In this document: positions 1-64,000 of the stretch, piece by piece
Layout of the letters: the number at the start of each line of letters is the position of its first letter
Position numbering within the stretch: position 1 is the stretch's first letter
Assembly: GCA_043814765.1 (NCBI GenBank)
Contig: JBDRJQ010000029.1
Coordinates: 96,001 to 160,000, forward strand
DNA: 64,000 bases
Direction of reading: 5' to 3'
Origin: Nanobdellota archaeon
Lineage (GTDB): Archaea; Aenigmatarchaeota; Aenigmatarchaeia; QMZP01
Program-made: the position numbers and the translations under genes
Notes under the pieces: generated by a model
What the model saw: only the letters and a program-made list of their open reading frames with translations
What the model was told of the DNA's origin: nothing
Database searches by the model: none

Positions 1-368
1 TTCTTTAGCTCTCTTCTTGTAACAAACTGTGATTTTATTGGATTATAGATTTTTAGGGCTTCCCTGAGTCCCATAATTTCTGACTTGGTTGCTGTGTCAT
101 TTATTTTTTTAGACAGCTCCTTCATAACGCTTTCCATTTTCAATAATCCCTCTTCATAAAGCTGCATTTTCTTTTCAAACTTTTTTATGAAAACTTTTGA
201 TTCATTTAACTGTTCCAGCGATTCAGCCTGTAAAGAGTTGATTTTTGTAACTGTCGTGTTGTTTCTTTGCTCAACAATTCTCAGCCTCATTATAATAGAA
301 TTTGTCCTCTCTATTAGTTCGTTCAATATATCGCGTATGTTTCTTCTGCCGTATTCACCATTGACCAT
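1..368 (-). CDS. Partial coiled-coil hypothetical protein (runs off the window start)
   Basis: Not in ORF track. Manual translation from ATG at 368 gives MVNGEYGRRNIRDILNELIERTNSIIMRLRIVEQ...LKIYNPIKSQFVTRRELK with no stop before the edge; divergent from the secretion ATPase. Confidence 0.75.
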   Translation of the reverse strand, partial: MVNGEYGRRNIRDILNELIERTNSIIMRLRIVEQRNNTTVTKINSLQAESLEQLNESKVFIKKFEKKMQLYEEGLLKMESVMKELSKKINDTATKSEIMGLREALKIYNPIKSQFVTRRELK

Positions 369-436
369 GTTTATTATTTGGTCAGTTGAAATAAAACCTT
401 TTAGAGCATTTATTTACTCCAAACTAATAGATTATC

Positions 437-2701
437 ATGGTCATCAAATCAAGACGCCCTGATTATGAATACAACGAAGATAAGATGCAGCTGAAAATAA
501 ATTACGTGGGTTCTATATATGGCGCTTCTATTGAAGATTTCGAAGAATGCATGGCCAATGCTATTGATAAATTATTGGAAATAAAAAAAGTGAATAGTGT
601 AGTTTTGTTAAAAGACAGAGAATATGAATATGGCTATGATCAGGTTAAAATGCTCAGAGAGATAGCTGAAATATTAGATGATATAGCAAAGGGAACAATG
701 CTGTCACATGAAATATTTGTTAATGACAAATATGTCAGATACTCTTCTGAAATGAATTCCATCATCCAATACATAATATTTGATTTGTTGAGAAGGGATC
801 CTATAGGAGCATACGTAGAAATAAAGAGGGAGATGCGTGACACTAAAATAAAAATGCGCGAAGCTAAAAGCAAAATTGAACATAGGTGTTATTTTCTCTA
901 CATGCGTGATATACTGGATCCTATTAAGAAACTGCTTGACAAGACCAAATTAATATCATTGGTTTCAGACAGGTTAGCAGGGTACCATTTAGGTGACAGG
1001 ACTCTTTATAGAGAAGTGTTTACGCCATCCATTAAACCCAATTTTATGCTTACACGATTCATGCTAACCGTGCCAGAGGGGGCAAAATCGCTTGACAGAT
1101 ACAAAATAAACGATATTCAAGTCGAGATATTTAAGATGCCTGACAGTTCCCAGAATATTTATTATGTCATACCGCCAGAATTTGGACTCAGTCATGATAA
1201 ATATGCTGTATTGGATGCTGCCAGAAGGTACATGACTGTTCACAGACCAAGAACAATAGAGTTTGTTAAATCTGACAGGGTCAGGGAAATCTTTCAAAAC
1301 GTTGGCAGAGACGTTATAAGAGAAACGTCAAGAAGAATGCATGTCGAATTGTCAAGAAACGAATTGGAACAGTTAACAAACATTCTAACCCGCTATACAA
1401 CTGGTCTGGGAGTTTTAGAGGTTCTACTGTCAGATGAAAAAATACAAGATATTTACATAAACTCTCCGATAGACAGTCAGAATATTTTAATTTTCCATGA
1501 AGATTGGGAAGAGTGCAAAACCAATCTCATACCAACAAATGAAGACGCAGAAACCTGGGCAACCAGGCTTAGAATACAATCAGGCAGACCTTTGGATGAA
1601 GCAAACCCTGTGCTGGATACTGATATAAATGTTCCAGGAGGAAGTGCGAGATTCGCTGTGATAACAAGAACTTTATCTCCGTATGGATTAGGTTTCGCCA
1701 TAAGAAGACACAGGGATAAGCCTTGGACGCTGCCTCTTTTTGTAAAAAATAAAATGATTAATCCGCTAGCAGCCGGACTATTATCTTTTTTGATAGACGG
1801 GTCTGTATCCATGCTGGTTGCTGGTGGCAGATCGTCGGGTAAAACATCCATGCTGGGCGCACTAATGCTTGAGATACTTCCAAAAACCAGGATAGTTACA
1901 ATAGAAGATACTCTTGAGCTTCCTGTTAACCAGATAAGAGACCTAAATTTCAACATAGAGAGGCTGAAATCAAGATCTGTTATAACACGGGTAGAAACAG
2001 AGATGCCTGCTGATGAGGCTCTGAGAACTGCATTGAGATTAGGAGACTCTGCAATGATAATAGGTGAAGTCAGAAGCGTTGAGGCAAAGGCTCTTTACGA
2101 AGCAATGAGGATAGGAGCCCTATCAAACGTGGTTGCAGGAACAATCCACGGAGAATCACCTTATGGTGTTTATGACAGAGTTGTTAATGATTTAGGAGTG
2201 CCTTCAACATCATTCAAAGCAACTGATATATTACCAATATGTAAAATGCTTCGTTCTGCAGACGGTTTACACAGGTTTAGAAGAATGACAGAAATAGCTG
2301 AGGTTAGAAAGGAATGGACTGACGATCCTATGAAAGAAGGCGGATTTGTGACTCTGATGCAGTATTCTGGAAAGGATGATACGCTTAAACCATCAGATAC
2401 TCTTGTTAACGGTGAATCTGAAGTTCTAAACAGAATAGCATCATATGTTAGAGAGTGGAGCGGAAACTGGGATGCTGTCTGGGAGAATATAAAATTAAGA
2501 GGCCGCATAAAAGAGACCATAGTTCAAACTGCTGATAAAATCAACAGACCAGAGATACTTGAAGCTGATTATATGGTAGCTTCTAATTCAATGTTTCATG
2601 TCATTCAGGAAAAAATAAAAAAAGAACTGGGATTGTCAGAGCCTGAGAGAGTCTATAACGACTGGTTAAAGTGGTTTAAAGCTTATATAAAAAAGGATTA
2701 G
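437..2701 (+). CDS. Type II/IV secretion system ATPase (VirB11/TadA/FlaI family)
   Basis: Walker A GGRSSGKT, Asp box TIEDTLEL, Walker B IIGEVR, His box GTIHG. Confidence 0.93.
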   Translation: MVIKSRRPDYEYNEDKMQLKINYVGSIYGASIEDFEECMANAIDKLLEIKKVNSVVLLKDREYEYGYDQVKMLREIAEILDDIAKGTMLSHEIFVNDKYVRYSSEMNSIIQYIIFDLLRRDPIGAYVEIKREMRDTKIKMREAKSKIEHRCYFLYMRDILDPIKKLLDKTKLISLVSDRLAGYHLGDRTLYREVFTPSIKPNFMLTRFMLTVPEGAKSLDRYKINDIQVEIFKMPDSSQNIYYVIPPEFGLSHDKYAVLDAARRYMTVHRPRTIEFVKSDRVREIFQNVGRDVIRETSRRMHVELSRNELEQLTNILTRYTTGLGVLEVLLSDEKIQDIYINSPIDSQNILIFHEDWEECKTNLIPTNEDAETWATRLRIQSGRPLDEANPVLDTDINVPGGSARFAVITRTLSPYGLGFAIRRHRDKPWTLPLFVKNKMINPLAAGLLSFLIDGSVSMLVAGGRSSGKTSMLGALMLEILPKTRIVTIEDTLELPVNQIRDLNFNIERLKSRSVITRVETEMPADEALRTALRLGDSAMIIGEVRSVEAKALYEAMRIGALSNVVAGTIHGESPYGVYDRVVNDLGVPSTSFKATDILPICKMLRSADGLHRFRRMTEIAEVRKEWTDDPMKEGGFVTLMQYSGKDDTLKPSDTLVNGESEVLNRIASYVREWSGNWDAVWENIKLRGRIKETIVQTADKINRPEILEADYMVASNSMFHVIQEKIKKELGLSEPERVYNDWLKWFKAYIKKD

Positions 2702-2710
2702 AGTGATTGT

Positions 2711-3955
2711 ATGGATCCATTTTTCGTAGTTAATGTGTTTTTATGGCTTTTGTTTACATTCAGCGCTGTGCTCTGGTTAATCATATTACTAGAGAACAGG
2801 CACTCTATCAAAGACAAATTAAAGCTCACTAGAATGCCCACTGTATCAATAGTAATACCGGCATTCAATGAAGAAAACAGCATTGCAGAGTGCATAAAAT
2901 CCGCACTTAGACTCGATTATCCAAAGAAGCTCATGGAAATAATAGTAATGAATGACTGTTCAACAGACAAAACAAGAGAAATAGTAGAGGAGTTTTCTGA
3001 AAAGGGATTAGTAAAATTGGTAAACAATGAGGAAAACATGGGCAAGGCATACTCTCTTAACAAGGCAATAAAAATGACAAAAGGCGAGATGTTTGTCTGT
3101 CTTGATGCAGACTCTATTATTACAGAAAATTCCTTGAAAAAAATGATTCCTTATAGTTATGATCCCCAAATCGGGGCAGTAACACCTGCACTCAAAGTAA
3201 AGAACAAGAAAAACATTATAGAAAAAGTGCAATTCGCTGAATATCTTTTCAGTTTATTCGGCAGAAAAGTCATGGGATTTGTAGATTCGATAAACGTTAC
3301 GCCTGGTTCGTTTTCTTTGTACAAGAAAAAGGTGCTTGAAGAAGTTGGCGGTTTTGAGGTTGGAAATCTTACTGAAGACATGGAAATGGCACTCAGAATA
3401 CACCAATTCGGTTATAAAATAGAAAATACTGTAGAAGCTATTTGCTACACGTATTGTCCTTCCAGTTTTGCAGCATTATTCAAACAGAGAATGAGATGGT
3501 ATAGAGGAATAGCTCATAATTTGATAAAATACAAGCATTTTTATTTTAGAAGAAAATACGGGAATCTTGGAATGGTTTTCATGCCCCTGAATTTTTTAAC
3601 AATATTTGTTATAGTAGCATTGCTAATGACATGGACTGTTCGCTATACCCTCATGGCATTTAACACCATTACGAACCTTGGAATGATAAACTGGGACATG
3701 GGTCAAGTTTTGGCTGGTTTCAGTTTTGATAATTTCTTGTTTAGTGTAGTATATAATACGCCTGTTCTTCCTATAATGGTTTTGTGTGTTGGAGGCTATG
3801 CTGTATATAAAGGATTCACAATAGGAAACGAGGATATAAGAAAACATAAACCCGATTACATTGTTTATCTGATAGCGTATCCTTTCATGTTAATGTTCTT
3901 CTGGACAATCGCTATGTGCTACGAAATTGCTGGTGCAAAAAAGAAATGGAGATAG
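2711..3955 (+). CDS. GT2 family membrane glycosyltransferase (cellulose synthase/PgaC-like)
   Basis: IVIPAFNEE, DCSTD, LDAD, TED and QRMRW (QxxRW) motifs; N- and C-terminal TM helices. Confidence 0.92.
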   Translation: MDPFFVVNVFLWLLFTFSAVLWLIILLENRHSIKDKLKLTRMPTVSIVIPAFNEENSIAECIKSALRLDYPKKLMEIIVMNDCSTDKTREIVEEFSEKGLVKLVNNEENMGKAYSLNKAIKMTKGEMFVCLDADSIITENSLKKMIPYSYDPQIGAVTPALKVKNKKNIIEKVQFAEYLFSLFGRKVMGFVDSINVTPGSFSLYKKKVLEEVGGFEVGNLTEDMEMALRIHQFGYKIENTVEAICYTYCPSSFAALFKQRMRWYRGIAHNLIKYKHFYFRRKYGNLGMVFMPLNFLTIFVIVALLMTWTVRYTLMAFNTITNLGMINWDMGQVLAGFSFDNFLFSVVYNTPVLPIMVLCVGGYAVYKGFTIGNEDIRKHKPDYIVYLIAYPFMLMFFWTIAMCYEIAGAKKKWR

Positions 3956-3989
3956 AATTTACTTTAAATATCAATAGATAATTATATTC

Positions 3990-4670
3990 ATGCCTGAAGA
4001 TTTTATAAACGGAAACAGCAGGAAGCCACTTAATTTAAAAATAATAATAACAGCTTTAGTGATAACAGTGGTTCTTTTTAGCAGTGGTGTTTTTACAGGT
4101 TATTCCATAAGCAAGGGTGCAATATCAATCTTTGATTCTGAAGTAAAAACAATATCAAATGATATTGAAAACTTTCAGTTGCAGTTTTTGTTTTTTGATG
4201 TTTTAGGAGAAGAGGCAACTTGCCCGCTTTTAGAAGATACACTAAACAAGATAAATATAAACTCGTATGAAACAGGCAATCAGATAGAAACATACGGTTC
4301 AGACAAAGCAATACTGGATTTTAATGAATATGAAGAATTGAAGAAAAGATATTCGAGACTTTTAGTTGGTTACTGGTTGCTATCAGAGAAGATGCAAAAT
4401 GCATGCGAATTTAATGCAGATACGATTGTGTATTTTTTCACTGGAGATTACACTGAATACAACGCACAAGGATTCGTTTTAACATACCTTAAAAACAAAT
4501 ATAAAGAGGATCTGCTTATCTTCTCTCTGGATGGAGATGTTGATGAACCTTCTGTTAGGGCACTGAAAGAATACTATAACATAAAAGAATACCCAAGTCT
4601 TATCATAAACGGTAAGCTGTATGAGGGCCAGAAAACAAGCGATGAAATAGAAAAAATTCTTAACAAATAA
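3990..4670 (+). CDS. Membrane-anchored hypothetical protein with thioredoxin-like C-terminal region
   Basis: N-terminal TM helix; C-terminal YNIKEYPSLIINGK resembles the thioredoxin cis-Pro strand; no CxxC. Confidence 0.6.
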   Translation: MPEDFINGNSRKPLNLKIIITALVITVVLFSSGVFTGYSISKGAISIFDSEVKTISNDIENFQLQFLFFDVLGEEATCPLLEDTLNKININSYETGNQIETYGSDKAILDFNEYEELKKRYSRLLVGYWLLSEKMQNACEFNADTIVYFFTGDYTEYNAQGFVLTYLKNKYKEDLLIFSLDGDVDEPSVRALKEYYNIKEYPSLIINGKLYEGQKTSDEIEKILNK

Positions 4671-4726
4671 CAGCATGAAGCAAAAAACCTTATAAACCAA
4701 TTCTTGGTTATATCATAATATCAGAG

Positions 4727-6187
4727 GTGATTAAATTAAAATATTATATTACAACTCCGCTGTATTATGTGAATGCTAAAGCGCATATAGGGCATGCTTA
4801 CACAAACATAGCTGCTGATGTATTGGCCAGATGGCACAGGCTAAAAGGGGATGATGTTTTCTTTCTGACAGGAACAGACGAGCACGGCAAAAAAGTAGAA
4901 ACTGCAGCCAAAAAGGCCAAGAAAAAACCAAAAGATTTTGCAGATTCAATTGCAAAAGATTTTAAAAAGGTCTGGAAAGTTCTGAACATTTCCAATGATT
5001 ATTTCATAAGAACTACGTCTGAACAGCATAAAAAAGCTGTCTACGAGATGGTTCGCAGGATGAAGGAGAGGGGCGACATCTACAAAGGTGTCTACGAGGA
5101 CTGGTACTGCGTGCCCTGTGAGAGCTATTGGACCAAAACACAGCTAAAAGATGAGAAATGCCCTACCTGCGGAAGGGAAGTGGAGAAACTAAAGGAAGAA
5201 AGCTACTTTTTCAAGCTCAGTAAGTATCAGAAGCCTCTTATGGAGCTATATGAAAAAAACAAGGGGTTCATCTCACCAGAATATAGAAGGCAAGAAATCA
5301 TAAACCGCGTCAAAGAAGGCCTTAAGGATTTGAGCATAACAAGGACCAGTTTTGACTGGGGAATAAAGTATCCTGATGACAGTAAGCACATACTCTATGT
5401 TTGGATCGATGCGCTTACGAATTATATCAGCGCCCTGGATTTTCCAGACGGAAGCAAGTACAAAAAATTCTGGCCTGCGGATGTGCATATTATGGCTAAG
5501 GAGATCCTATGGTTTCATAGTGTTATCTGGCCTGCAATGCTTTTGAGTGCTGGTGTTAAGCCGCCTAAAAAGGTGTTTGCACATGGTTGGTTAACAGTAG
5601 ACGGAGAGAAGATGTCCAAATCTGTAGGAAATGTTATTGATCCTATAGACATGTCAAAAAAATATTCTACAGACGCTTTACGTTATTTCCTTTTAAGGGA
5701 AATAGCATTTGGGCATGATGGAGATTTTTCAGAAGAATCTCTAAGGGGAAAAATAAACAACGAGCTTGTTGCTGACCTTGGAAATCTTCTTAACAGAACG
5801 CTAACCCTAGTAGACAAATATAAAGGAAAAATTGAAGGAAAACCCAAGCTTGAGAAGGAGCTGAAAATTAAGAAGATAGAGAAGTATATAGATATTTTTG
5901 AATTCCATCATGCATTGGATGAGATATGGAATTTCATTCGCGCAACCAACAGATACATAAATGAAACAGAGCCTTGGAAGCTTGAAGGAAAGGAACTTTC
6001 AAGCGTTCTCTATAACCTTCTTGAGTCGCTTAGAATAGTTTCTATATTGATCAGCCCTTTCATGCCTGAAACATCTGAAAAAATAAATAAACAGCTAGGA
6101 ATTAAACCCGGAAAACTAAAAGACTGTGAATTTGGAAAGTTTGCAGGCAAACCAAAAAAAGGTGAGTTGTTATTCAAGAAGCTTTAG
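4727..6187 (+). CDS. metG: Methionine--tRNA ligase (short form, no C-terminal OB domain)
   Basis: ITTPLYYVN, HIGH, GTDEHG, CVPC/CPTC zinc knuckle, KMSKS. Confidence 0.96.
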   Translation: MIKLKYYITTPLYYVNAKAHIGHAYTNIAADVLARWHRLKGDDVFFLTGTDEHGKKVETAAKKAKKKPKDFADSIAKDFKKVWKVLNISNDYFIRTTSEQHKKAVYEMVRRMKERGDIYKGVYEDWYCVPCESYWTKTQLKDEKCPTCGREVEKLKEESYFFKLSKYQKPLMELYEKNKGFISPEYRRQEIINRVKEGLKDLSITRTSFDWGIKYPDDSKHILYVWIDALTNYISALDFPDGSKYKKFWPADVHIMAKEILWFHSVIWPAMLLSAGVKPPKKVFAHGWLTVDGEKMSKSVGNVIDPIDMSKKYSTDALRYFLLREIAFGHDGDFSEESLRGKINNELVADLGNLLNRTLTLVDKYKGKIEGKPKLEKELKIKKIEKYIDIFEFHHALDEIWNFIRATNRYINETEPWKLEGKELSSVLYNLLESLRIVSILISPFMPETSEKINKQLGIKPGKLKDCEFGKFAGKPKKGELLFKKL

Positions 6188-7711
6188 TTATTTTAATCTA
6201 TTCTCATCCACAGTAAATCCTTTATTGTTTAATAAATTACAAAATCTTTCCATTGGTTCTATTTCAGAAAATGTTTGGAAGCAGGGATTTGGGTTTATAG
6301 GATTTCCCGCTAATAACGTGTGCTCATATCTTGATCCTATATATGTATAGTTGAAGATTCTCTCTGGTTGGCATTTGCTGATATCCCCTAATATAATAAA
6401 ATCTTCGTTTTCATAAACAACTGGATACTGGTGTTGATATGTCCTGTTGGATTCCCATTCAAATTCTTTTGTAGAAGAAAATAAAATTATATATCCGCCA
6501 CTATTTATAGCATCGTTTGGTGTGTATGGTGTCGGCTCTGTTGTTTTACCTAAATAATTTATTATTGGCCAAACATTAGAATATGCTCTGCAGGCATATA
6601 TTCCATAGTCATGCAATTTGTTTATAGATTCAATGTAGCTGTCTCTCATCTCGAAATTGTTCCCGCCTATTAGGCCATTAAATATTATAACATTTGATAA
6701 GATTATGAAGGTTATTGAAATCTTGAAAATTGTTTTTGATTTTTGCTTTATTTTGTATATACCTATTACAGAAAAATAGGCAATAGGTAGCGACATTGAA
6801 AAGAGGAAACGCATGATCTTTGTTGGGTTTAAAGCATACTGATAGAATGATAATATTAAAATCGCTAGCATAATTAAATTGATTTTTTCATTTTTTACAA
6901 ACCCTGTCAACTGTTGATTGATACAAGACGATTTCCAGCTGTAAAAGACACATATTAAACCTATGATAAGGAACGGCCAAAGATAAGTTATAGCACCATT
7001 GAAATGAATAAAATCAATAGGCTGGTACACCACACCTATTTTATTTTTGATGTTGAACACATAATTATCTAGTATTGAAGTAAACATGTTTCCTGAGCAG
7101 TAAAAATTATAAGCGAACCAGGGAATAAAGGTTAATATGAAAAACGATATGTTTTGTAATATTTTTTTAATATCTTTGGTGAGGAATAAAAGCGGTGTAA
7201 AGATAAAAAACGTGTATCTGGCTAAACACGCGAGGCCTAAAGAAAAACCAGCATACGGCTTCTTTTCTAAAAACAAAGCTAAGAAAAGCTCTAAAAAGGC
7301 AAGTGATAAAAGCTCTGTTCCTCCCCATAAACCGTAAAACAAAACAAATGGCGATAATGAAAAGAGATAAAAGAACAACTTATTTATTTTCATGGCGTTA
7401 GCTAGTCTTGTATTTGAATAGAAAAATAATACTGAAACAAATACTATATAGATGTATTCTGATATTGTCCATCCTAGTGGACTAAATAACCATATGAAAA
7501 AAGAGACCAGTGGCGGTCTAAATGGCTCATAGTAATTGCTTAAACCTGCCCAATACTTGGCATTTGAAACATAGCTAGTGAAATCCCAAACTATGTTAGC
7601 ATAATGGTGGTATAGAAAGAAAGTAGTTGATAATATAAAAATTATTATTATGTACTTGTTTTCAATTACAATTTTTTTAATTTTTTCCTTATCCAATGAT
7701 ATTATAACCAC
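6188..7711 (-). CDS. Polytopic membrane GT-C glycosyltransferase-like protein (ArnT/PMT-like)
   Basis: About 10 TM segments; WD in first loop, RPPL, TE, LARY and RF motifs typical of GT-C. Confidence 0.7.
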   Translation of the reverse strand: MVIISLDKEKIKKIVIENKYIIIIFILSTTFFLYHHYANIVWDFTSYVSNAKYWAGLSNYYEPFRPPLVSFFIWLFSPLGWTISEYIYIVFVSVLFFYSNTRLANAMKINKLFFYLFSLSPFVLFYGLWGGTELLSLAFLELFLALFLEKKPYAGFSLGLACLARYTFFIFTPLLFLTKDIKKILQNISFFILTFIPWFAYNFYCSGNMFTSILDNYVFNIKNKIGVVYQPIDFIHFNGAITYLWPFLIIGLICVFYSWKSSCINQQLTGFVKNEKINLIMLAILILSFYQYALNPTKIMRFLFSMSLPIAYFSVIGIYKIKQKSKTIFKISITFIILSNVIIFNGLIGGNNFEMRDSYIESINKLHDYGIYACRAYSNVWPIINYLGKTTEPTPYTPNDAINSGGYIILFSSTKEFEWESNRTYQHQYPVVYENEDFIILGDISKCQPERIFNYTYIGSRYEHTLLAGNPINPNPCFQTFSEIEPMERFCNLLNNKGFTVDENRLK

Positions 7712-7840
7712 CTGGCCAAAATCTGATATTTAATATCTTTATTTGAAAAGCACATTAAAAACGTTTGATAAAAATCAAATCAGCAACCATGCAAATAACT
7801 CATGAAAAACAGATAATATAAAATAACCACTGGAGTATCA

Positions 7841-7856
7841 AAAACCATTTATATAA
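7841..7856 (+). promoter_or_regulatory. BRE/TATA promoter of the nrdD operon
   Basis: AAAACCA followed by TTTATATA (7848-7855); expected TSS near 7875-7880; SD-like GAGGT at 7927-7931 before ATG 7939. Confidence 0.7.
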
Positions 7857-7871
7857 CTTCAACCTAATAAA

Positions 7872-7887
7872 CTACTACATCTTGGGG
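7872..7887. promoter_or_regulatory. NrdR box 1 (candidate operator overlapping the predicted TSS)
   Basis: ctaCTACATCTTGggg; core 7875-7884 fits the CwAnATnTwG core of the NrdR consensus acaCwAtATaTwGtg. Confidence 0.8.
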
Positions 7888-7903
7888 TATTTCAGTAGTG
7901 TTT

Positions 7904-7919
7904 ATACAAGATGTAGTAT
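7904..7919. promoter_or_regulatory. NrdR box 2 (32 bp downstream of box 1)
   Basis: ataCAAGATGTAGtat; core 7907-7916 is the exact reverse complement of the box 1 core. Confidence 0.8.
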
Positions 7920-7938
7920 TTATTTAGAGGTAGTAAAA

Positions 7939-10900
7939 ATGAAGTGTCCTTTCTGTTTTGATGAAGAAACACGGGTTATAGATAAAAGAGAAAGCGGAGA
8001 AAAAGGTATCAACAGGCGAAGAAGAGAGTGTTTGAGTTGTAAAAAAAGATTTACTACTTATGAAAGAATTGAAGGTGCCATAAGCAAGATTACTCATATA
8101 AAAAAAAGGGACGGCCAGATAGTTGAATTTGATCAAAACAAAATAACAGATGCCATATGGAAAGCTGTACAGGCTGTTGGCAATAAAGATAAAGAAGTAG
8201 CTAAAAAGGCTTCTGATAATGTTGTTAAAATTCTAGAAGAAAGGTTTGAAGGCAAAATTCCTGAAGTGGAACAAATTCAGGATATTGTTGAAGAATCGTT
8301 AATAGAAAACGGTTTAGCAGAAACTGCTAAAGCGTATATAATATACAGACAAAAAAAGATACAGGTAAGGGACACTAAAAAAACCTTAATAGATGTTATA
8401 GATACTATATCCGATTACCTTGATCAAAAGGATTGGAGAGTAAGAGAAAACAGCAATGAGCAATACTCTTTTTCAGGACTTCTATTATACACTGCTGGAA
8501 AGGTCATGGCAAACTATAATTTAACAGAGATGTACACCCCGGCAATGGCCGATGCACACAGGGCAGGTTATTTGCATATACATGATTTGTCACATGGTGT
8601 TATAGGATATTGTGCTGGTTGGTCGTTAAAGAATCTTTTATCCTGGGGGTTTGGTGGAATACCTAACAAAGTAGACTGCAAACCATCAAAACACATGAGT
8701 ACGGTAGTGCATCAAATGGTTAATTATATTGGATGCTTGCAGATGGAGTTTGCAGGTGCTCAGGCCTTTTCAACAGTTGATGTATTGCTAGCGCCCTTTG
8801 TAAGGGCAGATCAGATGACATTTAAACAGGTAAAGCAGGCTATGCAACAGTTGATTTTCTCGTTGAATATCCCTTCTAGATGGGGATGTTTTAGTAAGGA
8901 TACTGAATTATTAACAAATAAGGGATGGATGTTAGGAAAGGATCTTGAAAAGGGAGATATAATAGCAACTTTTAATAAAGACACTGAAGAGATAGAGTAT
9001 CTTCCTGTAAAAGAAATGACAAAATATAATTACAAAGGAAAGATGTGTAGATTGAAAAATAGGATTACGGATCAACTGGTTACACCAAATCATAGGATTT
9101 TGAGAAGAATACATAATTATAAGGAAGGCGTGTCTGAATCTAAGTATGTTTTTGAAGAGGCAGATAAATTAAAGACAAAGATTCCATTAGTTCCTCTTGG
9201 AGGAAAGTTTAAAGGTCTTGACCTTGATAAGGATCTTGTCAAATCACTTGCTTGGATAATATCAGAAGGCACACTTTGCAAGAATGAAAGAATCGGTATA
9301 CACCAATCATTTGTAAAGAATCCTGAAAATTGTCAAGATATACGAGACTCTTTAGATTCTATTGGTGTTGATTTTGATGAACAGATAAAACAATCTGGTT
9401 TCACAGAAAGATGGGATTGTTTGCGCATCAGAATGAGCAGACCAGATTCAAGAAATTTCTATGAAAATTATTTTCCTGATTATGTAAAAAGTATTCCAGA
9501 CGAACTTAGAAACCTTTCTACTCCGTTGGCCAGAACATTTATTGATACTTATATGAAAGCAGATGGATGGTATCCTGAAGGTAAAATATACACAAAAAAT
9601 AAAGACGATATAGATGCTTTCCAAGAAATTATAGCTAAAGCTGGTTGGGGAAGTACAGTATTGAAAAATAAAAATGGTATTTATGTGATAAGAGTAATAA
9701 AACACAATCACACTCAGATAACTTCTATAGATAATGAAGATTATGATGGACTTGTTTGGTGCCCGACAACAGACAACGGGACTGTTATAGTTAGAAGGAA
9801 AGGTAAGGTTTTTATAAGCGGCAATTCACAGTACCCATTTTCAAATCTAACATTTGATTGGTCAATACCAAAGGATCTTGAAAACGAACACGCAATTGTC
9901 GGAGGAACACCTCAAAGCTTTACTTATGGGGACCTTCAGGAAGAAACTAATATGATTAACAAAGCTTTTTTAGAAGTTATGCTTGAGGGTGACGCAAATG
10001 GAAGAACATTCTCGTTTCCAATACCAACATATAACTTAACAAAGGATTTCGATTGGGATGGTGAAAACGCAAATCTTCTGTTCGAAATGACTGCAAAATA
10101 CGGAACTCCTTATTTTCAAAATTATATAGGAAGTAATCTGGATCCAAGCTCTATAAGGGCAATGTGCTGCAGATTAAACATAAATCAAAAAGAGCTCGTA
10201 CAGAGACCAGGGCACATATTTGCAGCAGGCGATTCTACTGGTTCAATTGGTGTAGTAACAATGAATCTGAACAGGCTGGGTTTTGAGGCCAAAGATGAAA
10301 GCGAGTTTCATAATAAAATTGAACATTATATGAACATGGGTAAAGATTCTCTTGAAATTAAAAGAAGAGTTGTTGAGAAAAACTTAAAAAATGGGTTAAT
10401 GCCTTATACAAGAAGATATCTAGGGTCATTCAGTAATCATTTCTCTACAATAGGTTTGGTCGGAATGAACGAAGCGTGTCTAAACCTTATTGGAAAGGAT
10501 ATATCCACACCTGAAGGTAAAACTCTTACAATAAACATGTTGAAGTTTATGAGAGATGTTATCGGAGGTTATCAGCAAGAAACTGGTAATCTTTACAACT
10601 TGGAAGCAACGCCCGCTGAATCGGCTTCATATAGACTGGCAAGAGCTGATAAAAAAATGTATCCGAACATAATTACAAGCGGTGATAAACAACCCTTCTT
10701 AACAAACTCCACTCAGCTTCCTGTAAATTTTGGTGATGATGTCATATCCGCTTTAGAACATCAAAATGATATACAGTATTTATACACAGGAGGGACAATA
10801 TTTCATACATTCTTAGGTGAAAGGGTTAGCAGTGGAGAGTCATGCAAAAATCTTGTTAGAAAGATAGCAAACAACACTAGAATACCATATTTCAGTATAA

Positions 10901-10986
10901 CACCAACATTCAGTGTTTGCCCTGTTCATGGTTACATAAAAGGTGAACAGCATGTTTGCCCCTACAACAATAATGGAGGTAAATAA
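7939..10986 (+). CDS. nrdD: Anaerobic (class III) ribonucleoside-triphosphate reductase large subunit with N-terminal NrdR-type Zn ribbon and ATP cone; intein-containing; lacks glycyl-radical C-terminus
   Basis: Start reassigned to ATG 7939 (SD GAGGT). MKCPFC...RRRRECLSCKKRFTTYE, KRDG ATP cone, HIHDL, YCAGWS, AMCCRL finger loop, NLEATPAES, YTGGTIFH, SITPTFSVCPVHG. Confidence 0.95.
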   Translation: MKCPFCFDEETRVIDKRESGEKGINRRRRECLSCKKRFTTYERIEGAISKITHIKKRDGQIVEFDQNKITDAIWKAVQAVGNKDKEVAKKASDNVVKILEERFEGKIPEVEQIQDIVEESLIENGLAETAKAYIIYRQKKIQVRDTKKTLIDVIDTISDYLDQKDWRVRENSNEQYSFSGLLLYTAGKVMANYNLTEMYTPAMADAHRAGYLHIHDLSHGVIGYCAGWSLKNLLSWGFGGIPNKVDCKPSKHMSTVVHQMVNYIGCLQMEFAGAQAFSTVDVLLAPFVRADQMTFKQVKQAMQQLIFSLNIPSRWGCFSKDTELLTNKGWMLGKDLEKGDIIATFNKDTEEIEYLPVKEMTKYNYKGKMCRLKNRITDQLVTPNHRILRRIHNYKEGVSESKYVFEEADKLKTKIPLVPLGGKFKGLDLDKDLVKSLAWIISEGTLCKNERIGIHQSFVKNPENCQDIRDSLDSIGVDFDEQIKQSGFTERWDCLRIRMSRPDSRNFYENYFPDYVKSIPDELRNLSTPLARTFIDTYMKADGWYPEGKIYTKNKDDIDAFQEIIAKAGWGSTVLKNKNGIYVIRVIKHNHTQITSIDNEDYDGLVWCPTTDNGTVIVRRKGKVFISGNSQYPFSNLTFDWSIPKDLENEHAIVGGTPQSFTYGDLQEETNMINKAFLEVMLEGDANGRTFSFPIPTYNLTKDFDWDGENANLLFEMTAKYGTPYFQNYIGSNLDPSSIRAMCCRLNINQKELVQRPGHIFAAGDSTGSIGVVTMNLNRLGFEAKDESEFHNKIEHYMNMGKDSLEIKRRVVEKNLKNGLMPYTRRYLGSFSNHFSTIGLVGMNEACLNLIGKDISTPEGKTLTINMLKFMRDVIGGYQQETGNLYNLEATPAESASYRLARADKKMYPNIITSGDKQPFLTNSTQLPVNFGDDVISALEHQNDIQYLYTGGTIFHTFLGERVSSGESCKNLVRKIANNTRIPYFSITPTFSVCPVHGYIKGEQHVCPYNNNGGK
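8887..9825 (+). mobile_element. Intein (313 aa) with LAGLIDADG homing endonuclease in NrdD
   Basis: PSRWG|CFSKDTELLT ... VTPNH (block B), LAWIISEG and TYMKADG endonuclease motifs, ...KVFISGN|SQYPF; excision restores PSRWGSQYPFSN. Confidence 0.92.
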
Positions 10987-10987
10987 T

Positions 10988-11164
10988 ATGGAAAATGAAA
11001 AATGCAACAGAGAAACAGAAGTCTATTCAAGAATAGTCGGTTATTTTAGGCCTATAAAAAATTGGAATGACGGAAAGAAAGAGGAATTCGCACACAGGGT
11101 AACTTTTAGCGAAAAGAAAGCTCTGGAAAATGAAATTAAAACAAAAGTCGCTGTTACCCATTAG
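10988..11164 (+). CDS. Separately encoded NrdD C-terminal glycyl-radical domain (58 aa)
   Basis: EVYSRIVGYFRPIKNWNDGKKEEF carries the RxxGY glycyl-radical motif; own SD GGAGGT at 10975-10980; ATG two bases after the nrdD stop. Confidence 0.9.
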   Translation: MENEKCNRETEVYSRIVGYFRPIKNWNDGKKEEFAHRVTFSEKKALENEIKTKVAVTH

Positions 11165-11217
11165 AATTTCTCTTTATTATTCTTTAGTTTGCTATATTTT
11201 ACTGTAAAAGTGATTCT

Positions 11218-13395
11218 ATGAAAATAAAGGGCTTTAGAAAAATGTCTCTAATAGACTATCCTGGCAAAACTTGCTCTATAGTTTTCTTGGGCGGATGCAA
11301 TTTCAAATGCCCGTTTTGTCAAAATCCGGATTTAATATGCAATGTTGATAAAATACCGGACATATCTGAAGATGAAATATTAAACTACATAAAAGGGAAA
11401 AGGAAGTGGATTGATGGTGTCTGTATGAGTGTGGCCAAAGATGAAAGAGTATTAATTAAAGAAAATAAAAATTTAAAAAACATACCAATCGAGATGCTTT
11501 GGAATGAAAATAAAAAAACAACATATCTGAGAAAATTCGAGTCACAAAAATGTGATAAAATTGAAGCTTTAACATTAAATCATAAATTTCAAAAAGTAAA
11601 TGAAATAATAAGACATAAAACCAAAGAAATATATAATATATTTTTGACTACCGGATATAAAGTTTCTGCTACTGGCAGTCATAGTGTTTTTACACTATCA
11701 AAAAATGGGTTTATAACCAAAAATGTTTCTGAACTGAAAACAAAAGACTATTTACTGACACCTAAAAAAATAGTGAATGACAATATTATTAAAAGAATAA
11801 ATATTTCAAATTATTTTGAGCAGGAATTAAAAAAATCAAAAAAAGAAATGCTTAAAAGAAAGTATTATTGGATTAAAATAATAAAAAATATTTTTAAATC
11901 AAAAATTAGTTATATTGAAGCTGCCAATAAATATAAAGTTAACAGGCATACTATTGTGAGGTATATAAATGCATACAAATTAGGTAAACTTGAAGAGTTT
12001 TGTTATAACTCTAAACCAAACTTATTATGGATTAAAAATGATTTTCTGTGGGTTGGAAAGAATAAGATAATGCGCACAAAAATTTCAGTAACAAAAGAGC
12101 TTGCAGAATTTTTAGGTTATACTGTAGCGGAAGGCTCTTTACGTAAGAAATCTTATACACTTTCTTTAGGTGATGAACCAAAACTGGCAGAAAGAGTACT
12201 TAGTTTATACAGAAAAATATTCAAATCAAATAAAGGGGTTATTAGAAAACGGAAGTCTAAAACAGGTAATCACCAATATAGTATAATCTTTGGTGGTAAA
12301 TACGTTGGTATGTTACTTGATAAGATTGTGGGTCATTTAGCTGTAAATAAAAAGATACCGGAAATTATATTCAACACAACCAAAACAAATCAGCGTGCGT
12401 TTATTGTTGCATTAAATGTAGGTGATGGTCATATAAGAGAAAGGATAACAAACTCTTCTGAAGAGTTCAGTATTAAAACTATAAGTAAGCAACTGGTATG
12501 TGATTTAATTATTCTTTTAAAATTTTTTGGAATACATGCACTTATTACTGAAGAGAAAGAAAAATATAATCAAAAGAGATCCTACAAAATACATTTTCAT
12601 GGTAATCAATACCAAAAGTTGAATTTAAAAAGGAAAGTAAAAACTAAATATTCATTTTTAACTAACATAGAAGGTATACCAAAAGAATTTTTGGATATGA
12701 AAGATCATATCAAATATAAAAAACAAAATAGAATAAACTCAGATGATGTTCCATTAAAATATAGAAATAAAGTATACGAAATAGCAAAAAAATGGAATAT
12801 ACTAAAAATTAAAAAAATAACAAAAAACAGAACAAATTTATATGTATATGATCTTGTTGTACCTGGTAATAATTCTTTTATCGGCGGTTTAGGACCGATT
12901 TTATTACATAACACAGGTGGTGAACCAACATTATACAATAATCTTCCTGAATTCATTAAAAAAATAAAAGATATGGGTTTTTTGGTAAAACTTGATACAA
13001 ACGGCTCTAATCCAGAAATACTAAAAAATCTCATAGACAAGAAACTTGTTGATTACATAGCAATGGATATAAAAGCCTCGCTAGAAAGATACAGCGAAGC
13101 TTCTGGGTGCGATGTTAACTTAGATGACATTAAGAAGAGTGTAGATATTATAAGAAAAAGCGGTGTTGATTATGAGTTTAGAACCACTATACTTCCAAGA
13201 CTCTTCACAAAAGATGATGCGATAAAAATTGGGAAATGGCTCAATGGATCAAAAAGATTTTTTCTTCAGCAATTCAGGCCAATGATAACATTGGACAGGT
13301 CTTTTGAGAATGAAAATTCATACAGTAAAAAAGAGTTGAGAGAGATAGCAGAGATTATGAAACCATATTTTGATTTAGTCGTTATACGAGACTGA
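11218..13395 (+). CDS. nrdG: Anaerobic RNR activating protein (radical SAM), intein-containing
   Basis: SLIDYPGK, CNFKCPFC (CxxxCxxC), TGGEPT, KLDTNGS, AMDIK, YEFRTT; about 230 aa after splicing. Confidence 0.94.
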   Translation: MKIKGFRKMSLIDYPGKTCSIVFLGGCNFKCPFCQNPDLICNVDKIPDISEDEILNYIKGKRKWIDGVCMSVAKDERVLIKENKNLKNIPIEMLWNENKKTTYLRKFESQKCDKIEALTLNHKFQKVNEIIRHKTKEIYNIFLTTGYKVSATGSHSVFTLSKNGFITKNVSELKTKDYLLTPKKIVNDNIIKRINISNYFEQELKKSKKEMLKRKYYWIKIIKNIFKSKISYIEAANKYKVNRHTIVRYINAYKLGKLEEFCYNSKPNLLWIKNDFLWVGKNKIMRTKISVTKELAEFLGYTVAEGSLRKKSYTLSLGDEPKLAERVLSLYRKIFKSNKGVIRKRKSKTGNHQYSIIFGGKYVGMLLDKIVGHLAVNKKIPEIIFNTTKTNQRAFIVALNVGDGHIRERITNSSEEFSIKTISKQLVCDLIILLKFFGIHALITEEKEKYNQKRSYKIHFHGNQYQKLNLKRKVKTKYSFLTNIEGIPKEFLDMKDHIKYKKQNRINSDDVPLKYRNKVYEIAKKWNILKIKKITKNRTNLYVYDLVVPGNNSFIGGLGPILLHNTGGEPTLYNNLPEFIKKIKDMGFLVKLDTNGSNPEILKNLIDKKLVDYIAMDIKASLERYSEASGCDVNLDDIKKSVDIIRKSGVDYEFRTTILPRLFTKDDAIKIGKWLNGSKRFFLQQFRPMITLDRSFENENSYSKKELREIAEIMKPYFDLVVIRD
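11428..12912 (+). mobile_element. Intein (495 aa) with LAGLIDADG endonuclease and HTH-like insert in NrdG
   Basis: DGVCM|SVAKDERVLI, block B ATGSHSVF, FLGYTVAEG and ALNVGDG, block F VYDLVVP, ...ILLHN|TGGEPT; markedly AT-rich. Confidence 0.92.
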
Positions 13396-13484
13396 ACTTA
13401 CGACAAAAAGCTGAATTCCTGCGATAACTATAAATATTCGCTATTCGTTAAGATAACAAATATTATGTTAAGTAGGGGGGTTAT

Positions 13485-13670
13485 ATGCCAAAACCTGTTA
13501 TAGACTATGATAAATGCACTCTATGCAGTACATGCATAGACATGTGCCCAATAGAAGTCTTTGCAAAGGAAGATGAAAAAGTTGTTGTAAAACAACCGGA
13601 TAAATGTATAGGCTGCAGGGCATGCGAAGCCCAGTGTCCAGTAGAAGCAATAAAAATAATAGAACAATGA
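13485..13670 (+). CDS. 2x[4Fe-4S] ferredoxin
   Basis: CTLCSTCIDMCP and CIGCRACEAQCP. Confidence 0.95.
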   Translation: MPKPVIDYDKCTLCSTCIDMCPIEVFAKEDEKVVVKQPDKCIGCRACEAQCPVEAIKIIEQ

Positions 13671-13674
13671 TACT

Positions 13675-13899
13675 ATGTCTAAAATAACTAAGAAAACTAC
13701 CATAGGAGAAGCTGTGGAGAAATGCCCAGAGATAGCTAAAGTCATGCTTAAGCATGGTCTTCACTGCATTGGTTGCGCTGTTGCTACATGGGAGACCATA
13801 GAACAGGGTGCAAAACGTCATGGTTTAGATGAAAAGGATATAGACAAGATGATTCTAGAAATAAACGAAGTTGTTATTGAAGCCAAAAAGAAGAAATAG
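13675..13899 (+). CDS. DUF1858 / hybrid-cluster-protein-associated redox disulfide domain protein
   Basis: ITKKTTIGEAVEKCP...GLHCIGC...ETIEQGAKRHG pattern. Confidence 0.85.
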   Translation: MSKITKKTTIGEAVEKCPEIAKVMLKHGLHCIGCAVATWETIEQGAKRHGLDEKDIDKMILEINEVVIEAKKKK

Positions 13900-13910
13900 T
13901 TTTATTAATT

Positions 13911-13952
13911 TTATGTTTAACGATAGCTTTATTATGTTTAACGATAGCTTTA
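13911..13952. repeat. Perfect 21-bp tandem duplication in promoter region
   Basis: TTATGTTTAACGATAGCTTTA at 13911-13931 and 13932-13952; the second copy runs into TATA TTTAAATA (13949-13956). Confidence 0.95.
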
Positions 13953-13961
13953 AATACTAAT

Positions 13962-13976
13962 CTTAACAACGTTAAG
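13962..13976. promoter_or_regulatory. Palindromic candidate operator CTTAAC-N3-GTTAAG
   Basis: Perfect 6-3-6 inverted repeat between the TATA box and ATG 13979 of the HTH regulator. Confidence 0.6.
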
Positions 13977-13978
13977 TT

Positions 13979-14344
13979 ATGCCTAAGAAAGCGGGTTTGA
14001 ATCTGCCACAAGAGATAGAAGTTTGGTATGTTTTGCCTGCAATACGAAAAGAATTTACTCTAAGAATGATTAAAGGTGGAATGAAGCAAAAGGATGCTGC
14101 AGAAAAACTTGGCATAACAGAAGCTGCTGTATCCCAGTATGTTAATAAAAAAAGAGCTTCTGAAGTTAAACTTGATGACAAAATATTAAAGGAAATAAGC
14201 GGCTCTGTTAAACAGATTTTAAAGGGAGCAAGTGTAATAAACGAAATACAAAAAATATGCCATCTCATAAAAAGCGAAGGATGTCTTTGCGACATTCATA
14301 GAAAGTACGGAAACCCGCCTAAAGATTGTAAAATATGCGTATGA
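13979..14344 (+). CDS. HTH transcriptional regulator (COG2522-like) with Cys-rich C-terminus
   Basis: PQEIEVWYVLPAIR, KQKDAAEKLGITEAAVSQY HTH, C-terminal CLCDIH...CKIC. Confidence 0.88.
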   Translation: MPKKAGLNLPQEIEVWYVLPAIRKEFTLRMIKGGMKQKDAAEKLGITEAAVSQYVNKKRASEVKLDDKILKEISGSVKQILKGASVINEIQKICHLIKSEGCLCDIHRKYGNPPKDCKICV

Positions 14345-14352
14345 GGTAAGAT

Positions 14353-15492
14353 ATGAAAATTTACATGGATCATGCTGCCACAACAAACGTGGCAAAAGAA
14401 GTTTTGGAAGCAATGAAGCCGTATTTCACTGAAGAGTATGGAAATCCAAATTCGCTTCATTTGTTTGGCCAGAATGCCGCAAGATTTCTTGAAGAAAGCA
14501 GAACAAAAATAGCAAAAATCATTAACGCATCACCAGAAGAAATAGTATTCACATCAGGGGGTTCAGAGTCAGACAACACTGTTTTGAAGGGAACACTAAA
14601 AAAAGGCGATCATTTAATAACATCAGCTATTGAACATCCTGCCATGAGGGAAACTGCAAAACACCTTGAGAATTTGGGTGTAGAAGTGACATTTTTGCCT
14701 GTTGATAAAGAAGGATTTATCTCAATAAAGGATCTTGAAAAATCAATTAAAAAGAACACTAAACTGGTGTCAATAATGCATGCAAATAATGAAATTGGTA
14801 CAATAGAACCTATAGAAGAAATAGGTAAGATATGCAAAAAACATGATATTTTGTTTCATACAGATGCTGTGCAGAGCTTCTGCAAGATTCCGATAGACGT
14901 TCAGAAGATGGACATTGACATGCTTTCTGCTTCATCTCATAAGATATACGGACCGAAAGGGGTTGGTTTGTTATATGTGAAAAAAGGAACTGATATGACG
15001 CCTCTTATACACGGCGGTGGCCAGGAAAGTGGAATGCGGTCAGGCACTGTAAATGTTGCAGGCATTGTTGGGTTTGCAAAAGCAGCAGAAATCTCCGCTG
15101 TGGAAATGAAAGATAAAAAAATCAAAAACATGAGAAACAAATTGATAAATGAATTGCTTAAGGTGGAGGATTCGTGGCTCAATGGTCCTGAAGGCGATAA
15201 AAGGCTACCAAATAACATTAACCTGGGTTTTGATTATATAGAAGGCGAAGCCTTGATACTTCGGCTTAATGATAAAGGTATAGCAGCTTCAACAGGTTCT
15301 GCGTGTTCAAGCAAATCATTAAGGCCTTCTCATGTACTGCTTGCAATTGGGCTTAAGCCACAAAAAGCACATGGAAGCCTCAGATTAACTCTTGGAAGAG
15401 ACAATACGAACAAAGAAATAGATTATGTTATCAAAAATGTTAAAGAAGTAGTTGAAGAGCTAAGAAAGATAAGTCCACTTTACAAAGAATAA
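14353..15492 (+). CDS. iscS: Cysteine desulfurase
   Basis: YMDHAATT, GNPNS, HTDAVQ, SSHKIYGPKG (PLP Lys), STGSACSS. Confidence 0.96.
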   Translation: MKIYMDHAATTNVAKEVLEAMKPYFTEEYGNPNSLHLFGQNAARFLEESRTKIAKIINASPEEIVFTSGGSESDNTVLKGTLKKGDHLITSAIEHPAMRETAKHLENLGVEVTFLPVDKEGFISIKDLEKSIKKNTKLVSIMHANNEIGTIEPIEEIGKICKKHDILFHTDAVQSFCKIPIDVQKMDIDMLSASSHKIYGPKGVGLLYVKKGTDMTPLIHGGGQESGMRSGTVNVAGIVGFAKAAEISAVEMKDKKIKNMRNKLINELLKVEDSWLNGPEGDKRLPNNINLGFDYIEGEALILRLNDKGIAASTGSACSSKSLRPSHVLLAIGLKPQKAHGSLRLTLGRDNTNKEIDYVIKNVKEVVEELRKISPLYKE

Positions 15493-15506
15493 TTAAGGTG
15501 ATATTA

Positions 15507-15800
15507 ATGGTAGATAATGCAAAAAGCGGTGTAAAAAAGATGATTAACAGAAAGCTCATAATTGGAATCATATTTGTTGTTGCGGGTTTCTTTTTGTTAC
15601 AATACGTATTCACCAGCGAATGTCAGATTGAAAATATAGGAGCTGCTATAATGGGACAGTCGATAGATGTTGAGCTCGGCTTCCTTGAAAGGCTTTTATG
15701 CAATGCAACAACCTTTCCGAACATATTCCTTTGGTTGGTTGGTCTGGCAATGATATTTCCTGGTGTAAGTGGAATATTCAAAGGTTTAACTGCTGATTAA
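15507..15800 (+). CDS. Small two-TM hypothetical membrane protein between iscS and iscU
   Basis: Two hydrophobic segments; SD AGGTGA upstream; fills the operon gap. Confidence 0.65.
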   Translation: MVDNAKSGVKKMINRKLIIGIIFVVAGFFLLQYVFTSECQIENIGAAIMGQSIDVELGFLERLLCNATTFPNIFLWLVGLAMIFPGVSGIFKGLTAD

Positions 15801-15831
15801 AATGAAGATATAGAAGAAAGGAGTTTAGTGT

Positions 15832-16218
15832 ATGTATTCAGAAAAAGTTATGGAGCACTTTCGCAATCCGCACAATATGGGTAAAATGAAAGACCCAGAT
15901 GGTGTGGGTAAAGTAGGAAATCCTGTCTGTGGCGATATGATGGTTATCTACATAAAAATAGGTAGAGATAAAATCGGTAAAGAAATAATTGACGACATAA
16001 AAGTTGAAACATTCGGATGTGTCGCAGCCATTGCAACTTCATCAGTACTAACAGATATTGTCAAAGGTAAAACACTAGAATATGCAAAAGGGATAACTAA
16101 CAAAGATGTAGCGAATGCATTAGAAAAACTTCCACCATTAAAAATGCACTGTTCAAATCTGGCAGCAGACGCATTAAAAGAAGCTATAAAGGATTACGAG
16201 AGCAAGAATAAAAAGTAG
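15832..16218 (+). CDS. iscU: Fe-S cluster scaffold protein (IscU/NifU-N)
   Basis: YSEKVMEHFRNPHN, GNPVCGD, TFGC, LPPLKMHCS. Confidence 0.96.
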   Translation: MYSEKVMEHFRNPHNMGKMKDPDGVGKVGNPVCGDMMVIYIKIGRDKIGKEIIDDIKVETFGCVAAIATSSVLTDIVKGKTLEYAKGITNKDVANALEKLPPLKMHCSNLAADALKEAIKDYESKNKK

Positions 16219-16244
16219 AAAAATAATATGTTTTAGGTGACGAT

Positions 16245-17339
16245 ATGATTTTGAAAGAACGTATGGATGAATTCGGACCAGAAAAAATTTTACAAGTTTA
16301 CGATCCTAAAACAGGAATGAAAGGGTTTACTGTTATTGATAATACTGCCCGTGGACCAGGAAAGGGCGGCATTAGAATGACTCCAACAGTAACTATTGAT
16401 GAAGTTTTTCGTTTAGCAAGAGCTATGACATGGAAATGCGCTCTGGCTGATTTGCCTTTTGGTGGTGGAAAATCTGGAATAGTTGCAGATGATAAAAAAA
16501 TGTCTAAGAAGGAAAAAGAAAACATAGTAAAGGCTTTCGCAAAGAGTATAAAGATTATAGCGCCAGAAGTTTATGTTGCTGCTCCTGACATGAACATGGC
16601 TGAAGAGGAGATGAGAATAATATCAAACACGATTGGTTCAAAGAAAGCCGTGACAGGAAAGCCAAAAGATATGGGAGGGCTACCACACGAACTGGGTTCG
16701 ACTGGTTTTGGTGTATATCATGCAACCTTGGTTGCAATAGAGCATCTGGGTTTAGATGTTAAAAATTTAACTTTTTCAGTAGAGGGGTTTGGTAATGTTG
16801 GTGTTTTTGCCGCAAAGTTTTTAACAGAGAAAGGAGCTAAACTAGTTGCCGCATCAGACTCAAAAGGAGTTGCTTATAATAAAAATGGCATTAACTTCAA
16901 GGAGCTTAAGGAAACAAAAGAAAAAACAGGCTCTGTAATAAACTATCCTAAATGCGAAAAGAAGAAATGCGAAGAAATAATCTCCATCCCTGTTGATGTT
17001 TTGGTGACAGCTGCTATACCTGATTTAATAAAAGACAAAGACATCGATAAGGTAAAAGCAAAAATAATAGTACAGGGATCAAACATACCAATGTCATTTA
17101 AAGCTGAAGAAAGATTTCATAAGAAAGGCGTTCTTATAATTCCGGATTTTGTTGCTAATGCAGGTGGAGTTATATCATCATATGTAGAATATATCGGTGG
17201 CTCTGAGAAAAAAATGTTTGAAATGGTAGAAGATAAAATAAGAAAAAACACAAAACTGGTATTGGATCGAGCCAAAAAGAAAAATATTAAACCACGCGAC
17301 GCAGCAATGGAAATAGCCATTGAAAGGGTTAAGAAATAG
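16245..17339 (+). CDS. gdh: Glu/Leu/Phe/Val dehydrogenase (glutamate dehydrogenase-like)
   Basis: GPGKGGIR, MTWK, PFGGGKSG, APD, GFGNVG, PDFVANAGGV. Confidence 0.9.
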   Translation: MILKERMDEFGPEKILQVYDPKTGMKGFTVIDNTARGPGKGGIRMTPTVTIDEVFRLARAMTWKCALADLPFGGGKSGIVADDKKMSKKEKENIVKAFAKSIKIIAPEVYVAAPDMNMAEEEMRIISNTIGSKKAVTGKPKDMGGLPHELGSTGFGVYHATLVAIEHLGLDVKNLTFSVEGFGNVGVFAAKFLTEKGAKLVAASDSKGVAYNKNGINFKELKETKEKTGSVINYPKCEKKKCEEIISIPVDVLVTAAIPDLIKDKDIDKVKAKIIVQGSNIPMSFKAEERFHKKGVLIIPDFVANAGGVISSYVEYIGGSEKKMFEMVEDKIRKNTKLVLDRAKKKNIKPRDAAMEIAIERVKK

Positions 17340-17340
17340 T

Positions 17341-17901
17341 TTACTCCTTTATTTTAATTTTTCCATCTTTATTGTATATTTCAATGGCATTCCAGAAAGC
17401 AGGAACTTCGAAGTAGTCTATCTCTTCTGATCCGGAACGAACAGTTGAGTGCCACATTATTGTTCCTTGGCTTATTACCAATACTGGTTTCTCTATTTGA
17501 GGGGCACTGTAATCACTGTGTTCTATCATTAATGAATAAGCATCATTTTCTGTGTTCATAAACATATTCTCCATTGGCCGTGCAAACTTTGTATAAACAG
17601 GCGGTCTATCAAAAGAGGTTTCATGCGTTTCCACGTAACCTGTAATCATCCCATCATCTGTTTGAAAAGATATTAGCCAAATCGTTGGTTCTGTCCTTTC
17701 GTTGTTTAGCACTACATATATATCCTTTACTTTAGCACCAGGAAACTGATTCTTTCCTTCTTCTGTAGCGAGCCATTTTTCTGAATCTTCGCGCAGGCCA
17801 TTAATTATAGGGTCTCCTACAATGAATCCGCTAATAGTAATTCCACTAAAGATTATTAGAATCGTTAATACCGCAACAAAGGAAACTCTTTTATAATTCA
17901 T
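17341..17901 (-). CDS. Secreted or membrane-anchored hypothetical protein
   Basis: N-terminal hydrophobic segment followed by ISGFIVG; long ORF directly downstream of rps8e. Confidence 0.7.
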   Translation of the reverse strand: MNYKRVSFVAVLTILIIFSGITISGFIVGDPIINGLREDSEKWLATEEGKNQFPGAKVKDIYVVLNNERTEPTIWLISFQTDDGMITGYVETHETSFDRPPVYTKFARPMENMFMNTENDAYSLMIEHSDYSAPQIEKPVLVISQGTIMWHSTVRSGSEEIDYFEVPAFWNAIEIYNKDGKIKIKE

Positions 17902-17937
17902 CAACACACCCTTTATCAATTATTGTTATTATTTAAA

Positions 17938-18324
17938 TTATTTTTTTTCTACTAAAACTGCGTTTATAGCTCCATGCTGACCCGGACGAGATGTAACACG
18001 TGCTAGGCCCAAATCCGTTTTTATCACAGCACCATGTGTTATTACATTTCTTCTGACATAATGCAAATTTGCCTTATTTTCTTCAACAGATATTATTTTT
18101 GTTTTTTGCATTTTTTTTGTCTTTGGATCGAAAACATTAGCACTATCCGCAGAAAGTACTTTTGCTTTTGTGTTGCCTCCTAATGTTCTTTGTACTTTGG
18201 TTCTTTTCTTACCTATTTTTGTATCTAAGAAAACTGAACCGCGTTCAAAGGCCTTCTTTTTTCTTTTCTTCTTAACCAGGCCACTTGTAGACTTTCTCTT
18301 AGATTTTAAATGCCATATTGCCAT
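17938..18324 (-). CDS. rps8e: 30S ribosomal protein S8e
   Basis: SKRKSTSG, RTLGGNTK, RRNVITHGAVI, ARVTSRPGQHG. Confidence 0.96.
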   Translation of the reverse strand: MAIWHLKSKRKSTSGLVKKKRKKKAFERGSVFLDTKIGKKRTKVQRTLGGNTKAKVLSADSANVFDPKTKKMQKTKIISVEENKANLHYVRRNVITHGAVIKTDLGLARVTSRPGQHGAINAVLVEKK

Positions 18325-18455
18325 ACGATCTAATCCATTAATTATATCTGATTATTGTATTGATGACGACCTATGTCGTCTATTTGTATGTAACTCTCTT
18401 GTATAGGGATTATATGGGTATTATGCTTATAAATATTCTACTCTTTTTATTGATT

Positions 18456-18626
18456 ATGGAAGCAAAATTGGTAATGTTGTTATTTGGTGTAATTATTATA
18501 ATATTTGGTATAGGAATTGGTATTTTTGGTGGAAATTTGAACCCAGACTTGCCTACCGGAGCTCCTTTAATGATTTTAGCTGGTATAATTTTGGCTGTTC
18601 TTTCACAAATGTCTATGGACAGCTAA
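18456..18626 (+). CDS. Small two-TM hypothetical protein
   Basis: TATA (TTATAAATA) about 25 nt upstream of ATG 18456; two hydrophobic helices. Confidence 0.55.
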   Translation: MEAKLVMLLFGVIIIIFGIGIGIFGGNLNPDLPTGAPLMILAGIILAVLSQMSMDS

Positions 18627-18729
18627 ATACGTACGTAGAAGCTTTATATAATCATTCTACAAAATAATGATATTCGGTGATTGTTACCGGTTGTGGTTTT
18701 CATCGTCTTAAAAATAAAGGTGTGATAAA

Positions 18730-18945
18730 ATGCAGAGACCATTGGATGTACTTGGAAGTTCAGTTGACAAAAATATAATAGTGAAGACAAAAGGCGGACA
18801 GGACGTAGTTGGAATATTGAAAGCCTTTGATTCGCACATAAATATTTGGCTTGACGACGCAACAATCCAGGGAGAAAAGGAAATAAAAATTGGTAAAGTA
18901 CTTATTAGGGGAGACAGCATAGTTTACATTTCTCCAGGCAAATAA
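18730..18945 (+). CDS. lsm: Sm/Lsm family RNA-binding protein
   Basis: RPLDVL, GILKAFDSHINI, VLIRGDSIVYISP; conserved linkage to L37e. Confidence 0.93.
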   Translation: MQRPLDVLGSSVDKNIIVKTKGGQDVVGILKAFDSHINIWLDDATIQGEKEIKIGKVLIRGDSIVYISPGK

Positions 18946-18976
18946 ACCTTTTAAGAATGTGGACAGGTAATTAGAT

Positions 18977-19168
18977 ATGACAAAAGGAACTCCTTCTAAG
19001 GGTAAACACAACAAAAAGACTCATATAGCATGTAGAAGATGCGGGAAGCGCACATATCATATAAGGCATAAAGAATGTTCTGCATGCGGTTTTGGCAGAG
19101 CCAAGAAAATCAAAAAACTCGGTTCTTCACGAAAACTTGCTCTAGGAAAGGGCAACAGAAAAAAATAA
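18977..19168 (+). CDS. rpl37e: 50S ribosomal protein L37e
   Basis: [26 protein letters not shown]. Confidence 0.96.
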
Positions 19169-19393
19169 TCAATCTATTCTTGCGAATTTTCGTATCTCAG
19201 AAATCTTTTGTTGGTCTAAATCAAATTCGCTGATAGTATAAAGCCTTTGAAAGCCTGGAAATGAAAGACCCCAATAATGCAAGTTTTCCAACTCTACACC
19301 CATGTCCACCAATTTGCTGGAAAAGGTTTTATAGTCCATAAAAAATGGTTTAGAAATAACATAATTCATCTCCCCACCTACTGAAGCTCCCAT
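19169..19393 (-). CDS. Hypothetical protein
   Basis: Fills the gap after L37e; TATA-like TTTATATC on the minus strand about 25 nt upstream. Confidence 0.45.
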   Translation of the reverse strand: MGASVGGEMNYVISKPFFMDYKTFSSKLVDMGVELENLHYWGLSFPGFQRLYTISEFDLDQQKISEIRKFARID

Positions 19394-19419
19394 AATATAT
19401 AATTAACCAAAAGATATAA

Positions 19420-19454
19420 AAACCATAAAAATAAAAACAGGCCTTTGAAGGCCG
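19420..19454 (-). terminator. Hairpin plus T-tract downstream of tbp
   Basis: GGCCTT-CA-AAGGCC followed by TGTTTTTATTTTT on the minus strand. Confidence 0.55.
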
Positions 19455-20090
19455 TTATTTTTTGTCTTTGGTTGTTTTCTTAACCGGTTTCTTAGCTGGC
19501 TTATCATCAGTTTCATCTTTAGGTGGATCGTTTTTACCAGGTTTAGCATTTATTCCAATGCTTTCCAGCCTTTGCCTCAGCTTTTTGAGAGCAGTATGAA
19601 TATCATCTATGTTATGTGCTCCAGTGCATATAATTTTTCCTGAAGAGAAAAGTAAAAACGCAACTCTAGGCTCGCTTATCCTGTAAACCAAGCCTGGGAA
19701 TTGTTCTGGTTCATATTCTGCGTTTTCCAGTGCAAATGCAATCTCTTCCAAATTTAATTTTGCATCTATTTTTGAAGAAGCTACTATGTTTTCAACCTGA
19801 ATGTGAAACTTTGTTGGCAGATCTATGCCAAGCTCTCTAACTGTATCAACAACTTTTGTCATGGCTTCCTTGGATTTGTCAATGCTTTTTGCACCTGTAC
19901 AAACTATTTTTCCTGATGAGAATATCAGTGCTGCAGCACGCGGCTCTGTTGTTCTATAAACCAAGCCTGGGAATTGTTCTGGTTCATATTCTGCGTTTTC
20001 CAGTTTTGATACTATTACATTTAGCGGTATGTCCTTGCCTAGTGAAACAAAGGCAACAACATTCTCCACTTTAACCTGAAATTCTGACAT
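19455..20090 (-). CDS. tbp: TATA-box-binding protein
   Basis: Two repeats of ENxVA...EYEPEQFPGLVYR...LIFSSGKIVCTGA. Confidence 0.98.
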   Translation of the reverse strand: MSEFQVKVENVVAFVSLGKDIPLNVIVSKLENAEYEPEQFPGLVYRTTEPRAAALIFSSGKIVCTGAKSIDKSKEAMTKVVDTVRELGIDLPTKFHIQVENIVASSKIDAKLNLEEIAFALENAEYEPEQFPGLVYRISEPRVAFLLFSSGKIICTGAHNIDDIHTALKKLRQRLESIGINAKPGKNDPPKDETDDKPAKKPVKKTTKDKK

Positions 20091-20293
20091 AAATAGGTTT
20101 CCTCCCTCTCGAGTTTATCTCGCGATACCTTAAATGGCATACTTAATTATATAAACGTTAAAATATAAGTTTGTATGTTTTAAGGGATATTTTAACCATG
20201 TTTCAGGTTGTTTTTGTAAAAACTATTTAAGTAATCATTTGAAACCAGTATATAGCGCCTAATCATTTGATATGGTTGGGAGGAGCGTAAAAT

Positions 20294-22099
20294 ATGAAGA
20301 ATTTAAAGGTAATAATACCTGACACATCTATCATTATCCAGGGTATTTTGTCAGATTTGATAAAAAAAGGAGAGCTTAAAAACATAAGACTGGTTATTCC
20401 TAGAGCTGTTGTTGATGAACTGCAAGCTCAAGCCTCTAGAGGCAAGGACATTGGTTTCGAGGGTCTTGAAGAGATAAAAAAGATTAGAGACCTTGCACCA
20501 AAAAGAAACATAAAGCTTGAATTTTATGGTGATAGGCCAACGCTTGAAGAGATACAGCTAGCAAAGAAAGGTCGTATTGATGCAATAATCCGTGATGTTG
20601 CTGTAAAAGAGAACGGAACGTTGGTTACATCTGATTATGTGCAAGCGTTGGTTGGAGAAGCTGAAGGCGTGAGCGTAAAGCATATGCCACAGCCAAGAAA
20701 GACAACCACAGACATAGAAAAATTCTTTACAAAAGATACCCAATCTGTGCACTTAAAAGTAGGATTAGAACCGATGGCAAAAAGAGGTAATCCTGGCAGT
20801 GTGAAACTTGTTAAAATAAGTAAAAACATCATGAGTGAAAAGGAGCTTAAGGGCATTATAGATGAGATTATTCAGAGGGCAAGAACTGATGAAAACTCTT
20901 TTGTAGAGATAGGAAAACATGGAGCAATGGTAATACAAATGGGCAACTACAGAATATTAATAACTCGTCCCCCCTTCTCTGAAGCAACTGAAGTTACAGC
21001 AGTAAGGCCTATTGTAAAATTATCAATAGATGACTACGAACTGCATGATGAACTGAAAGCTAGAATTTCTAACAAATCACAAGGAGTGCTAATAGCAGGA
21101 CCGCCTGGTTCTGGCAAGAGCACATTCGCTGCAAGCATTGCAGAGTTTTTATCAGGAAAAGGTAAGATTGTAAAAACATTAGAACAGCCACGTGATCTGC
21201 AAGTCGGTCCAGAAATAACACAGTATGCACCACTTGAGGGTGATTGGGAAAAAGCAACTGATATATTGCTTCTAGTAAGGCCTGACTACACTATATTCGA
21301 TGAAATAAGAAAGACTAGGGAGTTCAGGCTATTCGGCGACATGCGTCTTGCTGGTGTTGGTATGATTGGGGTTGTTCACGCCAATGATCCGGTATCTGCA
21401 ATACAGCGTTTCATAGGCAGATTAGAGCTCGGTATAATTCCCCACGTAATAAATACAGTAATCTTCATTGACGCAGGAAAAGTTCAGAAGGTTTATGAAC
21501 TAAGCTTCAATGTAAGAGTTCCGTCAGGAATGAAAGAGGCTGATCTAGCTAGACCAGTTGTTGATGTAAAAGATTTTGAGACAAAAGAGCTGGTTTATGA
21601 GATATACACTTTCGGTGAAGAGAGCGTTGTCATGTCTGTTAAAAACGACGAGTCTTCAATGTCTGGCATTAAAAAACTTGCAATGGACAGGGCTTATCAG
21701 GAGCTTAGAAAATGGGACAATAACGTAAAGATAGAGATTCTTGACGATAACAGAATCTGCGCACGGGTAGACAACGAAAAGATAGCAAGGATAATTGGTA
21801 AAAAGGGCAAAAACATCGAAGAGATAGAAAAGAAACTAGGAATCCATATCTCTGTCGAACCAAAAGAGGCAACGTTCAAAAACGAAGTGCAGTTCTACAC
21901 TGAAGAAATGGGAAAGCATTTTTACATAAAAGTTGATCCCAAATTATCTGGTAAGTCAGTAGATATATACGACAATGAAGCTTTCCTAATGACATCCCTA
22001 GTCGGCAAAAGCGGTAAAATAAGGATAAAGAAGAAATCAGATATAGGAAGAAATGTAATGCGTGCGATAACAAAAGGTGCATTGAAGATTTTGATGTAG
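20294..22099 (+). CDS. PIN domain-ATPase-KH protein (PINA, Holliday junction branch migration ATPase family)
   Basis: PDTS PIN motif, GPPGSGKST, RPDYTIFDEIR, C-terminal KH IIGKKGKNI. Confidence 0.92.
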   Translation: MKNLKVIIPDTSIIIQGILSDLIKKGELKNIRLVIPRAVVDELQAQASRGKDIGFEGLEEIKKIRDLAPKRNIKLEFYGDRPTLEEIQLAKKGRIDAIIRDVAVKENGTLVTSDYVQALVGEAEGVSVKHMPQPRKTTTDIEKFFTKDTQSVHLKVGLEPMAKRGNPGSVKLVKISKNIMSEKELKGIIDEIIQRARTDENSFVEIGKHGAMVIQMGNYRILITRPPFSEATEVTAVRPIVKLSIDDYELHDELKARISNKSQGVLIAGPPGSGKSTFAASIAEFLSGKGKIVKTLEQPRDLQVGPEITQYAPLEGDWEKATDILLLVRPDYTIFDEIRKTREFRLFGDMRLAGVGMIGVVHANDPVSAIQRFIGRLELGIIPHVINTVIFIDAGKVQKVYELSFNVRVPSGMKEADLARPVVDVKDFETKELVYEIYTFGEESVVMSVKNDESSMSGIKKLAMDRAYQELRKWDNNVKIEILDDNRICARVDNEKIARIIGKKGKNIEEIEKKLGIHISVEPKEATFKNEVQFYTEEMGKHFYIKVDPKLSGKSVDIYDNEAFLMTSLVGKSGKIRIKKKSDIGRNVMRAITKGALKILM

Positions 22100-22135
22100 A
22101 CAAAGCAATTGAAGACCAATTATAAAAGAAAGTAA

Positions 22136-22588
22136 TCACTTTACCAAAAGTTTTGCTCTCTCATATTCGTATTTCCAATCCTTTGGTATAGTGCCTTCAC
22201 TTCTGTAGTACTTTACAAGGCGTCTTATTTTTGATTCAGTTAGCTCAAGGCCTCGTTTAGAAGTGTAATCTTTTTTGTTTTTGTCCATGTGCGCATGCAA
22301 ACTTACTGCCTTTTTCATTAAACTGAACATGTCTTCAGGAAACTTGGAATAAACGTCGTTTTTCTTCATTATTTTAGCTATCTTAGTCTTTGTGAACATA
22401 TTCACAGACGGTATTCCATAAGAATCTCTCAGCTCAATACCTATTTGTGATGAAGTATCGCCCTTTTTGGCTAGTTTGACTATAATTTCTTCTATCTCAG
22501 CTGGCTTGAGCTTTACCCAGCTAGCTGACCTTTTCATAGGCTTTGCTGAACCTGATTTTCCCTTCTTACGTGAATGCATTCGTGCCAT
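22136..22588 (-). CDS. rps15: 30S ribosomal protein S15 (uS15/S13e)
   Basis: MARMHSRKKGKSGS, LRDSYGIP, ESKIRRLVKYY. Confidence 0.97.
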   Translation of the reverse strand: MARMHSRKKGKSGSAKPMKRSASWVKLKPAEIEEIIVKLAKKGDTSSQIGIELRDSYGIPSVNMFTKTKIAKIMKKNDVYSKFPEDMFSLMKKAVSLHAHMDKNKKDYTSKRGLELTESKIRRLVKYYRSEGTIPKDWKYEYERAKLLVK

Positions 22589-22694
22589 TTTCAATTCCTC
22601 GATTATTTTGGATTATTGATGCGATAACGACTATAAATTCTGCATAGTCATTGGTATATACACCATTTATTGGATAAACTATATAAAAAGGTTG

Positions 22695-23882
22695 CTATTT
22701 CAGCAACGTATCAACTATGTCAGGGTCTGCTTTGATTCTTTTTACTGTCTTGTTTATGCCTGTCACAGGTGTTTTAAGTCCATGACCAGTAATCAGACAA
22801 ACCACCCTTGAATTGCGTTTAATGTTGGCTCTATGCTTCAAAATACCTGCTAAAGCAACAGCGCCCGCAGGCTCAGCGAACAGGCCCTCTCTCTGAGCAA
22901 GGACCTCCCTTACTCGCAGTATTTCGACGTCCTTCACGCTCTCTAAGAAGCCCTTTGACTCCCTCACTGACTGAAGGGCTCTTTTACCGTCTAGAGGATT
23001 ACCACATTCTATAGCCACTGCTATAGTAGAACCTCTCATTGGTTTGACATACTTCTCGTTTTCTTTAAACGCCCTTTCAACAGGGTTACAGCCAACTGCC
23101 TGAATGCCAACCATTTTTGGTAGTTTTCTAGTAAAACCAATTTTTTGGAATTCATTGAATGCTTTCCATGTGGAAGATATTAGAGTACCGTTTCCAATTG
23201 GACAAGCAACATAATCTGCATTGACTTGTTCAGCTATCTCAAAACCAATTGATTTTGTGCCTTCGCGCCTGAAAAGATAGTCTCCTGTTAAATAACCTTT
23301 ATGTTCCATGAAAGCCTTCTCTACCATTTCTGCAGCCATGGCATAGCTGCCTTTTATTTGGAACACATCAGCACCGTATGACAAAATTTGTTCTACTTTA
23401 GTCTGTATTGCATCATGCGGCGTAAAAACATGGCACTTAAGATTACTGACAGCTGAATATGCGGCAACAGATGCCCCCATGTTACCGGTGGATGCACAAA
23501 TCACTCGATGCGCCTTTTTGTCCAATGCCCGGCCTATTTCCACAGAAGATCCCCTGTCTTTGAAAGATCCTGTAGGATTGGTTGCTTCATATTTGAAATA
23601 CAACTGAAACTTCAGTTTCAGGTCCTCCTCTAAATTTTTTGATCTAATCAGGGGGGTTCCTCCTTCCTGTAAAGTTACCATTTTTTTAACAGGAAAAAAT
23701 TCTTTGTAACGTGCATGATTAAATGGTCTTTTTCTCATTTTTTTAAGAGATAAAAAACGTTTCATTTTATTGTAATCATAAACCACTTCCAGAGATCCGC
23801 CGCATCTGTCGCATCTAAAAGCAACAGTTTCCATTGTATATTCTCGGCCACAATCAAAGCAGAATATGTATTTCTCAAACAT
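22695..23882 (-). CDS. thrC: Threonine synthase
   Basis: N-terminal Zn ribbon, EGGTPL, NPTGSFKDRG (PLP Lys), ASTGNMG, ITGHGLK. Confidence 0.9.
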   Translation of the reverse strand: MFEKYIFCFDCGREYTMETVAFRCDRCGGSLEVVYDYNKMKRFLSLKKMRKRPFNHARYKEFFPVKKMVTLQEGGTPLIRSKNLEEDLKLKFQLYFKYEATNPTGSFKDRGSSVEIGRALDKKAHRVICASTGNMGASVAAYSAVSNLKCHVFTPHDAIQTKVEQILSYGADVFQIKGSYAMAAEMVEKAFMEHKGYLTGDYLFRREGTKSIGFEIAEQVNADYVACPIGNGTLISSTWKAFNEFQKIGFTRKLPKMVGIQAVGCNPVERAFKENEKYVKPMRGSTIAVAIECGNPLDGKRALQSVRESKGFLESVKDVEILRVREVLAQREGLFAEPAGAVALAGILKHRANIKRNSRVVCLITGHGLKTPVTGINKTVKRIKADPDIVDTLLK

Positions 23883-24003
23883 ATAGTATATTTTATTTTT
23901 TGTCTAGATTAAGTTTTACTCCAAATCGACGAGTAACAAACCAATTCAGATAACTTTAAATAGGTTTGTCATTATTATAATAATCAATTCGGATGTATTA
24001 ACC

Positions 24004-24093
24004 ATGTTAATAGATTGGGAAGAAGATAGTGATAGTGAAGAAGAGGAAGACTGGGAAGGAGATTCAGGTGACGAGGAAGATGAAGAGATATAG
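24004..24093 (+). CDS. Putative 29-aa hyper-acidic small protein
   Basis: Below ORF-track cutoff: MLIDWEEDSDSEEEEDWEGDSGDEEDEEI*; upstream TTTAAATA (23955-23962); stop abuts the convergent ribL stop. Confidence 0.65.
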   Translation: MLIDWEEDSDSEEEEDWEGDSGDEEDEEI

Positions 24094-24094
24094 T

Positions 24095-24478
24095 TTATAT
24101 CGCTTCCTCTAAAAGCTTCCTTGTACTGTAATCTTTGTATTTCTTTTTCAGTTTAACTAGCCTTGTTTTTTTTCCAATTTTATTTCTGTCTATTTTTTGA
24201 TCATAGCCCAGCACTATAACACTGGGGTTTTCCTTTTTCACTATTTTAAACATGTCGTCTTTGTCACCAATTACAGCTTTGTCAACAAAGTCAAGAGCCT
24301 CTAAAACCTTTTTTCTGTCTTTCGCAGGAAACAAAAGATATTTTTTGTTTTTCAAAACTGTTTTGTCATGGGCTACCACAACAATTAAATAATTGCCAAA
24401 GGACTTGGCTTTTTTCAGAAACCATAAATGTCCAGGATGAACAACATTGAAAACTCCTCCGACAATAACTTTTTTCAT
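24095..24478 (-). CDS. ribL: FAD synthase / cytidylyltransferase family protein
   Basis: GGVFNVVHPGH, VVVAHD, IVLGYDQ, YSTRKL. Confidence 0.8.
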   Translation of the reverse strand: MKKVIVGGVFNVVHPGHLWFLKKAKSFGNYLIVVVAHDKTVLKNKKYLLFPAKDRKKVLEALDFVDKAVIGDKDDMFKIVKKENPSVIVLGYDQKIDRNKIGKKTRLVKLKKKYKDYSTRKLLEEAI

Positions 24479-24482
24479 TCCA

Positions 24483-27400
24483 TCACGTCCTCTTCACATT
24501 CAAAGTTTTCTGCGAACCTGTTCTATCGCTCTCCAATAATATCTGATGAAGTCCCTGGCCTATTATATCGTCTCCAACTATGTTTATTGCGGCATACTCC
24601 AATAAAATCTTTACAGGTATAAGGAAGCCGAGGCCGTAAGCAAAGCTAGGTGCTATGTAAGTCATGAAGCTCTTTGCTTCTAATTTGCCTGTTTGATCTT
24701 CTATCCTTTTCCAGTCGCCTTCTGTGAAAGCAACAAAGGCGCGCGAATTAGTTAAATCAAAACTCAAACCAATCATATGATTACCTGAAGTGTTTTCTGT
24801 GTACAGTTTTCTAAATATGTTTTCGTAATGAATTAACCCATTCATCTTGTTGTCAGCATATGATGAGATATAATAATGAGTCGGACTAGAATAATTGTTT
24901 TCTCCGCCGAGAGATCCCGCACTAACTTCGCCTGTTCCGGGTATGTAAACATTATTGGAAGTGTTGTTCAAATAGAGTTTTATATCTACCCTAAAATCAG
25001 AATAGCTCACGTTGAATACTGTGCTGTTCATGTTCTTTTGGTCTGAACTGTCATTGGCTACAACTTTTACAGTCCATCCTCCCGGAGACCAATCCTGCAG
25101 CATCGTAAGGTTGTACTCAAATATTCGACCATTCTCTATGTCTTCTACAGCTGTCATTTCAAGATTATTTACCTTAACAGCATTGTTTGGATCAGTTACG
25201 TTTATTATGACTTTGTCAATATCAGTGTAGTTGTTATAGTCAGTCACATTCGCGCGTATGACAACAACTTCATCTGTCGTGAAGCTGGTCTTTTCAACAT
25301 AGGATGTGGAATATGTTTTTATCCAGATGACCCTGGTCTCTGTGTTATAAGTGAAATAAGAAACATTGGTTTCGTTTGCATCCAAATAATCGTCTGCAAT
25401 TATAAGCCAGTACCAAGTGCCGCCTGTTATGTTTGTTAGCGTGGTTGTGTTGGCTGTTCCATTATAATACAGGACAGCGTCTTCGTTGTAGTTTGATGTG
25501 TTGAATTCTGTATTGCTCATATACATGAGGAATGTAAAACCGTTGCATGCTATATTATCTATTCCTGCACAACCATTGCCGAAATCAGCGTCTGTGGAAT
25601 TGGTCCAGTTAAAGACTATTGTCAATCCAGCAGTGCCATTATCGTCATATGAAGACGCATTAGCAGGGTCTGTTAAAACAGGCAGGCTTGGCGCCCTGTT
25701 TTGTACAGTGAATTCTAGGTACTCTCCTTCCTGATATTTGCCATCCGGACTAGTAGCATACCATTTGAAGCAAAAGGTATCCTGATTGGTAAAATTGGAT
25801 TCATAAACAACAGTTGTATGATTGTATGTTGTGTTTGTAATGTAGCCTGTATAATTTGTCATCGAAGGACATGCTTTAATATTTTTAAGCCCGTACCAAA
25901 CAGAGTTGACAGGTCCTTCATCAATCCAAGCCATAAAGGTAGCATCATTATCGTTGTAAATAGTATCTGGAACGTAAGTGCTATTGGCTACAATCGGTGG
26001 CTGCGCGTCTATGACAAAGTAAATCTCATCATCGCTTCTGTCCCCGTAATCTGTGCCATCATGCGGCTCAATCTGCCAGTAATAAGTGGAATCATCAAAA
26101 TGCTTCCATGATATCTGGTATGTGTCTCCGGCACTTACACCAGACAGGTCATCGCCTGCCATAAGAGCAAGCGTTGTTGCATTGTTGCTTGTTGTGTTCG
26201 TTATCACTATGCCGCCACTGATATTTATTTTGTCGGTATATTTTAATGACATTGATAGTTGGTTGGTTTCCCAGTTTTTATCCAAATCTGTGATTGTATC
26301 ATCAGCGTCATTAACACTTTCTATGACACCTGTTTCTTGGTACCAGCCCCATGTCGAATCGTTGAGGTATGTTATGTTAAGCGCCTGGCCGGCTGACCCG
26401 TCAGGAGCCCTGTATATTGCCAGCTTGTATTTTATCGAATCGCCGTCCCTGTCTGTTGCGTTCTCCCACTCAAATAGTGTGGTATTAGCATTGATTTGTG
26501 TCCTGTTTCTTGGCAAAACCAGTGGTTTAGCATAAGAGAATTCTGTGCGAGCTACTTCAGATATTCTGAATTCGTCTATGCCAGCTGTTATTGCACTCCC
26601 ATTGTTATAATCACTGCCAATATGTAGGTTAATAGGGTTGGCATTCATCCTTGCATTTATAGCTCTGGTCTGCTTCAGACTGCCATCAACATAGATTCTG
26701 AGAAGTCTTGTAGACTGGTCCCATGTGCATGCAACATGATGCCATGAATCAGCATTCCAGTCTCTTATATTAGCTGTTACAGTTCTGCTATTTCTGTTTG
26801 AACCGTATAATCTGCAGCTTAGCACTCCGTTGTTATTTTTCCATATAAGGATTCTGTTTCTGGTGCTCCAACTGCTACCAGTATAAGGTCTAGACGTATC
26901 AAAAAAATATCTATTATTTCTGTCATTATTTCCATTCCATGATGGTTTAATCCACATCTCAACAGTGCCTGCATTGTAATCCAGATTGTCTCCATTGGTG
27001 TTGTCATAATAAAGCGCTGAAGAAATTTGAATTGAATTATACACCTTTCCAACAACATAATCATGCGGATCTATTGACATAGCACCCCTTTCTCCTTCCA
27101 TGCCATAGGGTAATAAAAAAGAAGTTCCTATAGTAGTATCATCAAAATGCACCAGCAACAGCGTATTCAAATCATTCTCCGGCTCGTACAAGCTTGGTTT
27201 TGAGTTGCCTATTGTGACATTCTTAAATGCCTCGCCGCAGTTGTTCTCTGCGTCGCAGGCACGCACATAACAGCTCCATGTCTCGCCCCTGTGCGCGAGC
27301 GCCGGCCTCAAAAATATATGCCTATTATCGCCGACAGCGACTGAAGTGAATGTTTCGCTCGAATATGTCGTCGTTCCGTTAATCCATTTCGCTGTTATGG

Positions 27401-29204
27401 TTGCAGGGTTGTTGTTTGCGTCAGTGTGATTAAATGTACAGTTGAATTGTGTTGACATAATACCAGAACTTGGTGTAATTCCTACAAATGGATACGGAAT
27501 CGCATCAGATGGAATTATCGGCCCCCAATCAGCGCCCGAACCAAACCATTTGCTTTGCCCACTGTTGTAAGGCCAGTCTCCTCCACTGTCAGCAAAGCCG
27601 TCCCCGTCAGAATCAATAATGTTCCATATATAGTAATCGTCGTAAAAATTACCCTCTGCCTGATAACCCATAGATTTGCCGGAATTTGTGGTATTGAACA
27701 TGTTGTCATCAGCATTCGACCCGGAGTAGACATAATACATATCGGCGCTTTTGAAGTAGTTGCTGTAGAAGGCATTGTAATCCCCGCCCACCTGAAGCGT
27801 CGTGTTCGCTTCCTTGAATGTGCAGTTCTGTATGTTTGCGTAGCTCGCATTGGCTGTAGAGTGGCCAATGGCGTAGAGGTTAAAATCCCCTGAACCTACA
27901 TAAACTACACCGTCTACTACTGCTGGTGAACCCATATATGAAATTATTGTGTAATTCCATTTTAGAGTTCCGTTGGTATATAATGCATAAAGTGTACTGT
28001 CAGGGGCAGTTGAACCGAAATATATTGCACCATCTACTACTGTTGCTTGAGATTGTATGTATACAGTTGTTGTGTAATTCCATTTTAAAGTACCATTTGT
28101 GTAGAAAGCATAAAGATTTTTATCGTTTGATCCGATGTAAATAATATCATCTGAAATGGTTGGTGCTGGGTATACTATAGCATCACCAGTACTGTAGTTC
28201 CATTTTAAAGTACCATTTGTGTAGAAAGCATAAAGATTGTTGTCATGTGAGCCTATATAGACAACTCCGTCTGATACTGCTGGTGATGAGAATATGGCGT
28301 TACCTACAGTATAGTTCCATTTTAAAGTTCCGTTGGTATAGATAGCATAAGTATTGTTGTCATATGAGCCTATATAGACAACTCCGTCTGATACTGCTGG
28401 TGATGATTCTACTATAGAGCCGCTTGTCAAATATTTCCATTTTAGTGTTCCATTAGTGTATATTGCATATATGTTGTCGTCATCTGAACCTACATAAACT
28501 ACACCATCTACTATTGCTGGGGATGATCTTACAGATCCTCCTGTTGTGTAATTCCATTTTAGAGTTCCGTTGGTATATAATGCATAAAGATTATAATCAT
28601 AAGAGCCCACATAAACTACACCATCTACTATTGCTGGGGATGAGACAATCTCAAATTCCGTCGTATAATTCCATTTTAGAGTTCCATTAGTCCAGATTGC
28701 GTATATGTTTTTATCATTTGACCCAACATAAACTACACCGTCTACTATTGCTGGGGATGATATTCCTATACCAGCACCTAGCGTGTAATTCCACATCAAA
28801 GTAACATTCCCGCTTGCCACACCTCCTGTTGTTCCAGTATGTTTTAAATTTTGGTGAAACATCGGCCATGAGTGATTCCCCTGCAAGACAAGGCTTTGGT
28901 TAAATTGGGTAACCGTGCAGTTGTACATGGTGAAATTGTTTGCGCCGACATTGACGCCTACAGCGAGCCTGCTGTTGCCTTTTATCCAGTAGCCGGCGCA
29001 GTCGAGGATGATGTTGTTTGCGACCACACGGAAGCAGCTTCCAAACTCGTCTGGAAATGTGACATTTGATGTGAGGATGTATTTCTCACTGGTTGTACTT
29101 AGAGTTGTGCATGTATTGATGTTGCTGGTGCCTGCAAATGCTGTTGGCGCAGCAGCTAAAACGACAAATATAATCAAAAATAACAAAATCGGCTTTCTGT
29201 GCAT
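24483..29204 (-). CDS. Large secreted surface protein: beta-helix segments, PQQ-like beta-propeller, LamG domain, Ig/FN3-like domains
   Basis: Signal peptide; about eight SSPAIVDGVVYVGSxDxNLYAxYTNGTLKWNY repeats; GTVEMWIKP...WHHVACTWD...IDEFRIS (LamG); many N-x-S/T sequons. Confidence 0.88.
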   Translation of the reverse strand: MHRKPILLFLIIFVVLAAAPTAFAGTSNINTCTTLSTTSEKYILTSNVTFPDEFGSCFRVVANNIILDCAGYWIKGNSRLAVGVNVGANNFTMYNCTVTQFNQSLVLQGNHSWPMFHQNLKHTGTTGGVASGNVTLMWNYTLGAGIGISSPAIVDGVVYVGSNDKNIYAIWTNGTLKWNYTTEFEIVSSPAIVDGVVYVGSYDYNLYALYTNGTLKWNYTTGGSVRSSPAIVDGVVYVGSDDDNIYAIYTNGTLKWKYLTSGSIVESSPAVSDGVVYIGSYDNNTYAIYTNGTLKWNYTVGNAIFSSPAVSDGVVYIGSHDNNLYAFYTNGTLKWNYSTGDAIVYPAPTISDDIIYIGSNDKNLYAFYTNGTLKWNYTTTVYIQSQATVVDGAIYFGSTAPDSTLYALYTNGTLKWNYTIISYMGSPAVVDGVVYVGSGDFNLYAIGHSTANASYANIQNCTFKEANTTLQVGGDYNAFYSNYFKSADMYYVYSGSNADDNMFNTTNSGKSMGYQAEGNFYDDYYIWNIIDSDGDGFADSGGDWPYNSGQSKWFGSGADWGPIIPSDAIPYPFVGITPSSGIMSTQFNCTFNHTDANNNPATITAKWINGTTTYSSETFTSVAVGDNRHIFLRPALAHRGETWSCYVRACDAENNCGEAFKNVTIGNSKPSLYEPENDLNTLLLVHFDDTTIGTSFLLPYGMEGERGAMSIDPHDYVVGKVYNSIQISSALYYDNTNGDNLDYNAGTVEMWIKPSWNGNNDRNNRYFFDTSRPYTGSSWSTRNRILIWKNNNGVLSCRLYGSNRNSRTVTANIRDWNADSWHHVACTWDQSTRLLRIYVDGSLKQTRAINARMNANPINLHIGSDYNNGSAITAGIDEFRISEVARTEFSYAKPLVLPRNRTQINANTTLFEWENATDRDGDSIKYKLAIYRAPDGSAGQALNITYLNDSTWGWYQETGVIESVNDADDTITDLDKNWETNQLSMSLKYTDKINISGGIVITNTTSNNATTLALMAGDDLSGVSAGDTYQISWKHFDDSTYYWQIEPHDGTDYGDRSDDEIYFVIDAQPPIVANSTYVPDTIYNDNDATFMAWIDEGPVNSVWYGLKNIKACPSMTNYTGYITNTTYNHTTVVYESNFTNQDTFCFKWYATSPDGKYQEGEYLEFTVQNRAPSLPVLTDPANASSYDDNGTAGLTIVFNWTNSTDADFGNGCAGIDNIACNGFTFLMYMSNTEFNTSNYNEDAVLYYNGTANTTTLTNITGGTWYWLIIADDYLDANETNVSYFTYNTETRVIWIKTYSTSYVEKTSFTTDEVVVIRANVTDYNNYTDIDKVIINVTDPNNAVKVNNLEMTAVEDIENGRIFEYNLTMLQDWSPGGWTVKVVANDSSDQKNMNSTVFNVSYSDFRVDIKLYLNNTSNNVYIPGTGEVSAGSLGGENNYSSPTHYYISSYADNKMNGLIHYENIFRKLYTENTSGNHMIGLSFDLTNSRAFVAFTEGDWKRIEDQTGKLEAKSFMTYIAPSFAYGLGFLIPVKILLEYAAINIVGDDIIGQGLHQILLESDRTGSQKTLNVKRT

Positions 29205-29254
29205 ATATTATAATTGGTTTGTTAGTATAATTATTTGAATGTCTCTATAAATTG

Positions 29255-29293
29255 ACAACAATAAACAGAATGCTGGTGTTGGGACACCAGCAT
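29255..29293 (-). terminator. Intrinsic (bacterial-type) terminator downstream of the SBBP lipoprotein gene
   Basis: 10-bp perfect stem ATGCTGGTGT/ACACCAGCAT (29270-29293) with 4-nt loop, followed on the minus strand by TCTGTTTATTGTTG. Confidence 0.65.
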
Positions 29294-29349
29294 ATAAAGT
29301 TTCAATTGGTTAACGGCTAACATTGGATGCCTAAGCTGTCTTTTGATTC

Positions 29350-31827
29350 TCACCAGTTACCATCAGGCGGGAACTTGGTTATGAAAGCATCCCAGCCGCC
29401 GTGAGATGAGCGTTCATCGACAGTTAGACCAGGATCGAAGTCAGATATGCCTGAAAATGCACCAACTATAAACACGTCCCCCAAGTTGTTAGATGATATT
29501 CCATAGCCAAAATCCCAATTCGTGCCGCCCCATGTTCGCGCCCATATGAAAGTGCCTGAAGAATCGAACTTTGAGAGGAAAGAATCATATCCTCCAGTGG
29601 ATGTATATTCACTGATTTCTGTGGTTGGGTCGAAGTCAGACGTACCTAAAAAGGCACCGGTGACGTAAATGCTATAATTGTTTATGGCAACTCTTCGCGG
29701 TTGATCGTCATCAGGACCGCCCCATGTTCGCGCCCATATGAAAGTGCCTGAAGAATCGAACTTTGAGAGGAAAGAATCATATCCTCCAGTGGATGTATGC
29801 TCATCGCTACCTGAGCTTGTATCGAAGTCTGCAGTTCCTTTAAATTGTCCTGTCACATAGATGCCTGATTTTTCTGAAGCGACCCCCCAACCACAATCTT
29901 CATCCAAGCCGCCCCATGTTCGCGCCCATTGGAAATTGCCATCTGAGTTGATGACTGTCAGATAGGCATCGGTGTCATTTGCTATGTGATCACTAGTGCC
30001 TGTGCCTGGATCAAAGTCAAGAGTACCCCGGAACTTACCTGTCATATATAAATTATTCTCATAAAAATCCATTGAAAATATGAAGTCAGCAGATTCATTT
30101 CCCCAAGTGCAAACCCATTGGAATTCACCTGATGAATTGAACTTGCTGAGAAACACGTCCTGAAATCCGTTAGCGGTTCGCTTGGTTTCTCCTGGACCTG
30201 GATCAAAGTCCACTGTTTTATTGAAATTGCCGCTAACATAGATCTCATCATAGTTTCCGATACTTACGCTTTCGCCGTAATCATCAAGTATTCCAAATCC
30301 CCCACTTCCCCAGGTTCTTGCCCAGAGGAAGTTACTGTTTTGGTCGAACTTGCTCAGGAAGACATCACGATCGCCATTTGAGGTGTGAAAATCCTCGCCA
30401 TTTGTTGGATCAAAGTCAACTGTCCCTTCGAACCATCCTGTGACATAGATGTTTCCTGAACTTTTGTCAACTATTATGTCACCAACACCCTCATATTCTG
30501 TCCCGCCCCATGTTTGCGTCCATTGGAAGTTTCCATCCAAATTGAACTTGGAAAAGAAACAGTCTCTTGCACCATTTGAGGAGTGCTCCTCAATCTCAGG
30601 ACTTGGATCAAAATCGACTGTTCCTGAAAACTGACCACCAAGGTAAACATTGTTTTCAGTGTCAGTTGTAATCCTCCGACCATAATCATCACTGGTTCCG
30701 CCCCAAGTCCTTGCCCAACCGTTCTTGTGTCCAACTTCGATTGTGTGAACCTGCCAAGCATCCACAGCGCCAAAATGTGGGTCAAGTTGGGTATCAGTCA
30801 CTCTGACAAGTAGCGGATATTCGCCGATGGGGACGCCCATCTCATTGACAACTACGCCCTTGTAGATGGCACCGCTGTCAATCGATATTTCGCCGGAGAA
30901 TTCAATTTCAACCTCTCCATTAAACAGCTGGGGGGACTCAATTGTAACCTTGCCTATGCTCGAAAAACCCTGGTGGTCGCGCACCTCAATTTCTATGTAC
31001 GCTTCTGCACCAGCGCTGGTCTCCAGCCCGGCACCGACCTGCACCTGAATCTCATAAGATTCGCTGCAGTTCGCTTTTAGTGGGAAGTCAGTGACGGGAT
31101 TTGTCACCGGCTCTTTTGTGGGCGGAGCCCATGAAGCGTCCACAACATAGCCGAAGTGAATTGGTCCAGCCGGCTTGCGGATGTGCACGGTTCGCGTCTC
31201 GGTACTGCCAACCTGGAACATCCTGCGCTGGTTGTCCTTCCCATAACTTACAAAGGGATTCAGTGTCGCAGACAGGTCATTGGTTCCGCAATACTTGCCC
31301 GAGATATATCCAAGGCACGGTGGAGCTGTTGACGGAAATTGCGTCGGGTTGAACAGTCTTGTGTACCCATCCGCGTTGATGAGTCGTGGAAAATAATCTC
31401 CCCAAGCGATTCTGCAATCGCTCACAGGGAATTCATAATCTTCGTCTGTAATGAATATCCCGCGGACATCAAATCCAGTGTATTTGGTGAGACCAGGAAA
31501 CGGATGCATAATCTGAAGATCAAACACCCAATTATTCGGGTCGATGACCTGGAAGTTCTTGACCTTCAGGCAATTTCCACAGGGGTTGTTCTCAAGCCAT
31601 TGCAATGCATTGAAATGCATCTCTGCACTTCTGACAGGGACGATTTCTGCCTGGCCATCTTCTGAGATTTCTACATCCCAGTAGCCCCAGATGTATTTGT
31701 TGCTATCAACACAAATTGGAGCTGAAAGCTCCTTGCTCTGAGGGCTTGCAGGGTTCTCTAAGCCGCCGGAGCATGAAGCGATGATTAATGCGACCATCGC
31801 TGTAAGAATGAGGTATGTGGTTCTCAT
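29350..31827 (-). CDS. Lipoprotein with C-terminal SBBP-like beta-propeller repeats
   Basis: Lipobox LIIASC; repeats WARTWGG...VTGxFxGTxDFDP...DxFLSKFD; SD AAGGAGGT; higher GC than flanks. Confidence 0.85.
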   Translation of the reverse strand: MRTTYLILTAMVALIIASCSGGLENPASPQSKELSAPICVDSNKYIWGYWDVEISEDGQAEIVPVRSAEMHFNALQWLENNPCGNCLKVKNFQVIDPNNWVFDLQIMHPFPGLTKYTGFDVRGIFITDEDYEFPVSDCRIAWGDYFPRLINADGYTRLFNPTQFPSTAPPCLGYISGKYCGTNDLSATLNPFVSYGKDNQRRMFQVGSTETRTVHIRKPAGPIHFGYVVDASWAPPTKEPVTNPVTDFPLKANCSESYEIQVQVGAGLETSAGAEAYIEIEVRDHQGFSSIGKVTIESPQLFNGEVEIEFSGEISIDSGAIYKGVVVNEMGVPIGEYPLLVRVTDTQLDPHFGAVDAWQVHTIEVGHKNGWARTWGGTSDDYGRRITTDTENNVYLGGQFSGTVDFDPSPEIEEHSSNGARDCFFSKFNLDGNFQWTQTWGGTEYEGVGDIIVDKSSGNIYVTGWFEGTVDFDPTNGEDFHTSNGDRDVFLSKFDQNSNFLWARTWGSGGFGILDDYGESVSIGNYDEIYVSGNFNKTVDFDPGPGETKRTANGFQDVFLSKFNSSGEFQWVCTWGNESADFIFSMDFYENNLYMTGKFRGTLDFDPGTGTSDHIANDTDAYLTVINSDGNFQWARTWGGLDEDCGWGVASEKSGIYVTGQFKGTADFDTSSGSDEHTSTGGYDSFLSKFDSSGTFIWARTWGGPDDDQPRRVAINNYSIYVTGAFLGTSDFDPTTEISEYTSTGGYDSFLSKFDSSGTFIWARTWGGTNWDFGYGISSNNLGDVFIVGAFSGISDFDPGLTVDERSSHGGWDAFITKFPPDGNW
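29525..29798. repeat. 82-bp exact direct repeat within the SBBP gene
   Basis: 29525-29606 identical to 29717-29798 (offset 192), encoding TSTGGYDSFLSKFDSSGTFIWARTWGG. Confidence 0.9.
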
Positions 31828-32039
31828 TGAGAACCTCCTTAGAACCGGTTACAAGCCGGTTGTATTTTCTATAGAAACAACTATTCATTCTCCAATTGGC
31901 CCGAATTCTCTAGGTTAGCCATGCAAACTGTTAGTCTTGCGTGGAATGTTGAACGGATAGATTGTGTAAGCATAAAATATCTATTAAATAATTAACAAGA
32001 GGTTTAAATACTTTTGTTACTTATTGAGAACAAATAGAC

Positions 32040-32717
32040 TTACAGCTTGATAAAATACCAGAAGTCAGTATAAGTGTATTTTTTCATTTGCTTTTGTGTC
32101 GGATTCTCATTGCAAACAGCAGCGATCTGCCATAGGAATGTGCCTTGCATGAGGATTTTGTTGTAGATAAATGGAGTCATCTGGAAGCTCTGTTTGTCTC
32201 CCATGGGTATGTACATCATGCCAGGCACGATTGCAAACGCGCCTCCCACAAAGGCAATATAATTCTTTGCGCCGTCAACCTTTGTCCAGGTGAATTTTGT
32301 TGTGGGCCCGACCACAGCAAAATTCTCAGGTGTTAGAAGAGTAGGTTTGGTTTGCTTAGTTATCTTCCACTGACTACTGCATTCGACATTATCAGGATAA
32401 TTGCAGACATACCATTTGTATTCGCCATCAGGCTGTATTTCTAGGAAGCTTGAAGGTAGGAATAATGAAGTTTTTTCCTTTGGCAGGAATATGTTTGTCA
32501 TAAAAGGCTCTCCGTCGTGAAGCATGTTCAGATAAACACCCTTTTCTGTGCCAGTGCCTAGCAGCCACTGCAGGGTTATGCTGTCGCATATTTTATAAGA
32601 ATAGTCATGTTTAGGCGAAATCAGTTGGGGAGCGTTAGCTTTGTAGGCATCTACAGGTATGACTACAAGTAAAAAAATTATTCCCATGATTATTGACCAC
32701 GCGAAGATATTTTTCAT
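32040..32717 (-). CDS. Secreted hypothetical protein with two Ig/FN3-like repeats
   Basis: Signal peptide ending VDA; APQLISP...LQW...YKWYV and PTLLTPEN...FTW...FLWQI. Confidence 0.7.
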   Translation of the reverse strand: MKNIFAWSIIMGIIFLLVVIPVDAYKANAPQLISPKHDYSYKICDSITLQWLLGTGTEKGVYLNMLHDGEPFMTNIFLPKEKTSLFLPSSFLEIQPDGEYKWYVCNYPDNVECSSQWKITKQTKPTLLTPENFAVVGPTTKFTWTKVDGAKNYIAFVGGAFAIVPGMMYIPMGDKQSFQMTPFIYNKILMQGTFLWQIAAVCNENPTQKQMKKYTYTDFWYFIKL

Positions 32718-32791
32718 ATGCATGCTCTTTCGGTATTTAAGCGCCAATATCTATTGAAAATTAGTGCAATGTTTTATAAGTTTTCATCCGC

Positions 32792-33751
32792 TTATCTGCG
32801 TTTCTTTTCCTTTTCTTCCTCTTCTCTTACGCGCTCTTCGACTTCATCCTTGATGCCCAGAGTTTCAACCATTTCCTTGTATCTGTTTCTGATTGTAACT
32901 TCTGTTACGCCGATTGTGTCAGCGACTTCCCTTTGAGTCTTTTTCTCGCCTTCAAGAACTGCTGCTATGTAAAGAGCTGCGGCAGCAACGCCTATTGGTC
33001 CCTTGCCAGAAGTAACATCAGACTTTGCAGCCCTGTCCAAGACTTCTACAGATTTCACTTGAACCTTTTCTGAAAGATTAAGCAATGAACCGAAACGAGG
33101 GACATAATCCTGTGCTTTTGCAGGCAATATTCTTATGCTCAATTTTCTTGCTATGTACCTGTATGTCTTTCCGATATCTCTTTTATCAATGTTGGAAGCT
33201 TTTGATATCTCGTCCAGAGTTCTTGGAGCGCCCTCTTCACGGCATGTTGTGTAAAGAAGTGCTGCTATAATCGATTCTGTTGATCTGCCACGAACAAGCC
33301 CTTTGTTGACTGCCTGCTGGTATAATTTTGCGACTTTCTCGTGGACAGCTTTTGAAAGATGCAAAAATGAAATAAGTCTTTGTAATTCGGAAAACGCAAA
33401 TGATAAGTTTCTGTCCTTGGATTTAATTAGCCTCTTGTGCCATTTTGTTAAACGATAGTATTGGGCTCTCTTTTTTGAGGTTACTTTAAACAACTCGCCA
33501 CGACCCTTGCCGATTTCTGTGGTTATTCCCTGATCGTGTTTTGTGGGTGTCAAGACAGCGCCTGTTCTAACACGCCTTGATCTCTGATCATCATCAAAAG
33601 CGCGCCACTCCTGTGTCGTGTCTATCATAGATTCGCTTATGACTACCCCGCATACAGAACATGTCATCTCCCCTCTTGCATGGTCATAGGTTATATTCTT
33701 TGATCCGCATTCAGGGCATCTTTGAACTTCTTTCTGAGTTGCTTTTGTCAT
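32792..33751 (-). CDS. tfb: Transcription initiation factor IIB
   Basis: CPECGS...CSVCG Zn ribbon, EWRAF, LVRGRS, TQREVA...VTEVTIRNRYKE; start reassigned to ATG 33751 with SD GAGGA. Confidence 0.97.
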   Translation of the reverse strand: MTKATQKEVQRCPECGSKNITYDHARGEMTCSVCGVVISESMIDTTQEWRAFDDDQRSRRVRTGAVLTPTKHDQGITTEIGKGRGELFKVTSKKRAQYYRLTKWHKRLIKSKDRNLSFAFSELQRLISFLHLSKAVHEKVAKLYQQAVNKGLVRGRSTESIIAALLYTTCREEGAPRTLDEISKASNIDKRDIGKTYRYIARKLSIRILPAKAQDYVPRFGSLLNLSEKVQVKSVEVLDRAAKSDVTSGKGPIGVAAAALYIAAVLEGEKKTQREVADTIGVTEVTIRNRYKEMVETLGIKDEVEERVREEEEKEKKRR

Positions 33752-33968
33752 TAAATCCTCCGATAAATTATTAAAATGTTTTACCATCCTATTGATTTTG
33801 TAAAAGGGGTAATAAGTAATGAGTAAGCCCATTTATAAAGTTAACGGTTGCTTTAAAAGCAACTATTTGCTTTTTTTGGAAACAGCAAGCTTTAAAAATC
33901 ACAGAAGAATATTATTTATTAAGCTATGCTATATAATTTAATATGTTTATTCAGCAAGGGTTTTCGTC

Positions 33969-36900
33969 ATGAATAGTTTATCTGGTACGGTAAGAGTTAG
34001 TGTTGCTGTAATAAGTATTTTTCTTTTTATTGCCCTCGGATTTTTGCTAATAAACATGGTGTCTGCGGATTACGGTGACGGCACCAATACAACATTCCAC
34101 TTTAATGCAACGTATTCTGCTAACGAAACCGGTTATAACATAACCAAGTACAACATCTCGGAAACCATGCAGGTGGTTATATACAACGACGATGATGCTG
34201 CCAACAGCGATCCGGCAACGATAAACACAATAAACGTTTCAGTGGAAAGCATAACTACCGGATGCAACATTAATTTGTATCTTTATGAAACTGGTGTCGA
34301 TACCGGTTACTTCGCAACGAACATAACTTTCAGTACGGCGTCAGGAAGCTGCAGCGCAGCTTCGAGAATACTTGAGGTTATTGAAGACGGAGAAGAGAAC
34401 GTTACCATAGTTTATCTTGATACCAACATGACGGGTTACAATTCAAGCAGTCTTGCTTTCAGAAACACTACGATAGTAAGCGATCAGTGGATAAAGGCAA
34501 ATTATAGTGTAATGAATTTTTCAACAATAGCACCAGGAAGCAGTCTTGTAAAGAACATTGTTTTCAACAACAGCGATCCTGATACTGAAAGCGGCCTTAC
34601 AGAAGCATTTACTCTTTACAAGGAATATGAGAAAAAATATAGCGGGGTTAACGACACTAAATATCTTTATTTCATGCTAACAAATAGGACTGATTATATT
34701 GTTTGGAATGTTACAAGCAACTCTACTGTACCAACTTTCTCTGTTAGATTGTATAACAGTAATGGTGTTCAAGTCAGTTATGGATTAAACAAAACGTACG
34801 ATATAACAATGACTGGAAATTCTTCAGAAGTATGGTATCTGAAAGTTATTAACAATAATACAGCAGCAACTTCTGGTGTAAACATCACTGTTGGCGTCTA
34901 TCTAAATACAACTGATTTCTTGAGCACTAATTTTGTTAGCGGTGCTACAAATTTCACCAATTCAAACACGACCATTAAGATGAATATGACTATACCTGCT
35001 TTGAGAGTGTATGGCGGGTTCCTAAACGGTACAATAAAATACTACAATGATAATTTCACTGTTAATGTTCCTATGATTGTTAAAATTTCTGCAGCAGAGA
35101 TGTGGACAGAAACAAACACTCTTTCACCGCTGTCAGTATGGCCTAACGGCACATATGTGTACAAAGTTAACAAATTTACTGATTCTAAAACTGATAACCT
35201 GAGAACAATAAAAATTTACATAAACAACACAGGCACTCTTGATTTGACAAATGTTTGGGTTAATGTGACAGGAAACTTCACCAACACCAGTAAATACATA
35301 AACATAACATTAATCAACAGTGCACAGAGCAACGGAAACATTACTGAAATAGGCGATTATAACTATATTGCTCTCGGTACAGTACCATCGAATAACAATT
35401 CTTACATCACTCTGACTTTCAACATATCAAATATAGCTAAGGGAGACTATGATACCATCTTATTGTTCAGTTCTGATAACGGACAGCCATTCACAGACTC
35501 TAACATGACACTAAGGCTTAACGTAACAGATGCCTTAACTGTGGTAGTCAATAACATAAACACATATAACTGGGACAATATATCGTCAACAAGTGATCCC
35601 GCTACAACAAGGTTCAGTGGCAATGTTACAGTAGAGATGACAGTAAAATACACAGACGGAACACCAGTAACAACTTTTGATAAAACTAATTTGACTATTT
35701 TTGATGATTACACAGGTGTTTATGTCTCAATGGCAAGCACTTCAATAGGCTCGTTTGTTCATTCCGGTAGTGGGATCTACAAGTTCAACATCACTGCACC
35801 TGCAAGAACTGCTGGTCACGCACAGCATGGCAATCACAATCTAATACTGCAGTTAAAAGATGATTACGTGAACAATGGAAACGCAACTACAACTTATAAT
35901 ATGACAGCACCCGACCCATACACTTCAATGTCTGTAAGTGATAGCAGCTTGAATCTTGCTGTTGTGGAAACAGCTGTTCTGACTGTTACATTTGGAAACA
36001 GTGGCACTGAATCAGCATATAACATGACTGTTTCGGTAGCTAACAACGGTACTGGTGTGACTTTGGATAAAACAGTATGCAGGATGAGTGTAAACTTGAA
36101 TTCAACACTGAGCATAGGAGCCGGTGAAACCAATACTACTGTTTGTAAAATAACGCTCACTCCCACAGCAGTTGGCGATTATAACATATCAGTAAGCACA
36201 GTTGGTGCAAGAGACGCATACGGCAATGATTATAATACCACGAACAGACCATTCCAGATTGTGCATGTAACACAGGCTTCTTCTAGTAGCGAAGAAGCGG
36301 AAGAAGGCGGTGAAGGCGGTGGAAGCAGTACACCTGCGCCTTCTCTTTTAATAACAGACTATCCTTCTTCCATGGAAATCCTTTTAGGAGAGAGTTATAC
36401 AACCACTGTTACAGTAAATAACACAGGCGAAGTAGCAGGCAAGGTTAAATTAAGCGTTGAATTGGCTGGCATAGAAACTGACATCACGCCAACAGAAACA
36501 ACAATATCTTCTGGCGACAGTAAAACATTCGAGGTTGAGATAACTGTACCGGATACCTTTGATATAGGCAATCATGCAACGAAATTTAAGGCATATGTAT
36601 CGCTTGATACGAGTATTTATGATACAGCAGACTTTACGCTCACAGTATTGCCAACAGAAGAGAAGAAACAGGAAATAAACCAGTCATATTATAATTATGA
36701 ATATCAATTAAATGGTTTGATTGATGATTTTAATGACCTTGTTGCGCAAGGAAAATTATCACAAGAAAACATAACTCATATTGAAAACCTAATAAACCAG
36801 AGTGGAGGTTTGCTAGATAATATATTAGCCGCAATAATCACAGAAAACTATATAACAGCAAACGATTTAATGAATGATCTAAATGCAACACTCAATAACA

Positions 36901-37397
36901 TAGCATCTGCTCTTGAGCAATTTGAAGAGGAGGAACAGACGTTTGCACCAATATGGATGTGGGTTATAATAGGATTGATAATGGCTGGCGGAGCAGGCTT
37001 CCTGATATACATGCTAATGCCTCCATCAAAAGGTTATGATATAAAATACGGATACAACTCACCGAAGAAAGAAACAATAATGTTCAGATTGAAGAACTTG
37101 AAGAACAAGTTAACTCGAATGCCTGGCAGAAAGATTGATGGCGGATTAATATCTAGTGCTAAGCATACAAAAATATTAAAGAAACTGGATGATAAAAAGG
37201 ACAAATCCAAAGCAAAATATGTTTCTGGTTATGAAAAGGCTGCTCCAACTGATTATAGTTTCGAACCGCCATCCGGATTAAAAGCAAACTTAATAAGTAC
37301 ATTGAACAAGATAAAAGGTAAAGGTGCTCAACAGGGTGGGTTGTATGAGTTCGTCAGTAAAAAACCAAAGGTAGACACCAAGAAAAAGAAGAATTAG
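33969..37397 (+). CDS. Large cell-surface glycoprotein (Ig/CARDB-like domains, C-terminal TM anchor, basic cytoplasmic tail)
   Basis: Signal peptide, very many N-x-S/T sequons, VxNTG Ig strands, TM WMWVIIGLIMAGGAGFLIYMLMP. Confidence 0.85.
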   Translation: MNSLSGTVRVSVAVISIFLFIALGFLLINMVSADYGDGTNTTFHFNATYSANETGYNITKYNISETMQVVIYNDDDAANSDPATINTINVSVESITTGCNINLYLYETGVDTGYFATNITFSTASGSCSAASRILEVIEDGEENVTIVYLDTNMTGYNSSSLAFRNTTIVSDQWIKANYSVMNFSTIAPGSSLVKNIVFNNSDPDTESGLTEAFTLYKEYEKKYSGVNDTKYLYFMLTNRTDYIVWNVTSNSTVPTFSVRLYNSNGVQVSYGLNKTYDITMTGNSSEVWYLKVINNNTAATSGVNITVGVYLNTTDFLSTNFVSGATNFTNSNTTIKMNMTIPALRVYGGFLNGTIKYYNDNFTVNVPMIVKISAAEMWTETNTLSPLSVWPNGTYVYKVNKFTDSKTDNLRTIKIYINNTGTLDLTNVWVNVTGNFTNTSKYINITLINSAQSNGNITEIGDYNYIALGTVPSNNNSYITLTFNISNIAKGDYDTILLFSSDNGQPFTDSNMTLRLNVTDALTVVVNNINTYNWDNISSTSDPATTRFSGNVTVEMTVKYTDGTPVTTFDKTNLTIFDDYTGVYVSMASTSIGSFVHSGSGIYKFNITAPARTAGHAQHGNHNLILQLKDDYVNNGNATTTYNMTAPDPYTSMSVSDSSLNLAVVETAVLTVTFGNSGTESAYNMTVSVANNGTGVTLDKTVCRMSVNLNSTLSIGAGETNTTVCKITLTPTAVGDYNISVSTVGARDAYGNDYNTTNRPFQIVHVTQASSSSEEAEEGGEGGGSSTPAPSLLITDYPSSMEILLGESYTTTVTVNNTGEVAGKVKLSVELAGIETDITPTETTISSGDSKTFEVEITVPDTFDIGNHATKFKAYVSLDTSIYDTADFTLTVLPTEEKKQEINQSYYNYEYQLNGLIDDFNDLVAQGKLSQENITHIENLINQSGGLLDNILAAIITENYITANDLMNDLNATLNNIASALEQFEEEEQTFAPIWMWVIIGLIMAGGAGFLIYMLMPPSKGYDIKYGYNSPKKETIMFRLKNLKNKLTRMPGRKIDGGLISSAKHTKILKKLDDKKDKSKAKYVSGYEKAAPTDYSFEPPSGLKANLISTLNKIKGKGAQQGGLYEFVSKKPKVDTKKKKN

Positions 37398-37440
37398 AAA
37401 GTAATAAAAGCATTTAAAGTTTATTCTGTTTTCTATTTTA

Positions 37441-37869
37441 ATGCAAAGAAATGTTTATGAATTTTCTCAAAGCAGGGAATTAGAAGAGCTTGTGGATTCG
37501 ATTCCAGCGGAATGGAACTATTTTGATATCTCCTTATATGTGAGGGAGAATATGCGAGCTGTGACAGACATGATGATAGGAGATATCTTTCCATCTAAGA
37601 TAAAAATTATAAACGGGTTATATAATCACTTACATTATGATTTTGATGAAATAACCAGCCTTGTAAAAAAGGCGCTTAGGTTTGGTTATCACGGAAGTGT
37701 TTCAATTGGTAAATATCATGATGCGCATGAAATTGCATGCTTCAATCTGGAACTTTCTTTTGAAAATCAGCTATGCGTATATTATGATGAAGAATGGGGA
37801 GGCACCTTCGAAGATATTAGGCCCATAATAAAAAGGGCAAAATCTCTTGGGCTGGAAACATGCGAATAA
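37441..37869 (+). CDS. Hypothetical protein
   Basis: 142-aa ORF filling the gap, TATA-like TTTAAAG upstream. Confidence 0.6.
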   Translation: MQRNVYEFSQSRELEELVDSIPAEWNYFDISLYVRENMRAVTDMMIGDIFPSKIKIINGLYNHLHYDFDEITSLVKKALRFGYHGSVSIGKYHDAHEIACFNLELSFENQLCVYYDEEWGGTFEDIRPIIKRAKSLGLETCE

Positions 37870-37889
37870 TAAAAAATTAGAAGATAAGA

Positions 37890-39701
37890 TTATCTTCTAA
37901 TTATACTTTCTATAATCCTTGCATATGCTGGACGGGTTATCAGAATGCCAACTAACACACCTACAATGGTTGTGATTGCGAAGCCCCTTACCAGTCCTAT
38001 ACCAAAGATCATTAGTGGAACCATTGCTGCTATCGTTGTTGCCGCTGCACCAAAGATTATAAAGAAGGCTCTCTTGATTTTATCTTTCATATCATAAATC
38101 ATCTCATCTTCTTCATCCTTTTTACGGCTGGATAGAGTTTCGTCTGCTATGATTATCTGGTGATCTACTCCTGTACCTATTGCTGCTATGATACCTCCTA
38201 TTGCAGGAAGATCTATGGTCCAAGACATCATGCCTAATAGCGGAATAAGCAAAACACCAATCCATCCATATATGTCTATTGTTTGTTTCTTCCACCAGGC
38301 CATTAAGACTATTGATATGTTAACCAGCATAACTATGCTCCATATGTAAGCATCGTTTGCTGCAGCAATGCCAATTATAATAACAACTTCTGAAAATCCT
38401 ATTAAAACCATAGGCAGGGATATTTTAATTCTCCTGTATCTGACAAATGTTATAACTACAACAACTATTCCTCCAAACAGTGCAGCTATCATTGCTGATT
38501 GGAAGAAATCCTCTCCCAGTGTTGGTGATATTATATCCACAGATTCTGTTACAAGTGTGGTTGGAAGCGCTCCTGATCTTAGTATTGTTTGCATTCTTAG
38601 TTTTTCGTATGTGGCCTCATCCAATGTTTCCCTGCTTCCTTGTATCTGTGGAGTATTGTATATTCTGCCTGCCAAATCAGAGCCTATGTTAAGCTCTGAA
38701 ACAAGCTGATTATCTAAATATAAAAATATCTGTGAATCTATGTACTCCTCTCCTGATTGAAGATCTATGTGTTTTGGAATTGCTGTTGTAACATCTGAAA
38801 ATCTTTGAGCTCCGTTCTGAGATACTAAAATAACAAAGTAGAAACTGAATCCATTTTCAATCGGTCTTACTCCAGATCTCTGTGGATCCGAGTAAACTAG
38901 TTCTATATCTTTACTGGTATAAGTTGTTGCAAGTAATATTAACTGTTCTTTTGATGCATTAAGATACTGGAAGTCTATATCCTTGAGTTTAAATGTACCA
39001 AGCGGCTCAACAACCTCTTCTACACCGTCTATCTTTACAGAATTATCTGAAAGGACGGATACTGGATATTTTTCTTCACCTAGCTGTATGGTTCCTTTTT
39101 TATCAGTTAGCAATATTGGTTTAGAGACCCTTGCTTCAAAACTTCCTTGCCTGGATAAAAGATCATCTACAACATCCTTACTGACTCCGGCTGCCTCTAT
39201 CTGAAGAAAATAATTGCCCTCCAACCCTCTTATGCTGAAAAATCTCATCTCTTTTAAACCGTATATGTTAGCTCTTGTTTGCAGAGTAGCAATAACCTGG
39301 TCTATCATATCCTTTGTTGCATTTTCCTTTGGTTTGAGTATTATCCTTGTACCGCCTTTGATATCCAAACCAAACTCAAGATTGGTCTTATCTATATCGC
39401 TAACATCTATGCCAAGATTATCACTTATGTTAAACGTGTAAGACTTTCCATTGGCAGTAAGGTCAACTGAGTCTGGTATGTCTCCTATTACTTTTTGCCA
39501 ATCAGCCAAATCCTTTATGTTCTGACCATTGATTTGCTTAATTACCATTCCCTGTTCAAGAATATCATGAGCTGGAGAGTCTGGTGATATATAATTTATT
39601 TCCACGCCGTCTCTTCCATACGGGTAAGCTTTTAATCCTATTGCTAAAAGAGAGCCGAGAACGCACACTACAAGCACTATAATACGCCAGTATTTCAGCA
39701 T
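37890..39701 (-). CDS. secD: Protein translocase subunit SecD (with PDZ-like insertion)
   Basis: FGLDIKGGTRIIL, LRSGALP, ISPTLG, GTGVD, GFAITTIVGVLVGILITRPAY. Confidence 0.92.
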   Translation of the reverse strand: MLKYWRIIVLVVCVLGSLLAIGLKAYPYGRDGVEINYISPDSPAHDILEQGMVIKQINGQNIKDLADWQKVIGDIPDSVDLTANGKSYTFNISDNLGIDVSDIDKTNLEFGLDIKGGTRIILKPKENATKDMIDQVIATLQTRANIYGLKEMRFFSIRGLEGNYFLQIEAAGVSKDVVDDLLSRQGSFEARVSKPILLTDKKGTIQLGEEKYPVSVLSDNSVKIDGVEEVVEPLGTFKLKDIDFQYLNASKEQLILLATTYTSKDIELVYSDPQRSGVRPIENGFSFYFVILVSQNGAQRFSDVTTAIPKHIDLQSGEEYIDSQIFLYLDNQLVSELNIGSDLAGRIYNTPQIQGSRETLDEATYEKLRMQTILRSGALPTTLVTESVDIISPTLGEDFFQSAMIAALFGGIVVVVITFVRYRRIKISLPMVLIGFSEVVIIIGIAAANDAYIWSIVMLVNISIVLMAWWKKQTIDIYGWIGVLLIPLLGMMSWTIDLPAIGGIIAAIGTGVDHQIIIADETLSSRKKDEEDEMIYDMKDKIKRAFFIIFGAAATTIAAMVPLMIFGIGLVRGFAITTIVGVLVGILITRPAYARIIESIIRR

Positions 39702-39703
39702 AA

Positions 39704-40555
39704 TTAAGCATTGACCCCCTTTCTTTCAACATACCATCTCAAAATTACACTGTTCTGCAACCACGTGTTTACAATGTCAATAACTAAGCCTATAAACAAA
39801 ACCATTGCTATCTCTGTTAAAATTGGAGACACATTGAACAATATTATAACAACTAGCACCCCAAGTGTTGTGATTGTCATTGTGAGGCCAGTCTTCATGG
39901 CATTTTTCAGTTTTTCTATGAGTTCTCCGCCTGTTTTTAACAGCCTCGTAGTAAGCATGATGTCTGTATCAACAGAATATCCTATAAGCATCAGAAGTGC
40001 GGCCATTCCCGCCAAAGACAGCTCTATACCGAAAACCTGCATCAATGCCAGTGTAATAACAATATCAGATAGCGCGGCCAGTATAACTGCGATAGATGGT
40101 ACACCTGTTTTGAATATAGCAAAAACAATTATTCCCATCATAACAAACGCTATTATTATTGCTAACTGCATCTGCTGCCAAAACGCTTCGCTAAGGGCAG
40201 GACCTATAGTAGCAATAGAAAACCCGGTTACGGAATAGGAATTTTTTATTTGGTTTAGCATTGCTTCAGAATCTACGTTCTCATCAGCTTCAACCAGTAT
40301 CTTATAGCCAGAAAAACTTCTTATCTCTCTAACTGATAGTTGTCCAAAATTTGATGATAACTCGGACTCTAGTGTGTCTATATCAATAGGAGCCTCAATG
40401 GATACTGTTAATAATGTTCCTCCTTTGAGTTCAATAGATCTGGCAAACCATTCACCTGTTTGAAAATAACCGCCAACCAATATTATTACAGATACCGCTA
40501 GAAGCATTATAGGAACTGCAATAAACGGCTTGTAGTTTTTGAAAAAGATATTCAT
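39704..40555 (-). CDS. secF: Protein translocase subunit SecF
   Basis: SIELKGGT, IGPALS, LMLIGYSVDTDIMLTTR. Confidence 0.94.
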   Translation of the reverse strand: MNIFFKNYKPFIAVPIMLLAVSVIILVGGYFQTGEWFARSIELKGGTLLTVSIEAPIDIDTLESELSSNFGQLSVREIRSFSGYKILVEADENVDSEAMLNQIKNSYSVTGFSIATIGPALSEAFWQQMQLAIIIAFVMMGIIVFAIFKTGVPSIAVILAALSDIVITLALMQVFGIELSLAGMAALLMLIGYSVDTDIMLTTRLLKTGGELIEKLKNAMKTGLTMTITTLGVLVVIILFNVSPILTEIAMVLFIGLVIDIVNTWLQNSVILRWYVERKGVNA

Positions 40556-40630
40556 TTGGTATCGCCTTCTTTAATACAATATTATCAAGATGGTATAAAT
40601 GATTTAAATACGCTATGCTTATTCCTCTCT

Positions 40631-41677
40631 ATGCACGATGTAATTATTATTGGAGCAGGGCCAGCAGGGCTGTATACAGCCAAACTCTGCAAAGAAGCAG
40701 GAGTCAAGATTCTAGTGCTGGAGGAGCATGATAAAATAGGCGAACCAGACCATTGTTCAGGTTTAATATCAACAAACCTAAGGGATTTCATTGAGATAAA
40801 GAGTTCTTGGTTGGATCATGAGGTAAAAAGAGCCATAATCTATTCCGGAAGCGGTAAAAGTGTTGAGCTGAAAAAGCCTTCTACAGCTGCGTACGTTATA
40901 AATCGCGCAAAATTTGATAAGCATCTTGCTGAAGGGCTAGAAGACGCTATAATGTTAAACACTCATGTAACAGGCATTGAAGTAAATAAGGATTTTGTTG
41001 AAGTAAAGACCAATAGAGAAAACTACAAATCTAAGATGATTATTGGAAGTGATGGCAGGAATTCTGTGGTAGCAAAACATTTTGGCACAAAACCGGCTGA
41101 ATTGATTAAAGGTATAATCGCTATAACTAAAGAAAAAAACAGTGAAGATTCTGTTAAACTATGGTTTGATAAGAAAAATGCTGAAGATGGGTTTTTGTGG
41201 AAAATACCGCGCAAGGAAACCACTGAATACGGTATGATGGCATCTTCTGCTGATTTTGATAAGCTTGAAAAATTCTTTAAAATCAATTCGAGTTATGACA
41301 AGAAAGGAGCGTTAATACCAATAGGGCCAGCAAAAACGTTTTTTGAAAGAGCACTTCTGATTGGGGATTCTGCTGGACATGTTAAGCCATGGAGCGGTGG
41401 TGGGGTTGTTTATGGTTTCACTTGTGCAAAAATAGCGATTAGTGTAATAAAAGAAGCTCTTAAGAAAAATGACTTCTCTGAAAAAGCCTTGAAAAGATAT
41501 GAGAATGAATGGAAAGAAGCCATAGGTAAAAACATAACAGCTGGTTTGATGTTCAGGGAGTTCTATAAAGACGCAAGCGAAAAGGACATAGAAAGTTTTT
41601 TTGAGTTTGTGCAAAAACTAGGAGATGTAAACAGTCTGAATATGGATTTTCCAATGCTAAGCGCTATAGAATTTTAA
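40631..41677 (+). CDS. Geranylgeranyl reductase family flavoprotein
   Basis: IIGAGPAG, HCSG, INRAKFDKHLA, FLWKIP, IGDSAGHVKPWSGGG. Confidence 0.85.
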   Translation: MHDVIIIGAGPAGLYTAKLCKEAGVKILVLEEHDKIGEPDHCSGLISTNLRDFIEIKSSWLDHEVKRAIIYSGSGKSVELKKPSTAAYVINRAKFDKHLAEGLEDAIMLNTHVTGIEVNKDFVEVKTNRENYKSKMIIGSDGRNSVVAKHFGTKPAELIKGIIAITKEKNSEDSVKLWFDKKNAEDGFLWKIPRKETTEYGMMASSADFDKLEKFFKINSSYDKKGALIPIGPAKTFFERALLIGDSAGHVKPWSGGGVVYGFTCAKIAISVIKEALKKNDFSEKALKRYENEWKEAIGKNITAGLMFREFYKDASEKDIESFFEFVQKLGDVNSLNMDFPMLSAIEF

Positions 41678-42078
41678 TCAACTATCGCAAACTTGAATCC
41701 GTAGTGTATCAAGCCGTCATTGTTGTCTTCTGTTATCTTTCTGAAAACTGATTTGACTCGTTTTCCTATTTTCACGTTTTCTATGTCACCGACAACTTGC
41801 CCTGATATGCTTGAGCCCTCGTCTAGTTTTATTATAGCCACTGCATAAGGAGCGTATTTTTCAAATCCATCCGGAGCAACTCTGATGACAGTGTAAGAAA
41901 ATATCTCACCGTTTCCGCTAAATTTAAACTTTTCTGGTTTACCCTTTCGTCTGCAATAAGGACAGAGTATAACAGGCGGGAAAAATACACTGTTGCATGT
42001 AGTGCATTTTGTACCTGACATGCTGTATTTAGCATCCCTTAATCTCCAAAATAATGGAACAGATGATTTATATGGCAT
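41674..42078 (-). CDS. DUF35 Zn-ribbon/OB-fold scaffold protein
   Basis: CTTC...CPYC, GEIFSYTVI, GLIHYGFKF; follows thiolase and HMG-CoA synthase. Confidence 0.93.
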   Translation of the reverse strand: MPYKSSVPLFWRLRDAKYSMSGTKCTTCNSVFFPPVILCPYCRRKGKPEKFKFSGNGEIFSYTVIRVAPDGFEKYAPYAVAIIKLDEGSSISGQVVGDIENVKIGKRVKSVFRKITEDNNDGLIHYGFKFAIVD

Positions 42079-42082
42079 GATA

Positions 42083-43243
42083 TCAAATCTCCTTGTCGAG
42101 TATATGTACTACAGCTGTTGCTCCACTGCCCCCAACATTCAAAGCTAAACCGGTTTTTGCGCCCTTAACCTGCAGCGGACCGTACTGCCCTCTAAGTTGT
42201 TTCATTATATCTATTATTTGTCTAATTCCAGTTGCGCCAACTGGGTGCCCTATAGACTTAAGACCGCCAGCAGTGTTGATTGGTTTTTCTCCGTTTATTG
42301 CTATTTTACCATTTTCAACAAACATTCCTCCCTTACCCTTTTCACAAAAACCAAGGTCTTCTATTGATATAATTTCGTTTATTGAAAAACAATCATGAAC
42401 TTCTACAACATCTATATTTTTTGCTTCAAGACCAGCTTCTTGGTATGCTTGTTTTGCAGCATATTTTGTAGCCAGCATTTCTGTCAGACTCTTTCTGTTA
42501 TGCAGAGCCAGTGTATCTGATGCTTGTCCAGAACCTTTAATCCAAATTGGATTCTCAAAACGTTTTGCAATCTCTTCTGATGCCAGAACAACAGCAGCCG
42601 CTCCATCAGTTATTGGCGAACAATCAAGCAACCTAAGAGGATCAGCAATCAATGGTGATTTCAAGACCTTTTCCACTGTTATTTCATAAGTATATTGAGC
42701 ATTTGGATTAAGAGCTCCATTTTTGTGGTTATTCACGCTAACCATTGCCATCTGTTCTCTTGTGGTTCCAAACTCTTTCATATGCCTCTGGGCCATGAGC
42801 GCATAGAGCCCTGTAAAGGTTAAACCAACACTGCTTTCCCATTCCTGGTCACCCGCGCCCATAAGCGTAGACAAAGCTGCTGTTCCTTTTACATCTGTCA
42901 TTTTTTCTGCGCCAGCAGCTATAACAATATCATACTTGCCACTCTGTATTGAGAGCAGTGCTTGCCTAAATGCCAATGCGCCTGATGCACAGGCTGCTTC
43001 TACTCTCGTTGAAGGTATGGGTATAAGGCCTGATTCGTCTGCAGCAAGAGCTGCAAGATGTTCTTGACCTATGAAATGCCCAGAAGACATATTGCCCACA
43101 AACATGGCTTGGATGTCTTTTCCCTCTACTTTTGCATCTTCCAGTGCCAATATGCCAGCTTCTGTGGAGAGCTGTCTGAGCGACTTACTCCAATGCTCAT
43201 CAAACTTTGTGTATCCTCCACCAATAACAGCAACTTTTCTCAT
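42083..43243 (-). CDS. Acetyl-CoA acetyltransferase (thiolase)
   Basis: EAACASG, DCSPITDGAAA, EVHDCF, GHPVGATG. Confidence 0.95.
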   Translation of the reverse strand: MRKVAVIGGGYTKFDEHWSKSLRQLSTEAGILALEDAKVEGKDIQAMFVGNMSSGHFIGQEHLAALAADESGLIPIPSTRVEAACASGALAFRQALLSIQSGKYDIVIAAGAEKMTDVKGTAALSTLMGAGDQEWESSVGLTFTGLYALMAQRHMKEFGTTREQMAMVSVNNHKNGALNPNAQYTYEITVEKVLKSPLIADPLRLLDCSPITDGAAAVVLASEEIAKRFENPIWIKGSGQASDTLALHNRKSLTEMLATKYAAKQAYQEAGLEAKNIDVVEVHDCFSINEIISIEDLGFCEKGKGGMFVENGKIAINGEKPINTAGGLKSIGHPVGATGIRQIIDIMKQLRGQYGPLQVKGAKTGLALNVGGSGATAVVHILDKEI

Positions 43244-43253
43244 ATCAAATTTC

Positions 43254-44291
43254 CTAGAGTTTTAATTTTCCTCTTAGTTTTGCATAGGTTCCGTAATCTA
43301 TATTGTGTTTGTTTTTAAGATAGTACTCTGTTTTAGGAGCATTATCTCTTCTCTCTAATATTTTATCTGTAACCATGAATGAAAACGAATCCGAACCTGC
43401 CCCAGAACCGTATGAAGTAACAAGAATTCTGCTTCCTGGTTTTGCTACATCCAAAACAGTAGACAATCCAACAGGACTAGCTCCTGAATAACAATTGCCC
43501 ATTCTTTTAACAACAAGTCCTTGCTCAAGCTTTTCTAAAGGAAATCCTAAATCTTTGCAAACAGTTGTTGGGAATTTACCATTAGGCATGTGAAACACAA
43601 CATAATCGAAATCATCCTGTTTTAATGAAAGCTTTTCCAAAAGGCCTTTTGTTGCAGATATTACATGATTAAAATAAGCTGGTTTTCCGGTAAACCTTGC
43701 ACCGTGTTCAGGATATTGTTGGCCTTCTCTGCGCCAGAAATCGCTTGTATCACTGGTGTAAGAATACATGCCTTCAATTTTAGCTGCAGGATCTTTGCCT
43801 ATAATAAACGCGGCTCCTCCTGCTGCTGCAGTATATTCCAGAGCATCTCCTGGCTTTCCTTGAGCAGTATCTGCTCCTATGGCAATACCATACTCTATTT
43901 CGCCTGCTTTTACAAGACCGTAACAGCACTGAATTGCTGCTGTTCCTGCCTTGCAGGCGAATTCAAAATCAGCCATCATAAGGTTGGTTGAAAGTCCGAG
44001 TGTTTGAGCAACAACTGTTCCGCTAGGCTTAACAGCGTAAGGATGGCTCTCAGACCCTATATATAATGCACCAATCTTAGCTGGATCGATGCCTGCGCGC
44101 AGTAGCGCATTGCGTGCGGCTTCTACGCTTATTGTTATGGTGTCCTCGTCCATAGCAGGCACGCTCTTTTCATCTACGAGCAGACCTTTTCTTAGTGCCT
44201 GAGCGTCCTGTCCCCATACCTTTGCTATTTCATCTATAGTTATCCTGTATCTGGGAACGTATGCACCATAACCTACAATACCAATATCCAT
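43254..44291 (-). CDS. Hydroxymethylglutaryl-CoA synthase (archaeal type)
   Basis: [37 protein letters not shown]. Confidence 0.96.
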
Positions 44292-44546
44292 ACTCAATTA
44301 CCTGTCCACTCCATTAAAAACGATTTAGATACACATTATTGAACATAAACCTTTTAAATTAAACCTTTTAGAGCTTTCGCTTCTACAAAAGGTCTTGTCT
44401 CTTCTCACATGAAATGACGAGGGACAATCTCCAATTCTATGCACTGTAAGATTGGATTTAATCCAAAACTATTTAAACCTTGAAAACATGCTTCGACAAT
44501 CATAATTGAGGTATTTAAATTTATTAACCAACTACAAAGAGATATC

Positions 44547-45620
44547 ATGGAACGCATACGAATATCAAAGCCCTTTATGGGAGAAGAGGAAATAAACGCT
44601 ATTAGGAATGTTCTTTTATCAGGAAATTTGGTGCAGGGTGAAAAGGTAAGAGAGTTTGAAGAAGCTGTTTCAAATTACATTGGTGTAGAGCATGCCATAG
44701 CAACATCTTCAGGCACAACAGCTCTGCATCTTGCAGTAGAATCTTTGGGCATAGGCCCAGAGGATGAAGTTATAACAACACCGTTTACGTTTATAGCAAG
44801 TACTAATTGTATACTCTACAATAATGCAAAACCTGTTTTTGTTGATATTGATCCGAAAACTTTCAATATTGATCCTGGAAAAATAGAGGAAAAAATAACA
44901 GATAAAACCAAGGCCGTTCTAATTGTTCATCTGTATGGTCAGCCATGTGAAATGGAAAGGATAAAGGAAATATGCAACAAACACAATCTTAAATTAATAG
45001 AAGACTGCGCGCAGGCAATTGGTGCAGAATATAAAAATCAAAAGGTTGGAACTTTTGGCGACGTGTCTGCTCTTTCCTTTTACGCAACCAAAAACATAAC
45101 AACAGGTGAAGGAGGAATGCTTTTAACAAACAGCGTTTCGCTTGCAGAGCCTTCAAGGCTCAGAAGACAGCACGGTCAGAAAAGAATATACGAATATGAG
45201 ATTCTTGGTTATAATTACAGAATGACTGACATGCAGGCTGCTATTGGAATCGAACAGATGAAAAAAATAGAAAGATTAAACAGCAAACGAATTGAAAACG
45301 CAAACAGTATGTCTAGGCTTCTATCTGATACTGAAGGCATTGTACTTCCTTCAGTAACAAATGATACAAAACATGTTTTTCATCAATATACAATTCGTGT
45401 TCTCAACAACAAGAGAGACGGCCTAAAAGAATATCTGAATGGTAAAAATATTGAAGCCATGGTTTACTATCCGCAAACAATTTATCAAAAAGGCACTGAA
45501 AACTGCCCTGAAGCAGAAAGAGCAGCAAAAGAAGTTTTATCCTTGCCCATACATCCTTTTTTGAAGAGAGATGATATTGAAACAATAACTGAAGAAATTA
45601 AAAATGGTTTGAAATTATAA
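44547..45620 (+). CDS. DegT/DnrJ/EryC1/StrS sugar aminotransferase (WbpE-like)
   Basis: SSGTTALH, IEDCAQAIG, SFYATKNITTGEGG, GYNYRM. Confidence 0.93.
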   Translation: MERIRISKPFMGEEEINAIRNVLLSGNLVQGEKVREFEEAVSNYIGVEHAIATSSGTTALHLAVESLGIGPEDEVITTPFTFIASTNCILYNNAKPVFVDIDPKTFNIDPGKIEEKITDKTKAVLIVHLYGQPCEMERIKEICNKHNLKLIEDCAQAIGAEYKNQKVGTFGDVSALSFYATKNITTGEGGMLLTNSVSLAEPSRLRRQHGQKRIYEYEILGYNYRMTDMQAAIGIEQMKKIERLNSKRIENANSMSRLLSDTEGIVLPSVTNDTKHVFHQYTIRVLNNKRDGLKEYLNGKNIEAMVYYPQTIYQKGTENCPEAERAAKEVLSLPIHPFLKRDDIETITEEIKNGLKL

Positions 45621-45625
45621 CGGTG

Positions 45626-46147
45626 TTATTTATTACAGTCATCGCATAACATTGCTTCTGTTTTTTCCATCTTCTTTCCGCACTTGCAAACATATCCCAT
45701 TATTTTTGCTGGATTGCCATAAACTAAAGCGTGTGATGGAACATCTTTGGTTACAACAGAAGACGCGCCTATCATTGCATATTCTCCGATTGTAATTCCT
45801 GGTATAAGTGTTGAGTTGGCACCGACAGAAGCGCCTTTCTTAATATAAGTTCTGCCGCCTTTCCTGTTATCGTTCCATACGAACGCTCTTGGATAAGGGT
45901 CATTTGTTACAATTACTCCAGGCCCCAACTGCGTGTCATCCTCTAGCTCTGCGTTGTAAACACAAACATTGTTTTGTATCTTAACATTTGAACCGACAAC
46001 AACATCCGGATCAATGTATACGTTTTTCCCTATAATGCAATTAGAGCCTATTTTAGCGCCGTCTCTAACATGTGCATGATGCCAGATTTTTGTGCCTTCG
46101 CCTATACTTTTTGACTCTACAATAGCTGTCGGATGTATTGTTATCAT
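45626..46147 (-). CDS. Hexapeptide-repeat sugar N-acetyltransferase (WbpD-like)
   Basis: IGEGTKIWH, VKIQNNV, TNDPYPRA, VYGNPAKIMGYVCKCG. Confidence 0.9.
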   Translation of the reverse strand: MITIHPTAIVESKSIGEGTKIWHHAHVRDGAKIGSNCIIGKNVYIDPDVVVGSNVKIQNNVCVYNAELEDDTQLGPGVIVTNDPYPRAFVWNDNRKGGRTYIKKGASVGANSTLIPGITIGEYAMIGASSVVTKDVPSHALVYGNPAKIMGYVCKCGKKMEKTEAMLCDDCNK

Positions 46148-47124
46148 AAATCAACCTCTCTGTCATTGCACATTTTTGTTGCCTTTAAAGCTATATCAAG
46201 AGCTGTGAGACCGTCCTCCCCTGTTACTAGCGGTGTTTTATCATTTTTTATGCAATCCAAAAAATGCTCTATTTCCAGTTTAAGAGGTTCCTCGCCCTCT
46301 AGTGTTATTTTCATTACCTGTGGTTTGGCGAATTCAACAACATCATGGAAATCGTCTATGTTTTTCTTCAGTTTGGTCTTGTATATGATAAGTTCCTGTG
46401 TAATGTAATTAGCTTCTGCATAACCGTTTGTTCCTGTTACAGCTATGTTTCGTATTTTTACAGGTGTTATCCAGTTAGCCTGTATCAAAACATTGGTTTT
46501 TCCAAACTTCATGAATATGTCTGCATAATCTTCTCTCTTATCAATTAGCGCTCTACCCCCGCTCGCATAAATATCATCGGGTTTCTTGTTTAGAAGGTAA
46601 CTGGCTATGTCAATATCATGAACTGCAAGATCTATGATAACATTGGCGTCTGATATCTGTGGCGGGAAAACACCAACCCTTTTTGCTATTATGCTTGTAA
46701 TATCCCCAAGCTCCTTTCTGTCCATAATCTCCTTTAGTTTCTGTATAACTGGATTGAATCTCTCTATATGGCCAACTAAAAGTTTTACGTTCTTGCTCTT
46801 GGCTGCTTCTATCATAACTTTAGCATCTTCTATGTTTCTTGCAATTGGCTTTTCAACAAGCACGTGTTTTCCTTTTTCTACACAGTGAAGACAAACTTCT
46901 TTATGCAGCCTTGTCGGAACAGCTATAGAAACAGCGTCTATATCCTCATTGTCCAGCATCTCTTTGTAATCATTATAGAATTTGCAACCAAGTTTTTCTG
47001 CAATCTCTCTTCCTTTCTTTTCGTCAATGTCAGAAATAGCAACCAATTCACTATCAAGTTCTGAATAAACCCTTGCATGGTGTTTGCCAATATTTCCTAT
47101 TCCTATAACAGCAGCTTTTATCAT
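46144..47124 (-). CDS. Gfo/Idh/MocA oxidoreductase (WbpB-like sugar 3-dehydrogenase)
   Basis: GIGNIG, VEKP, GHIERFNP, DLAVHDID. Confidence 0.9.
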   Translation of the reverse strand: MIKAAVIGIGNIGKHHARVYSELDSELVAISDIDEKKGREIAEKLGCKFYNDYKEMLDNEDIDAVSIAVPTRLHKEVCLHCVEKGKHVLVEKPIARNIEDAKVMIEAAKSKNVKLLVGHIERFNPVIQKLKEIMDRKELGDITSIIAKRVGVFPPQISDANVIIDLAVHDIDIASYLLNKKPDDIYASGGRALIDKREDYADIFMKFGKTNVLIQANWITPVKIRNIAVTGTNGYAEANYITQELIIYKTKLKKNIDDFHDVVEFAKPQVMKITLEGEEPLKLEIEHFLDCIKNDKTPLVTGEDGLTALDIALKATKMCNDREVDL

Positions 47125-47139
47125 ATTTTCTCCGCACAA

Positions 47140-47745
47140 CTATTTGAATATGAATCTATGAATTTTGTAAGCTTCACCAAACTCAACATTCATCTGTTTT
47201 CCGCGCACCTTTGCTAGTGATTTTATTGCTTCTGGATCATAGTAGTATCTTCTGTATTGTGTTTTGTAGTGCTTCAACACCTCAAGTTTTTTATCAAATT
47301 CCTCTGGCGTGAGAGCAACTATCAGATTAGGCGTAAAATGTTCGACGCTTTTAATGTCTTCATACATGAGAACAGAGGCGTTTCTAAACACCCTTAAGCA
47401 CTCTTCTGACACTATTCTGTGGTCTTGATGAAGGGTATTGATATCATGAGTGACAACAATGTCAGGGTTGAAGTTTTCTTTTTCTTCCTCTAAAACGCGT
47501 CGTATTTCACTAGCTTTTTCAGGAAGTTTTGTGTTTGGAAAGTCGAGAAGTTTTGGATCCTTTATGCCAAGAGCAGACATTGCATCATAAAACTCCTTGC
47601 TTACTCCGTCATTGCCTTCTTGCTCTTCGCAGTTTGAGAATACGAGAACTCTGCAGTTATCCCTTTTTAACATTTTCATGATTAATCCTGAGGCCCCCAT
47701 TTCTATATCATCTACGTGAGCGCCAACAAAGAGTATGTTCTTCAT
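47140..47745 (-). CDS. PIG-L/LmbE family deacetylase
   Basis: GAHVDD, HQDH, YKTQ motifs. Confidence 0.88.
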   Translation of the reverse strand: MKNILFVGAHVDDIEMGASGLIMKMLKRDNCRVLVFSNCEEQEGNDGVSKEFYDAMSALGIKDPKLLDFPNTKLPEKASEIRRVLEEEKENFNPDIVVTHDINTLHQDHRIVSEECLRVFRNASVLMYEDIKSVEHFTPNLIVALTPEEFDKKLEVLKHYKTQYRRYYYDPEAIKSLAKVRGKQMNVEFGEAYKIHRFIFK

Positions 47746-47839
47746 ATAATATCACTTCTATATCATGTCTATTGCTAAAACTTATAAATGCTTAATTTAA
47801 GTGTTTTTATATTTTAATCAAATACTATTGAATGATTTT

Positions 47840-48919
47840 ATGGAAAAACTAAAGATTCTCACGACTGGAGGAGGAGCGCCTGGAGCTAGAGGAATATTCA
47901 AAAGCTTCAGAATGGGTGCTAAAGAAGAGGGTCGGGAACTTGAAATAATAACATCTGACGCAGATGATCAGTCTTATGGGTTTCATCTAGCAGACAAGCA
48001 CTATGTCATACCATCTGGCAAGTCTCCTGATTTTATTGAAAAACTACTGGAAATATGCGAAAAGGAAAGGCCTCAATTATTATATTCTTGGGTAACACCT
48101 GAACTAGTTCCTTTGGCTGAAAACAAAAATAGATTTGAAGCTTTAGGGACAAGGGTTGTTCTCTCAGATGTAGAAGCTATAAGAACTGCTCAGAACAAGA
48201 GACTGTGCTATGAAACTATACGTGAATTTGGTTACGCTCCTGAATTTAGGTTTACAAACACCATCGAAGGCATAGAAAAAGCGGCAATAGAACTGGGTTA
48301 TCCTAGCAAGCCTGTTTGCTACAAGCCTGAAGTGGCTCATGGCATGCGTGGTTTCAGGATAATGAAGCCAGGAACCAACAGAGCAGAAATGTTGTTTAAT
48401 GAAAAACCGATGAGTGTATTTACAACTCTAGAAGAGACAAAGGAGATTCTAAAAGATTATGAATTACCAAACATGCTGGTTATGGAATATCTCAGCGGTG
48501 CAAACGAAAAGGAATACAGTCTGGATATGCTTCTAGATGATAAGGGTCCTGTTGTTACAATACCTCGCGTTAGAACAAAAACAAAACAAGGCATATCGTA
48601 TATAGCTGACGTAGAAAAGAATGAGGAATTAATTGAAGCTGCAGAAAAAATCGCCAAAAAGATTGGACTCAAATACAGTATAAACATGCAATTCCGTTTT
48701 TCTGGAGAAGGTAAACCAAAACTAATAGAAATTAATCCACGGCTTTCAGGAACTATTATAGCATGTGTGGGTGCAGGTGCAAACCTGCCATGGCTCTCTG
48801 CAAAAATAGCATTAGGCGAACCTGTACAAAAACCGGAAGTTCGTTGGGGAACAACAATGAAGCGTTTCTGGGAAGAGATTTACACAGACGGGAATGAGAA
48901 GTGGTTTCTAGGGATTTAA
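47840..48919 (+). CDS. ATP-grasp domain protein (carbamoyl-phosphate synthase-like)
   Basis: CYKPEVAHGMRGF, VMEYL...EYSLD, NMQF...KLIEINPRLSG. Confidence 0.88.
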   Translation: MEKLKILTTGGGAPGARGIFKSFRMGAKEEGRELEIITSDADDQSYGFHLADKHYVIPSGKSPDFIEKLLEICEKERPQLLYSWVTPELVPLAENKNRFEALGTRVVLSDVEAIRTAQNKRLCYETIREFGYAPEFRFTNTIEGIEKAAIELGYPSKPVCYKPEVAHGMRGFRIMKPGTNRAEMLFNEKPMSVFTTLEETKEILKDYELPNMLVMEYLSGANEKEYSLDMLLDDKGPVVTIPRVRTKTKQGISYIADVEKNEELIEAAEKIAKKIGLKYSINMQFRFSGEGKPKLIEINPRLSGTIIACVGAGANLPWLSAKIALGEPVQKPEVRWGTTMKRFWEEIYTDGNEKWFLGI

Positions 48920-49554
48920 ATCTCATCAACATTATGTGCGTCATAACCCTTGAAGATAGTAGCGCCTTGTAACTTTGCGACAGCTATGAAGTCTTCTGGT
49001 GTCTGGTAGCGGACACTGTTTTCGATGAGAACATTGTTTTTTGCTGCGAGGGCCATTATAGATTTTAATTCATCTACGGAAAGGTGCATTGTGTCTGATG
49101 GTATCATGAAACCAGTAGGCATGATCTTTGCTGGAATGAAATGTGGATGCGCCCACGCATCTACGTTTGGGTTTTGAAGCATGTTCATCACAGCTTTTAG
49201 ATAATCAGCATGTGTTTGTATGGGTCTATGGAAAGCAGCAAAAACTACTTCGCATTTTTTCAGAACTTCTTCGGAAATGTCAAGTGTTCCTTTTTCATCT
49301 AGAACACCTGCTTCGCACCCAGCTATGATTTTTATATCAAATTTGTCTCTTGCTTTGGATATGTCTGCTAGGAAATTATCAAAATTATATGTCAGTTCTT
49401 TTCTCACATGTTCTGTAAAGGCTATTGAACTGAATCCTTTATCCTGCGCCTTCTGGCAGAATTCAAAGACAGAGTTTTTGCCGTCAGTGTAATTTGTGTG
49501 AACATGCCATAGTCCTGTTTCAAGATGCTCTTTATATCTTTCCCATTTCTTCAT
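48916..49554 (-). CDS. PHP domain phosphoesterase
   Basis: WHVHTNYTDG, FTEH, WAHP, GYDAH. Confidence 0.9.
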   Translation of the reverse strand: MKKWERYKEHLETGLWHVHTNYTDGKNSVFEFCQKAQDKGFSSIAFTEHVRKELTYNFDNFLADISKARDKFDIKIIAGCEAGVLDEKGTLDISEEVLKKCEVVFAAFHRPIQTHADYLKAVMNMLQNPNVDAWAHPHFIPAKIMPTGFMIPSDTMHLSVDELKSIMALAAKNNVLIENSVRYQTPEDFIAVAKLQGATIFKGYDAHNVDEI

Positions 49555-49589
49555 GTTAGATTTTTAACTATTCCTTATTAATATGTAAC

Positions 49590-50111
49590 ATGCAAACCAT
49601 TGAATGCATACGTGGCAGGCGGAGTGTAAGGAGATATAAAGAAGAGAAAATATCAAAAGGTGATATAATTGAAATTTTGGACGCCGCTGCGCAGGCGCCG
49701 TCATCAGGCAATGTTCAGGATTGGGAATTCATTGTTGTGCAAAAACCAGAAACCAAACTTCAACTTCAAGAAACTGCCATGTTTGGGCAAAAATTTATAT
49801 CAACTGCATCTGCGATAATAGTCGTTTGCAGTAATTTGGATCGAATGATCATCAGATATGGTGAGCGGGGAAAGAGTCTTTATTCCATACAAAACACTGC
49901 AGCTGCTGCACAGAACCTTATGCTGGCTGCGTGGGACAAGGGATTCGGTACATGCTGGGTTGGTGCATTTAACGAGCAGAAAGTTAAAGATATATTAATA
50001 TTGCCAACAAACGTAAGACCAGTTGCAATGATAACTTTAGGTTATCCAGGAGAAACACCAGATAAAAAGACAGTGGTTGAATTGAACAAAGTTGTTCACT
50101 GGGAGAGATAG
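49590..50111 (+). CDS. Nitroreductase family protein
   Basis: RRSVRRY, APSSGNVQDW, QNLMLAA...GFGTCWVG. Confidence 0.93.
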   Translation: MQTIECIRGRRSVRRYKEEKISKGDIIEILDAAAQAPSSGNVQDWEFIVVQKPETKLQLQETAMFGQKFISTASAIIVVCSNLDRMIIRYGERGKSLYSIQNTAAAAQNLMLAAWDKGFGTCWVGAFNEQKVKDILILPTNVRPVAMITLGYPGETPDKKTVVELNKVVHWER

Positions 50112-50113
50112 GA

Positions 50114-50554
50114 ATGATGAAAGAAAGAATTGGTGCAATCATAGTAGGTTTGATTATGCTATTCTCTGTTATGGGGTTTGCGTTGAGTAGTAGCGTAGTA
50201 AATAACCCAGAACCAGAGCAAGGGATTGAACCTATTATAAAGGGTGAATTGACATCAAGTGATGTTTTGTTCATTCTCCAGAATGGAAAAACCATATACA
50301 GGTATTATTATGCTAATGATCAAAAAAGTCTTGATGATAAGATAACGCTTGAGATTTTTGTAAACAGTATAAAGGATTATGTTGTACTAAATGAAATAGA
50401 ATCCAATGAAACTAGTTTGGAAATTGTTGCCGTTGTTAACCAGGAGGGTAAAATAATATCATATAACGGAGAAATTAACAACCAGGATCTTTTCTTAAAG
50501 CTATGCGAAGTCGCTGCCATGAAACCAAAAGAGTGCTTCATGTACGACATCTGA
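50114..50554 (+). CDS. Membrane-anchored hypothetical protein
   Basis: N-terminal TM helix, C-terminal LC...PKEC; directly follows the nitroreductase. Confidence 0.7.
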   Translation: MMKERIGAIIVGLIMLFSVMGFALSSSVVNNPEPEQGIEPIIKGELTSSDVLFILQNGKTIYRYYYANDQKSLDDKITLEIFVNSIKDYVVLNEIESNETSLEIVAVVNQEGKIISYNGEINNQDLFLKLCEVAAMKPKECFMYDI

Positions 50555-50585
50555 TTTATAAATAATAACAGTGTTATATTTTATT

Positions 50586-50807
50586 ATGAAAATTTATAGA
50601 CTAGGTAGTATAGCGTCTGATTTGAGTTTTTGCGGATTCGGAGCGCATCGCGTATTGGGTACATATAATAATCTTGACATTGTTGAAGAAACTAGTCCAA
50701 CTAACACTGATATAGGATACAGACCTGGATATCCTCCAAAAGAAGGTTCACAGAAAAGGAGGCCGTTTGAGATGAATCCTCCGCTCGTAATAGACGTTTA
50801 CATCTAA
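50586..50807 (+). CDS. Hypothetical small protein
   Basis: TTTATAAATA about 25 nt upstream; fills the gap; no recognisable motif. Confidence 0.35.
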   Translation: MKIYRLGSIASDLSFCGFGAHRVLGTYNNLDIVEETSPTNTDIGYRPGYPPKEGSQKRRPFEMNPPLVIDVYI

Positions 50808-53734
50808 ATTTTATAATCAGGCAATACTTTCAGTAGCTTAGCTAATTCTGCTTTGCCCTGTGCAAATTCCCTTGTTCCGCCTGCTGAACCGCCTGCTCTT
50901 GCGCATATGTCATTCAGTATTTTGCTGGAGTCTTTTGTTTTACTCATTGCTATTATATCTCCTATTTGGTTTGATAGCACCACAGTAGATGACGGATTAA
51001 TTGTAATTATTTTGTTTGCTATTTCTATCAGTTCTTTTCTGTCGCCTGATATTATTTCAAAAATATTACCTTTAACAGCTTTCTCTAACAAGGCTTTTGC
51101 TTTATCTTCAGCCATATCCTTAATTTCTTTTTCATGGTGTTTTTTCTGCTCTTTCCATAGATTGAAAACTAGTTCAGAAGCCTCTTTCAAGTTTTCTGGT
51201 TTTGTTTTAAAGACCTCCTCGAAGAAGGTTTCTTCTTCTAAATTCATCGGGTTTTTATTGATTTGTTTCCTCGTGTTGTTGAGAGTATCATGGGTTTTTT
51301 TGATTTCGTCAACAAATCTTTCAATTGTGTTGCTTAGTTGATGCGATTCAACAGAAAAAACAGCTGATGCTTTCTGAATTTCTATGGAAGCCTTTTCAGG
51401 AGTTTTATCAAGAACAGATCTTATTGAATGAACAGCTGTTTTTAACGAGTCTAATTTTGATAACGTGTTCAGAACCTCATTCATTATTTTTTCTTGTTCT
51501 TCTAAAAATTTTATAGCCTCTTCTCCACAAGTGAATTCTAGACGATTCACTCCGTCTTGGATTCTTTCGTGTCGAGTTATTTTTATCAAACCTATTTCTT
51601 TTGTGTTGGATACATGTGTTCCTCCGCATGCCTCAACATCCAAATCGCCAACACTGACAACTCTTATAGTTTTTCCAGGTGAAGCTCCTCCCTGATAGAG
51701 AACAAATCCATAATTTTGCTCTGCTTTGCTTCGTGGCATTGTTTGAACATCAACCTTAAGCTGTTCCTTTACCGATTCGTTTGCCTTCTTTTCAATCAGT
51801 TCTATTTCCTTTTCTGTGAACGGAAGATAATGAGTTAAATCTATTCTTGATCTTTCTATGCCTTTTTTTGCTCCAGCCTGCCATACATGCGAGCCTATTA
51901 TTTTTCTGGCTGCACCGGCAACAATATGAGTTGCACTGTGCATCTTCATTAATTTGTAGCGATTTTCCCAGTTCAAAACGCCATGAACTTTCTCGCCATC
52001 CTTTATTGTTTCTTTGGATTTGTGAAGTGTAATATCTCCTAATTTTTGCGTGTCTAAAATCTCTATTTCTTTCTTTCCTGTGATTAGTTTGCCTTTATCG
52101 CCAGGCTGGCCTCCTCCTTCAGAATAAAATAACGTCTTATTCAAAGCTATCCAATACCCGTCTCTGTCTTTAAAGGTCTTCATCACCTCTGCATCAAATT
52201 CTTTTTTATATGAATCCTGATAGTAAAGTCGTTCTGTGGGCAAAAGTTTTTCTGTATTGAATTTGAATTGCTCTTCTTTTTCTTCTTTCATATGCTTTGA
52301 TGTTATGGATATATAGAAATCCTCTGGCACTGTGAAATCTATATTTTTTGTTTTAGCAACTTTCTCAACTAGTTCCGGTGTTATGCCGTTTGAAATATAG
52401 AGCTGCGTTAAATATTCTTGATCAATTTTTTTATTTTTCTCAAGCTCTTTTTCTATTAAAAATCCTGCTCTTTTCATTGTGCTTGAGTATTTTGTTTTTT
52501 CTATATCCAGAATCTTCATTAATGGTTCTAGTCCTTCTCCAATTTCTGGAAACATTCCTTTCAAGTGTTTGACATGTTTCGCTGCTATGTCTCCCATATC
52601 AAAATCGAAAGCATATTCGTTTATGAATGACATTGCGCGTCGCAGTATAACTCTTAGATTGTACCCGCCACCAACGTTTGATGGAATACCTCCATCAGAT
52701 ACGGCAAACAACAATGTTTTTGTATGGTCTGCTATAGCATAGAGTGCCTGTATAGGCTCAATAACATGAGTTAAGTCTTTTACTGATATTCCGAGTTTTT
52801 TTGCAATGTTTTCCTTGGCTTTCTTTATGTTGTTTACCTCATCATAATTCAACCCGCCAGCAATCGTTGAGTATTTGTTAAAAAGTTCGTTGTCATGAAA
52901 CCCTGTTTCTTTTTTCATCCATTTTATTACAGAATCAAAAACAACATCATAAGTTGAAGCAGTGCCATTTGAAAACCATACCAACCTTTCATGCCCCCAA
53001 CCAACATCTATAACCTTTTGCGGCAAACTCTTGTAACTGTTTCCATGTTTAGTGAATTGTGAAAAAACAGAATTAACCAACTCCAAGCCTCTTGACATTG
53101 TTTCTAGAGAAGGGCCAAACTGCGAAAAATCCGTCATAGCCCAAACATCTTCTATATAAGTTATCTCTTTTTCAGGTATTCCCATTTCTTTTGTAAGAAA
53201 ATTAAAGTTCAATTCTATGCATTTATCTTTCCAATAATTACCAAAAGAGTGCTGGCCTGACATTATAAATGATGTGTGATGTCTGCCTGTTACACCAACA
53301 TTTGGTATGTCATTGAATCTCAAGCACATTTGAGGTATTATTAAAGGGTCTGCAGGATATTCCATCACAACGTTACCATTTTCGATTCGTTGAAAATCCT
53401 GTATCGAAGCCATTGTAAAGAACAAGTCAGGACGCCACCTGTCAATTACAGGATACCTTTCTATTGATTTATGCCCATTCTTTTTGAAGAAGTTCTCAAA
53501 GAGCTTCCATGTTTCAACATAATCCCATTTTCCTTTTGTTATAGGATTTCCTATAAAACTATAGCTCTCACAAGAAGAGTCTCCGCATGTTTTTCTGTTT
53601 GCATCAAGAGTCCAGAAAAATTTACCACAGGAGCAGGATTTACGAACAAACCCTTTCTCTTTAAATGTTTCTACTTGGTACTGATTTTTCCAGTCATCAG
53701 AAAACTTCTTTTTCAGCGATTCCTTGGTGAACAT
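50804..53734 (-). CDS. alaS: Alanine--tRNA ligase (archaeal type)
   Basis: RWRPDLFFTMASIQDFQ, NVGVTGRH, IDVGWGHER, HSATH and ACGGTH editing motifs. Confidence 0.96.
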   Translation of the reverse strand: MFTKESLKKKFSDDWKNQYQVETFKEKGFVRKSCSCGKFFWTLDANRKTCGDSSCESYSFIGNPITKGKWDYVETWKLFENFFKKNGHKSIERYPVIDRWRPDLFFTMASIQDFQRIENGNVVMEYPADPLIIPQMCLRFNDIPNVGVTGRHHTSFIMSGQHSFGNYWKDKCIELNFNFLTKEMGIPEKEITYIEDVWAMTDFSQFGPSLETMSRGLELVNSVFSQFTKHGNSYKSLPQKVIDVGWGHERLVWFSNGTASTYDVVFDSVIKWMKKETGFHDNELFNKYSTIAGGLNYDEVNNIKKAKENIAKKLGISVKDLTHVIEPIQALYAIADHTKTLLFAVSDGGIPSNVGGGYNLRVILRRAMSFINEYAFDFDMGDIAAKHVKHLKGMFPEIGEGLEPLMKILDIEKTKYSSTMKRAGFLIEKELEKNKKIDQEYLTQLYISNGITPELVEKVAKTKNIDFTVPEDFYISITSKHMKEEKEEQFKFNTEKLLPTERLYYQDSYKKEFDAEVMKTFKDRDGYWIALNKTLFYSEGGGQPGDKGKLITGKKEIEILDTQKLGDITLHKSKETIKDGEKVHGVLNWENRYKLMKMHSATHIVAGAARKIIGSHVWQAGAKKGIERSRIDLTHYLPFTEKEIELIEKKANESVKEQLKVDVQTMPRSKAEQNYGFVLYQGGASPGKTIRVVSVGDLDVEACGGTHVSNTKEIGLIKITRHERIQDGVNRLEFTCGEEAIKFLEEQEKIMNEVLNTLSKLDSLKTAVHSIRSVLDKTPEKASIEIQKASAVFSVESHQLSNTIERFVDEIKKTHDTLNNTRKQINKNPMNLEEETFFEEVFKTKPENLKEASELVFNLWKEQKKHHEKEIKDMAEDKAKALLEKAVKGNIFEIISGDRKELIEIANKIITINPSSTVVLSNQIGDIIAMSKTKDSSKILNDICARAGGSAGGTREFAQGKAELAKLLKVLPDYKI

Positions 53735-53831
53735 AAGTATACATTAGTCGTATTAGATTTAAGTTTTGAAGCATGCTTTTTGCATCTAAAACTAGGCAAA
53801 TGTTCGGAACCTCGATAAAAATAAAGGAGGT

Positions 53832-54122
53832 TTATCCGAACAAGCTGCTTAGTCCTGCTGCTGCTTCTTCAGCCCTTTCTTCAGCCTTTTCCTCTTTCTT
53901 CTCTTCCTTTGCTTCTGTTACTGGTGCTGCTGCAGGAGCTGCTGCCATAGCTGTTTGCTTTATTGCCTCGTCTATGTTGACATCTGCTAAGCTACTAACT
54001 AAAGCTTTTATTTGTCCTGCTTCTACCTTTTCACCAGCTGCTTCCATAACCTTTTTCACACTGGCTTCGTCAACCTTTTTTCCTGCACTGTGCAACAGAA
54101 GTGCTGCGTATATCAACTGCAT
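53832..54122 (-). CDS. rpl12: 50S ribosomal protein P1/L12
   Basis: [14 protein letters not shown], Ala-rich hinge, [12 protein letters not shown]. Confidence 0.96.
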
Positions 54123-54132
54123 AATGTTCCTC

Positions 54133-55062
54133 CTATTTTTTATCTTTTTTCTCTTCTTTAGATTCTTCTTTATTATCATCAGTTTTTGATTCTTCCTCGG
54201 ATTTAGTTTCTTCTTTCAGTTCTTCCTTAGATGCATCCAACTTTACCTTGGATTTAACAGTTTCTGCATGTGCTTTGGCTTTGCTTAAAGTTTTACCAAT
54301 GGTTTCTTTTGTTGGTATGTTAGCTTCATCTGCGAGAGAAACTGCTTCGCTGTGAGCTTTTGAAAGCAAAAATGGTAAGTTATCCTTTGTTATATATCCT
54401 ATGCTCATTGAAAGATTGAACGCTTCTGAATGCGCTTTTTGTATATCCTCTAAGTATTTCTCAGAAGGTATGAACAAAACATCCTTTTTGTAAATTATTC
54501 CCTTTTCCCATACAACTAAAAGATTAAGACCAATCTCCATTGGCTCTATGCCAAGTTTTGTGAGCATGTCTGCAAGAGACTTGTTTATTTCTTCTCCTGC
54601 CTTTACTACAAGAGTATCTTTTTTTACTGCTATTTTTTCTCCTTCAACTGTTGCTGGTATTTTGAGTCTCTGTAATTCTCCTATAACAGGCCCTGGTGCA
54701 AGGCTTGTTGGACCAGCTTTTATAACAATATCTTCAGGCGCAATGTCTCCTCCCTTCGCAGCGGCCTTTGTTTTTGATTTAGCAATCACCTTAGCCAATC
54801 TGAATGGATCTGATTTTGTAAACAGTAAAGCAGACTCACCTTCAACAAACTCCTCCATTTCAGTCATCTTTTTCTCTTTTAATGCAAGAATTATAATACG
54901 CTTTTTAACCATTTTTATGACTGCCTCATCTCGAAGCTTTTTTCTAATTTCATATAATTGTTTTGCAGGCAGTTTGTGCATGTTGAGTATTCCTACAACT
55001 GGATATTCACTAAACATTTCTTCAGTCTTCTTCAACATCTCTTTCTTTTTTATCGAAACCAT
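54133..55062 (-). CDS. rpl10: 50S ribosomal protein L10 (P0)
   Basis: [18 protein letters not shown]...[15 protein letters not shown]. Confidence 0.95.
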
Positions 55063-55069
55063 ATTTCAC

Positions 55070-55768
55070 CTATTGAATGAGTATCTTGCCTGGCTTGCCC
55101 ATTGTCAGTTTAATGTAAACGGCTTTTATGTTGTTGGCTCCTTTCGGAAGTTTGCCTTTTACAAAATTAGTTACAGCCTCGGCGTTTGTTGCTGTTTTTT
55201 CATCCTCCATTTCTTCATTCCCTAAAGAAACATGAATTACTGGTGTATCTCTCAGTGTGAGTCTTACGTTTTTTCCTAGTGCATTAATAAATGCGTCAAT
55301 TTTAACGTTCGGTGGTACTGGTCTTGTAACCTTTCCTCTAGGACCTAGTATAGCACCAAAATTCTTTCCTATTATAGGCATGAGAGAAACTTCTCCCAAG
55401 AATGTATCATAATCATTTGCTATCTTTTTTATTTTTTTCTTATTTCCTGCCATCTTCTCTATTTCATTTTTCGTTATAACAAGATCGACATGATCCTTGC
55501 CATCTTTAGCAAGAACATCTGCAAAAAGAACAATCTTAGCTTTTTTATTACTGGCTTCTGGCAGAGGAAATTCAACATTAAACCTGTTTTCAGGTTTTTT
55601 TAGATCTAATCCTTTCATTGCTATAGAAAGATCCCATGATTGAGTAAATTTTCTAGGCTTAGAGGTAGATTTAATCTCTTTAATTTTTTCAAGAAATTGA
55701 GCTTTTAATGTCTGTGCCTTTTCCTTTGTTTTTATTATCTTCTCTTCTTTTGCCTCTTTTTCAGCCAT
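55070..55768 (-). CDS. rpl1: 50S ribosomal protein L1
   Basis: RKFTQSWDL, ILGPRGK, YIKLTMG. Confidence 0.95.
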   Translation of the reverse strand: MAEKEAKEEKIIKTKEKAQTLKAQFLEKIKEIKSTSKPRKFTQSWDLSIAMKGLDLKKPENRFNVEFPLPEASNKKAKIVLFADVLAKDGKDHVDLVITKNEIEKMAGNKKKIKKIANDYDTFLGEVSLMPIIGKNFGAILGPRGKVTRPVPPNVKIDAFINALGKNVRLTLRDTPVIHVSLGNEEMEDEKTATNAEAVTNFVKGKLPKGANNIKAVYIKLTMGKPGKILIQ

Positions 55769-55847
55769 CGTATCCTCCTACCGAAGTAGTATAACGGATG
55801 TATAACCTCTTTTATGCTGTAGTATATTTAAAGTTTTCGGATTAAAT

Positions 55848-56345
55848 CTAACCGCTCATGGCTTTTTTAAGCTTCTCTTTGAGCTCTTTTTCCTCTTTTG
55901 TTGTCATCTTAGACTGTTTTGCCTGAGCCATTATCTGCTGTTCTTGTATCCTTCCCCAGTTATCAACAATTGAATTCTGTATTTGATTTAATTTGTTTTC
56001 CAGCTGTATCATTTTCTTTGCCATTCTCTCAAGATTGTCGTTTGTTTTCTTCTTTATCTCTTCTATGTCATTGTTTTTGCCGTCTTTATCTATGCCAGGC
56101 CCGTATGTTCTGTCAACAAATGCTGAAATCTCATGAAGTTTTTTATCCACGTTATCCTGTTTCATATGTATTCTTCTGTATTTTTCATCTTCTGCAATCT
56201 TTTGAATTCCTAGTATTATCACTATCAGTCCCATGAAAAGTCCCATCAAGAAAGTGTCAAATCTGCTTATCAGAATCAAAATAACTCCTAGAACAATGAA
56301 AATTATCCAAAACAATAAATTCCAGTTACCGTAGTGTCTATCCAT
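55848..56345 (-). CDS. Hypothetical two-TM, coiled-coil protein between rpl11 and rpl1
   Basis: Start reassigned to ATG 56345; two TM helices then a Gln/Lys-rich coiled coil. Confidence 0.7.
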   Translation of the reverse strand: MDRHYGNWNLLFWIIFIVLGVILILISRFDTFLMGLFMGLIVIILGIQKIAEDEKYRRIHMKQDNVDKKLHEISAFVDRTYGPGIDKDGKNNDIEEIKKKTNDNLERMAKKMIQLENKLNQIQNSIVDNWGRIQEQQIMAQAKQSKMTTKEEKELKEKLKKAMSG

Positions 56346-56382
56346 ATAGTAAGAGTAAAAAACTAAACAATTTAAGCCTATG

Positions 56383-56964
56383 TTATTTTTCTTTCCCAGA
56401 CTTCTTTTCTTCCTTTTTACCTTCTTTAGGAGATTCGCTCTCTTTTGCTTCTTCTGGAGCTTTGCCTTCAAGTGATTCTCCTTCCTTTGCTGCTGCTTCG
56501 GCTTCCTTAGCTGCTTTTGCTTCTGCTACAGCCTTCTTTTCCTCTTCAGTAATAGCTCCCTCTCCTATTGTGATTCCCATGCTTCTGCATGTTCCTTTAA
56601 CCTGGCTAACAAAAGCCGGATCATCAGAACCAAATTTTATTCTTGCTATCTTTTTTGCTTGTTCCTTTGTAAGATCCCCCACCCTTTCCTTTCCTGTTTC
56701 ACCAGAACCTTTCTCTATTCCAAGCTCTTTCTTTATTAATCCTGATATTGGAGGTGTACCAACCTCTATTTCAAATTCTTTAGTACTAGTATCGACGATA
56801 ACCTTAACTGGTATTTTCATGCCTGCCATGTCTTTTGTTTTATTGTTTATTGCATCCACTATTGCTTTTATGTTTGCACCTATTGGTCCAAGAGCCGGAC
56901 CTAGAGGTGGACCTGCAGATGCCTTTCCCCCATCAATCAAACACGCTACCACTTGTTTGGCCAT
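56383..56964 (-). CDS. rpl11: 50S ribosomal protein L11 with long charged C-terminal tail
   Basis: GGKASAGPPLGPALGP, GTPP, GTCRSMG. Confidence 0.96.
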   Translation of the reverse strand: MAKQVVACLIDGGKASAGPPLGPALGPIGANIKAIVDAINNKTKDMAGMKIPVKVIVDTSTKEFEIEVGTPPISGLIKKELGIEKGSGETGKERVGDLTKEQAKKIARIKFGSDDPAFVSQVKGTCRSMGITIGEGAITEEEKKAVAEAKAAKEAEAAAKEGESLEGKAPEEAKESESPKEGKKEEKKSGKEK

Positions 56965-57484
56965 CTTCATCTCCTTTTGCTGTTTTTTCTGCTGTCTCGC
57001 TAGTTTCTCTAATAGTCTCGCTTGGTTTCTCTTCTGTAGTTTCTTGTAATGCTTTCTTTATAATCTTTACGAATTCTGTTGATACTGTTACTGGTATTGG
57101 GATGGAAGCTTCTAATAGTTCTATTGTAACTTCTTCCTTTACTTTGTCTATTCTTGTTATTTTCCCCCTTTCTCCTTTGAATGGGCCACCTATAATCTCT
57201 ACAACATCTCCCATAGAAATAGTAATTCTAGTCTTCTTTGCCTCAAGGAAATGCTGTATTTCTTCTAATTTTACAGGTTTCTCTATTATACCTCTAGCAT
57301 GCATTAATCCCTGCGTAGCTTTATGGACGTTTCCGGGAGCAGCTTCTATGAAAACATAACCCTTTATCTCTGCCGGATGAAAAACAGATTTCACATCAAG
57401 ATTTGTGTTCTCGATTTTTTTTATTAATATGTCTATTACGATGTCTTCTCTTCCTGAAGTTGTTCTTATTGTATATATTGCCAT
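56933..57484 (-). CDS. spt5: Transcription elongation factor Spt5
   Basis: RTTSGRE, KGYVFIEA, KOW GDVVEIIGGPFKG. Confidence 0.96.
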   Translation of the reverse strand: MAIYTIRTTSGREDIVIDILIKKIENTNLDVKSVFHPAEIKGYVFIEAAPGNVHKATQGLMHARGIIEKPVKLEEIQHFLEAKKTRITISMGDVVEIIGGPFKGERGKITRIDKVKEEVTIELLEASIPIPVTVSTEFVKIIKKALQETTEEKPSETIRETSETAEKTAKGDEDGQTSGSVFD

Positions 57485-57507
57485 ATTAGAACCGCCCAAT
57501 TTAACTT

Positions 57508-57681
57508 CTATAAAGCAGGTAAAAGAATCACAAATATTAGGAATATCGCAAATCCTATAACGCCAATTAATCCTATACCTAGCGCAGATACCTTGCCCGA
57601 ATTGATAAATTCATCTTTGGTTGGTTTTCTTGCTATCTGCATTACTCTTATATAATGTCTTAAAGTGTCTTTTAGTGACAT
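57508..57681 (-). CDS. secE: Protein translocase SecE/Sec61 gamma (57 aa)
   Basis: Not in ORF track: MSLKDTLRHYIRVMQIARKPTKDEFINSGKVSALGIGLIGVIGFAIFLIFVILLPAL*; conserved position upstream of spt5. Confidence 0.95.
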   Translation of the reverse strand: MSLKDTLRHYIRVMQIARKPTKDEFINSGKVSALGIGLIGVIGFAIFLIFVILLPAL

Positions 57682-57784
57682 AATATCAATCTTGATTTAT
57701 ATATTAATTATAATTTGTTAATATATTGCACTCTATGGCATATTTATAAAGATTTGCTTTAGGTTTAAAATAGACATTATTGAT

Positions 57785-58780
57785 ATGATATCAGAAATCG
57801 AAGATGTATTAAGAGAATGGGGTCCTCATATAGAGAAAGAAATAGAAAAGGCTATACCAAAGGATGGAATTTTTGGAGTAAACAATGTTGTTTGGTACCA
57901 TATAGGCACCGGAGGAAAGAGAATTAGACCGGTTTTAGCTGTAATGACTGGAAAGGTGTTAGGGTGTGACATAAATAAGGTATTGCCTTATGCAGCAGCA
58001 TGTGAAGTACTGCATAATTGGTTATTGGTTCATGATGATATAGAGGATGGTGATACTCACCGAAGAGGAAAACCAACTGTTTGGAAAGAGTTTGGAATTG
58101 ACCATGCAATAAATGCAGGAGATTACATGTCACAAAAGGTTTACGAGCTTATTCTAAGAAGCCGTGATATAGGAGTGGATGAAACAACAACGATAAAATT
58201 ATTAGATGAGATGATAAAAACAGCCATAAAAACAGCAGAAGGGCAGGCAATGGAATTTGAATTGAGGAAAAATAACAACCCAACAGAAAAAGAATATTTG
58301 GATATGATCACACACAAAACAGCATATTACCTAACTGCTCCGATGGTCGGAGCGGCTGTAATATCAAACTCTCCACAAGAAACAATTGATAAAATAAGAG
58401 AATTTGGAATGAAACTGGGACCTGCATTTCAGATATCAGATGATTTACTGGATTTAACTATAGGAAAGGGGAGAGAAGATATAGGTTCTGATATTTGTGA
58501 AGGAAAGAGAAGCATGATGGTTGTCCACTGTGCACAGAACTGCTCTGAAGAGGAAAGAAAAAAACTTTTCAACACTCTTAACAAACCAAGAGAACAGACA
58601 ACTAAAGAAGATGTTTTGTGGGTAAAGGATCTTTTTGAAAAACATGGGTCAATGGATTATTCAAGAGAACTCGCGGAGAAATACATGAAAGACTCAAAAG
58701 ATACTGTTTCTGATCTTCCAAAGGAATTAAAAAAACTTCTGGAAAATTTTGCCGAATACGTAATCAAGAGAGAACGTTAG
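57785..58780 (+). CDS. Polyprenyl diphosphate synthase (GGPP synthase-like)
   Basis: GGKRIRP, LVHDDIEDGDTHRRG (FARM), GQAME, KTA, FQISDDLLD (SARM). Confidence 0.95.
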   Translation: MISEIEDVLREWGPHIEKEIEKAIPKDGIFGVNNVVWYHIGTGGKRIRPVLAVMTGKVLGCDINKVLPYAAACEVLHNWLLVHDDIEDGDTHRRGKPTVWKEFGIDHAINAGDYMSQKVYELILRSRDIGVDETTTIKLLDEMIKTAIKTAEGQAMEFELRKNNNPTEKEYLDMITHKTAYYLTAPMVGAAVISNSPQETIDKIREFGMKLGPAFQISDDLLDLTIGKGREDIGSDICEGKRSMMVVHCAQNCSEEERKKLFNTLNKPREQTTKEDVLWVKDLFEKHGSMDYSRELAEKYMKDSKDTVSDLPKELKKLLENFAEYVIKRER

Positions 58781-58970
58781 CTTTTTAAGCAAGAAATGCA
58801 TTTCTATTCAGTAGTATCATTGTTTAACGTATTTCCTTGGTTGTAAAACCCTGTACATAACATCATAATTATGTGCGGTTATCATAGAAGACTTAATGCT
58901 TTACCTAAGTTTAATTCTGGTGTGATTAACACCTTTCACATACAAACAAATTCTGAAAGGAGTCATATCA

Positions 58971-61442
58971 ATGACAACTCTACGAACATTGCTCTTGCTT
59001 CTCGTTGCACTATTCATCATTGGTTGTGGTGGTGGCGGGGGCGAGAATCCTGTTACTCCTCCACCCGACGGAAAAACATGTATTGGTGTTGACCTGCCAG
59101 TAGATGCAAACGATTCTACAGTGTTTTTCGGTTCCGGGTCAGCGCCGTTAGGACCGAACGGGTCTTTAAGAGCCAAGCTGAATTCCAACTGCACCCAGGC
59201 TGTTTTTGTTTTCAAGGGCGGAAACCTGCTAGGTGCTGCGACTGTCCTGGATACAGCCAACCGTGACACCATAACAATAACTCCGAAAGCGACTGCAGAA
59301 ACATTTGTTCTTCTCGCTCCACATAACTATAAGGGAACGATTGAGAGGAACAAGAGCGCGATGAATATTATACGCTCGTTATCTACGATATCGGATTTCG
59401 AGTCTGCAATCAGAACCAATCTGGAAAACACAGGCACGATTTATGGCGGTAGCGAGCCGAATAATTTATTCAGAGACGAGTTTTCGAATGTTCTTACTGA
59501 GCTGTTTTCCAATGAACAGTTCAGGCAGGCAGCTTGGAACATCATTCCAAACAATTTAAGCGGTCTTCAAATCCGGGATGCTGATGAAACCGCTGAATTA
59601 AATGATTTTGAGGCAATCAACAGCAGGAGAAGATACGTCGATGTCTATGACGGGGATTCTCTTCTTGTTAGTGTGAAATCAATGGGCTTCAGCAGCCTTT
59701 ACCAAACAGTTAAAGAATCATTTGATGTTGATGTCGCAGGCAGGGAGAACATCACTCTCACGTCATATGGTCCTGGAGTTGGCAATATTCCGGAACTCGG
59801 CACAGAGGAAATTAACAGGCTGGTAACTCCGACGCTTAAGTCAGCGGTTTTTGATGTTGCTCTGCCAACTGTCAGTATCGTGTTTGGCCTCAGTGGAATG
59901 GGCAGTGAAAATGCAGCAATTGAGATTGTCACTCGGATGTTGGCAGATGGTGTTTTCATTAATTCTGTGGTTCAAGGTATTTATGAAGAGGATTATTTCA
60001 ATGTCACTGTCAGCATTGTTTTCAAGACTGTGGATATCCTAATAACAGACGCCCTGGAGAACGGAGTTAACAGCATCTTAATCAGGTATCTGGGAACTGA
60101 AACCGCCTTGACTGTGTTTGAATGGGTATTATTGCCTATTAAGGTAATTTCAATGACTCTGAAGGCGATTGATTTGGCTTTGGCTGTTGTGGCCTATACA
60201 ACCAGCAATGCAGTAGATGAATTCTATCTTGCTGATACAACCCCAACTGACACCGACCCGCCTGTGTGGGATTCAACCGTCGGCATTACCAATGCGATAT
60301 CTGGTGATGGAAAGGTAACAGTATACTGGGGAACTGCGACAGATGCACAAAATCCCCCTACTCGATATCTGATCTATAAAGATAGTGACAATCATCCTTG
60401 GGATCAAACGCCTGCTGTTAAGCATGATATCAATCCGCATATATTCAGCGGCCTCGCCAACGGCCAAGAGTATTTTTTCGGTGTAAGGTGCCAGGATGCT
60501 GTAAATAATGTTGACACAAACACTATTGTCATGTCAGCGACACCAGAAGCTGGAAGCGGTGTGCCTGATAATCCTGTGATTGTTGGCTCGGTTGATACCG
60601 ATTACGCTTGGGATATTGATGTTTTGGGCAACTATGTGTATATTGCTGAACGAAGTTTTGGTTTGAAGGTTATTGATATAACAGATAAAACCAATCCCAT
60701 CATCGTAGGTTCGGTTGACACAGACAATGCCTGGGATGTCGATGTTTCGGGTAACTATGCGTATGTTGCTGATAAGGGTGAAGGTTTGAGGATTATTGAC
60801 GTAACTAACAAATCCAATCCTGTTATTGTTGCGTCGGTTGGTGATTCTGTTGCTGAGGGAGTTGATGTTTTAGGTAATTATGCGTATGTCTCTGGTAGTT
60901 CGTTAGAAATAATTGATGTAACTAACAAAACCAGTCCTGTTGTTGTAAGTATGCTTGGTGTTGGAATAAATGGGAACAACATTAGAATAGTAGGTAATTA
61001 TGCGTATGTTACAGATGCTGGAAATGGTTTGAAGGTTATTGATGTATCAGATAAATCCAACCCTACGGTTGTCGGTTCAGTTGATACAGACGATGCCTGG
61101 GATGTTGATGTTTCGGGTAATTATGCGTATGTTGGTGATCAAGTAGCTGGCCTAAAAGTTATTGATATATCAAATAAAACCAACCCTACGGTTGTCGGTT
61201 CAGTTGATGATATATACGCATTAGGTGTTATCGTTTCTGGTGATTACGTGTATGCTGCATGCACAATTAGTGCCGGATGGTTGGGATATGGATTTCAGAT
61301 AGTAAACGTAAGTAGTAAATCAAACCCCTCGATGTTTGAACACGCAGATGTAACAGAATGGGCCTGGGATGTTGCTGTCTCAAACAACTATGCATATGTT
61401 GCTGATGATGAAGCTGGTTTAACAATATTTAAACTTTGGTAA
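58971..61442 (+). CDS. Lipoprotein with FN3-like domain and LVIVD repeats
   Basis: Lipobox LFIIGC then GGGGG; DTDPPVWDSTVG...YFFGVR FN3-like domain; repeats DVSGNYAYVAD..GLKVIDVS; SD AAGGAG. Confidence 0.87.
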   Translation: MTTLRTLLLLLVALFIIGCGGGGGENPVTPPPDGKTCIGVDLPVDANDSTVFFGSGSAPLGPNGSLRAKLNSNCTQAVFVFKGGNLLGAATVLDTANRDTITITPKATAETFVLLAPHNYKGTIERNKSAMNIIRSLSTISDFESAIRTNLENTGTIYGGSEPNNLFRDEFSNVLTELFSNEQFRQAAWNIIPNNLSGLQIRDADETAELNDFEAINSRRRYVDVYDGDSLLVSVKSMGFSSLYQTVKESFDVDVAGRENITLTSYGPGVGNIPELGTEEINRLVTPTLKSAVFDVALPTVSIVFGLSGMGSENAAIEIVTRMLADGVFINSVVQGIYEEDYFNVTVSIVFKTVDILITDALENGVNSILIRYLGTETALTVFEWVLLPIKVISMTLKAIDLALAVVAYTTSNAVDEFYLADTTPTDTDPPVWDSTVGITNAISGDGKVTVYWGTATDAQNPPTRYLIYKDSDNHPWDQTPAVKHDINPHIFSGLANGQEYFFGVRCQDAVNNVDTNTIVMSATPEAGSGVPDNPVIVGSVDTDYAWDIDVLGNYVYIAERSFGLKVIDITDKTNPIIVGSVDTDNAWDVDVSGNYAYVADKGEGLRIIDVTNKSNPVIVASVGDSVAEGVDVLGNYAYVSGSSLEIIDVTNKTSPVVVSMLGVGINGNNIRIVGNYAYVTDAGNGLKVIDVSDKSNPTVVGSVDTDDAWDVDVSGNYAYVGDQVAGLKVIDISNKTNPTVVGSVDDIYALGVIVSGDYVYAACTISAGWLGYGFQIVNVSSKSNPSMFEHADVTEWAWDVAVSNNYAYVADDEAGLTIFKLW

Positions 61443-61468
61443 GGTTCTTTTTCATAATATAAAAAACT

Positions 61469-61500
61469 GACTCACACCGGGTGCGGGTCGTTCTTTTATT
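61469..61500 (+). terminator. Possible hairpin terminator after the LVIVD lipoprotein gene
   Basis: Imperfect GACTCACAC/GTGCGGGTC stem followed by TTCTTTTATT. Confidence 0.4.
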
Positions 61501-61596
61501 ACTGTCAACTAGTGGGGATATAATACATGAATAAAACAGATTTAAGCCATCACAACAAAATTAAAATGTTAGTGTAATAGATATGAGGCTGGAGAA

Positions 61597-62310
61597 ATGA
61601 AAAAAATTCATTCTAAGATAATTCCTGCGAAAAGAATTGAAACAGGCATTCCTGGTCTTGATTCTTTAATGGGTGGTGGATTTCTTCCAGGATCAGTTAA
61701 TCTGATATCAGGTGAAACAGGCACTGGTAAAACTATTTTATGTTCACAGTTTCTTTGGCATGGCCTTCAGAAAGGTGAAACTGGCATATTTGTTTCTTTG
61801 GAAGAAGAGCCTGAAGACATAAAAGAAGATGTATCGCAATTCGGATGGGACTTCGATGCTTTTATCAAAAAAGGTATGTTCAATATATTCTATCATGATC
61901 CTTCACAGGCAAGCAACATCACGTCAAAGATAATAAACGAAATTGGATCACTCAATGCAAAACGCGTTGTCATAGATTCTACTGCAACTATTGGTCTGGC
62001 AATAGAAAATCCCTCGCAGATACGTAAACGCTTGCTGAGCATTGTAAACACTCTCAAAAAGTCTGGCTGTACATCAATAGTTACCTCAGAAATCAACGAA
62101 GGTAAAAAAGGCCTTTCTCGCTTTGGTGTAGAAGAGTTTGTTGTTGATGGGGTTATAATCCTTAGCTATACAAGCATAGCCCAAGAAGGGTTTGGTAGCA
62201 TAGAGGTTAGAAAAATGAGGAGAACTGCCCACCAACACGGTATGTACCCCACAAAAATAGGAAAGGATGGGCTACAAGTAGGAAAAGAGAGTATAATGTT
62301 GATGAAATAG
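61597..62310 (+). CDS. KaiC-like single-domain RecA-superfamily ATPase
   Basis: TGIPGLD, GETGTGKT, SLEE, VVIDS, EEFVVDGVI, VRKMR. Confidence 0.92.
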   Translation: MKKIHSKIIPAKRIETGIPGLDSLMGGGFLPGSVNLISGETGTGKTILCSQFLWHGLQKGETGIFVSLEEEPEDIKEDVSQFGWDFDAFIKKGMFNIFYHDPSQASNITSKIINEIGSLNAKRVVIDSTATIGLAIENPSQIRKRLLSIVNTLKKSGCTSIVTSEINEGKKGLSRFGVEEFVVDGVIILSYTSIAQEGFGSIEVRKMRRTAHQHGMYPTKIGKDGLQVGKESIMLMK

Positions 62311-62320
62311 GTGATGCTCA

Positions 62321-62986
62321 ATGGTAATGGGTCTTTTAGCAAAACTCTTAGTTACTCGCCAAGTTAAGATGGAAGGCGGTGAAATTTTACTGAAAGACAG
62401 ACCCATGAACCTTCTTCCTGCTTTTTTTGTTAGCGAATTAATGCAATATTTTATAGAAAAAGACAAACTGGATGAACTGTATTTTTTGTCATGGTACTGG
62501 GGTTATGTTTTGGTGTGGCAGGTAAAAAAGATGTTCAATCTCAAAAAACCAGAAGATGTTTATTCTCTCGGTATGGATTTGGGGCAGGCAATGGGAATTG
62601 GTTTGTATAAAACTCATGACTATTATCCTGGAAGATATACTCATTTTAAGATACCAAACAACCCCTATCTGAAGTACATAAAAGGAAGGAAGTATAAAAG
62701 CCCCATAGACTTCTTTATATCTGGTTCCATGGGCGGGGGAGGATGTCTAGTCCACAGCGCCGTATGTCAAAACATAGAAATAAAATGCAGGGCTATTGGA
62801 AACAGTGTATGCGAATTTGTTACAGGCACAGAAAAAGAGTTAAAAGACAGGGGTTTATGGAAAGAAACTGTAAAGAGGTATAATTTAAAAAAATACTATC
62901 CTTTACAAAAAGAGATATTTAACATATATAATGATAAAACAGAAGCTCAACTATTAGCAAAGGTTATGAAAAAAATCAGTACTTAA
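62321..62986 (+). CDS. V4R (4-vinyl reductase) domain-like protein
   Basis: FISGSMGG...EIKCRAIGNSVCEFV matches the V4R E-x-x-C...C-x-F signature; follows the KaiC-like gene. Confidence 0.7.
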   Translation: MVMGLLAKLLVTRQVKMEGGEILLKDRPMNLLPAFFVSELMQYFIEKDKLDELYFLSWYWGYVLVWQVKKMFNLKKPEDVYSLGMDLGQAMGIGLYKTHDYYPGRYTHFKIPNNPYLKYIKGRKYKSPIDFFISGSMGGGGCLVHSAVCQNIEIKCRAIGNSVCEFVTGTEKELKDRGLWKETVKRYNLKKYYPLQKEIFNIYNDKTEAQLLAKVMKKIST

Positions 62987-63851
62987 TCCTTTCAAGTCTT
63001 TTATTGATTTCCTGTTTTTCATTTTCTATCATTTTCTTAAAATTATCTGCCAAATGGGTTTGTTCGTCTAAATTTATTTGTTTGCTATCAGCAACTACCC
63101 TTTCTGTTATTGTTCTAAGTATTTCAATGGGATTTCCCTTCTCTATAGACAATGTAACGCCTGTCTCTGTTTCAGCTATTCTATCGCGCTCTATGTCGTC
63201 TATATCCTTTTTTATCAGATTAAGTGTTCTGAAATGCCTGCCCAACACAAGCATTCTGCTAACATCGCTTGGGCTTAAAGAAATTTCCAGTAAAGGTAGT
63301 TCCACAAAAATATCCATGTCTAGACTTCTACAGGCATAAACCTCTGTAATAAGATCTATTATTTTTTCAGGGTTGTTCTCATTTTTTATCATGTTCTTAT
63401 AGACTTGTTCTCCGATGGCTATTGATATTATTTTGTTAAAATAGTTTTCAACGCTTTTTCTTTGAGTTTCATCTGATAGTTTAGATGTAAAAACTGCCAG
63501 TATCCTTATAATTTCTACAATATACGCTGCGTTTGTGTTTTTGTCTAAATTTTCATCAAGTATATCGTCCAGTATGTTTATTATCGAATCAACAGAGAGT
63601 GACAGCTCTACTGCTTCTTGTGGGTACATATCACCCATAACCTGGCCCATGAACAATGTTCTTGTGTATTTTTTTCCAGAAACCCAGTTGTTTATAATTC
63701 CTTCCATTGACTGCTCTACTATAGACATAAACACTTCTGTGTTACCGTCTTTCATTTTTATATCGTTTTGTATTATTTCCATTAATGATTTCTTTGTCTG
63801 TAAAAGAGTTTCTCTGTACCTACTAGCAATAGCATCTATGTGATTAAGCAT
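62976..63851 (-). CDS. Class I isoprenoid synthase-fold protein (uncharacterised)
   Basis: All-helical; LDDILDE (DDxxD) and a second acidic motif KKDIDDIERD. Confidence 0.55.
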   Translation of the reverse strand: MLNHIDAIASRYRETLLQTKKSLMEIIQNDIKMKDGNTEVFMSIVEQSMEGIINNWVSGKKYTRTLFMGQVMGDMYPQEAVELSLSVDSIINILDDILDENLDKNTNAAYIVEIIRILAVFTSKLSDETQRKSVENYFNKIISIAIGEQVYKNMIKNENNPEKIIDLITEVYACRSLDMDIFVELPLLEISLSPSDVSRMLVLGRHFRTLNLIKKDIDDIERDRIAETETGVTLSIEKGNPIEILRTITERVVADSKQINLDEQTHLADNFKKMIENEKQEINKRLERIKY

Positions 63852-63900
63852 AGTTATGCGTTGTTTCCTCTATTTAAATTTGTTGTTTTAACAGATTATT

Positions 63901-64000
63901 ATGGGAAAGATAACGTTTGATCAACTCAAGCCGAACTATAATGTAGTTATAGTCGGGGCAGGAGCAGCCGGATTAATGGCTGCCATTACACTATCAAGAG
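63901..64000 (+). CDS. Partial FAD/NAD(P)-dependent oxidoreductase (runs off the window end)
   Basis: MGKITFDQLKPNYNVVIVGAGAAGLMAAITLSR, Rossmann GxGxxG. Confidence 0.75.
   Translation, partial: MGKITFDQLKPNYNVVIVGAGAAGLMAAITLSR

Follow-up and report, generated by a model that had tools for sequence, protein, structure and literature searches.

The window, by which we mean the whole analysed stretch of 64,000 nucleotides, comes from an archaeal genome of 859,335 bases in 39 contigs, with 37.4% G+C and 88.2% completeness. Its closest named relatives are metagenome-assembled genomes that bear the labels Nanoarchaeota archaeon (83% identity across residues 1-224 of the NrdD protein described below) and Candidatus Woesearchaeota archaeon (66%). 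The locus studied here consists of an intergenic region and, downstream of it, the genes of a class III ribonucleotide reductase and its activase. Its features are as follows.

7848 to 7855, forward strand: TATA box TTTATATA of the nrdD promoter, recognised by sequence, in a block kept in the sister species
7872 to 7887, no strand: NrdR box 1, CTACTACATCTTGGGG, 11.8 bits, core kept in the sister species, predicted to cover the transcription start
7888 to 7903, no strand: linker of 16 bp, 15 bp and of diverged sequence in the sister species
7904 to 7919, no strand: NrdR box 2, ATACAAGATGTAGTAT, 16.2 bits, kept in the sister species
7927 to 7931, forward strand: putative Shine-Dalgarno-like element GAGGT, 7 nt 5' of the start codon, kept in the sister species
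7939 to 10986, forward strand: nrdD, large open reading frame (ORF) of 1015 aa, identified by profile matches
7939 to 8064, forward strand: NrdR zinc ribbon of NrdD, aa 1-42, Zn_ribbon_NrdR, E 1.5e-15
8095 to 8355, forward strand: single ATP-cone of NrdD, aa 53-139, identified by profile match
8887 to 9825, forward strand: intein-like insertion in the NrdD core, aa 317-629, borders set by comparison with uninterrupted homologues
10988 to 11164, forward strand: ORF of 58 aa, glycyl-radical end of NrdD with the RIVGY motif, PF13597 positions 526-562, E 1.1e-10
11218 to 13395, forward strand: nrdG, radical SAM activase with an intein, matched by Radical_SAM, Intein_splicing and LAGLIDADG_3

The NrdD core is matched by PF13597 (E 1.2e-153) and by NF006126 (949.5 bits, cut-off 548), and the zinc ribbon, the ATP-cone and the NRDD domain lie in one open frame. 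Class III reductases are recognised by an adjacent activase gene, present here as nrdG, and by a glycyl-radical motif on the same chain; in the window this motif, RIVGY, is located on a separate ORF. The 58-aa ORF starts one base past the nrdD stop codon, with the sequence GGAGGT (10975-10980) 7 nt upstream of it. The large ORF ends at 10986 after the residues NNGGK. The split is shared with the sister species, which has a separate 61-aa ORF, and with the proteins P0002 and P0003. In the more distant homologues P0006 and P0015, NrdD is continuous. A separately encoded glycyl-radical domain looks unusual for a class III reductase. The insertion in the core comprises 313 aa, extends from Cys to Asn and is followed by Ser; the NrdD of the sister species (P0002, 1443 aa) contains a second insertion. 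No class I/II reductase barrel was found in the genome, at its 88.2% completeness, and the single NrdD is the only ribonucleotide reductase found there.

Upstream of the start codon at 7939, the two boxes are separated by 32 bp from start to start and likewise from centre to centre. Their cores, CTACATCTTG (7875-7884) and CAAGATGTAG (7907-7916), both fall within a perfect 12-nt inverted repeat formed by TACTACATCTTG (7873-7884) and CAAGATGTAGTA (7907-7918), and the wider repeat arms reach 21 nt (7864-7884 and 7907-7927) with 86% complementarity. The preliminary description of this DNA, made from the sequence alone, had already recognised two NrdR-box-like sites 32 bp apart with these cores and this repeat, and had placed the cores 20 nt after the TATA box. 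Both statements are borne out: the 10-nt core of box 1 begins 20 nt past the last base of the TATA box, which leaves a gap of 16 nt to the full 16-bp box. Published NrdR sites consist of two partly palindromic 16-bp boxes joined by a 15-16 bp linker of free sequence, and the positions C4, A6, A8, T9, T11, and G13 of the box are described as highly conserved (PMC13584703). The window likewise has two partly palindromic 16-bp boxes and a 16-bp linker, and all six positions are occupied as published in box 1 (6/6) and in box 2 (6/6). The weak points of box 1 are its modest score of 11.8 bits and its GGG flank, which is unlike the consensus of the relatives. The perfect 12-nt symmetry of the two sites fits the two-fold symmetry of the DNA-bound NrdR tetramer as described in PMC9110341.

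The position of the transcription start was predicted from the placement of TATA boxes in this genome. Upstream of 485 long ORFs, TTTATATA-like motifs are most frequent 21-40 nt 5' of the first ATG, with 87 occurrences in the two bins covering this interval and 4-24 in each other bin, a distribution that fits short-leader archaeal promoters. The start of nrdD is therefore predicted near 7879, inside box 1, and the 5' arm of the inverted repeat would then not be fully transcribed. The overlap of the operator with the transcription start is thus a prediction from the TATA distance. Archaeal repressors that bind just 3' of the TATA box commonly block the recruitment of RNA polymerase. The same intergenic region contains a direct repeat of 22 nt with 77% identity (7779-7800 and 7837-7858, 58 bp apart), and the TATA box falls inside its second copy.

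Paired boxes among relatives and across the genome

Of 41 genomes belonging to the same order, 33 contain the NrdR ribbon family PF22811, each in a single copy, and the open frame that holds it has at least 617 aa in 18 genomes and at most 201 aa in 15. The 300 nt 5' of each gene were collected, leaving out the bacterial NrdR L060 as well as L033, which comes from the L024 genome; the window was kept separate, and 30 related loci remained. These regions were searched for two 16-mers 30-33 bp apart, and the total mismatches to the seed ACACAATATATTGTGT were counted. The seed itself is present verbatim in loci L004, L008, and L017. A box pair with at most 11 mismatches was found in 26 of the 30 loci and with at most 10 in 25 of these, while among 1,500 shuffled sequences 15 reached 11 mismatches and none reached 10. 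No recognisable pair was observed within 300 nt at the remaining four loci (L009, L013, L029, and L032). The search was extended to 22 additional loci, taken from other families of the class and absent from the training set, and 16 of them scored above the best of 880 shuffles (12.7 bits).

The arrangement of the pair is also maintained. Over 27 loci, that is, the 26 relatives and the window, the spacing is 32 bp in 15, 31 bp in 8, and 33 bp in 4. All six conserved positions are retained by box 1 in 17 of the 27 loci and by box 2 in 21, and the TATA octamer TTTATATA, with 0-2 mismatches, lies 6-34 nt 5' of box 1 in 26 of the 27. The sister species keeps the TATA block, the two boxes and the sequence between box 2 and the start codon, and its linker has diverged and is one base shorter (15 bp). 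The same pair of boxes, 31-33 bp apart and 3' of a TATA box, recurs before NrdR-type genes across this archaeal phylum. The preliminary description had spoken of a bacterial operator grammar transplanted onto an archaeal promoter. The archaeal host and the TATA-type promoter stand. The word transplanted needs to be qualified, since the NrdR ribbon is widespread in the phylum (146 of 301 genomes) and has apparently long been resident there.

To score the sites, a symmetrised weight matrix was built from 50 sites of the 25 best related loci, with the window excluded. Of 858,750 positions scanned in the genome, box 2 ranks 3rd (16.2 bits) and box 1 17th (11.8 bits). Together they reach 27.9 bits, more than any other pair in the genome that is spaced 30-33 bp apart. 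A single further pair exceeds the threshold of 14, a weak one of 15.3 bits between short ORFs (C20:2364), 12.6 bits below the pair in the window. For comparison, the best pair in the 880 shuffles, which were made from 22 other upstream regions, scored 12.7. The proposal that the two sites should stand out from background when scored with a matrix is therefore upheld. The companion scan for further paired operators gave no pair at thyX, dut, other reductase genes or replication genes anywhere in the assembled genome, and no further 16-mer scored above 0 within 7700-7959. The inverted repeat by itself carries less information: perfect 12-nt inverted repeats with a loop of 3-40 nt occur twice in the window and 0-3 times in each of 20 shuffles of it. 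Thus, the bare repeat is not beyond chance, whereas chance falls far short of explaining the match to the box motif. A chance match of the boxes was rejected on the matrix ranks and the pair score.

Single boxes of higher score occur outside the window. The best one, ATACAACATATTGTGT (21.3 bits, G000:C29:171814-171829, L066 515-530), ends 2 nt before the ATG of polB, the gene of a family B DNA polymerase, and is followed 44 bp downstream by a weak site of 2.9 bits. The sister species has a box of 22.6 bits at the same place, and none of 28 other genera has one (2 of 30 loci in all). The polB box may be a genus-specific extension of the NrdR regulon to replication by means of a single strong box. 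Within approximately 70 nt before the polB start of many relatives (loci L070-L093), a GTTTTTATTG-like motif was observed, perhaps a promoter element particular to polB. The second-best single box, ACACAACATGTTGTGG (20.3 bits, G000:C28:71192-71207, L067 1393-1408), lies 6 nt beyond a gene and is followed by a stretch of about 1.5 kb that is free of long ORFs; neither a partner box nor an Rfam match was found at this locus.

The zinc ribbon and ATP-cone of the reductase

The genome encodes one NrdR ribbon scoring above the family cut-off, and it is the one on the fused NrdD, a feature that the preliminary description of the two sites does not mention. The match to PF22811 reaches 57.2 bits against a cut-off of 27.2 and includes two CxxC motifs (C3, C6, C31, C34) and the arginines R26-29. 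The N-terminus of NrdD also matches solved NrdR structures (E 1e-12). In S. coelicolor NrdR, R12, R26-29, and R37 are described as contacting the DNA backbone and D15 and R17 the major groove (PMC9110341). All of these residues are present under the same numbers in the window protein. Alignment of 50 fused proteins showed that C3, C6, D15, R17, R26-29, C31, C34, R37, F38, T39, T40, and E42 are invariant (50/50). The invariance of the DNA-contact residues argues for continuing selection on DNA binding.

Beyond the ribbon, the likeness to NrdR fades. The model TIGR00244 covers residues 1-105 with 70 bits, below its cut-off of 124.65, and the stand-alone NrdRs of relatives align to residues 1-78 only. 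Considering this score and the chain length of 1015 aa, we classed the protein as an NrdR-ribbon fusion and not as an NrdR orthologue. For residues 50-146, the best structural-database matches are reductase cones; residues 49-145 match the Prevotella copri NrdD (E 1.5e-06). The cone of the fusion thus resembles reductase cones more than NrdR cones. The rule that ATP plus dATP gives the DNA-binding tetramer need therefore not hold here, and the nucleotide logic may differ. A four-copy complex prediction for residues 1-150, based on the alignment of 50 fused proteins, scored 0.40 against a mark of 0.42, and one unrelated control scored 0.46.

To view the fusion in its wider setting, we examined a phylum sample of 301 genomes. 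A ribbon was found in 146, always exactly one, either free or fused and never both. The 146 ribbons lie in frames of at least 500 aa (29), of 325-413 aa (4, possibly cut by contig ends) and of at most 230 aa (113). Free ribbons and fused ribbons thus stand in for one another. In 28 of 32 loci with a free nrdR, the gene immediately after it encodes an ATP-cone reductase. Three types of fusion were distinguished: ribbon, two cones, and NrdD (L005, L011, L013, and L021); ribbon, one cone, and NrdD (the window and L032); and ribbon, cone, and a class I/II barrel (L014). The adjacency of free nrdR and reductase genes, taken with these three types, suggests fusion of neighbouring genes and then loss of one cone.

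The protein database yielded 123 fused clusters of 558-1777 aa (E at most 0.001) among 126 candidates. Their labels include Woesearchaeota, Nanoarchaeia, and Asgard group archaeon, and two clusters carry the JGI name [quoted passage not shown]. The ribbon is fused to class III reductases in many DPANN archaea and, going by the database labels, in some Asgard archaea, and to a class I/II-type reductase in at least one lineage. P0109, P0115, and P0120 each combine an NrdR ribbon and an ATP-cone with a different partner (tRNA synthetase, Cpn60 domain, or topoisomerase domain); gene calling or assembly may have created them artificially, or they may be further fusions.

The reader of the operator

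NrdR is the main transcriptional switch of bacterial dNTP supply, and its mechanism has been solved only recently. According to PMC9110341, each box is bound by a pair of ribbons, and the ribbon pairs are linked through pairs of cones. Bacterial NrdR operators, as documented for S. coelicolor nrdRJ and nrdAB and for E. coli nrdAB, nrdHIEF, and nrdDG, have the same boxes, the same six positions, and a linker of 15-16 bp. They lie over the core promoter of a reductase operon, as is predicted for the pair in the window, and the operon often includes the regulator's own gene; the bacterial zinc ribbon carries the same DNA-contact residues according to the published accounts. The differences concern the promoter and the protein. 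Bacterial NrdR promoters are of the -35/-10 type, whereas that of the window is of the archaeal TATA type. Bacterial NrdR is a free protein of 140-220 aa, whereas the ribbon of the window is located on the reductase itself, with a single reductase-like cone.

For archaea, the published statements vary: NrdR is called rare (PMC9110341, PMC12176259), is given for 22% of archaeal genomes (PMC13584703), and is stated to be absent in a 2025 preprint (10.1101/2025.03.28.645925). Haloarchaeal nrdR-nrdB-nrdA and nrdR-nrdA-nrdB operons were listed in 2010 (PMC3019208). As described there and in PMC13584703, they resemble the window in that NrdR lies beside reductase genes. They differ in that the haloarchaeal genes are free, accompany class I reductases, and are ascribed to bacterial transfer, whereas the window has a DPANN host, a class III reductase, and a single chain. 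The Prevotella copri NrdD (PDB 8P23 and related entries) is, like the window protein, a class III enzyme with an N-terminal cone that binds ATP or dATP (PMC11226230); it differs from the window protein in lacking a zinc ribbon, and it does not bind DNA. In the main texts searched, where supplements may list fused forms or archaeal sites, we found no paper joining NrdR with DPANN or Woesearchaeota and no description of a ribbon-reductase fusion. What appears to be new here is the enzyme-borne NrdR ribbon with its operator on an archaeal promoter; NrdR in archaea was already known.

The inverted repeat could act at the level of RNA instead of DNA, as a hairpin in the 5' leader that governs stability, translation, or attenuation, with the likeness to NrdR boxes being secondary. 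The RNA from 7864 to 7941 folds at -18.6 kcal/mol (z -3.1), which only 1 of 200 shuffles equalled, the arms extend over 21 nt at 86% complementarity, and in 17 of 27 loci at least 10 pairs connect the two boxes in the minimum-energy fold. However, two neighbouring copies of one palindromic motif pair automatically, so that folding alone cannot decide. The comparison of inverted with direct identity is more telling. Of the 27 loci, 7 have a box 1 that matches the reverse complement of box 2 better than box 2 as it stands, 9 have one that matches both equally well, and 11 have one that matches box 2 better; the mean identities are 10.7/16 to the reverse complement and 11.0/16 to box 2 as it stands. 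In 8 of the 27 loci, the fold contains no box-to-box pairing at all. What is conserved is the specific sequence and the 31-33 bp spacing. Neither the linker sequence nor the pairing between the boxes is conserved, and this speaks against selection for an RNA hairpin. The start predicted near 7879 falls within the 5' arm, and at loci where the TATA box and box 1 are 6-10 nt apart, box 1 would not be transcribed in full. The Rfam search of the leader returned no family match, its one hit (E 0.56) lying far below the gathering score. On the inverted-versus-direct comparison, the geometry, and the Rfam result, the hairpin was rejected as the main reading, and we consider it quite improbable. The preliminary description had offered it as an alternative that would be favoured if homologous loci conserved base pairing and not the box sequence or its spacing; the relatives display the opposite pattern. 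That the operator is a disused relic of an ancestral nrdR-nrdD operon, or a chance match, would agree with the drift of box 1 to 11.8 bits and with the four related loci that have no recognisable pair. Against it, both boxes retain all six critical positions, they were kept while the linker diverged in the sister species, and the pair leads the genome by 12.6 bits. We regard this explanation as the least credible of those considered, with very little probability.

Another explanation accepts the operator as real and assigns it to a separate stand-alone NrdR, encoded either in the unassembled part of the genome or by a host cell, with the ribbon of NrdD otherwise employed or idle. A free NrdR of this organism could have been missed in a genome that is 88.2% complete and divided into 39 contigs, and the phylum has many stand-alone NrdRs (113 of 146 ribbon matches in frames of at most 230 aa). 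This is countered by the finding that all 146 ribbon genomes have exactly one ribbon, free or fused, and by the 50/50 invariance of the DNA-contact residues in the fused ribbons. A separate reader is thus unlikely in our judgement. The best explanation of the locus is that this promoter drives an operon of nrdD, the glycyl-radical ORF, and nrdG in a DPANN genome of the Nanoarchaeota/Woesearchaeales type. We consider it likely that the boxes constitute a working tandem NrdR-type operator on an archaeal TATA-type promoter, and that it is read by the fused reductase itself, in which the NrdR zinc ribbon is joined to the enzyme's own ATP-cone.

The reductase would in that case probably switch off its own gene in a nucleotide-dependent manner by binding this operator. 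A possible course of events is as follows. Rising dATP would cause the ATP-cones to change the association of the enzyme molecules. Two NrdD dimers would associate and thereby place pairs of zinc ribbons on box 1 and box 2, which are separated by three turns of the helix and related by two-fold symmetry. For this, two bulky dimers would have to fit four ribbons onto a sharply bent operator. Protein on box 1, over the predicted start, would block either the recruitment of RNA polymerase or initiation. Inhibition of the enzyme and arrest of its synthesis would then answer to one and the same nucleotide signal. When dATP occupies the cone of P. copri NrdD, the enzyme is inhibited and moves from dimers towards tetramers, whose role the authors call unclear (PMC11226230). 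For the window protein, we lean somewhat towards the fuller form of this proposal, namely that the reductase is its own transcription factor, that one cone sets both catalysis and promoter occupancy, and that the dATP-favoured tetramer is the DNA-binding form on the boxes.

Enzymes that control their own genes are known from other systems. In BirA, PutA, and NadR, one polypeptide catalyses a reaction and binds its own operator, and the two activities are coupled by a ligand. Their folds and DNA-binding domains are unrelated to those described here, and to our knowledge none of them is a ribonucleotide reductase. If the proposal is true, the fused NrdD would join them as a new example of the few enzymes that act as repressors of their own genes.

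The locus pairs the operator grammar of NrdR with archaeal TATA-type machinery and makes the DNA-binding domain part of the regulated enzyme. The action of a bacterial-type repressor at an archaeal promoter can thus be tested here directly. If true, the proposal would also offer a natural experiment on how ATP-cones turn the ATP/dATP ratio into a change of assembly. If the enzyme does bind its own operator, a single nucleotide sensor would serve both the allosteric and the transcriptional control of dNTP supply, which would be economical for a genome of less than 1 Mb.
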